From: Eremomyces bilateralis CBS 781.70
Lineage: Eukaryota
Length of the DNA stretch: 46,155 nucleotides
Reading direction: 5' to 3' (one strand)
NCBI GenBank assembly: GCA_010015585.1
Contig: ML975157.1
Shown: piece by piece, positions 1 to 46,155 of the stretch
Numbering within the stretch: the stretch's first letter is position 1
Layout of the letters: the number at the start of each line of letters is the position of its first letter
Program-made: the position numbers and the translations under genes
The notes under the pieces: generated by a model
What the model was told of the DNA's origin: nothing
The model's input: the letters and a program-made list of their open reading frames with translations, nothing else
Database searches by the model: none

Positions 1-32
1 ACAGCCATCCATGGTACAGGTAGCCGAGACAT
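1..32 (-). CDS. possible 5' start of a gene running off the left edge (MSRLPVPWMA...)
   Basis: ATG at 32-30 in a good context (gaaaATGt), open to the window edge, divergent from the thioesterase; only 10 codons visible. Confidence 0.25.
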   Translation of the reverse strand, partial: MSRLPVPWMA

Positions 33-553
33 TTTCGTCCCAATATCGGAGTTCGGACGTCACTGCTTCTGTTCGGGAAACCGACGCCTGTTACTACACC
101 TCTCGTCGACATCAACATTCTCTCACGATGAACAGACCCAAAACCAGAAGATCGTAGGAATTAGGTAGGTAAGTAATCCCCACAAGTAACTCTCCGTATC
201 CAGAAGTGCCGAGATAGCTTACGCCTCCACAACCCGACATCATTGGTCATTAGAAATATCCGAGGTCTTAAGGTGAGAGCTAAATTCGACTTCGCATGTT
301 TATCAGTAGGTTATCTATTCTTTGGCATCTCTTAATTGGTATTTCTTAACTGGCATCGACAACGTTTGAGATGGCCTATCAATTTTCCCACTGAAAATCA
401 ACGAATCATTTCCTTCTCCGTCCATTTACTAGGCCCTGTTTTGTGCCCTTCCTCGGATTAGGTTCCTCATAGAATTTGTGGGCAACATCAGAAAGCGGTT
501 GCTTGCTCCTTTTTATTATTATACAGCAAGATCCAGGCGGAGCGCAGTTCGTC

Positions 554-1728
554 ATGGCTCCCCGTCCCTATTTCAACCAAGCAAAAGAGGTGGTATCTTT
601 TTACGAGAGTATGCGACTCGAAAAGATAGACGAAACGACATATCGATCAGTTACTAAGGCATACTCACCGACCGGAGGTGAGAATGGTACATATGGAGGT
701 CATGTCTATTCACAAGCCGCTTGGGCTGCGGCACAAACCGTGGAAGAAGGATTCGTTATTCATGTACGGAATGATCCAATGCCATGCATCTAAATATAAA
801 CTAACGTGAGCAGAGCATAACAGGATATTTTGTTCTAGGGGGGATACCCTCGGAGCATTATGTGTACTCCGTCCAAATCGTAAGAGACGGCGGTAACTAT
901 TGTACGCGAATGGTTACAGCCACGCAAATTGCTGAGAAAGGAGCGACGTTTACCTGCACCTGTTCGTTCAAAAGGGCAGAGTTTTCCTCGGTGGACTATC
1001 AATCGAACTTGGATCTTCATGGGAAGTACAAGGCCGTACTAGCCGGAAAACAACCCTTTGATCACCCAGACGCCCCCAGTCTGGATTCAGACTGGTTCCG
1101 TGAAACGTACATACCGGCACATCCGGAGCATTTCAACCCACTGGCAGGGATGCATATCCGGAGTGTTGATATGAGTTCATTCAACACCCGTTTGGCACCT
1201 CATCGCCGACGGAAACTCATCCTCTACTCCCTCCGCGGTTCCCTACCATCACCGGCAACCCCAGCAGCCGATGCCACCCCGACGAAATCGCGCACCCCAA
1301 AATATAAAGGACTGTCGTTCACTCGCGCGGCGAATCTGCACGCCCTCACCCATATCTACGCCTCGGACCGCAACTCCCTCTACGTCATTCCCAACCACCT
1401 CGACCTCAGCCGCAAATATACGCGGATGGCTAGCCTGTCCCATACCGTGATCTTCCATTCATCGCCGGAAACGTTCTTCATGCCGAACGAACCGCGGACG
1501 CACGCGCCGAATGCGGCACAGACCCAGCAGAACACGATCGAAGGGGACGAAGGTCTCTCGACCGGCGAGCGGAAGTGGTTCATGCAGGAATCTTGGATGG
1601 AAAGGGCAAGTGGTGGGCGCTGTCTGCATGTGAGCCGGCACTATGATCCGGATACTGGTTGCCATCTGGCAACCACAATGCAGGATGGGTTGGTGCGGTT
1701 TAGCACTGATGCGGAAGTGAAGCTGTAG
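554..1728 (+). CDS. acyl-CoA thioesterase II (TesB/Tes1-like, double hot-dog)
   Basis: Exons 554-763 and 814-1728; intron GTACGG..CTAAC..CAG. Motifs YGGHVYSQAAWAA, VRDGGNYCTR, YASDRNS, MASLSHTVIFH, QDGLVR; C-terminus EVKL. Confidence 0.88.
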
Positions 1729-2369
1729 GCCTAGTTGTTTGGACCAGTGCTAGAATTCTGACATCGATGGGACATTGTGCATACCGGAGTAGAAATAGGG
1801 GGATGGTGATAAAGTTAAGAGACACGCTTTGAGCAATATTCTGGGTATTCTTAGAATCGCGGAATTACGATACCGTTATTCTAGCAATACATCGCATCTT
1901 TTGTATTGTACTTCCCCCAAATGAATTGGTACTAGATCGATGATTTGAGCTGGCGGTGGCTACAGCGAATGCAGGCCTTTAGCGGAGAAATTTATGACTG
2001 GTAACTACATTTATTACCGTTTAGAAGACGGCATGATGATCCCTAAGGCGGGTTGAAATTTCAAGCTGACGAAAACGTAGTATGTTTGTAGTATTATTCA
2101 CAAGTTACGATTAAGTTAAAAGAAATTGATTCGCGTGTTCGGACTTCGGAGTCGAGACGCGTCAGGGTGATTACATCACGCGTGGGGCTTGCCCTGGTCC
2201 TTCTGATACGATACGGAGCCATCTGATCTAAACGAACCTCAGTCTTCATGCCACCATCTTCGACTGTCGCAGTGACCGGAAGTGAGAAATGAATTCGGCC
2301 TAGGATCAAGGATCTGAAAGCTCCCGATGAAACACTTACCGTATCGTAACTTTGAGCAAGTCGTTCACA

Positions 2370-5072
2370 ATGCCGAGCCCGGCAAAGCGCCGCAAAAAGA
2401 ATGACTTCAAGTCGGCGGATCAATCGGTTCGAGGTCTCGACTACTTCTTCGCGAAGCAGCAGGCCAATAAAGGCACGCCTAGTTCACATGGTACGGGGGA
2501 AGAGAAACCTACCTGTGCGGAACGGAATGAGGTCACGCAGGAGACAGACGAGGAGTATGCGCGAAGGCTACAGGAGCAATACGACAAGGAAGAGCAAGGG
2601 CTTGGGATATCACGTTCTGAAGCGGAAGATGGAATACCCAATGGAACCACGTCTCGTCTAAAATCAGTCGAAGTCCCCAAGGCTGGTAGCTCCGAGAGGA
2701 AACCATTGGAGCCGACGATCCGTACGCTATCGCTTCAACACGGAACAACCGCTGCAGACAAAGTCACCTTCGCCATCCCACTCGACGAAGATCCATTGAC
2801 TTTCGACCTCTCGACATATATATCCCCCCTCCAAGCCCAATGGAGCTCCACCGGTGGGAATGCGACATATGCTCTATTGACCCATTGCTTCACCATTGCA
2901 GGCAGCACTACTGGGCGGATCAAGACTACGAACACGCTCATTAACACCTTCCGACTCCTGATCGCCGCCGACCCAGACTCTCTTCTCCCCGCTGTATGGC
3001 TCAGTACGAACTCCATAAGCGCCCCCCATGACCCTATGGAACTGAACCTAGGCGGAAGCACCATCAGCAAGGCGCTCTGCAAAGTGTATAGCCTGACTCC
3101 GGCCACCTTGCGGACCCTGTATAACAAGTACGGAGACGGCGGGGACGTGGCATTCGAGGCCAAGAAGCGGGCAAGCTTGACATTGCGGAAGCCGAAGCCA
3201 TTGACCGTTCAGGGGGTTTACGACGATCTGGGGAAGATCGCAAAATCTACAGGGAAGGGAAGCGCCGAGATGAAGCAGGGGACAGTGGAGAGGATGATCA
3301 GAGATGCTGGCACCGGCGAAGAATCACGATACCTGGTTCGAACATTGGTTCAGAATTTGCGGATTGGCGCGGTTAAGACTACGACGCTCATAGCCCTGTC
3401 GCGAGCATTCCTCCTCACTGCACCTCCCCACCCCCCCGAATCCTTCACTTCTGCTTATGACCCAACATCTGTTGCGCGCATGTCCAAAGATGCTCGCCAA
3501 GAGCTCTTCCTCCGTGCAGAGGAGCTTTTGAAGGCGTCATACGCCCGCCATCCATCGTACGCTACCCTTGTGCCCGCGCTTCTGGAGGTCGGCATCTCCC
3601 CGGAACTGCTGTTGCGCTGCGGGCTCTCTCTGCATGTACCACTGCGGCCTATGCTTGGTGCCATCACTCGGGATCTTCCTTCGATGCTCGCCCAGTTAGC
3701 CGGGAGAGCGTTCACGGCTGAATGGAAGTATGATGGGCAGCGTGCCCAAGTTCACTGCGATGACGCTGGAACGGTGAGCATATTCAGTCGGCACCTGGAG
3801 AATATGACGGATAAGTATCCGGACCTGGTCTCCCTTGTGCCCCAATTCCGAGGTGAAGGTGTGAGCAGCTTCATCTTGGAGGGTGAGGTCGTTGCCGTGA
3901 ATCCGGAAACAGGACAGTTACTCCCGTTCCAGACGCTCTCAAACCGTGCCAGGAAGGATGTTAAACAAGAGGACGTTAAGGTTCAGGTGTGCTTATATGC
4001 TTTTGATTTGATGTATCTGAATGGGAGCGAACTACTTGGACGACCATTGCGAGAGAGGCGAAATATTTTGAAAAGCCTGTTTAATTCGATACCTCGACGG
4101 TTTGAATGGGTCCGAAATCTCGACGCCACAAGCGAAGACGTGGAGTCAGTGCGAGAGTTTTTCCAAGAAGCCACGAATAATAAGTGCGAAGGGATTATGG
4201 TGAAGGTCTTGGATAACCTTGACGAGGATATTAAGCTGGCTGAGCAAGAGGATCTTATCGATGGCGATGTGCCAAGTATTCCCACCCGCAAGAAGGCCAA
4301 GCCTGCCAAAGGCAAAGAAGCCTCAAAGCCATCGAAAGCGGCCGATGAAAGCGCAGAAAATGCTTCAGAAGCGAGACCGTCTCGCCGAAAACCTCTGCTT
4401 GCGACTTATACCCCGGACAAACGACTCGAGTCCTGGCTCAAGGTGAAGAAGGATTATGCACAGTCCGCTGATACGATCGACATGATCCCAATCGGTGCCT
4501 GGCACGGCCAAGGCCGAAAATCCAAATGGTGGAGCCCGATTCTCCTCGCGGTCCGCAACGAATCGACCGGCTTGCTCGAAGCGGTGACGAAGTGCATGAG
4601 CGGCTTCACTGATAAGTTCTACAAAGAGAATCGAGCCAAATACGACCCAGATGGTCAGGCGGGAGGGCCCCCAGAGAACGAGGAGGACGATGACAGCGAT
4701 GATTTGGAAGCAGTGGAACGTATTGGGAAAAATACGCTGGCTTCCAAACCCATGTACGTTGAGTACAATGGCCCGGAACCAGACATCTGGTTCGAACCGC
4801 AAGAGGTATGGGAATGTGTCTTCGCAGATGTGACCTTGTCTCCGACCTATACCGCCGCGATCGGCCTCGTCAGCGACGAACGCGGCCTGAGTCTGCGATT
4901 TCCGCGATTTCTTCGCGTCCGTGAAGATAAGAGTATCGAGGAGGCCAGTACCAGCGAATTTTTGGCAGAATTGTACCGGAAGCAGGCGGGTGACCCGGAC
5001 CGACCATCAGCCGAGAAAATGGAGGTCGAAGAGGAGGCCGAGCTGGACGATGACGGGGAGTTGTATGGATAG
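2370..5072 (+). CDS. ATP-dependent DNA ligase, ligase-I-like paralog (S. pombe adl1/'lig3' type)
   Basis: Intronless ORF from ATG 2370. Adenylation motif EWKYDGQRAQ; ILEGEVV, YAFDLMY, CEGIMVK, WLKVKKDY, SLRFPRFLRVREDK. Confidence 0.93.
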   Translation: MPSPAKRRKKNDFKSADQSVRGLDYFFAKQQANKGTPSSHGTGEEKPTCAERNEVTQETDEEYARRLQEQYDKEEQGLGISRSEAEDGIPNGTTSRLKSVEVPKAGSSERKPLEPTIRTLSLQHGTTAADKVTFAIPLDEDPLTFDLSTYISPLQAQWSSTGGNATYALLTHCFTIAGSTTGRIKTTNTLINTFRLLIAADPDSLLPAVWLSTNSISAPHDPMELNLGGSTISKALCKVYSLTPATLRTLYNKYGDGGDVAFEAKKRASLTLRKPKPLTVQGVYDDLGKIAKSTGKGSAEMKQGTVERMIRDAGTGEESRYLVRTLVQNLRIGAVKTTTLIALSRAFLLTAPPHPPESFTSAYDPTSVARMSKDARQELFLRAEELLKASYARHPSYATLVPALLEVGISPELLLRCGLSLHVPLRPMLGAITRDLPSMLAQLAGRAFTAEWKYDGQRAQVHCDDAGTVSIFSRHLENMTDKYPDLVSLVPQFRGEGVSSFILEGEVVAVNPETGQLLPFQTLSNRARKDVKQEDVKVQVCLYAFDLMYLNGSELLGRPLRERRNILKSLFNSIPRRFEWVRNLDATSEDVESVREFFQEATNNKCEGIMVKVLDNLDEDIKLAEQEDLIDGDVPSIPTRKKAKPAKGKEASKPSKAADESAENASEARPSRRKPLLATYTPDKRLESWLKVKKDYAQSADTIDMIPIGAWHGQGRKSKWWSPILLAVRNESTGLLEAVTKCMSGFTDKFYKENRAKYDPDGQAGGPPENEEDDDSDDLEAVERIGKNTLASKPMYVEYNGPEPDIWFEPQEVWECVFADVTLSPTYTAAIGLVSDERGLSLRFPRFLRVREDKSIEEASTSEFLAELYRKQAGDPDRPSAEKMEVEEEAELDDDGELYG

Positions 5073-5084
5073 AAAGACCGCAAT

Positions 5085-5965
5085 TTATGTTTTGGCCTCG
5101 AGGATTGACACGCACTCGGCGCGGAGCTCCTCGACTCCCTGAACACCGGTCCAGTTATCTAGGAGGGCCTGGATTTCGTCCCAGTCTGCCGCTGCAGCGT
5201 CGATGTCGCCTTGCTCCTGAAACTGGCGCAGTCGGCGAGGAGTATCCAGCGCCCATTGGACAGTTTGTCGTTGCATCTCTTTCTCGGACGGTTGAGTGTC
5301 TCCTCCGGCTGCGTCTCTCTGATGCTGTCCTGCACGAGAACGTAAATTGTTTGACAACGTAGAAGCTGTCTCCGCGATGTGCGATATGGCAGGAGATAAG
5401 GTGGATGTCGCAGGCGTCATCGGATCCATGTTCGTTCGCATCTGTACAGCTCATTAGTGCGTGTCGGGTCGAGTTCGTGTATGAGGTCGCACCTTGAGAA
5501 TGGTATCCGTGGCAGCGATCAATTTCGAGTAATTGTCATATACCAGAGCTTTCCGCTCCCCGTCCAAACCACGGATCTCTGCTTCATGATCAACCAACAG
5601 TCGTCATATATGTTCGGAACCCTAGCCTACGAACCACTCAGCAACCCAGCTTCCACGCGTAATATGTCCTGGAGCCCCTTCGTTTCCAGTAAGTCCTTGA
5701 CATATTTCTCGGAATCGAATCCCGGCCGATCAAGCTCGCTTTCCTCGTCATCTGGTCCGCCATCTCGATTCGCCTGGTCGGTCCCATTCTTCAACGGAGA
5801 CTCGCTTGGCTTGATCTTGTAATAGTCGCGGAGAGCAGCGCGATTTCGGCGGGTGGTGGGAGCTCGCGGAGCGGGACCTGATGCGGACAGAGTATCGGTG
5901 GAAGTCCGCGAAGAGGCGGGCTGCGAAGATGAAGCTCGCGGAGACGCATCCTGTGGATTTGACAT
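5085..5965 (-). CDS. VPS51: Vps51/Vps67 family GARP complex subunit
   Basis: Exons 5965-5635, 5578-5493, 5441-5085 splice in frame. RRNRAALRDYY and EIRGLDGERKALVYDNYSKLIAATDTI are the Vps51 signature. Confidence 0.9.
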
Positions 5966-8324
5966 GGTTGATAGCGAGGATATTCGGAATTCATTAGTTG
6001 GTCAACTGTGTCAATTGCATCTGACGTTTCCCAGTACATCTCCGCAATGACGCTGATTGGATGGTGCCATCAGTTACTACCCCATGTTGCGGACCGTAAG
6101 CGCCATAGCCGCATATATTGTACCCCTTTCGCCAGGCTTTGATATTACTACTTAAAAACCGAAGTGAAAACAGAACCGTCATCATTACCGCGTAAGAGTG
6201 TGGTCAATCATTTTGACTTTTTATCAGTGAGTCTTATTCCTCAAAATGTATTCCATTTGCCTGCCTGTGAAGAGTCGCGCTCGACATTGCCAATTTTCAT
6301 TACGGGTCGCGAGTCCAATCTCGGGAGAGTCGGGGGCATCAAAGGGCTCCAGGAATGCCTGACATTCCAACTGGGCTGCATGCACCTTGGAGATACCGTT
6401 GCTTCGTGCCTCGTTGTGCCTTGACCGGACAATCAAAGGGCTACGAATTGACACTCTGGGTCGAAGCCGTAGAACCCAGTGGGATCCATCCTCGTATCAG
6501 GCACAAGTCAAGGAAGAGACCTATCTGCCGGGGTTGGAGGTCATACGGTCTATCCATTTCTGAAAAACCATATGGTTGACGCCCATTTGACCAAGTGTCC
6601 ACCCTGTGAAGCCTCTTCATACACCTGGGTGAAGGTCCCCAGGATGGTGAAATCATCACCAACATTGCCGTGTTCAGATCAATTACAACATCCATCCCGC
6701 CTTGCTACGGCGCCGTGCACCGAGTAAAAGTGCCATGCTTTGGGCAGGCACTCTGCCTATCAACCAACATCAACCGAAAAAATGAAGGAGAAGAAAAACG
6801 TATTCCGCAGAAGATATATGGCTCCGTCTTCCCCGTTCACGACTGGCTCGTGGACAGTGGCCCATAATTCCAGGAAGCTTTCATCGCCCTAGAAGCTTTG
6901 TGAGAGCAGAACTAGTTGGACTCTGCACGTCAACACTTCTGCTCGCCGAAAAAGCGGCCTATGAAGGACCTATGTAGGCGTCCATATCGAAAGCGTTATG
7001 GACCGCGCAAGAGCTCGAGATGCGCAGTGGCAGAGTCGTGCATGCTTGCGCCGAGAAATAGGTTCCCTTCTCGACCTTCACCATCCATGCAATCTTGTTT
7101 GGAAGATTGTCCGGGAAAAAAACAAATCAACCAGCCAGAACATTCGAGTGGCCGAGAGAAGCTGTTCTACCTTGCGGAACAATGACACGCAACGAATCCT
7201 CTTGGTCATTTCTATGCGCCGCTTAGCCGAATACATGAGCGAAGTGGGGATAGCATTCCACTGGACTGTTCCGACTCTTTCCCCAATACTTGAGCACAGG
7301 CTGCGTTCAGATTCTCCTTGTCGACATCTCTTGACCTGCGACGGCATCCGTATTGGCACAACCAATTCTATTCAAGATCCCTTTGTTGCCGAGAAGAGAG
7401 TTATGGTTGCGCGGGTGTTGTTATGAGCTGCCCTGGGCGAATTGACTGTTGGAGAGCGATCACACCGACTCTGTCGAATCCGAGCAGGAGTATATCCGCC
7501 AGCTTACGAGGTGCCCGACTTCAACTCTCCTCGAGCATATAGCGGTGCGAGGTCCTCCACGACGTATTCTGGAATACTATCTATCCTAGTTGGTTGCTTC
7601 AGTCTGATTTCAAAGCTTGTCCACGATCGATGCAAGGTGTACCGTCGTGCATCTATACACCTCACACCTCGAAGATTTGATCGCAATCCTCGATGGCGGC
7701 GATGTGCCATTCGTCCTGCGGAAAACTCGTCGTTTTCAATTGTGTTTGAGGCGTATTCGTCCTTGGAAATACTTGGAGCGGTATTTGACCTTGTGGCAAG
7801 GACTTCGAATGCAACACGCGCTCTTTCCCTTTGAAGTGGACGGCTCTCTACCGATACATTGCAACCTAACAACCTTTCCCAGGTGGCCTGTTACTATTGA
7901 TCAAAGGCAATGCAAAGTCGACGATTGAAAAATACTGGGTTAATCACCGTATCCTAAGCTGCCTGTGCAGGAGCCAATCCAGCCTCATCTCGAGCACCTT
8001 GATGGACGAGGAGTGGTACGCACAACTTGGATATTGCTGCACCAGGAGTGATATACACAAGCTGGATATCACTCACTCACTGCACCGGTCACATCACCAA
8101 CGGTCGGTACTAATAACCAGGTATATCCTGAACACGTGCTCACACGCGTGACATTGAGGATTGTTGTGAATGTGGATCGTGTCAACTACATAACCACCGA
8201 GCGGCAGGAGCGAGCAGGATTCCGCTTTTGTTGCCTGTTCCGCGTGCCTGCCAAACTCGGGTCCCAGCATCCTCCTCTTCCCGTCATTTCACACTTTCAT
8301 GACTCTTATGACTCTCATCAGATT

Positions 8325-8355
8325 TCCATCATCTCCATCATCTCCATCATCTCCA
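8325..8355 (+). repeat. 9-bp tandem repeat (TCCATCATC)x3.4
   Basis: Read directly from sequence, just upstream of the F-box-like gene. Confidence 0.85.
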
Positions 8356-8448
8356 AGCTAATGGTACAACAGTACAATACTGATAGCTTCTGAAACCTGG
8401 TTGCACTTCAGGTCTCCATCAACACACAGTCCGGGCGACCTCTGCATC

Positions 8449-9568
8449 ATGTCGGGCCCGCTCGAGGAAGCAACACTGGCTGTTCAACGCCATATGCGAG
8501 GATCGCCCATCGAAGGACTCCCTCTCGAGATCCGAGTCGAAATTATACGCCACTGCCCCGATCTTGCCGCCATCCGATCCGCAACTCTCTCTTGTCCTGC
8601 GCTCCGCGATGCATATGAGTCGATCAAGCATCGCATTCCCTGGCAGTATCAAATCTTCAAGGGCGAAATCTCCCGCCTCAGACTCGAGGAAGATGTCTAC
8701 CGCGAGTCCGTTCTGTTCGAAGTCTCGCACGGTGCGTGGAAGGACCGCAAGAATGACTACGCCGTATGGCAGATGTGCCTCCACCAAGTGTACGGAACTG
8801 CCGTGCCTATCCCCGCCGACTGGGATTCCGATGGATCCCTAGCAGCACAAAACTCCCGAGAGCGGATTCTCTCCGTCTTTCGAATGGTCGACTTCTTCAG
8901 CCAGAAATTTCTCGTCCGTAATCCTGATGGAAAGGAACGAGCTGCTACGACTTGGTCTCTCAGCGCCGACGACTACAAGTTTGTGGCTAAATTGAGCCGC
9001 GATGAGTTCGTCAAGGCGGTCTATCGGGCATTCTATCATATCCAATGCATCAGCACGATGTACACCGTGAATCGATCAAGAGGACCTCCGCGTTTCTGCC
9101 ATGGGAATGTCTCTTGTTTCTTCGATGCACAAAGCCGTTCTAACCAAATGTTCGTTACCATGGCCTACGATTTCATCGGCAACGTCATCTGTGATAGTAA
9201 GTAACCAAGCTCTCCTAATTCTTCTAGTTTTGTTGATTGTTTATCTAACACACGACCCAGGGCTTGGGAAGGGAGATATGATCTGGCCGACTTGGGCTTC
9301 AGAAATCGATCGAGACGCGTGGAAGACAGTGCCTCTGAACAATTACCTGCATTATTTCTACAGCAACGAGCTCGACTTCACCTACAAGTTCCTTCGCGGA
9401 CCCCTAGACCGATCCAGTGGCGTGTTGCTCCCTCGCACGGCGCGACCTTCCCATCTCCTGCTTCGAAAGTACCTCTGGGCCATGCTGCATGAATACAAGA
9501 AGTATTGGGGCGAGTCAGGGCTCGAGTCGTCTCATCGGGCAAGTGATTCGGATGAAGATGAAGAATGA
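8449..9568 (+). CDS. hypothetical protein with N-terminal F-box-like motif
   Basis: Exons 8449-9196 and 9261-9568; intron GTAAGT..CTAAC..CAG joins two ORFs in frame. N-terminal IEGLPLEIRVEIIRHCPDLAAIRSATLSCPAL resembles an F-box. Confidence 0.65.
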
Positions 9569-11060
9569 AAGAGGCGATGCGCTGACATGGGGGTCTGTTG
9601 GCGGAGAATACAGGCCGAACCGAGATTCATTTGGCGGCCCTACTGCGTATACCGGCGTCCAAGCTCTGACAGCGCTCGCTTGAGGACTTTTCTTTAATTC
9701 TCAGTCTCGGTCGCTCCCGGGCCAAACTGGGTTTGGGATTCTGCACTAGTTGGTGGGACTTGAAGACTGCAAGTCCACCATGTGCCTCATGGATCTACAT
9801 CGCATACAGCTTGTTGCATCTTTTGTGGCGAGAATCAAATCAATGATGAAGCCTGTACATTAGCATAGCTACAATAATGAATCACGAACAGCGACATGGA
9901 TCACTTCACTTAAATGTGTGTGTTGAATTTTTTCGAGGGTGGTTGAACGGTACCTTACCCCTGAGACAAGCAGAGACTCCTGCCTTGGAGAACCGATAGA
10001 TAATGTGACCTCAAGGCTCAAGCCCAATACTCTCTAATTATAGGTACTTACCCTGTGATACACGCATTCTTCAATGCTACTAAGATCCTAAAACCGTGGC
10101 TATGACACAATGAGTTGACCTATGGATTTTCATAGTAAGCCTTCGATCAGCGAGTTCGCCGTCGATGTATGACTCACATAGATTCCACTCACTTCGGTTT
10201 GCTTTTACTCTCTATTTTATTCTCTATTCCAAGGTTCGCAGTGTCAATATTTCCACTCCGAGTTTCCATTTTGGAATTCTTGCCCGGCACAATCAGTCTA
10301 CGCAGTGCGGCTCTATCCGGCCACATTAGGTTGGCTCATCGGATGCTCCACAGCACCTGACGGCAGAACTGAAGCGCAACGATGGGATGCCGTCATCCTC
10401 GTCATGCACCTGAACACCTCATCCATCTCGCAGGTTGTGGCACCAAGCCGGCTGTAGCGGGTCCCATGGACGGCTTCTTCTACTGTTGCCTCCACAGTGG
10501 GTAGGCATGAGACCTGGAAAAGAAGGGTTGGACAACTTGTCGAGGACGTCCTTTGATAGGTAGGAATGCGATGTCCCGATTGTAGTCAGCATTTAGAATC
10601 GGTATCCCTCACCTCCTTGGACAGCCTCATTAGTTATCATGAACACTTGTACGGTAGACCACCAATGGTGTGACCGGATTCCAGTTAGAAGCAGTGGCCC
10701 ATAGAATATGGTCCGATATACTACATATCCGTACCGTATACCGACATAAATGCTTCAATCAGACCTATGCATTCATATCCAGCGTTCAAGATGATTTTGC
10801 AATGGATTTCATGTACCTGCATGCTGTCGCGTTCTGTTTCAATACTTATCCCCATTATTCCGTGTCTGGACAGTTAGCTAGCTTATGTTGGCCCCGTGCA
10901 TGGGTTCCCGTTCCCTGAGCCGCAGTCACTGGAAGCTTTGGCGACTCATCATTATTATGTATCAATCCTCCCCCATTCCCCCAAGCATCTTCACACTCAG
11001 ACACGCGATGTTATTCCACCGTCGTGGGGTCATCCTCTACGAACCGCTTATTCGTCCAAC

Positions 11061-13775
11061 ATGAGGCGACAAGACCACGAGGAGCGGTCCTCCTTCTCCC
11101 GCAACACCAGGCCGTCGCTGCGGCCCCCCCCACGATCCTCGTCCTACGCCTCCAACCCCCCCGCATCCTGGTCATCGTCAGCTGCAGACAGCCCCAGAAG
11201 GATGAGGTCCTCGCGCCGACGATGGCCGCCGTCGCCCAGCGTCGAAGATGAGGCCTCGTCGCTGGCGAAGGAGTTTGGCGGTTTCAGCCCGCAGGGCTGG
11301 ACGTCGGAGGGTAGCGAGGCCTGCATGCGCGGCGAGATCGACCAGGAACCGCTGATGCTGGACGTGGACACCGACTCCGACAACCAGAACCCCGAGCGTC
11401 GGTTTGTGCTGGTGAACAACCTGAAAGGCACGGCCTCGTCTAACGCGAACGGGCGCGATGCAAGAGGAAACTGGCGAGGTGGGACAAAGCACAATGCACG
11501 ACTGGATCCGGAAGACGATGATGTGCCCATTTACACGCGGCGTCAGCCCTCTCCATATACAATTTCGAACCCCCAAAATCGCCTCTCGGGTGAGTATGTT
11601 CTCGCGGAGCATGTCCTTTCATCCTCACCCGGGCGCACCTCGTCCCAAGCTCCGTTCAAGAGTTCCACATGGTCGAGTGCTTCGTCCACCAAGAGCTCAG
11701 GCATACGTACCCCAGCCGAAGCCCCGTCCAGAGAGTCGTTGGGTACCGAGGACAAATATGAGTCTCGGGATGGCAAGCAGCCACGAGGTGTTCGCTTCTC
11801 GTCTGACTACGCCAACGTTCAGACAAGTACCCGCCTAACCCAGAGCCGTCCGGCGACCGAGAAATCGACGAGCGGCCGCAGAGCGACGTACGATGACGCC
11901 TCCAGCTCCGAGCCTGCATATATACGACAGAAAGCGTCGCCGGTACCATCTCCGACCGGCTCGCCAGCGGCAAGCCCTTCGTTGACCACCAAAGAGTTCT
12001 TCCCCGCGCGTCCAAGGGCTTCGAGCAATCTCAAGACCGCGACTAGTCACTTACGAAGCAACAGCCGACAAAACAGCCCGCTCGCCTCTCCGGTTACCAA
12101 AGATGAGCACTGGGATCCCTCCTTTAACCAACGCCCAAGCCCAAGGCCATCATCGCCTTCATCCAATCTCGAGGGTAGACCGGTCAATACACCGACATTG
12201 GTACCGCAACTTGATACGAATGCGCTGAATCAACGACCGAACGTATCCCTGGGATCATCCATCCCATCGCGTGCTGATATACCGCCTGCAATCGCGGTTC
12301 CGCGGAACGAAGTGCCCCCATACCCTTCAGGCTCAGGAACAACCCCACTTCCATACCCCGATGACCATATGTCATCCTTGATGCCCGCGCACGAAAGCTT
12401 CACCTCCCCTATCGAACCCACGGCGGCACCGTTCATAGTCGCACCCGCGATAAATATGCCGACGCCGAGTAATGCGAGCAACCAGTACCTATCCGACCCC
12501 GCCACTCGACCACCCGCGCTGGTTCCTGCGGGGATGGCACCGCCGTCGCCCAACTTAGACTCCCAAGGGCTCTTACCCACCGAGGTCCGACGAACCGAGT
12601 CACGCTCCCCAGCCCGTCCGGCCACCACCTCCCTCCCACGCTGTCCACGCGGCGAATTCAGCTCGCGCTACGACGACTGGTACATCCTCGACAGCTTCCC
12701 CGAGTTCGATGTCTGCCCCAGCTGCCTGGACCAAATCATCGACCGCACCATGCCCGAACTCTGCCGCTACTTCAAGCGCGCGCCGCGCCGCCCCTCCGGC
12801 ACCGCGACGCGCTGCGACTTCAACAACCCGTGGGTCCGCCTTGCGTGGCTGCTGACGCTGCAGAACAGCCGACCAAAGATCGACCTCCTCGACGACGTTG
12901 CGCATATCTACGCGAGCGGGGAGCGCTGTCCGGGCGAGTCGGAGGTTTCTGGATCGTGGTACGGCCTGCTGGATGGGGATCGGCTGATCGGGGACTTCGC
13001 CGTCTGTCCGGTCGACCGCAAGGTGCTGGAGACACTGTTCCCTTCGCTCAAAGGGCAATTCACCCGCCTTTCGACGAGCGATCCGCGCCGTCGTCGATGC
13101 GCCACTCGTGTCGGCAGCCGGTGGTACGCGGCGCTGCTTGATGCCTTCGTCGAAATGGACAGCAAAGCGGGAAGCCGCAGCGGAAAAGTGGATCTGAAGC
13201 CGCTCCTCGAGCTCCTCCGCACCACCTCTGCCAGCAGCACCAGTTCCTCCTCCGCCTCCTCCTCTACCAACCACCCCCCGCAAACCCCCGACCCCTCCCC
13301 CAAATGCGCCCGCGACACCCTCGTCCTTAATCGCCACTGGCACATCATCCCCTCCCTCCCCGAACTCACCGTCTGCCCCACCTGCTACGCCGACGTCATC
13401 CGCCCCGCCCTGCACTCCGGCTCCCGCCTCGCGTCCTCCTTCACCCGCACGCCCCTCCTCCTCCCCGACCCCTCCCTCTCCAGCTCCGTCTTCTTCCGCC
13501 CGCCGTCCTCTACCCAGGGCGCCTCGTGCCAGCTGTACTCTCCGCGCATGCGCCGCGTGTGGGCGAAGGCGGTGGCCGGGGGGGATGATTTTGAGTACCT
13601 GGCGCGGCGAGCGAGAGAGAGGAGGAAGGTGGAGGCAGCGGTGCAGGGGCAGCATGCGTCGTTGGTGAGGTTGATGGAGCAAAGGGGGAGGGAGGCGGTG
13701 AGTCCGAGATTGGCGGAGGAGCGGTTTGAGAGGGAGTGGAAGGAGGTTTTGAGGGAGTGGAAGGAGTGGGAGTGA
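11061..13775 (+). CDS. Ser/Pro/Arg-rich protein with C-terminal triple Cys/Trp repeat domain (conserved fungal hypothetical)
   Basis: Long ORF with first likely ATG at 11061. Disordered N-terminal part, then repeated C-x(9-10)-W...VCP..(C)...C units and CQLYSPRMR. Confidence 0.8.
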   Translation: MRRQDHEERSSFSRNTRPSLRPPPRSSSYASNPPASWSSSAADSPRRMRSSRRRWPPSPSVEDEASSLAKEFGGFSPQGWTSEGSEACMRGEIDQEPLMLDVDTDSDNQNPERRFVLVNNLKGTASSNANGRDARGNWRGGTKHNARLDPEDDDVPIYTRRQPSPYTISNPQNRLSGEYVLAEHVLSSSPGRTSSQAPFKSSTWSSASSTKSSGIRTPAEAPSRESLGTEDKYESRDGKQPRGVRFSSDYANVQTSTRLTQSRPATEKSTSGRRATYDDASSSEPAYIRQKASPVPSPTGSPAASPSLTTKEFFPARPRASSNLKTATSHLRSNSRQNSPLASPVTKDEHWDPSFNQRPSPRPSSPSSNLEGRPVNTPTLVPQLDTNALNQRPNVSLGSSIPSRADIPPAIAVPRNEVPPYPSGSGTTPLPYPDDHMSSLMPAHESFTSPIEPTAAPFIVAPAINMPTPSNASNQYLSDPATRPPALVPAGMAPPSPNLDSQGLLPTEVRRTESRSPARPATTSLPRCPRGEFSSRYDDWYILDSFPEFDVCPSCLDQIIDRTMPELCRYFKRAPRRPSGTATRCDFNNPWVRLAWLLTLQNSRPKIDLLDDVAHIYASGERCPGESEVSGSWYGLLDGDRLIGDFAVCPVDRKVLETLFPSLKGQFTRLSTSDPRRRRCATRVGSRWYAALLDAFVEMDSKAGSRSGKVDLKPLLELLRTTSASSTSSSSASSSTNHPPQTPDPSPKCARDTLVLNRHWHIIPSLPELTVCPTCYADVIRPALHSGSRLASSFTRTPLLLPDPSLSSSVFFRPPSSTQGASCQLYSPRMRRVWAKAVAGGDDFEYLARRARERRKVEAAVQGQHASLVRLMEQRGREAVSPRLAEERFEREWKEVLREWKEWE

Positions 13776-14965
13776 GGATCGGAGGCGATCGATGGGGGGT
13801 TGGATATATTCACGTTTGTTTCAGAGGTTTATGAACGAAGCAACGATAGCGATGGAATGGATGGCATGATGGATGATCGACTGGATTAGCGAGTCACGTA
13901 CATTGAACAAAAGACGTGTATTTCATTCCGATAGCATAAAAAAAGGGGATATCTGCTCCTTTGCATCCAGCGTCCGTCCAGCTAATTAAGGTGGGCGACT
14001 AAACTCATACCGATGTCTCATTCGGGCAATCGCAATCCGGACGTCAACAGCCAAACTTTTATCATACACACACAGTGAAGGGGGGGAAGATCAATGAAAG
14101 CACGCGTCGAAGCCAAACCGTGCCCATTACATGAATCCGATCCGAAACCGCTCGACAAGGGGTCGACTGCGCCATCCTTGCCTAACGAGGAACGTTGCAA
14201 CATTCTCATCAGTGTCACACTGAACATATCCACACGGGTGCAGAAGCCTCAACTAGCGAACGCGCTGAATCCTGCCGATTAGTGTCCAGGTGCGATCCCA
14301 TCAACCATTTTGAGCCATGTCATGCAAAATCCCGATGTCAAGATCACGTCGGGCGTCCGCGATTTCGAGAATGAACAGGACGTCAACCAGGGTCACTCCT
14401 TTGTCGATCATGCCTGCGATACGCGAAAGTGATTGGCGGGGCGCGCCGATCAATGAATAGTAGAGCAGCCGAGGTCTCAAACGTTGCGCTGTGATTTAGT
14501 GTCGTGCGAATAGGTGTCCGATGACAGTGAAATCAGGCTCGGAACACGGCCCGGACGATCCGTTGTTGGTGGACTGTTGCGATGCGGACACGGCCATGCG
14601 TTGCAGTGATTTCATCGCGCAGTATCAAGAGCGGGGTGTGACGGTAACAGAAAATAAAGGGTGGTTGAGGTCCATCAAGGAGAATCGTGAGAGTCGAGAA
14701 CAATTCATCAAGCAGGTGAGATGCATCAGGCAAGCTGAATGTCGAGTCAGGTGAGAGGAGTCGCAAACGTCATCAGTCCGGTAGTCAAGGCGATGTTACG
14801 ACCAGAAGATGATACGGCGTCAGTGTCGCGAGCATAGCATAGCATCAAAGAAGTCCGCTTGTGCGCGGATATGGGCGGCAGTATGATCAGGCGAATCGAG
14901 AAGGTTCAACGTCGTGACGGGAGCATTCACGATCTCACCAGAGACGCAACGGTCAGCCAGGCGCC

Positions 14966-16850
14966 CTAAGCGGTGCCGGGCGGTTTTGTCTGATCCTGAC
15001 CGGGGGTCTGACCGGGCAACTGACCCTGTTGAGCGGCTTGCGCTTGGTAGGCGTAGTACATCTGGTAGTAGTTCTGAATGCCACCCCACGCAGCATACGG
15101 ATCACTAGCAGGGTCGGCACTAGGCATCCCGGCAGGAGCGGCCTGTGCTTGTTGCGGCATCATGTAGCCGGCTTCGGGCTGCGCATATGACTGCTGTTGT
15201 GATTGCTGCGGTTGTGAGTATGCATCGAAGTGATCACTGGGCGGTCTTCCGCTGCGGCGACCACCTCCACCTCCACCACCGTTCTTTTCACGCTAGCTGG
15301 TGTTAGAATTGGACCAACACAAGTGAGGATCAAACAAACTTACCACTGCATCGACTTTTTCCCAAATAGCATTTTTCGCGGCTTCGATAGCTTGCATTGA
15401 ACCTACCAGGCCGATTTCACGTTCAATGTCCGCACCGGACGGCTGCGTCACGTTGATCTTGCATCCGGTGGAGTTCTGCATCTCTTTGATCGTCTCACCA
15501 CCCTTGCCGATGACCATGCCGACAGCCTCGGATGGGATTTGGATGGTTTCGTTCACCTTTCCCGTCGAGTCTTGAAGGTCATGACCGATTCGACCCGTGT
15601 CTCTGGGAGGCTGACCACCCTGGGACAGATTGCGCGTGTCGCTGTCGACGATCTCCATAATCAGGTCCTGGGCCTTTTGAGCGGATTCTGCGTTCCCAAT
15701 AAGATTGACGGGTCGAAGGCCGTTCACACTCTTGTCTTCTCCTAGGATATTCACGTGGCAGGCGCTGCGATCCTGCAAGTCGCGGATGGTTTCCCCTCCC
15801 CGTCCAATAATGAGGCCCACGGTACGATCGGGAACCATGATCTGGATGCTCTTTTCTCCCTCTCGAAGAGGCTGCGGGAGGCCCTTGGAGACTTGCGGTT
15901 GCGCACGTGGCATCTCTCTCGCGGGCTCCCCTCTGGGCTCTCGAGGCTTTCCACCACCCTGCGGGCTTTCTTCAATGATGCGATCGATTTCCCGTGTGGC
16001 GTCTTGGCGCTGGCGAGGCGTTCCCGAGATCCTGCACTGTCTCCTGGGTCCCGCGGATTCGGGTCCGGTGAGAAATTGAATTCGGGCTCCAGTCTCGGCT
16101 TCCACTCGTCGCAGATTTTCCCCTTGTCTGCCAATGACGAGGCCGACCAAGGTGGAATCAATGACGATCACCTCCGAATTGTCGTCAGCGCGTCCATCAT
16201 CCCGATCGCGATGGCCATAGCTTCTTCCGGGAGGCGAGAAATTTTCGCGGCCACGTCCGGGGGGGGACCTCGAGCGATCACGGCGGGGGTAAGGGTCGCG
16301 ACGATCACCGCCGCGCCGTTCGTCTCGGTAAGGATTGTAGTTGTCCCGGAAGCTTTGACGAGGAGGGGTCCGGGATCTGGATCGTGAGCGTCGGTATGAC
16401 CGAGGCCCTGAGAGGAATGTCAGTATCCTGGTGCTTGGGTGAAGTGCATCTGAAAATAACTTACCCGTCGAAGCGCGTCCTGAGTCATAAGCGAGACCCT
16501 TTTCTGCAGCGATGCCACGGGCCTTCGCAATCGCATCCGCAATGGACACAGAGCCGGAGTTGACAGGTTTGATAGCACTCAAGTCAAGGGCACCTGTATT
16601 GGTCGGCGGCGGAAGCCCATAGCCACCAGCACCGGGGTTAGGTAAACCATAACCCGATGGCCCAGGTTGCTGCGTCTGCGGGTTTTGAAGAGGTTGGCCA
16701 GGTTGGCCTGGTTGTCCTTGCGGGGCCGAAGGCTGTTGAGCCGCTATTGAATTCATCAGTACCAGTACTGGGAAAATTTTTGACAAAGCAGTGGCACAAT
16801 AACTTACCAAGTGCGGCCAGGATGGACGATATATCCGGCTGTCCCGCCAT
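14966..16850 (-). CDS. KH-domain RNA/ssDNA-binding protein, FUBP/PSI-like
   Basis: Exons 16850-16808, 16743-16465, 16407-15344, 15292-14966. Three GxxG KH loops (VIGRQGE, IIGRGGE, VIGKGGE), an RS-rich segment and a Tyr-rich C-terminal motif DPYAAWGGIQNYYQMYY. Confidence 0.9.
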
Positions 16851-17235
16851 GTCTGCGGTCAAATGGGGTGAACGGTTGGAATTGCGCAACACTCAGGAAA
16901 CGAGCGGCGGAGTGGCGGCTTGAAATTGATCGCTATTGTGCGCTGTGGCTGACAAGTGAAATGCAACGAGTTCGAGTGGGAGAGGGTGAGACGGAGAATG
17001 AAAGACGTGTTATCGATGCAGTAGAAGAATGAAAGAAAGAGGAACGGGAAGTGTTCGAATGCGAAAGAGGAAAGAGTTTGAGTGGAACTTGCCGACACTG
17101 CAGACTCCAGGGGATTGCAATGGTCACGTGCTATCTATTCGGCCAGGGCGTGGGATAAGGCAATAAGGTCACAATATCATATCCCCTTGCCTGCACAACA
17201 CATGGACGGCATTCGATAAGTTGTGATCATGGTAG

Positions 17236-17281
17236 CAGGTAGGTACCTACAGGTAGGTACGGAGGTAGGTGCCTAGGTACC
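17236..17281 (+). repeat. degenerate AGGT/TAGGTA microsatellite-like tract between VPS17 3' end and KH-gene promoter
   Basis: caggtaggtacctacaggtaggtacggaggtaggtgcctaggtacc. Confidence 0.6.
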
Positions 17282-17443
17282 GTAATTAAGATATGATTCG
17301 GATTACTGATTTCATTGCCATGTCTAAGAGTCGGCTCGCTAGCGATACAATCTCATCCGATACAATCTCGTCCTTCCATTCCGTAGGCAATCATTTCATT
17401 CCCGCAATACGCCAGAGTGCTCCAAGGCTACTCTACTCGACTA

Positions 17444-19314
17444 CTATAGCATGGTCGCCAATCTGCTCGCCGCATTCCGCGCGTCCACCCGATCCTGATC
17501 AGCCTCGTCCACCGAATCTTTAGAGCCGTGTTTCCCCTTCGGCGTCGCCTCCGCCGCCTCGTCCTCCTCCGGAACCGGATGCACGAACCCACCGCTGACG
17601 CTCCGATTGAGCCCATCCTGACGCCTCGGCACACCACTCCAGGCGTCCCCTTTCGGCCCCTGACTGCTTGCCAAGCTCACCCGTCGCTGAGACGGATGCG
17701 CTTCCCTCCCCAGGCGGGAGAGGCCGCCCGACGCATCGATGGCGCGGATGTCAGGGCGCACGGTCTCGAGGGTGGCGAGGGTGCGGCGCTCGGCTTCGAT
17801 CTGGCGGACCACGTACTCGCGGATGCTCTGCCGCATGTCGGCTGCGGTGCGGGTGAACCACTTCCGGCGCTCCTGGACGAGGTTCGCGGTGACGCGTTGG
17901 GCTTTTTGCCCGAGGTGCGTCTCGTGCGAGAGGGCTTCGTCGAGGGCGGCGATAGCCTCGTCGACCTTGTCGCGTCGGACGCTGGACGAGGATCGGAGTC
18001 GGTCGGCGGCGGTGGTCTTGGCCCGAGCAGACTGCTGCGCCTGGAGAAGTTCGCGGAGGAGGATGTGCCGGTTGGTGAGAGTCTCCTTGACGATGAAAGC
18101 GTCGGAGGAATGATAAGCAAGGGGGTCGCCGAGTGTCGTGGCTTCGGACGTTCCCTGGGCCGCATGGAAGTCCCCAGCCATTTGGATAATCCTTCCTAGC
18201 TTTTTATACGCGTTCGAGAGCCCTTGATGGATTTCCTGGGCGTGCATCTGGGCCATCTTCACGCCGAGTTCGGCTTCGGCTAAACCGAGTGCTGTCAAAT
18301 ATTAGCATCCTTGTATGAGGTGTTGTCGCGCAACATGACATACCGCGTCTAGCCTTGACGACTCGTTCTAATTTCTGGCTAGCATCCATGGTACCTAGGT
18401 AGAAGAGCTTCACGACGGGTCTTGCCTCCGCCAATTCGGGGGTATCGTCGGGCGGCGGAGCGAACTGCTTCAGCATCTTCCGCCGCACCCCGGTTGCGGG
18501 CTGTTTGCGTCGGACGACCGGACTATAACCAAAATCGCTCTCCACGAAAAAGACCATCTCTTCATCCCGCTTCAGCACCTCGTTGGAGCACACGGTGTTG
18601 AGCCAGCGCTGAATGGCGGTTTTGATCCGCACTTCATCCTCGTCCGTTCCCACGCCCGCGGACGTGACCGACGTGGGAACCGCAGGGACCAATGCTTCTG
18701 GGTTCGCAGAGATGAGGTGCTCGGCTAGCTTGACAAACTCGGAATGGGTGCGACGGACGTCTCGGAATTGGGTCGTCCTGAATTTCGGGAGGTTGGTCTT
18801 ATGTCGATGTTAGCCAACTATCACACTTGCTCCACGCACCACGACAGGCACCTACATAGACGTCAAACTTAAGTATCGGATCCTTTTTGCTTGTCCGCTC
18901 TAGGCCGGTGATCTTGGCCTGTAGCTTATAGTGCGGCGCGCTCGGCCGTGCGCGAGAGGACTGTGGCCGTTGTTGCTCGGTCGTCGCTATATCCCCTCCA
19001 TGAAAATGCTGCTCTGCGCGAGGGGCAGTCGAAGGCGTTGGTACCCCATGGCCTGAATCGGTCATACCGGATGCCCCCAAATCATCCGAGTCCTGACGTT
19101 GATGTTGGCCATTTGCGCCTCCGCGGAACGGACTTTGGGGAAGCCCTGGGTGGGTATCGTCGTCGGCATTGTAGGGTGACGGGGGGAGAGGAGCGGAAGG
19201 GACGTCGGCGGCGGACGGGGCGCCGAACTCGGTTTTATTATGTTGTGGTGAGGTTGCCCACGGGGATCCCTCTGCGGGATGATCTGGATCCTGGCCTATG
19301 GAGGAATAGTCCAT
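17444..19314 (-). CDS. VPS17: retromer sorting nexin Vps17 (PX-BAR)
   Basis: Exons 19314-18856, 18797-18344, 18291-17444. LQAKITGLERT..DPILKFDVYTNLPKFRTTQ, FVESDFGY, KETLTNRH, IDASGGLSRLGR. Confidence 0.93.
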
Positions 19315-19764
19315 TTTGGAGAAGAGTGCGCTTGGAGCCGTTCAGAGCGGGTCAGCGGTATGGTATTGATAGCGGAAGGTCCGGAAGATCCGTGGATCAA
19401 ATGACGAGGACGGGATATTGGAGGGAGAATCCCGATTAAGTACTCCGTGCAAATTGTAAATTAGCAGCAGGAAATGGTATGAATTACTATTACTCCCAAT
19501 CAGAGTGAAGGTCAACTGACACGGCAGTTGGTGTAGTTGAAGTCGGAGTGCTGCTGGGCGGAGTGGAAGAGAGCTTGGGTATGGAGCTGCTCGACCAATC
19601 AGCGTCCTATGTGACTGATAGGTCAAATACGACAGTATCAAACAATTCAGGAGGAACTTACGACTTTTTCCCCCAGCTTTCCCAATTATTATCAACACTC
19701 CTTTACCTGCTTTTGGAATTTGTCGGACTGTAGGAAAACGAAAGCGACATTGGGGATTCTGGGT

Positions 19765-22551
19765 ATGAGAGCTGGCGCGCCGCGAAAGGCGTTTCATGGC
19801 TTTCTCAGGTTGCGCCAGGTGCGGAACTTCCATGCCTCCCGAGCAGTTGGTCGCCAGGAAAATGGCGTGGAGCTTTCTCGGACGAGGAATATTGGGATCA
19901 TAGCCCATATCGATGCTGTATGGATGACCGATCTGGGATTTGGGATGCATGTGGGTGCTGACAATGACAGGGCAAAACCACAACCACGGAGCGCATGCTC
20001 TATTATAGTGGACACACGCGACGTATTGGAAGTCAGTAAAGCAAAGATTCAACTTCTTTAATCGGCTAAAAGGCTCAAGTCTTGATTATTGCATTTTCCG
20101 TCTTTTTATTGTTATCTATCATACTTCCTCGATTTACTTACTTTCTCCTGACCAGACGTTGATGAGGGTTCGACGGTGACGGACTTCCTACCCGCCGAGC
20201 GAGCCCGTGGAATCACCATCCAGTCCGCTGCGATAACGTTGCATTGGCCTCCTCGGGCCACCGATGACTCGGTCGCTGGCGACTCGGTTCCTTCTCTTAA
20301 TAACCAGTCGCACCGGATCAACCTTATTGACACTCCAGGTCACGCCGACTTCACCTTTGAAGTCGTCCGCTCTCTTCGTGTACTAGACGGTGCCATCTGC
20401 ATTTTAGACGGAGTGGCGGGCGTCGAAGCCCAGACCGAGAAAGTCTGGATCCAGGCGGACCATCACCAGATCCCGAGGCTGCTGTATGTCAACAAGCTGG
20501 ATCGCAACGGCGCCTCATTTCGTCGTACCGTACGCGATATTGCATCTCGACTCCATGTGTGGCCAGCGGTGTGTCAGATCCCTTGGTTTGACGGTGCGGG
20601 CAAACTCATCGGCCTGGCCGATGTCGTTGGTCTGAGGGCATTGAAGTGGGTCGCAGGGTCGGATGGGCGTGTGATCGAATCGATTCCGTTGCAGTCGTTA
20701 AAATCACATGATACGGTGCTTGCGATGGAGATCGCAAAAGCAAGAGAAGCGCTAGTGGAAATACTCAGCGAGTTCGATGATCAGCTGGTCGAGAGCTTCC
20801 TCGACAATGACCAGAATCACCTGGCAATATCGGAGCACGACATGCTTCATGCGCTCCGACGATGCACGTTGCATGACCCCCAGCGCGTCGTGCCGGTCGT
20901 TATCGGCGCGAGCTTGAAAAACATCGGAGTGCAGCCTCTCCTTGACTGCGTGAATCGATTTCTTCCGGCGCCGTCGGATCGACCAAGTCCGAAAGTGCAG
21001 CTCGACCAAGCCCAACCGATCCTTGACGACGTGCTTTCGGGGGAAGCAATCAAGGCCTACCTTGAAGCACAGAAATCCCGCTCGAGAAAGGCAAAAAACC
21101 TGGCAACACGACGCCCCATGGCGCTGGTTCAATCCATGGAGAGCTTATCCTTGGCGTTCAAAGTCGTCAATGATGCAAAGCGCGGCGTCCTAGTCTACGT
21201 TCGAGTCTATTCAGGGGCCCTTTCGCGGAACTCCAACTTATACAATACGAACCTCAAGCTCGTCGAGAAAGCGACTCGCTTGTTGGAGATGTACGCTTCC
21301 GACGCCGTCGATGTTCCTCAGATCCAGGCGGGTCAGATCGGAGTCATCGTAGGACTGAAGCATGCTCGAACGGGCGACACTCTTCTCGGGCACGTTGGCC
21401 GCGCGTCGGTCCCTCCGCCGATCGATTCGCTGCAATTGCAACCCATCGTGGTCCCTCCCCCTGTGTTCTTCGTTAGCCTCGAACCCCAGAGCCTGTCCGC
21501 TGAGAAGCAGCTGGCCGAAGCGTTGGCGATTCTTCTGCGGGAGGATCCCAGCCTGTCGGTCTCGACGGACAATGAGAGCGGGCAGACGCATCTTGCGGGC
21601 ATGGGCGAGCTGCATCTGGAGATCGCGACGGATAGGCTCATCAATGACCTGAAAGCGGTTGTCTCCGTCGGGAAGATTGAGATTGGGTACCGAGAAGCGA
21701 TCATCCGCACCTCGCAAGTGCAGGCAGGGGTATACGACCGTGAAATTGCTGGAAAGCGGTCCAAGGCTTCTTGTAGCGTTGTTGTAGCGCCGCGACAGGA
21801 TGAGGACTTGAGTAACATGTCAGGTAACGATGACCACACGGTCATGTTACCCGATGAGAACCTTCTCACCATTAGAATGGCAGACGAATTCGATGCCCGA
21901 CTCGAAAGCGGATCAGACAACCCGTCTACTCTCACCCTACCATCGGTCATTCAAGCCGCCAGAAACGGGGTCACCGCGGCTTTGGCCCGTGGACCGAAGA
22001 TGTCTTATCCCCTATACGGCGTGCATGTCCAGCTTTCTTTCGATCAGGCCAGCCTCTCCTCCGACACCACGCTTGGAGCTATTTCCGGAGCCGCACGGAG
22101 CGCGGCATCCCACGCACTCAAAAACTCGGTCGAAACCAGCGGCTTTGTACTGATGGAGCCCCTTATGCTCGTCGCGATCGACGTGAACGAAGAAAGCATG
22201 GGCCCCGTCGTCCACGACCTGAGCTCCGCCCGCAGCGGCCAAGTCATGTCCCTCGACCTTGATGAACCGCAGCACGACGCGTCGTCCGATTCCGACTTTG
22301 TCGTGGACATGCGCCGCGTCTACACGCCTCCGGATCCGTTCGGGGACAACGGCACAGGCACGGAATCCATCGCGCGAAGTCCGGTCGGTGGGCGGCGGCG
22401 GAATATCACGGCCAAGGTCCCGTTGAGGGAGATGGTGGGGTATCTGAAGACGCTGCGGTCGCTGACGAAGGGACGAGGGTCATTTACGATGGCGGTGGAT
22501 ACGTTTGAGCGGATGACGCCGGCACAGCAGAAGCGGATGCTGGCAGGGTAG
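19765..22551 (+). CDS. MEF2: mitochondrial ribosome-releasing factor 2 / EF-G2
   Basis: Exons 19765-19917, 19971-20031, 20156-22551. [54 protein letters not shown]; Arg-rich acid-free presequence. Confidence 0.9.
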
Positions 22552-22631
22552 CAAGAATTCAGCGATTCCAAACTCACGTATCTGGGTGAAATTCGAACAT
22601 GTTACTGGCTGGCCATCAAAATATTCTACAC

Positions 22632-24125
22632 TCAAAGCATCGACGCCTCCAACTGGACGCCCACCCTCCGAAGCCGGTCCGCATATTCGTCTCCCAGAGT
22701 CGCAGGCGTGAGTATCCCACCGCCCATCTGCTTCGCCGCGACTTTATCACTCCCCTCGAGCACCACCATGGCCGCCTCCGCGAGTAGCAGGCCGGTGAAA
22801 TAATATCCGTCTCCTTCATAGCTGAATTTCGCGAGCGCCTTCCGCGGAGGTGAGGTATCTGCCACCGCCACCGCACGATACTCCAATCGATTACCCTTAG
22901 TCGTCCTGCGACTCGTTAATAACACGCCGAGAGCTAAATAGTTGATTCGCTTACTCTGGATCCGGTCCGGAACCCGGCTGAACCACCAATTTCTGGATCA
23001 GCTTCCGGGCAGGAGGGAACGCGACCAGGCTGGCAATAAACGCGAGACCGAAATGCATGATCATCGCCACCACGACGTTCCGCACTTTACGGAACTCGCC
23101 AAAGCGGAAAGATCCGCCGTAGTGCTTGCCGCCGTCGAACAGGCCCCACGAGCGGCCGACGATCGCCTCGTTCGTCGCGGCCATGGTCCAGCTGGTCAGT
23201 GTCCCGATGTCTGGGTGACGGAAGTAGCCAAAGAGCTTGGTCAGGAGGGTGCCGGGTCGGGTGGCGGTGGCGCGGGGCCGCGGGACGGGGGAAAGGCCGA
23301 ATGGTCTCATCGAGGTGCCGAGTTGTTTGAAGGAGAATGATTCCAGGAGGGTTAGCATGGTGAGGAGGGTTCCGCCGCTGGGTTTGAAGCTTCGGGGGGT
23401 TAGCTGGGGTGGATAGAGGGATGGGGACGGCGTACTCGAAAACGGTCACGCCGTTGACCACGTCTCGGACACCAGCGTCCAACTTCTTTCGTACCAGTTC
23501 CACCAACGCCCATGCGATCAGGTCGGATGGAACGGAGTCAATCCCGCATTGAGGGATCATCTACACGGCTATTAGTACCGACTAGGGTCAATCGTCGATT
23601 GCTGCCTACTATTGCGCCTGTGGATTTGGCAAGATCATGGTACTTGTCAATCATGTCCTTGACCCATGGGGCTTCTCCTGTGCTGTAACAAGGAGTGAGA
23701 ATGAGAATGGACAACATGGAGGCGCTTTCAGGTACCTATCAATATAATGTGTTCCCGTCGTCGCGCACGCCTCCACCACCGGTGTGCCATGTCTATGAAA
23801 CGGACCAACAGTAGAGATGATCAACTTGGTTTTCCTCGCCAACGCCGTCAATTCCTTGACGTTCTGGTCAACCACCTCCACGGCTGCTTCACCATCAGAT
23901 AAAGTAGAATCCTAGAACATTGCTCGTCATACCTGGCGCTGTCCGGGTCGGATACCGCTTCGTCAAATCGCTCAAGACATCGTCCAGCTTTTTAGCATTC
24001 CGCCCCGCGATTGCCCATCGTAAGGACGTGGGGAGTTTTTCGGCGATGTGCTGCGCGGTCAGTTTCCCGGTGAATCCTGTGGCGCCCAGGAGCACGATGT
24101 CGTACTGCTTCGAGGTATCGGCCAT
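22632..24125 (-). CDS. saccharopine dehydrogenase-like oxidoreductase (SCCPDH family)
   Basis: Six exons (24125-23933, 23883-23736, 23682-23610, 23560-23436, 23389-22955, 22905-22632). LLGATGFTG Rossmann motif, AIAGRN, STVGPF, YIDSTGE, CGIDSVPSD, SGGT, GGILTPA. Confidence 0.9.
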
Positions 24126-24937
24126 GGTGGGGTGGGTGTCACAGTGGGAAACGGCGAGGACAGGGTGAAAAGGAGGAGAGATTTGAATAAGAGGAGATGG
24201 TGATTAAAGTCCTTGGTGAATATTCATTTATTCAAGGTTGGCGATGAATGGGTGGAGTATGGACGACGTCAAGGTTCTATGACCGCCCTACGGACCATGC
24301 AGAATCCGGGCCGAGCTTGAATGGGAAACGGTCTTGGGACTTCAATGCATAACATATTGACATGTGAGAACTGAGAAGGCTTTGATATGGTTCAGAGCAT
24401 AATTCCCTTTTCTATTCTAGGTTAAAAGACTACCTATTTCTATATCCAGGCTCATCAGTGGAGGAGGTTCCAATCATACTGTAAGCTGCCGAGCGGCTAG
24501 TATGTTGGTTTGCTTCTGGTTTGCCAATTGATGGAGGCTTCTCAGCAGTGTGCATTGGTTGATACGGTATTTATGTGCATATTATAGGCGAAAACAATGC
24601 GAAAAGCATTTTGAACCGTATTGGCATCTTGAGCTGTGAATGAAATGCGATTGAGAGTTGAGACCATGGGGACAGTTTGAAATGGCTTAATTAGTTCTAG
24701 TTTCTGTTTCACGTTTGAATGATAAGGCCACAAGGTCTAAAAAATTATCGCAAGGTTGCAAGGCATTCAGGCTGCAAAGTAATGAGTGAGAGTCCACGTG
24801 ACATAACCGACCTTGGATTTCAGCGGGTAATTCCGTCCCCACACCACAACTCGCATTATCAAAATCCTCACCCGCCAATATCAACTTCGTGACCACATCG
24901 ACCGTCTATCCACCATTCGTCGAACAACCCAGCCAAA

Positions 24938-25408
24938 ATGACGAAGCGAACCAAGAGTGAGATCCTGAAGCATCCCCTTTGACTCTTCCATCGCTAACCC
25001 CCATCGCAGAGGTCGGCGTGACCGGTAAATATGGCACACGGTAATCCATCCCCATTCATCGATTCGCTTAGCCCGACGACACGGTTTCTCAACCATGCAA
25101 CAATTCGCTGACACGGGCACAGTTACGGTGCATCCCTCCGAAAGCAGGTGAAGAAGATGGAAATCACCCAGCACGCCCGATACACCTGCTCGTTCTGCGG
25201 CAAGAACTCGGTCAAGCGACATTCGGTCGGCATCTGGTCATGCAAGTCATGCAAGAAGACCGTCGCCGGAGGCGCATGGACTGTCTCGTAAGTTTCCGAT
25301 CCTCGAAATGGATGGCTATGAGATGTGGTACTAAGAACGGACAGGACTCCTGCCGCTGCTGCGACCCGGTCCACGATCCGTCGGTTACGCGAAATCGCTG
25401 AGGTTTAG
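24938..25408 (+). CDS. RPL43: 60S ribosomal protein eL43 (L37a/L43)
   Basis: Exons 24938-24956, 25010-25040, 25123-25287, 25345-25408 give [44 protein letters not shown]...WSCKSC...[10 protein letters not shown]; missed by the ORF track. Confidence 0.97.
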
Positions 25409-26655
25409 AGCATTTTTTCGACTTGCTACTTCCTTGCCGCCACCACCTCTTCGAAATACACTTGCGTTCACATGTACATCGGCGTCAAAACTCGGCTACA
25501 GGGCCAACGAAGGCATTTGCATGGGACTCGATAGGGTTATCAAAATGGAATGAATGAAAACGGAACGTCTAGTGACACCCAGCGATTCCGTGATAGTTAT
25601 GTTCTTCCTTAGGAGAATATTGTTTCATGCAGGACCGACTTCTGACGACCTGTCGACATCCAACGCCGACGAAACAACGACGTTCGAGACTGCTGGAACG
25701 GTTTCTAAGGAGCAGAGCTTAATCAACACGACTTCAGCCGAGGAGCTTACGTTTCCATGTCCATCTACCTATGAAGTGCGAATTGGTTTTCTATCCGACA
25801 ATTCACTGTCTCCCCCAAGGTCCACCCGTATTGAAGTTTCATTTTCGGAAACGATATCGAGCCGTTTGGTCCGAAGCGCGCATAAATCTTGCGCCTCCGC
25901 TACAACCAAGTGTCCCCCAGCCACGCTCCTGGTATTTGTGTGATGTTCCCGTGATAAACGTCCAACCTCGCATCGAGACGAACATGCAGTCTGGTCATTC
26001 ACCGTGGATGTCTTGGGTTGCAGCCTACGATTGTGCACGTGTACGGAGTGTGTCGAAAGGTGATGGCTTCAGTAAGAGCGCTACGCCAATCAGGGTTCGG
26101 CCTGATATCGATAGTAGCGGTGGGAGTAACTGGACCTGTGGTGGAAGCGAAAGCTGATCTCTACTGGTGGCCTGCTTCTTACTTGAGTCTTCTTACATAA
26201 AGGTCAAACACCCTGCTGATTGCAATTTTCCTCTCGGTTCGGAATTTCTGAACCATTCTTTCACCCTTTCAGAACTTCCCTGCCACATGCACCACCGTCG
26301 TCTTCCAAGTCTCTTGTCACAGATTCTTGTCACAGCCGACTCGAAGCTCCATGCAGCACTGCCAATCCGTGAAGGAATCCCCACCCAATCCTCTAGCGCT
26401 CTGCTGGACGTGTGTGTGACACCCTTGTTGGCACTCCCCAGCCGGCCATCTGCTCCATGTCCATCAACTGAACAGTTCCACCACCAGAACTAGACACTCC
26501 ATCTGCCATCATCATCAATTCCTCCCTCCACCTTTCTCCATCATAAATTCCGCTCCGTCATCCCATTGCAGTGTCCGATCATCACCCTTTCAAATTTCGA
26601 TTTTCTAATGCAACCGAGACGTGCCAAGGTCCGCCGACCCGCGTCTTTCTTTTAA

Positions 26656-28550
26656 ATGGCAGAGACATGCATCGTGTGCCTCGGTGACCTGAACCACGGT
26701 CTTGCGAGACAGGCTTCAGTGCCTGGTGTCGCCGCCGCCAGGTCCGACTCCGTCACCGCGATAGCCAAAGATGCGAGCACGTCCGAGTCCGACGCAACCC
26801 CCGAAATCGTGGACGATGACCTCGTGGCTCATTTGCTGCCATGCGGGCATTATTTGCACGATAGCTGCTTGAAACCATGGGTGGAGAGGGCGAACAGTTG
26901 TCCGATATGTCGGGCCAGTTTTACGATGGTGGAGCTCAGTACCACCGTGGGAGGTACGCCTTTGGTTGGCGCAAAGCCAACTCCTCGACGTTTGGAATTC
27001 AAAGGAACTAACGTGGTCTCTAGGTGATGTACTATCAACATACGCAGTCGACGAAAAGCAACAAATGGCGGAGGTTGATCCCGGGCTAGTGGTGGACGAC
27101 GATATCTTCGACGAGGAACTCGGCGAGCCGTGCATGGTCTGCGAAGAGGTCGGCGAAGAGCACGAAGTGATCGTATGCGAGTACTGCGACGAACCGTGCC
27201 ACGTCTTTTGCGCCGGGTTCGACGAGGCGCCGGAGGGACCATGGATCTGCTACAAGTGCCGTGAACAGCAACAACAGACCCGATGGCGACAGGGGAGACG
27301 AGGACGACCGCCTCCAAGGCGAGGCGCGGCATCCCTGGCGTGGGAACGGGTGTGGCGATCGATCTTCAACCGCCTAGATTTCGACCTCGAGTTTCCTTTC
27401 GACGAAGAAGACCAGGCGCGCGTAGACGAGGCCGAACACCTCCCCGGTTGGCAGCGACGGCTGCAGATAGCCGCGTCCCAAGGGGCGGGCAACCGGTTCC
27501 GCGAGACGGCAGTCCTCGTGCATCCGAAGCCGGAACCAGAGTCGCAGGAGGAGATTCGCGCGTGGAACGCCTTCGACAAGGCGCGGCAGCTGGACGAGGA
27601 ACCGGGGAGTACGTCCGGGCGACGGAAGCGGAAGTCGGTAACGACGTCGCCCTCCGAGGCGCCCGCTGAACCGGAACGAAAGCTCAAACGTCCGCGGACG
27701 CGACGGCCGCCGGAGACGCATGACACCACGCCCGAAGAAGCCGCGTCGTCATCGCGCCGCGATTCCGCTCCTGGGACGTCGACGGCCCAACCACCATCAC
27801 TACCACTACTACCACCACCACCACCACCACCTCCCCCTCCCCATCGCAGCGGCATCGTCGAGAAACCAGAAGGCCCCAGCTTCCTCCAATCCCTCCTCAA
27901 GGAAGTCGAAGCCCCCACCCCCCACTNNNNNNNNNNNNNNNNNNNNNNNNNNNNNNNNNNNNNNNNNNNNNNNNNNNNNNNNNNNNNNNNNNNNNNNNNN
28001 NNNNNNNNNNNNNNNNNNNNNNNNNNNNNNNNNNNNNNNNNNNNNNNNNNNNNNNNNNNNNNNNNNNNNNNNNNNNNNNNNNNNNNNNNNNNNNNNNNNN
28101 NNNNNNNNNNNNNNNNNNNNNNNNNNNNNNNNNNNNNNNNNNNNNNNNNNNNNNNNNNNNNNNNNNNNNNNNNNNNNNNNNNNNNNNNNNNNNNNNNNNN
28201 NNNNNNNNNNNNNNNNNNNNNNNNNNNNNNNNNNNNNNNNNNNNNNNNNNNNNNNNNNNNNNNNNNNNNNNNNNNNNNNNNNNNNNNNNNNNNNNNNNNN
28301 NNNNNNNNNNNNNNNNNNNNNNNNNNNNNNNNNNNNNNNNNNNNNNNNNNNNNNNNNNNNNNNNNNCAGCAAGGAGCGGTACACGGAGATTAATCGGGAG
28401 GTGTCGCGGCGGATGTATGAGCGGGTGGGGGACGCGACAGGGTTAGCGGAGAGGGGGGCTAGGGAAATGTGGCAGCGGGTGGCGAGGGAGGAGGTAGAGA
28501 GGGCGGTGGTGGGGGGGAAAGAGGAGGGCGTGAAGGAAGAGGAGGGATAG
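26656..28550 (+). CDS. RING + PHD finger protein (PHRF1/Asr1-like), interrupted by assembly gap
   Basis: Exon 26656-26953, intron to 27023, then 27024 onward. RING-H2 CIVC...[10 protein letters not shown]...CPIC; PHD CMVC..CEYC..H..C..W.CYKC; C-terminal [18 protein letters not shown] after the gap. Confidence 0.85.
27927..28366. other. assembly gap (440 N)
   Basis: Run of N inside the RING-PHD coding region. Confidence 1.
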
Positions 28551-28838
28551 GGGGGATTTATGTTGAGCGGAGGTGTACGGCGAGGTCTTATGGATTGATT
28601 GGATATTTAGCTTGGAATGGCATAATTTATGTTTTGGATAATGAATAATACATTATCAGTGGCAAGGCAGACGGCTCTCTCAGATAATGCTCGTTTATGT
28701 GATAAATGTATCATAATACGTGAGATACCGGCATGACTATTCCAACTTTACCACACTTCATCGTCTTGACCCCCATTCTCATTTTAGATTCCACGAATCG
28801 TTTCCGACAGTTTCGAACCTTAATATCCCCCCTAGAGT

Positions 28839-30212
28839 TTAGACAGTAACCTCCGGGTTCTCCAACCTCCGCTTCGCCGTCCCCAACCCACTCACCCCCC
28901 TCTCCTGATTCTCCCCCAACCACGGCTTCTTCGCCTCCCCCAACCCGCCCTCGACCATGAAATACACGAACAGCCCAATCACAATCAGCACGAACGCGAT
29001 CGGATACATCCAGTGCACCGCATACTGAAACACCTTGATCCCGACCACCACGGTCCAGAAATTTGCCGTGAGCAGCCCGATGTTGAAGAACGCCGCGCTC
29101 GACATGCGAAACACAACCGGCGCGAGCGAGTAGAACGTGAAGAGGATCAGCGTGTACCCAACGAGGTAGCCGAACACGGGGCCGTCCCACACGGCGGCGC
29201 GGAAGGACGCGCGGTCGAAGATGGCGGCTTGCACGCCGTTGATCAACATGCCCCAGAAGGCCAGCTGCCCGACGACCTCGTACATGGGGCGGCGACTGAT
29301 CAGGAACTCTTCAAACACGTTGCTCAGGCCGTAGAAGGTGGCCGACAGCAAGCAGAAGAGGTCGCCGCGTACGGGGTCGGCGGCGGCGCCACCGTTGGTG
29401 CCTTGGAGGTGATCAGAAGCGATGAGCACGCCCATGCCGCCGATGCAGAGAAGGATGCCGACGTATTGGGTGAGGTGGTAGCGCACGCGGAGGAAGATGA
29501 GGGAGATGAGGACGACGACAACGATGGCCCAGAAGTTGATGAGTTGCGCGGACATGATAGTGGTGTAGCCATAGGCGAGGACGACGAAGTAGTTGCCTTC
29601 GACGTCCATGAAGGCGAAGATGAAATCTGGGGAGAAGGGTTAGTACCAGGAGGGAAGGGGTAGATGGGGAACGTACACTTCCACCCGTCTTTCAGAACCA
29701 CGTTCGCCCACTTCTTGAAACCGTAGCGGTAGATGGTGATGCTCGTATACACGATGTTCAACAGGACATAATTAAAAAACGTCTGAAAGGCGGGTATGTT
29801 CGTCCCCTTGTTGGCCAGCAAGTTCGAGAACGTGCCGGTGCCCACAAGACACAGCGCCAGGATCTGTCTGCACTCCCAACATCAGCGACCACTCTACTAT
29901 ACCTACTTCAACTCTTGCAGATATAACATACCCAAGCACCAACACGATCCAAAACTGCCTCGTCCGAAAATACGTGAAGATCCCCGCCTTCACCCTCGCC
30001 GGAGCTGCCGCCGTCCCCCCCGTCACCGACGCCGCGTCCGCGTCCGCTGTCTCGACGTCCCCCGCCTTGTCCGAATGGACGGTCCCATGAGGTCCCTCGA
30101 TCTCGTCGGCCGGTACGCCATCGCCTCGAGCGACGGGAGCCGAGCCGCCACCGTGTGCACCGACTGGCGCGTCCGGCGCGGATGGCGAAAAGCGGTCTTG
30201 CGAAGATGTCAT
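28839..30212 (-). CDS. SLC35F / DUF914 family drug-metabolite-type transporter
   Basis: Exons 30212-29932, 29867-29677, 29626-28839. PAFQTFFNYVLL, DVEGNYFVVLAY.YTTI.SAQL, GDLFCLLSATFYGLSNV.EE, SSAAFFN..LLTANFW; many hydrophobic helices. Confidence 0.9.
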
Positions 30213-30740
30213 GATGCGTCGACGGACGGTTTACGAAAATTCCTTGCTCTTCGTTGCCTACGGGACGGATATGGATTTTTTCCTTCTTTTTCAGTTCTTT
30301 TCTTCTTTTTTTTGCTTTTAAGAATTTGGGATTGGGGTTGGAGCTTTATTACGGGATGGCAAGCGCAAAACTCCAGAAGTCGCTTTACCGGTGCTAAATG
30401 ACTGGAAAAGTCGTAAGGGAAGATGAGAGAGGGGAGAGAAGAGATGATGTGGGATGGTGATAGGCTTTATATTTTACGGCGACTTCCATGCTGCGTGGAC
30501 CCTGAATAGTGTATGCAGTAGTGATAGGGCAAGGGGAGGAGTCAGTAGATGCGAGGGGCAGATTGGTTCATACAGGCACAGTACTACCCACACGCTTCGA
30601 CTTATGGTTTGATACCGTCTGCATCTATCCACTAGTAATTACCAAGTATCTTACTTTAAGGATATCTTAATACTTCTGTTCTCTCCCAGACTTTCACGCG
30701 GAGTTCGAGTTAGACTTCGCGACTTCGATGTGATGCGTTG

Positions 30741-30879
30741 CACGTGATGCAGAGGGATATCGGATCAACATCCAGCCGACCCGACCGCCAAGCCCGATGC
30801 TGTCATACCGGGACTCACCCGATACGCCACACGCCCAGCACGTGCTTCTATTAATGCCCAACATTCGCAATACCACGTG
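30741..30879. promoter_or_regulatory. cluster of three CACGTG E-boxes in the divergent SLC35F/PSY2 promoter
   Basis: CACGTG at 30741, 30839 and 30874. Confidence 0.4.
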
Positions 30880-31569
30880 ACCGTCACTCACAACAGCAAT
30901 CCGGCCTAAGGAGGTTGAGGCCTCGAGGGAGAGCCGGCAAGGGAGATCGCCGCCCGAGGGCTGGGGCCCGACTCCCGAAGGTTACGGGGTGTGTAGTGCC
31001 TCCCGGTCGCCGGTCGGGCTATCTAGCACCGCCCATTAGACCCGACACCCGCCCATACGCCCGTTCACTGCCAGCACCGTAGGCTCCTCCGAGACCACCC
31101 GAAGGCGCAACCCGACGCTACCCTCCCCAAACCAACTCACAAACTCCCAAATATTAATACTTGGGTGAGTAATACATATAACCGCTGGACCCCGTGACAA
31201 ACTACAATCTGCAATCGTTGCGCCCGGACCACCATCGTCGCTTGACGCCTTGACCTCATCGCAACTTGCTCCCATCTCAAGCTACCACGGCCGTAATTCC
31301 TCCAACACCTCCACCGTGAATCCCCCCTCCCAAGTGACCACCATCCTCCCACGCGCCGCATTTCACCTTTCGTGACTCCACCGTCCCTATCACATCCCCG
31401 TACACGAACCGACCCCAACCCGTCCTGTTTCCGCCTCGCGCTCCCTCCAATCCCTCCCCGTCCGCCGTCTTACTGCGCGCCCACCCCCTCGCCGCCCGCG
31501 CTCGCGGAAGGGTGAGCTGTCGCCCGACGCCGGGAGTGACGGGCGCTCGTCCTCGACAACCGACCGACC

Positions 31570-34500
31570 ATGGCGCTGGCCCCTCCGCCGCCTGCGAACG
31601 ATCGGAAGCGCGTCAAGGTCTACGAGTTGAAGAGCAACGACTGGTTCGATAGGGGAACCGGCTTCTGCACCGGGTCGTTGGTCAATGTGCGTGTCATCCC
31701 ATTCCTGCTAGGCCTCCGCACGCCGATGCGAGTGACAGATGTCACTGCGCCGGTCGCGTGACGGGTGGATAGCGTGGCAGTATAAATGACAATGCGCCCA
31801 TAGCTAACATGTTTTGCGATTGCAGGATGAGGCGCGAATACACGTCCAGTCCGAAGATGAGCCCGTTCGGACGTTGCTGGAGACGAAAATCGGTAGGGAT
31901 GAGGGATATCAGAAGCAGCAAGGTGGCTATAGCTCCATACGTGATTGTGTGTACATGGCTGAACGCTTGGCAGATACCCTGATCGTATGGACGGAGACAA
32001 ATGGAACCGATATGGCGCTTAGTTTCCAGGAGGCGGAGGGTTGTGGCGCGATATGGTGAGCTTCTACACTCGCTGCTATACATCGACTGGACTGACCCGA
32101 GGGTTTGCAGGGAATTTGTCAGTGACGCGCAACAGCGTCTTGGAGGTGGCCCTGCCGCAGGTATGAACAGTTATTCCAGATACCAACTGATTGATGTTGA
32201 CGTTGCACTAGACGACGGTCTTTCAGATGAAGCGATCGAAACATTTCAACCGATCACCCTCCCCGATCCCCCGCAGATGGAGAATCTCCAAGAAATCGAG
32301 AATATCATGAGAGCCGCCAATTCCACCGCGCAAGGGCGGGAAGCGCTCGCAAAAGCCGTCATGGCCGCCGAGTATATCCACAAGCTGGTGCCTTTTGTAG
32401 AGATAGCGGAGCGGGAGCAGAGCCTAGCGGACTTACACCGGCTCTGCAATATCATGAAGATTCTGGTTCTGCTGAACGACACGGCCATGATCGAGCTTGC
32501 CGTGACGGACGATGTCATTTTCGGCGTTGTTGGTGCCTTTGAATGTGGGTTACGGATACATGAGCACTCGAAACCATGGACTGACGCATGTCTCAGACGA
32601 TCCCGATTTCCCGAGTCACAAAGCGAATCACCGACAGTACCTTGCAGACGAGACTCGATTCAAAGAAGTCGTCCCGTTCGACGACCCAAATGTGAAGAGG
32701 AAGATCCACCACACCTACCGGTTGCAATACCTCAAAGACGTCGTCCTCGCGCGCATCCTCGATGATACCACGTTTACCGTTCTCAATGGCCTCATATTCT
32801 TCCACCAAGTCGATATAGTGCAGCACCTACAGGGCAACGTCCCCTTCTTAAAAGAATTGTTCGGTATCTTTGCTCCCCAGGAAACTGACCAGCAGCGCAA
32901 GAAGGACGGTGTAGCGTTCATTCAGCAATGCTGCGCTCTCGCCAAAAGCTTGCAACCCCAGGCGAGAAACGCTCTGTACAACAACTTCATTAACGGGGGT
33001 CTCTTCAATGTCATCACCTTCGCCCTTCGCCATCAAGACGCCTCGGTTCGTGTCGCCGGCACCGACATCCTAGTCGCCTTGATCGACCACGATGCTCCTC
33101 TCATCCGCAACCACATTTTCAAGGCCGTGAACGAGAACACCAAGCCTCTGACCGACACCTTGATTGAACTCCTACTGGTCGAGGTGGATGTGGGAGTTAA
33201 GGCACAGATTGCGGATGCGATCAAAGTCCTCCTGGACCCCAACGCGAACGGCCCGTCATTGGAAGCGCTCGCGCGCGGGAACAATGAGTACATGGCAAAA
33301 TTCAGAGGCGGGCCCATGCACATGCCGCCGACGGAGATGTTCATCCAACGATTTTACGATGATTCGGCAAGGCGACTTTTCCAAGCCCTGAAGGATCTCG
33401 AGCATCGGCAGTCGAGTAGGTCTACCTGAGATGTGTTGCTTGTGCGATACTAACTGTCACAGTGGACAATCTCAACGTGCAAGAGGTGCTGCTCTTTAGC
33501 CATCTGGTTGAAATCCTTTCATTCTTCCTCCGACAGCACGCATTCCGCAGCAAGCAGTTCATTTTACAGGAGCTCCTTGCCTGCCGCGTCGCCCAGCTGA
33601 TGGCATGTCCCGAGAAGCACTTGAAGCTCAGTAAGTCACCGAGACCAAGGCCCATGGATGTGGCTAACGGATTGCAGCCGCGCTCAAATACTTCCGGACG
33701 TGCATCGGTCTGAAAGACGAGTATTACAATAAGCAGATCATCCAGCATCATCTCTTCGAACCCATCCTCAACATTGTCTTCGAAACTAAGCCGAAAGACA
33801 ACCTCCTCAACTCGGCCTGTCTGGAAATGTTCGAGACCATTCGGAGGGTATGTCGAACCGTTCAATTACTGATGATCACGCTAACAGCGCACAGGAGAAT
33901 ATGAAATCATTAGTCGTCCACCTGGTCGAGAATTACCGGGACCGACTGCAGGCTCTGGACTACGTGGAGACATTTCCCGCTCTGGTCTTAAAATACGACC
34001 AGTACAACCAAATCGCAGACCAGAACGAACCCCTCCTCAATCACGACCAATCATTCACCAGCACCGAAACCGAGACCCCCAACCGTAACATCGTCAACGG
34101 CGGCATGCGGTGGCAGGGACTCAAGGATCATGACCCCGAGGAGGATGCCTACTTCAACGGCCCTGATAACGAAGAAGAAGCCAACGCCCCCGCGACCGCC
34201 AAAGCCCCCACCAACGGCGTCTCCCCCCAACGTCCCCTCGTCAACTACCCCGACGACGAAGACGAACTGCCCGACCTCCCCACCGACCCTACTACCACCT
34301 CTCCGCCCGCCGACTCCACCGCCACCAGCCCCCCCTCCGACTCCCCTTCCCCCTCCACCTCCGCCCGCTCCCCCGCGCCCCTCCCATCCACCAAAATCGC
34401 TGAGAAGCGCCGCCGCGAGGACGAGGACGACGACGAGCTCGGCAAGCTATCGGCGCACCCGAAGCGGCGGAACTCGTCGGGGCAGCCGGGCGCAGAGCCA

Positions 34501-34638
34501 CCGGCGGCGCATCAGCCGCCGCATGGGCACATGCTAAGGAGAAAACGGAGCATCCAGGCGGGGAAGGATCCAACTGGGAAAAAAATCGCCATCTCGCTGG
34601 CGATGAAGGGGGATGCGAACGGGAAGGATGGGGCGTGA
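31570..34638 (+). CDS. PSY2: PP4 regulatory subunit 3 (Psy2/SMK-1; EVH1-like + DUF625)
   Basis: Nine exons (31570-31686, 31826-31922, 31974-32055, 32111-32160, 32212-32544, 32597-33415, 33463-33630, 33678-33847, 33895-34638). [70 protein letters not shown]. Confidence 0.95.
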
Positions 34639-36193
34639 GAGGGCGGGAGGCTTGTGGTCACCCAACGTCTTACTCCTTCGGGGTCACTCCAGCGCTTGTG
34701 GGCTTGACGCCATTCTCGATACCGAGAAACTGGTCGCTCTCCGCCTTGGCTCGCAGCCGTGCACCCTAGCGGTCGCCGCCCCCTGGACACGCCCACCTCC
34801 CCGCGTCCAACACCCACGACCTCCTCACCACCAACGACGCAGCCGGGCCCCTCCTCTCACCCGCACGTTCATATCATTAGACGACCGCCGACGACGGCGG
34901 CGGATTGCTAGCTACGAGTACTGTTCTCGGTGGGATTCATGTAACATATTTGGCGCCGAGGGAACGGGGGACGACGGAGGGGTTGCATTAGCAGATAGAG
35001 GTTAGCTTCGCATGTACAATGTCAGCGGGCGAGGGATGCGTCCCTCGTGGTTCATGATGGGTCTTGGTCGGTGCATTTGAGGTGTCGGGTTGTGATGAAG
35101 TTGTGCTGCTAGTGGCTCGTTTTCCCAACCCGGATAGATCGTGCCTATGGCCTGTCTGTCTTGTTGCGACTCCTGATGTACCTCATCAATCTCCATTTCT
35201 CCACCACAAGCAATTTCATTTCGCCCCTTCTCGACCCCTCCGCTCAAACCGCATTCAAACCTCTCAACCGGCGCCCACGGTCTCGTTTGCGAAACCCTCG
35301 ACTTTTCGCTCGGCTATCCCGGCTAGACGCATTCCATGGACGCTCTACCCACCAGGTTCGTGACTTGAATGTTCCAGCCCCGAGGCACCGCCATTGACAT
35401 GGGACGGAGCTGCTTGAAGTTGACACTGGGATCAACGTCATGGTGGGACTCGTATACTTATAAATACAATATTCAAGCCGAACCATACGCTTATAAACTT
35501 CATGTTCCCTTTATCCCAGATACGTCCGTTACATTTATCCGTCAAATCACTCGTGAGGGCGAGGACAGTCTGACACGTGGTGTAGCAATGCCAAGTCATT
35601 CGTTTCGGTAGGACATGCTTGAAGCATGGTGGTCGAAAAGCTGCCGCTGATGCTGTGTACGCTATCCAATAGTGGCGAGCACCAATAGTACCGCTGAACC
35701 GGTTCTGTTGGGAATCTACCCATCCAACTGCTCCTGAATCTTTGCAACTGGTACCGGATCGCTGGACATCAGAGTCCATCGAAGTCATCACGAAGTATCA
35801 ATTTGTATTAACTTCTAACCTTAGAGGAGAAGGAGGAAAGGGGCAGATGAATGACTTGGAGATCCGTATTAGGGCTGTAGGCTTGACAAGGGGAGGGTTC
35901 CATGTAACCATGTTGCATGTGTATGGAATAGGGAAACTGGGGATAAGTCGTGTACAGAACCTCAGCTATTTAGCTAGACTAGTATGCGCCACCTCGTGGT
36001 AATGACAGTTAAGCCCCTCGATCTCAGTCCGAAGTCGGCACCATATCCCAGGTTTCCTATCATGGACTTGAGGGAGGAACACGGTATGAGATCCATCCCA
36101 CCAAGTTATTGACACAGCATAGTTATGGAGGGCTGTCACAGGCTTTTCCTTGACGAGTTTAAGAACGGTGGTTAGTTTTTATATGCGGGAAGA

Positions 36194-36228
36194 GAGTCAC
36201 GATAGAATCAAGAGACAACCAAGAGTCA
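36194..36228 (-). promoter_or_regulatory. two TGACTC (Gcn4/CpcA-like) elements upstream of MET2
   Basis: GAGTCA on + at 36194-36199 and 36223-36228, upstream of an amino-acid biosynthetic gene. Confidence 0.4.
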
Positions 36229-36668
36229 AAGAAATAAAAGCCGGAGTTGGAGTTGAGATATAGACGCTGATTGGCTGATTATAAGAAATTTCAGCACGCC
36301 ATCGCCGCCATCGCCGCCTCCAACTGACAATTCATATTGCAGTAGTTATCATTATATGAACCATATCAGAAGTGAATCATCACCTATTTTCGTACACCCC
36401 GTCTCCACACCGACTAGTCATCCCGCCGATTTTCCTTCACTAGTTACCGGTACATACTACATAACCCGTCCAGCCCTCTAACTCGCTCACCGAATCTCAA
36501 TCCCTCTATATTCTTCCCTCTATTCTTCCCTCGAACCGTCGCATATGGAACGCTTCCCCCCAGGCCAAACCTACCACCTCACCTTCCGCTCCTCCGACGC
36601 CCCCATCCGATAATACGTTTGGAATGAATGAGATGCCCCTCATTTCGAACCCCGACTCAACCGACCCT

Positions 36669-38199
36669 ATGGAAAATGGATACAAGTACAGTAAGTCGAC
36701 TAGAGTCCATGCGCAGCCGCACACTGACCTTTGGATGCAGAACGAGTAACGGCCCAGCCTGAAAACCCGCTCATCAACCTAGTCGGCGGCCAGCAGATCG
36801 CCATCGTCCCGTCATTCGAGCTCGAATGCGGCGATGTCCTCCACAACGTACCCGTCGCATACAAAACTTTCGGCAGCCTCTCCCCGGAGCGGGACAATGC
36901 CATGCTCATCTGCCACGCACTGACCGGCAGCGCCGACGCGAGCGACTGGTGGGGCCCGCTGCTCGGCGGCCCCGGGAAGGCGTTCGACGTCTCCCGCTTC
37001 TTCGTCGTGTGCATCAACAGCCTGGGCAGCCCGTACGGCAGCGCGAGTCCGGTCACGTGCATGGACGGTGACCCGACCCAGCGTCACTACGGTCCAGAAT
37101 TCCCTCTCACTACCGTCCGGGACGACGTCAACATCTTCAAGTTGATACTTGACGATCTAGGCGTGCGGCAGCTGGCCGCTGTGATCGGTGGCAGCATGGG
37201 CGGCATGCTCGTGCTAGAGTTCGCGTACTTCGGCAAGGACTACGTGCGGACCATCATTCCGATCGCCACCTCGGCGCGGTACAGCGCCTGGGGTATCTCC
37301 TGGGGCGAAGCGCAGCGGCAGAGCATCTACAGCGACCCGAAGTACGACGACGGCTACTACCGGTTCGAAGACCCGCCTACAACGGGCCTGGGCGCGGCGC
37401 GTATGTCGGCGCTGCTTACCTACCGCAGTCGGAACTCCTTCGAGTCGCGCTTCGGGAGGAACACGCCGGACCCGACCAAGCGGCAGGATATCAATGGCCA
37501 ACCGCGCCACCCGTCGCACGAGGCGTGGGCGATCCATAACGATGGTCATAAGCACGCGCGATCGCCTCGCTCGTCGCGACAGAATAGCAGTGCTGCGGTT
37601 TCGCAAATGGGCGACACCAACGGACTCGCCGTCAAGGCCGCCTCGCTAAGGGTAAATTCCACTCCCAACCCGTTAAACACCGCACGTTCACTAACATATT
37701 GCTCCAGACACCCACCTACTTCTCCGCGCAATCCTACCTCCGTTACCAAGGCGAAAAGTTCATCAAACGCTTCGACGCAAACTGCTACATCGCCATCACG
37801 CGGAAGCTCGACACGCATGACGTCTCCCGCAACCGCGTCCCGCGCACCGCCTCCCCCGAAGCCGACCTCGCCGCCGCCCTCGCCCTCATCACGCAGCCCA
37901 CCCTCGTCCTCGGCATCCAATCCGACGGCCTCTTCACCTTCGCAGAGCAGCAGGAGCTCGCGGCGCACATCCCCAACGCGACGCTGAAGAGCATCGATAG
38001 CTCGGAGGGGCATGATGCGTTTTTGCTGGAGTTTGAGCAGGTGAATGCGCATTTGTTAGGGTTTTTGGGGAGGGAGTTGCCGGATATTATGGGGAGGAGC
38101 CCGGTGGGGTCGCCGGTGTTGGAGGCGCAGGGGGAGATTGGGGTGACGAAGAGTTCGACGTTTGGGGAGGCGGAGGTGGATGATATTACGGCGTGGTGA
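36669..38199 (+). CDS. MET2: homoserine O-acetyltransferase
   Basis: Exons 36669-36690 (in-frame ATGs also at 36624 and 36633), 36741-37651, 37708-38199. ICHALTGS, GGSMGGM nucleophile elbow, YLRYQGEKF..RFDAN, SDGLF, GHDAFL. Confidence 0.95.
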
Positions 38200-38557
38200 T
38201 TGGGATCATGGCATGCTGAGCGAGTGATACACATATGGTCAATGCCTTTTACTTGGCATACTATTATGAGTTCCGCTAGGTGGGATAGAATAGCATACTT
38301 AAGATATAGTCGCTATAGAAACGTGCCGATTCTTTGATTTCACATGAAGCGCAGGCAGCTTGTAAGCGCAAAAGTATTAGACCGCAGCAATTCTTTGGAT
38401 TTCAAATCCTGTCATAGTGCTCGAGACAACGATATTGTTCAGGGCGACATCGGGGCAGAAGTTGCATGCAGTGAAAATCCGGTAATATCAGACGACTTCC
38501 ACAGCAGAATAATACTGCCATCAACAGACGGCTCTTGACATTGATCTACCGCAAACC

Positions 38558-40611
38558 TCATCTCTTCCCTTTCTTTCCCTTCTTCTTCCCCCCACCCCCG
38601 CCCCCCACAACAACACTCCCCGCCTGCCCCCCTCCTTGCTGCCCCCCCTCATCCTCCACACCCCCCTGCGTTAGCCCCTCCGCCTTCTTCTTCCCCTTCC
38701 GTCCCTTCGGCTTCCAATATGACCGATCCCGCAACGGCAGCCACCGCTCCGTATCCATGACTTTCCCCTCCACAAACTCCTTCGGCATCCGACTCGGCCG
38801 GATCCGCTTAGTCGCCTTCGTCGTCGGCTTCTCGTCCCGCGCGCGCTTCGTAGCGATCGGAGCCTTGGTCAGCGGGACGCCGGCCGCTTCGAGCGACGCG
38901 GTGGAGATGTCGGCGATGAGCGCAGAGATGGGCCGGAGGGCGGAGGAGGCGCTGGGGGTCGTCGAAGAGAGGGCCGCGGCCGCGGCGGATTGGCCGACGG
39001 TGGCGGCGCGGCTGGTCGGGTGGGTTTCGTGGGCGGCGGAGAAGAGATGGGCGGCGAGGACGAGGTCGTCCCGGTCCCAGGACTCGAGAAGGGCGGCGCC
39101 GGCGGTGAGGAGGAGAGGGAGGGGGGCGCTGGAGAGGGATTGCGTCGACTGGATATGGCGGGCGTAGTTGGCGAACTCGGCGCGGCGGGATTTGGGTCGG
39201 CCGGCGTGATGGTAGAGGTTTGTTAGGAGGCCGACGAGGCCTGGGGCGAATCGGATCTCGGAATCGTTGGGGGTGCCTGACTTCTCGAGCGCGTGGACTA
39301 GCTTTTCGAGGATGACGATGGCTTGGTCATGGTTCTTGATTTCCACGTACAATTGAGCGACGAGGAAGGCCACGCCGAGGTCTTTGGGGCTTTTGTTGAG
39401 GCGTGGTAGGAGGGTTTCGATGACTTTCGAGTTGGTTTTGCCTTCGATCCCGGCGGCCGCGGCGAGAAACGACGAAAGACCCTCCCGGTCACTACCCGAT
39501 AAATATCCCGCCTCCTTGCCTTTTTGAACCAAGGAGTTTGCAATCAGCCTGTTCTTGAGGATCACACTCGACTGGAAACCGAATGGCTCCTGGAGTGCGG
39601 GAAGCTTCGTCTTCTCGTGCAACTTCCTGTGGACAATAAATGGGTTTTCTTTACTGTCGCTACTCTCTACAATGGTTAAGTTGATTTGGCTTATCATCCG
39701 GAGGGACGGATCGAATACGCTATTGATCAGCTCAGTATGATGACGCTGCAGAAAGTCGGAAAAGGTAATAAAACGCACTCTTTTGACGTAACCGCTAGAG
39801 CAAGGTTTTTGGCTTCGGCAACCTTTCCAACTCGAAGCAGAGCAAAAACCTTCTGTTCCATGATCTGAAGCACCTCAACACTCTTCTCTTGACTCGTCAA
39901 GATTGACGAAGACAGACAAAGTTCTATACGTGTCATCAGCAGATGCCATTATTATGGAGAGGATCTGACGAACCTTGTGCTTTCTTTAGCAATGCTTCGC
40001 CCCTGGCCAGTTCTCCTCGTCCCAGACATGCACAGGCTTCATTGAAAGAAGCTTCAAATGATTCAAGACCAGCACCCTCATCGAGGCCGAGCGAAATATC
40101 ATCTCGCCCTTTCCAGGCCAGCTGCGCGTTAACGGCGCCGCGGTTGATGACTATGTCATTCACCTCATCCTCGTCAAGGTTGGACTGCGAGGCGAGCTCC
40201 TTGTAAAGGGCTGCTGAGTTCTCAAATGCCTCGAGTCGGTAGTGCTGTGAAGTTATAAGCCGCTGCCCCTTAATGATAAAGATCTCAACTCACCGTTTGT
40301 GCAAGCAGGTGCTTACTTCCTTCCGAGCCCTTATCTCCAGCTATGTTGATGGCATCTTGCAACCTGCCACATCGATACAGCGCATAGGAGTATTCTAAAG
40401 AGCAGTCTTGCTGAAACGACCGACTCGCCTTCTCGATGGCTTGGATGGCCTCTTCATAACGATCGAGATTCAGCAACGCTACTATTCTCGCGCGTTGCAC
40501 CTTGGCGTCTGACGAGGACTTTTTGAGTAGATTTTCCGCAAGCTTCACGGTTTGCTCATGGTCCTCGAGGGATATCGCCCCCAACAGGGCGGCTAAGGAA
40601 TCTTTGGACAT
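38558..40611 (-). CDS. SRP72: signal recognition particle subunit SRP72
   Basis: Exons 40611-40294, 40244-39974, 39923-39779, 39719-38558. N-terminal TPRs (LEYSYALYR, AQTHYRLE, FNEACA) and the RNA-binding motif DTERWLPLRDRSYWKP...TQGG. Confidence 0.92.
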
Positions 40612-41127
40612 TGTAATGATGGATTAGATCACCATGTCAAATTGTATGGCCCAAGTTAGGCTTCACGCTTAGTTCACTCGTGCAGTCGCACAAGACGATG
40701 CTGACGTAGCAAGTCTCGGTATGAGGGAATCGGAAAATATGGATTCGCCACAGCCGCGATTTGAAATTCTATCGCAGTAACCGTCTGCGGCGCAACTGTC
40801 GATTTTGACAATATTATTGTCCGATATCAATTCGGTTACGATTGAGGTTGAGACCCATCAGGCAACAAGGCATCTAATGTATCTGAGGCCAGAACATCGA
40901 TCCCTCTGGTTGATGAAAAATATCTACGAAGGGTGTTTTGGATCAGCAGAACAGGACGAGATCCCATTATTATTGCCATAATTAGATGATCTTCAGTTGG
41001 GTTCAAGTCACACTCGTATCATATGAGCACGATTAAGACGTTCATTATTCACGACTTTCATCGCTGGTATAAGTTCACTTTTTACATGTTCAACATCTAC
41101 CACCGAAGGTTAGGAGCCCTTGATCGA

Positions 41128-42480
41128 CTACAAGGCGTCCTCAAAGTCATCAGCGTCCGATTCCTCGTCGTCTCCTGCTTTATCTTCCACCTTTGCCGGA
41201 GGCGACTCGATCTTCACTCTCTTCGCCTCCCGTTCTTGGTCATCGAGTTCAGGTCCGGTTGACGTCCCATTCACAGCAGGGGCAACGACGTCCTCGAAAT
41301 CCTCATCTTCGTCTTCATCTTCATCGTCCTCCTCCTCCTCCTCCTCCTCTTCCGCCTCTTTGAGCGCCTGTCGTTCTTGTTCGGCCTTGAGTTGCTCAAA
41401 GTAGGCATCCAGACTGGGGTCTTTGATGTCCTCCCCTGCTTCGTCCCCGAATGATTGGGCTGCTCCATCGGCAGCTTGATCGTCTCGTGAACCTCCATCC
41501 GCTTGCCCGGCAATTGTTGGAGGTCCGGTAACTGTGGACTGTGTGTGCCAAACCGGTAGTTGATTTTGTTTCGCAATCCGTTCTTTATGGGCGGCGGCCG
41601 CAGCTTGCTCTGCCGCAGTTGTCTCGGAATGTGTTGTAATAGCAATCTCGATATTCTCAGGTCCTGTGGCAATTCCTCTCACAGCCGCGGGCTTGGCAAA
41701 CAGTTCGTTTGTTGTGGTTCTCATGGCTGGGTTCACCATCTCGTCCCGTGGCACGGGGACGGCCTCTGCAAGCGCATCTTCTCCCGTGACTTCGGGGACG
41801 ACGGAATCGTCGATCCGTTGCAGCAGAGTCAACAAATGTCCAAATTGCTTGTTGAACATCGCGGGACGATCATCGGCCTCACCGGCTGCATCTTCATCGT
41901 GCTTCAATTCTAGACCAAACCCGCATTTCTTGCACAGAAACCCGCTGCCGCTCCCAGATGGGTCAGGATTATCCAGGACTTCCATCAGCGTCCACTGCGA
42001 CTCGCAACGCTTGCAGATATATTCTTTCCGTTCGGTCGTCGGTCTCGCTTCCCGCTTGATCTCCTCGTCAAGCATGTGGATCCGATATTTCGTCGAGTCG
42101 ATCGCGCGGCGATAGTCGATGTAGAAGTACTCCCGAGTTATGGGCTTCTGCGCGCCCTCGCGGGTCTCCTGTCGCGCATGGCTATATCCAGATAGGTTAA
42201 CACTGTTTAGCTGTGCGCATAGCATGCATACATACACTGAAACCAGCCCGGCCTCCCGTAACTTGGCGCATAGCTTTTGAACGTTCTTGACTTGTTTGCC
42301 GGAGTCCATAACAACCGCAAGGTCGCTGAGGGACAGACTGCATCGAGTCAGCTTGGACATCGAAGCAGCGCATCATTCCACGTACGCCGAATGTCTCACT
42401 AGAGTATCAATGATCACGACATGTTCGGTCTCGTAGAAGGTACGAGCAACGCTCCGGACCAGAACCTGAGCGTAGTCCAT
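41128..42480 (-). CDS. TFA1: transcription initiation factor TFIIE alpha subunit
   Basis: Exons 42480-42386, 42337-42236, 42181-41128. LVRSVARTFY, YFYIDY...DSTKYR, zinc ribbon C..C/C..C, QNQLPVWHTQSTV, acidic tail. Confidence 0.92.
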
Positions 42481-43164
42481 GATATATGCCTCATGGAGAT
42501 GTTTCGTCGGCGTCAGCTGGCAAAGCCGTGGTGAGGATGCTAAATCGAAGTCCACTCTCCTCACGAACGGCGGTGGGAGTTGGATGGAAGAAATATGTGA
42601 GCCATGGGAGAATTCAGCTCACAGCATTTCAGTTTGATCCAAGTTCACTTGGGAAATGGGAATTTCCCAACGGTTCATTGTTCCCTTCTCAAAGAGCTGT
42701 TCAGCATTGTCGATGATCCAAATTCATCTTCACACGTGCATATCCTCAGTGCACGTGATATCAGGAGTCACAGCCAATCAAAGTGCGAGATTTCCAAATT
42801 CACTGTTTATCCGGAATTTTCATTGGGAGATGCTGCGTATTCCCTAAAGCACTAGACCTCGTGATCTACCTACAGGAACGACACTCATGTAGGGGCCACT
42901 AAGGAACACAGGGGCTAAGGAAGATGTATGGTTTTGCAATAGAACTATTTCGTAAAGGTTGCTAAAGTGAAGCAGCTTCGCTTCCACACTTGAGGCCCCA
43001 AGGGGGTCTACCAAGGACATCATTAAGTAAGCATAGATAACGGCACCCGTAGGTCGTAGCCGGCCGTAGGCCGTAGCATGGAACAATGATGATCTATCAA
43101 CCACAATTCAATTCATGCAACATCGTCAAGACGTAATAGTCTTGTCAAAACGGGCCATATTGAT

Positions 43165-44156
43165 TTACACAATAGGGAGTTGACTCATAAGACCATTCTT
43201 CTTCACCGCAACAAAGAGAGTCGCATTTCCCGGAGCAGTCGCAAAGTAAAGGTGGTTCCGCATCGCATCTCCTGAGAGCCGGTATTGTGCGCCCGTTCCA
43301 GGAAAAATTGCTGCGACTTCCTCAAACCACCCTGTAATAGAGGTACCATCCAGCTTGATAATTTGCATCTCTATCATGATCTGCTGCCAATATGCGATGC
43401 CATTGGCTGTCTCTATAGGATACGCACCAAGGTCGCCAAGGTACGTCAATGGATTGTACTGGAGTGCCGCTAAATCTATTAATAAGACGGTCTGAATATT
43501 TGAGCCAGTGTCGTTCATGATCTCGACGGCAGTAGTAATACTTGGGTCACCGCCAAACATCGCTGGGAGTCGGAACCTGGCAATGATCTTCCGACGTTGG
43601 AAAGCCACATGGTTGAGAGAGGTAATATACGTAGTTACCTCATGCATACTTCCAGAAGCATTTAACCTAAAAGGCGTTGCCTGCGCCATTTGTATAGCTC
43701 CCGACTATTATTACAGTCAACCCAAGGCTTTAGAATATAAATATTCTCTATTCGTAAGAACCTACTGCCAAAGCAGCTGGGTTTGACTGCATAAGTTGAT
43801 GGCCTATACTCTAGATGAAGTGAAAATGAGCCAAAGTAACGGAGATAAGGGTTGGGGAGACGGACCGCTTCTCTCCATATTGCTTTACCAGTAGAACCCT
43901 TGGGCATCTCGTCGACGACCACGCCATCTACAAGCCAAATAGTTTGGCCCGGTTCGGGAACTTTCCCACCATTCTCATAGTAGTCGACGAGATACTCAAT
44001 GTTCTTGCGCTGACGTTGCATCTGGATCGAATCGTCATTTAGTAGCTCCCGTAAGTAACCGAGCTTGAACTTGACAAGGTCAAAAGTTCCAACGCGGGCA
44101 GGCGAGAAAGTAATGTCTTCGCTTCGTTCTTCCGTTCGTGCTTCTTGGTCCAACAT
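43165..44156 (-). CDS. hypothetical protein with C-terminal retropepsin-like (clan AA) aspartic protease domain
   Basis: Exons 44156-43866, 43810-43766, 43704-43165 splice in frame to 291 aa. IMNDTGS catalytic motif (D at 43512-43510), flap-like IETANG, late RLSGDAMR segment. Confidence 0.7.
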
Positions 44157-44416
44157 GTTGAATGATTCTCAAAGAGTATGGAGATGGCTATAACACCAAA
44201 GGGATCTCAATTTAAGCCCTTAACCACAACACTGGCGCCCGCCTACAGATCGGCGTCGACCCCCAACATCATATAGGAAGCAGTGAATTTGTACCAGTTC
44301 GAATAATGCCCTCACGCAGACGAAATGCAGGAATAAAGGAATACATGTTGGGACAGGAATATTTCAAGCAGCCACTGGAGGTCAAAGGTATAGTAGCAGC
44401 AACACGACCATATATA

Positions 44417-44630
44417 TCAGGTACCGATGTCAGTATAAATATGCAAACCAGTAGCATCGAACGATATATCACGGAGTCTCATCCCAACTTAGCGTGTCTG
44501 CAGGCAGGCGCCGCTGCTTGCCTCCCAGATCTTGACCATGCTATCATGCGACGCGGAGGCAAGTCGGGTCGAGTCGTGTGAGAAGGCCACCGAGTTGACC
44601 ACATTGCTGTGCCCTCCAGCGTCTGCAGGG
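44417..44630 (-). pseudogene. relic of a HET-E/HET-D-type (NACHT-WD40) gene: last WD40 repeat and tail
   Basis: LQTLEG/(1-nt frameshift)/HSNVVNSVAFSHDSTRLASASHDSMVKIWEASSGACLQTR*VGMRLRDISFDATGLHIYTDIGT*. Confidence 0.85.
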
Positions 44631-45180
44631 AGGCGCGTCTTGAACTGGTTTGAAACATCCAGATGCGTCTGCCGGTGCCTACTTCAGGCCAACATATGCT
44701 GGTAACAAGGACTGGACTAATTAAGGATTACTTAGAGGAGGAGAGCCTCGAGTTTCGCCATTGACACACCCCCTTCGACATGCTTCAGTAATTGCTCAGA
44801 GCCAAGGGGAAATTGATTCAGGCAACGAGGCAGGAAGGTCATAAGCGACATGGACTGATCAGTGAGATCAGTACTCAGTAGGTCTGGTAGATCCAGTACT
44901 AGCCTCCAACCCGCCTGCTTTTCGATCGATACCTCTACATAATGTTCATGTATTCAATGGAGCCTGTCGTCTAGACACCTTGCCAATGGGCTCGGTAGCT
45001 GTGTGGTACAGACGGGACGTCACCTGACGAGGGCGGACTTGGCCTGTCACATAGCTAAGTAAGCAGGATGACCATAGATAGCTCACGAAGTCGCGATGCT
45101 TATAACGGGAGGTATTATTATGGGAAAGCTAGCAAAGGACGCGGAAAAGTAGGGGATCGGGTCACGTGGTTGAATAAGCC

Positions 45181-45470
45181 TACAGTTCGCCCCACCCTCA
45201 GATGAACTTTCGCATGAAAATCGCTAGTGAGGCTGCGGGTCGTCCCACTCTCAGATGACAATGCCGACCCTCAGATGAACTTTTCCTTCTCGCACTGCCT
45301 TGCACTAGCCGTTTATCAAGATGTCGTTAAGCAAGAATTAACTAAGAATATATCCCTAACTTAACTAACTTAATATATTAGTACCAAGTCTTAATGAACT
45401 GGGCTATAATAAATGTATTCCTAATGCATTATGCATAGGTTTTGGAAGGTTCATCTGAGAGTGAGAAGTA
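45181..45470. mobile_element. small non-autonomous DNA-transposon/MITE-like relic with inverted repeats and an AT-rich core
   Basis: CAC(C/T)CTCAGATGA(AC..) at 45193, 45246 and about 45267, with an inverted copy GAAGGTTCATCTGAGAGTG at 45445-45463; TpA-rich interior at about 45325-45430. Confidence 0.5.
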
Positions 45471-45699
45471 GTTTGGCTCGTGCGGGTCATGTGATGTGTT
45501 GCCATGGGGGTGAAGCTCCTTTCACACCCTGCTGTGCTCCATTCACACCCGTACCCCGCTCCATTTACACCCTACCTGGTCACATGACATACCAATCCCT
45601 TAGAATATCTGATGCAGATGGGCAAATATAACGTATTTGAGACTTCCCTATATAGGGAGGTACATCTACATGGTGCTAGGAGTAGTATCATGTAGTGGG

Positions 45700-46155
45700 G
45701 GCTACTTGACGAAGCTGAGATCTGCCTAGAAGAGGCAGGAAGATGAAAAGCTTGGAAACGGCATAAGCAGGGCGAAGATGAAATAGGGAATTACGATCGA
45801 CATTAGCAGAGCAAGATTCAGCGTGTTTCTTTCATAGGCTCTATGGCCTTAAGAGATGTATCATCAACTCATCAACAATGATAACGAGGACAAGAACGAG
45901 GACGAGGACGTATTTGAGACATCAATTCCAGTTTCCAGAATATATGCAATCGAGCTCGGTAGATGAGGAGATACGCAAAGCTCTTAAGCCGCTTCAGAAC
46001 GGTCTTGAGAATGTCTTTTACAATGCAATATCTGGAGCATTCTCTCGACTCCGCGAGCGCGACCTCTCGGATAACTCTCAGCATAATCAGAACGAGATCC
46101 CGCCACAGGATACCCTACATTCGCGTTCTAGCCTAGAAGAGTGGCTAGAAAGACC
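45700..46155 (+). pseudogene. probable degraded coding sequence of unknown product
   Basis: Protein-like pieces in different frames broken by stops or frameshifts (KAWKRHKQGEDE; EMYHQLINNDNEDKNEDED; FPEYMQSSSVDEEIRKALKPLQNGLENVFYNAISGAFSRLRE). Confidence 0.3.

What the first reader, a model, noticed from the sequence alone, without database searches (positions are those of the whole stretch)
43165..44156. Intact, spliced, stand-alone retropepsin-like protease fused to a small N-terminal domain
Seen: three exons with canonical introns give 291 aa that the ORF track splits in two. The C-terminal domain has a single hydrophobic-x-D-T-G-S motif, a TANG flap-like hairpin and a late (R)LSG segment. 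There is no signal peptide and no gag/RT/integrase nearby, and codon third positions look AT-richer than in the neighbouring core genes. Established: this motif order is typical of homodimeric clan AA (retroviral/Ddi1-like) proteases, not bilobed secreted pepsins. Inference: the N-terminal part (YYENGG..PGQTIWLVDGVVVDE) resembles the G-x-W/Y-V-A-x-x-G-x-V-V pattern I recall from DUF5678 proteins, which in prokaryotes often sit beside retropepsin-like genes. This could be a fused, possibly horizontally acquired, regulator-protease module of unknown function. It is the best candidate for an undescribed system in this window.
Basis: partly seen in the sequence, partly recalled or inferred. Interest (0 to 1): 0.78.

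Follow-up and report, generated by a model that had tools for sequence, protein, structure and literature searches.

The report
Uncharacterized fungal retropepsin-like two-domain protease gene
This is a real, spliced fungal gene for a small cytosolic protein that joins a domain of unknown fold to a retrovirus-type aspartic protease domain, and it belongs to a fast-evolving, unnamed family found across ascomycete fungi.

Summary
The gene is real (minus strand, ATG 44156 to stop 43165). Its C-terminal 140 aa model confidently (pLDDT 86.7). The best solved-structure matches are retroviral and bacterial retropepsins (FIV protease Z 10.3). The Asp of N-D-T-G-S is kept in 55 of 56 relatives, and L-S-G in 64 of 64.

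The N-terminal ~97-aa domain lies upstream of the protease domain in 18 of 24 related loci and in annotated proteins from Penicillium, Lipomyces, Geoglossum and others. All of these are named 'hypothetical'.

The exon model needs correcting. The best model has four exons and 274 aa, not three exons and 291 aa. A cDNA-like public contig lacks introns 1 and 3 but retains intron 2.

The DUF5678 link is not supported: 0 of 148 Pfam hits, and profile-profile probability under 1%. However, cyanobacteria do carry DUF5678–retropepsin fusions in the same domain order.

No gag, RT or integrase lies nearby, and conserved intron positions argue against recent bacterial transfer.

New observation: the family is multi-copy in some fungi. 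Young paralogs change protein sequence quickly (dN/dS about 1–2) while sparing conserved core positions.

Catalysis, dimerisation and biological role are untested. Verdict: an undescribed variant of a known kind, of moderate interest.

The parts
43866..44156 (-). Exon 1 (97 codons from ATG 44156). Encodes the N-terminal domain: a disordered first ~25 aa, two helices, and a small beta-sheet that includes the TIWLVDGVVVDE hairpin.
   Evidence: ORF. AF2 model pLDDT 80. 179 clusters match its profile at E<=1e-3. The exon ends at REA|GTCCGT, and relatives show V-C read-through there.
43811..43865 (-). Intron 1, 55 nt, GTCCGT...ATCTAG.
   Evidence: A ~97% identical contig of run X1 joins 43866 to 43810 (skips 55, GT..AG on the gene strand).
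43766..43810 (-). Exon 2, a 45-nt micro-exon (SIGHQLMQSNPAALA).
   Evidence: Joined to exon 1 in the X1 contig. The motif (I)G.QLMQ(S/T) is present in the annotated proteins P0091 (Lipomyces), P0114 (Trichoglossum) and P0072 (Rhinocladiella).
43705..43765 (-). Intron 2, 61 nt, GTAGGT...TAATAG. It contains an in-frame TAG and must be removed to fuse the two domains.
   Evidence: Frame logic and homologs with a contiguous micro-exon plus linker. Not confirmed: the X1 contig retains these bases.
43639..43704 (-). Exon 3, 66 nt, linker (SGAIQMAQATPFRLNASGSMHE).
   Evidence: Conserved as ..Q(M/I/L)AQSTSFG....MHE in relatives.
43588..43638 (-). Intron 3, 51 nt, GTAACT...CGGAAG. It is in frame without a stop, so ORF finders read through it.
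   Evidence: The X1 contig lacks it. Homologs read MHE|IFARFRL. An intron with a CTAAC-like branch sits at the same place in the relatives shown.
43165..43587 (-). Exon 4: 140 codons plus TAA. Encodes the retropepsin-fold domain.
   Evidence: AF2 pLDDT 86.7, pTM 0.79. All 50 listed top Foldseek PDB rows are retropepsins. VIA Z: 10.3 FIV PR, 9.8 HTLV PR, 9.1 Rickettsia APRc.
43501..43515 (-). N-D-T-G-S, the putative catalytic motif (Asp is residue 160 of the 274-aa model).
   Evidence: Among sequences covering it: N 55/56, D 55/56, T 54/56, G 54/56, S 47/56.
43399..43410 (-). T-A-N-G at the tip of the flap-like beta-hairpin (strands 52-60 and 63-77 of the domain).
   Evidence: T 59/64 and G 63/64. 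Secondary structure. hhalign places it on the cyanobacterial 'ETIGG'.
43270..43281 (-). R-L-S-G, the counterpart of the retropepsin hydrophobic-hydrophobic-Gly motif. It is followed by a helix and the near-invariant YFATAPGN.
   Evidence: L, S and G are each 64/64, and R is 62/64.

Best explanation
The locus is a four-exon gene for a 274-aa cytosolic protein. It belongs to an unnamed family spread across Ascomycota.

Shown: the C-terminal 140 aa adopt the single-lobe retropepsin fold. They carry a conserved Asp-Thr-Gly, a flap hairpin and a Leu-Ser-Gly motif. The ~97-aa N-terminal domain (two helices plus a small sheet, with no match to any known fold or Pfam family) is joined to the protease domain through a ~37-aa linker. 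This order is conserved.

Inferred: like other retropepsins, the protein acts as a homodimeric aspartic endopeptidase, with one Asp contributed by each subunit. The N-domain and linker act as a regulatory, targeting or pro-segment part, and may be removed by self-cleavage.

Shown for relatives: the family is multi-copy in some fungi, with tandem and inverted copies and decayed copies. Young paralogs replace amino acids at about or above the synonymous rate while sparing family-conserved positions. This suggests changing substrate or partner specificity. The biological target is unknown.
For: Gene and family: 64 of 88 candidates match at E<=1e-3. The N-domain profile finds 179 clusters at E<=1e-3 and 58 at <=1e-10.

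Fused order: the N-exon lies 170-280 nt upstream of the protease domain in 18 of 24 metagenome loci. Named full-length proteins come from Penicillium, Lipomyces, Geoglossum, Trichoglossum, Emydomyces, Niveomyces, Sarea and Cirrosporium.

Fold: (pLDDT 86.7). (top 50 rows all retropepsins; best E 1.8e-3, TM about 0.5). (Z 10.3, 9.8, 9.3, 9.1 and 9.0 for FIV, HTLV, RSV, Rickettsia APRc and EIAV proteases; bilobed pepsins Z 5-7).

Motif conservation. In the Atlas structure search, seven of the ten listed structural neighbours are clusters that carry retropepsin-type Pfam families.

Splicing: the contig lacks introns 1 and 3.

Selection: dN/dS is 0.25-0.38 between clades but 1.0-2.2 (C-domain) and 0.95-5 (N-domain) within one young paralog group. 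Ts/tv of 1.0-2.0 there argues against RIP. Only 5 of 40 family-conserved columns vary in that group, against 59 of 89 other columns (Fisher p=1e-8).
Against: No sequence model recognises the protein. Pfam gave 0 hits for the window pieces at E<=1. Only 1 of 7 homologs gave a sub-threshold gag-asp_proteas hit (E 0.014). NCBIfam gave nothing above noise. A profile search of PDB sequences gave 0 hits.

Foldseek E-values are modest (1.8e-3 at best) and TM is about 0.5. The G-R-D/N part of the third retropepsin motif is absent (L-S-G-D-A). Catalysis and dimerisation were not shown.

Intron 2 is retained in the only cDNA-like contig, and that contig's run type is a guess. If intron 2 is not removed, the protease domain is not fused to the N-domain.

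dN/dS near 1 can also mean relaxed constraint. Counts are small and the method is pairwise Nei-Gojobori only. Several related copies are clearly decayed.
Confidence: 0.6

Rival explanations
1. Non-catalytic retropepsin-fold module. The domain keeps the fold and serves as a binding or scaffold unit rather than an enzyme.
For: There is no Pfam or PDB sequence match. The third motif lacks the R-D/N of G-R-D/N. A retropepsin-fold ribosomal protein is among the structural matches (7ane_ao, Z 8.9).
Against: N-D-T-G-S is kept in 54-55 of 56 sequences for N, D, T and G. The flap Gly is kept in 63 of 64 and L-S-G in 64 of 64. This includes fast-evolving paralogs and is the pattern expected for an active site.
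Confidence: 0.15
2. Relic or domesticated protease of an LTR retrotransposon, or a gene carried by some other mobile element. This would explain the copy-number changes and decayed copies.
For: The best structural matches are retroviral proteases. Relatives are multi-copy, with tandem (L009) and inverted (L005) copies. Repeat units of 1.2-1.5 kb begin and end at similar places in several copies. Other repeats lie nearby. One copy pair is RIP-like (L006/L011, ts/tv 12). Graph branching in run X1 suggests more than one copy. GC3 is low.
Against: None of 83 flanking ORFs in 10 related loci, and none of 62 window ORFs, matches RT, integrase, gag or a transposase. There are no LTR-like repeats around the gene. 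No long fused forms were found (3 of 709 candidates, all 247-332 aa). Spliceosomal introns sit at conserved places. Neighbours are ordinary, non-syntenic fungal genes. Bacterial retropepsins score nearly as well as retroviral ones (APRc Z 9.1).
Confidence: 0.12
3. One reading: a DUF5678-type regulator fused to a retropepsin, acquired horizontally from prokaryotes.
For: Cyanobacteria carry exactly this domain order. DUF5678 was found in 45 of 301 genomes searched. In 19 of 30 fetched loci a single 191-269-aa frame holds DUF5678 followed by a D-S-G-A domain. An Atlas cluster with PF18929 (85% of members) plus PF13650 (88%) is a structural neighbour of the C-domain (TM 0.65). hhalign aligns the two protease domains in the correct register (DTGS/DSGA, TAxG/TIGG), though weakly (E 0.058, probability 0.9%). 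GC3 is lower than in neighbouring genes.
Against: No PF18929 match was listed for the window piece or for any of 148 N-domain relatives. N-domain versus DUF5678 proteins gave hhalign probability 0.3%, and the aligned stretch lies outside DUF5678. The N-domain has an extra helical hairpin. Conserved introns and a spread over Eurotiomycetes, Sordariomycetes, Geoglossomycetes, Lipomycetes and others indicate long residence in fungi.
Confidence: 0.07

Closest known systems
Retroviral and LTR-retroelement proteases (MEROPS family A2; Pfam RVP PF00077). Family names are recalled; the matches are.
   Same: Single-lobe beta-barrel fold. One D-T/S-G per chain, preceded by hydrophobic residues. A flap hairpin with Gly at the tip. 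A late hydrophobic-x-Gly followed by a helix. N- and C-terminal strands placed where retropepsins form their dimer sheet. Best Z 10.3 (FIV PR; rmsd 3.1 over 99 residues).
   Different: Not part of a gag-pol polyprotein and has no RT or integrase nearby. Contains spliceosomal introns. About 11-15% identity and no HMM match. Has D-T-G-S-N and L-S-G-D-A rather than G-R-D/N. Carries an extra C-terminal beta-hairpin (YFATAPGN...KKNG..QLPVV) and an unrelated N-terminal domain.
Prokaryotic retropepsin-like proteases: Rickettsia APRc (PDB 5c9b), Pseudomonas RloA2 (9g59), and Pfam Asp_protease_2 / gag-asp_proteas, including the cyanobacterial DUF5678-retropepsin fusions.
   Same: Cellular, stand-alone retropepsin-fold proteins of similar size (APRc Z 9.1, RloA2 Z 7.1). 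The cyanobacterial fusions share the order 'small N-terminal domain - linker - protease' and a total length of about 210-270 aa.
   Different: The N-domains show no detectable homology. The protease domains are only marginally alignable. The fungal family is eukaryotic, contains introns, and has neither a signal peptide nor a membrane anchor.
Ddi1 retroviral-protease-like domain (MEROPS A28), to my knowledge the only well-known cellular retropepsin of fungi (recalled).
   Same: A eukaryotic cytosolic retropepsin-fold domain flanked by other domains. Structural match Z 7.2 (7d66).
   Different: No ubiquitin-like or UBA domain: the N-domain matched nothing in PDB or BFVD. The structural score is lower than for viral proteases. 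The family is multi-copy and fast-evolving, unlike what I recall of Ddi1, a conserved, usually single-copy gene.

Membership tests
Clan AA retropepsin-fold aspartic peptidases | Single-lobe retropepsin beta-barrel fold | tested here: met
   AF2 pLDDT 86.7. All 50 listed Foldseek PDB rows are retropepsins. VIA Z 9-10.3 for five retroviral or bacterial retropepsins.
Clan AA retropepsin-fold aspartic peptidases | Catalytic Asp in a conserved D-T/S-G-A/S motif | tested here: met
   D-T-G-S at 43501-43512. D 55/56, T 54/56, G 54/56, S 47/56 (plus C 8/56).
Clan AA retropepsin-fold aspartic peptidases | Flap hairpin with conserved Gly, and a late hydrophobic-hydrophobic-Gly motif | tested here: met
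   Hairpin 52-60/63-77 with T-A-N-G at its tip (G 63/64). L-S-G is 64/64. The R-D/N that follows Gly in many retropepsins is absent.
Clan AA retropepsin-fold aspartic peptidases | Homodimer that forms the active site; proteolytic activity | not testable with these tools
   Needs biochemistry or an experimental structure; see Tried and rejected.
Pfam retropepsin families (RVP PF00077, RVP_2, Asp_protease_2 PF13650, gag-asp_proteas PF13975) | Score above the family's gathering threshold | tested here: not met
   0 hits for the window pieces at E<=1. Of 7 homologs, 1 had gag-asp_proteas at 16.4 bits against a 28.2-bit cut-off. The NCBIfam clan_AA_DTGA hit was 13 bits against 57.95.
DUF5678 (PF18929) | Match of the N-terminal domain to the DUF5678 model or to DUF5678 proteins | tested here: not met
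   No PF18929 match for the window piece, for 34 relatives at E<=0.01, or among the 25 families listed for 148 members at E<=10. hhalign against 20 cyanobacterial DUF5678 proteins gave probability 0.3%.
LTR-retrotransposon / retroviral polyprotein protease | Embedded in or adjacent to gag, RT, RNase H and integrase, and flanked by LTRs | tested here: not met
   0 of 62 window ORFs and 0 of 83 ORFs beside relatives match these families. No long repeats in 41000-46155. No long fused forms.
Ddi1-like (A28) | N-terminal ubiquitin-like domain (and often a C-terminal UBA) around the protease domain | tested here: inconclusive
   No UBL or UBA Pfam hit. The N-domain model has two helices plus three short strands, and its best match among solved structures is Z 4.5. 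A missing structural match does not exclude a fold.
Pepsin-like bilobed A1 peptidases | Two homologous lobes of about 320 aa with two D-T/S-G motifs; usually a signal peptide | tested here: not met
   One lobe of 140 aa with one D-T-G. Pepsins match only one lobe, at Z 5-7. The N-terminus is hydrophilic.

The most novel reading that the evidence does not exclude
The family is a conflict-type protease (immunity, allorecognition or a selfish element) whose specificity region is under diversifying selection. Its dose would be set the way retroelements set Gag against Gag-Pro. Most transcripts would give only the N-domain, and a minority would give the N-domain-protease fusion. The switch would be retention of intron 2 in the window's lineage, and a conserved in-frame TAG (read through or re-initiated) in the L001 group of relatives.
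Probability: 0.1. Interest if true: 0.8.

Novelty: new variant of a known kind. Interest (0 to 1): 0.55.

Why it matters
To my knowledge, cellular stand-alone retropepsins are few: Ddi1 and SASPase in eukaryotes, and APRc and a handful of others in bacteria (recalled). In the text libraries searched I found no paper describing this family. Every named database record I saw calls it 'hypothetical' or 'uncharacterized'.

If it is active, the family would be a second, lineage-specific cytosolic retropepsin of ascomycetes, paired with a new partner domain. It would also be an unusually dynamic one: copy-number change, tandem copies, decay, and fast protein change that spares the active-site core. 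That pattern is typical of genes engaged with changing partners or targets. The family is therefore a tractable entry point for asking what cellular retropepsins do in fungi.

The parallel with cyanobacterial DUF5678-retropepsin fusions suggests that 'small N-terminal domain plus retropepsin' may be a recurrent design.

Tried and rejected
1. Homodimer prediction (two copies of the C-domain). The verdict was 'no answer' (score 0.12, mark 0.32), so it says nothing for or against dimerisation.

2. RNA evidence. No listed holder is on record as RNA. One run (X1; type guessed as RNA, held as contigs) held 0.39 of the sampled words. Laying it gave junction evidence but cannot give expression level. 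Parts without cover (42900-43052) are not evidence.

3. No whole genome is held for the window, so copy number in the source genome could not be counted.

4. The word-based search with the N-exon found only 1 of 2 candidates. The exhaustive profile search was needed.

5. N-domain fold searches found nothing: VIA wide best Z 4.5, BFVD best E 1.6, Foldseek PDB best E 2.4. This does not prove a new fold.

6. The Atlas feature hits for the N-domain (DndB-like clusters, 0.90-0.92, with recognition below the tool's bar) were treated as noise.

7. P0139 (2475 aa) and P0180 (1247 aa) are repeat proteins with many short matched stretches. They were dropped as false positives before alignment A4.

8. 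Single-intron models were rejected. These were 43765-43698 (307 aa), 43761-43667 (298 aa) and a single 161-nt intron 43865-43705 (259 aa). The X1 contig uses the acceptor at 43811, and homologs carry the micro-exon motif.

9. RIP as the cause of the high dN/dS was rejected for the L002 group (ts/tv 1.0-2.0).

10. Earlier-findings look-ups returned nothing.

Full report
1. What is in the sequence.

On the minus strand, two stop-to-stop frames abut: 43662..44168 (168 aa) and 43165..43704 (179 aa). The upstream frame starts with ATG at 44156. The downstream frame ends with TAA at 43165-43167. The downstream frame holds N-D-T-G-S (43501-43515), T-A-N-G (43399-43410) and R-L-S-G (43270-43281). Neither piece matches any Pfam family at E<=1.

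The window is an ordinary fungal chromosomal region. It carries DNA ligase, a KH protein, a PX/Vps5 protein, an EF-G-like GTPase, SLC35F, PP4R3, an alpha/beta hydrolase and SRP72. None of the 62 ORFs scanned matches gag, RT or integrase. No long repeats flank the gene.

2. Gene model.

Three kinds of evidence refine it.

(a) Homologs read '...SMHE|IFARFRL...' where the window reads SMHE-VTTYITSLNHVAFQRRK-IIARFRL. The extra 17 codons are therefore a 51-nt in-frame intron (43638-43588, GTAACT..CGGAAG). Relatives have an intron with a CTAAC-type branch at the same spot.

(b) A public run (coded X1; type guessed as RNA; held as contigs) contains a 571-nt contig about 97% identical to the gene. That contig lacks exactly 43811-43865 and 43588-43638 but retains 43705-43765.

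(c) The 45-nt micro-exon between introns 1 and 2 (SIGHQLMQSNPAALA) has clear counterparts in annotated proteins. These are Lipomyces orientalis (RIGLQLMQTTQ...), Trichoglossum hirsutum (..YQLMQTAQ..) and Rhinocladiella mackenziei (..FHQLIQSGQ..).

The best model is therefore four exons: 44156-43866, 43810-43766, 43704-43639 and 43587-43165. That is 822 coding nt and 274 aa with no internal stop.

Intron 2 contains an in-frame stop, and the downstream frame is shifted by one base. The fusion therefore needs intron 2 to be spliced out. Its removal has not been seen directly.

3. The C-terminal domain is a retropepsin.

I built an alignment of the 140 aa of exon 4 with 63 relatives (A1). With it, AlphaFold2 gives pLDDT 86.7 and pTM 0.79, an all-beta domain with two short helices.

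- Foldseek against the PDB: all 50 listed rows are retropepsins. They include Rous sarcoma virus PR (E 1.8e-3), XMRV, Rickettsia APRc, FIV, HTLV and HIV, with TM about 0.4-0.6.
- The Foldseek-independent search over 48,161 chains gives FIV PR Z 10.3, HTLV PR 9.8, RSV PR 9.3, APRc 9.1 and EIAV PR 9.0. The Ddi1 protease domain scores 7.2, and bilobed pepsins score 5-7 on one lobe.
- Conservation fits an active site. D is kept in 55 of 56 sequences covering it, T 54/56, G 54/56, the flap Gly 63/64, and L-S-G 64/64. YFATAPGN is near-invariant.
- No sequence model sees the domain. The only signals are sub-threshold hits on one divergent homolog (gag-asp_proteas E 0.014; clan_AA_DTGA E 0.091).

4. 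The N-terminal domain and the fusion.

The N-exon profile (A3, 18 sequences) finds 179 clusters at E<=1e-3 among 1.84 billion representatives. Most are exon-1-sized ORFs. The longer hits include N-domain-plus-protease proteins: P0091 266 aa, P0114 242, P0119 332, P0178 232 and P0124 635.

In 18 of 24 related metagenome loci, the N-exon lies 170-280 nt upstream of the protease exon. Of the other six loci, three have under 300 nt upstream of the match (L008, L013, L024). The other three hold only fragments (L020, L022, L023).

The N-domain model (pLDDT 80) has a disordered start, helices at 27-39 and 44-61, and strands at 73-76, 79-81 and 93-96. It matches nothing convincingly in PDB or BFVD: best Z 4.5, E 2.4 and E 1.6.

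5. The DUF5678 idea.

No PF18929 match was listed for the window piece, for 34 relatives at E<=0.01, or among the 25 families listed for 148 family members at E<=10.

An Atlas cluster of cyanobacterial 208-aa proteins carries PF18929 (85% of members) plus PF13650 (88%), and it is a structural neighbour of the C-domain (TM 0.65). DUF5678 was found in 45 of 301 cyanobacterial genomes searched. In 19 of the 30 loci fetched, one frame of 191-269 aa has DUF5678 at the N-terminus followed by a D-S-G-A retropepsin domain.

I ran profile-profile comparison of fungal full-length proteins (A6) against 20 of these cyanobacterial proteins (A5: 16 of the 19 fused forms plus 4 short ones). It aligns only the protease parts. 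The register is sensible, but the score is insignificant (probability 0.9%, E 0.058). The N-domain alone gives probability 0.3%, aligned to a non-DUF5678 stretch.

So the architecture is parallel, but homology of the N-domains is not supported.

6. Origin and context.

The 'longer' search found 3 of 709 candidates, all 247-332 aa, so no polyproteins appeared. Flanks of 10 related loci carry ordinary and different fungal genes: RIO1, sugar transporters, IDO, bystin, ThiF, ankyrin proteins, a weak HET hit and others. None of the 83 ORFs is RT, integrase, gag or a transposase.

Named members span Eurotiomycetes, Sordariomycetes, Geoglossomycetes, Sarea, Cirrosporium and Lipomyces. Together with the conserved intron positions, this argues against a recent bacterial transfer.

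GC3 is indeed lower (0.489) than in most long neighbouring ORFs (0.56-0.76). That alone does not show transfer.

7. Family dynamics (new here).

Relatives occur as a head-to-tail tandem (L009) and as an inverted pair with one decayed copy (L005). Some copies carry stops or deletions (L011, L012, L013, L020, L021, L024). L011 differs from L006 by 24 transitions and 2 transversions, which looks like RIP.

Between clades, pairwise dN/dS is 0.25-0.38. Within the young L002 group it is 1.0-2.2 for the protease domain and 0.95-5 for the N-domain. Ts/tv there is 1.0-2.0. These copies are not decaying at random. Only 5 of 40 columns that are identical in five distant members vary within the group, against 59 of 89 other columns (p=1e-8). 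By eye, much of the change lies around the flap.

The X1 copy differs from the window by 10 amino-acid-changing and 4 silent codon changes, plus TAA to TAG at the stop.

These are rough pairwise estimates on small counts. They suggest diversifying or relaxed selection on a still-functional protein.

8. A second oddity.

In six loci that share one sample prefix (L001, L003-L006, L011), introns 1 and 2 are absent. The N-domain frame runs in phase into a conserved TAG, six codons before the conserved Q-M-A-Q of the linker ('...SPSAF*SEAAQMAQSTSF...'). A 12-nt in-frame indel lies upstream. I found no canonical intron that can remove the TAG.

In this group the N-domain has dN/dS 0.16-0.39 (one pair 0.93) and the protease domain 0.4-1.0. 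Conserved columns are still spared (7 of 43 against 34 of 87, p=0.009). The four copies that look intact keep ATG at Q-M-A-Q. The two that look damaged have ATA there.

Read-through, re-initiation or slow decay all remain possible. Together with the retained intron 2 in the X1 contig, this feeds the speculative two-product reading in the section on the most novel reading.

9. Verdict.

The protease reading is well supported at the level of fold and motifs. The fused N-domain is real and conserved but is not demonstrably DUF5678. Horizontal acquisition is unsupported. The family is undescribed in the text libraries I could search (listings and abstracts only, no paper read in full). It has unusual evolutionary dynamics. 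Function, dimerisation and targets remain inferred.

Noticed in passing
L001:2113-2262, L003:168-329, L004:3801-3950, L005:2942-3103, L006:145-306, L011:1423-1584: In six related copies that share one sample prefix, the N-domain frame continues in phase into a conserved TAG, six codons before the linker's Q-M-A-Q. No canonical intron can remove it, and a 12-nt in-frame indel lies upstream. Both flanking domains still show some constraint.
   Followed up: partly
L002, L007, L008, L009, L010, L021 (about 1.2-kb units, e.g. L002:567-1791): Young paralogs with 8-17% DNA divergence have dN/dS of 1 or more in both domains and an ordinary ts/tv, yet they spare family-conserved columns (5 of 40 against 59 of 89). 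L009 holds two units head to tail.
   Followed up: partly
L006 vs L011; L005:1129-1949 (minus strand): L011 differs from L006 by 24 transitions and 2 transversions and has gained stops, which looks like RIP. L005 carries an inverted, decayed second copy about 750 nt upstream of the intact one.
   Followed up: partly
window 44489-44683 (-): A solitary WD40 repeat (Pfam WD40, E 9.2e-10) lies about 330 nt upstream of the gene's ATG. Its sequence (..VNSVAFSHDSTRLASASHDSMVKIWEASSGACLQT.) recalls, from memory, the repeats of fungal NACHT-WD40 (NLR-like) proteins. It appears to be an orphan fragment.
   Followed up: partly
window 43077-44200 as seen in run X1: Contigs of X1 are identical to the window over 43970-44400 but 3-5% different over 43077-43968. 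The assembly graph branches at 43267, at 43292-43321 and at 44171-44200. Loose ends do not match the window. That organism probably has more than one copy or allele of the gene.
   Followed up: partly
L145-L174 (cyanobacterial genomes G001 and others): DUF5678 was found in 45 of 301 cyanobacterial genomes searched. In 19 of 30 fetched loci it is the N-terminal part of a 191-269-aa protein whose C-terminal part is a D-S-G-A retropepsin. The others are short stand-alone or truncated frames.
   Followed up: partly
Atlas result for window:43168-43587:- (structure row 3): A large Ascomycota cluster (356 members, 531 aa, no Pfam name) has a part that superposes on the protease domain (TM 0.77 by query). 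The fold may therefore also sit inside a longer fungal protein family.
   Followed up: no
window 26850-28610: An AT-rich stretch (GC 0.33 in 28001-29000) has long open frames on both strands and an (ACC)14 run at 27790-27831. One frame (26873-28390, +) has a PHD finger. It looks like a low-complexity coding region.
   Followed up: no
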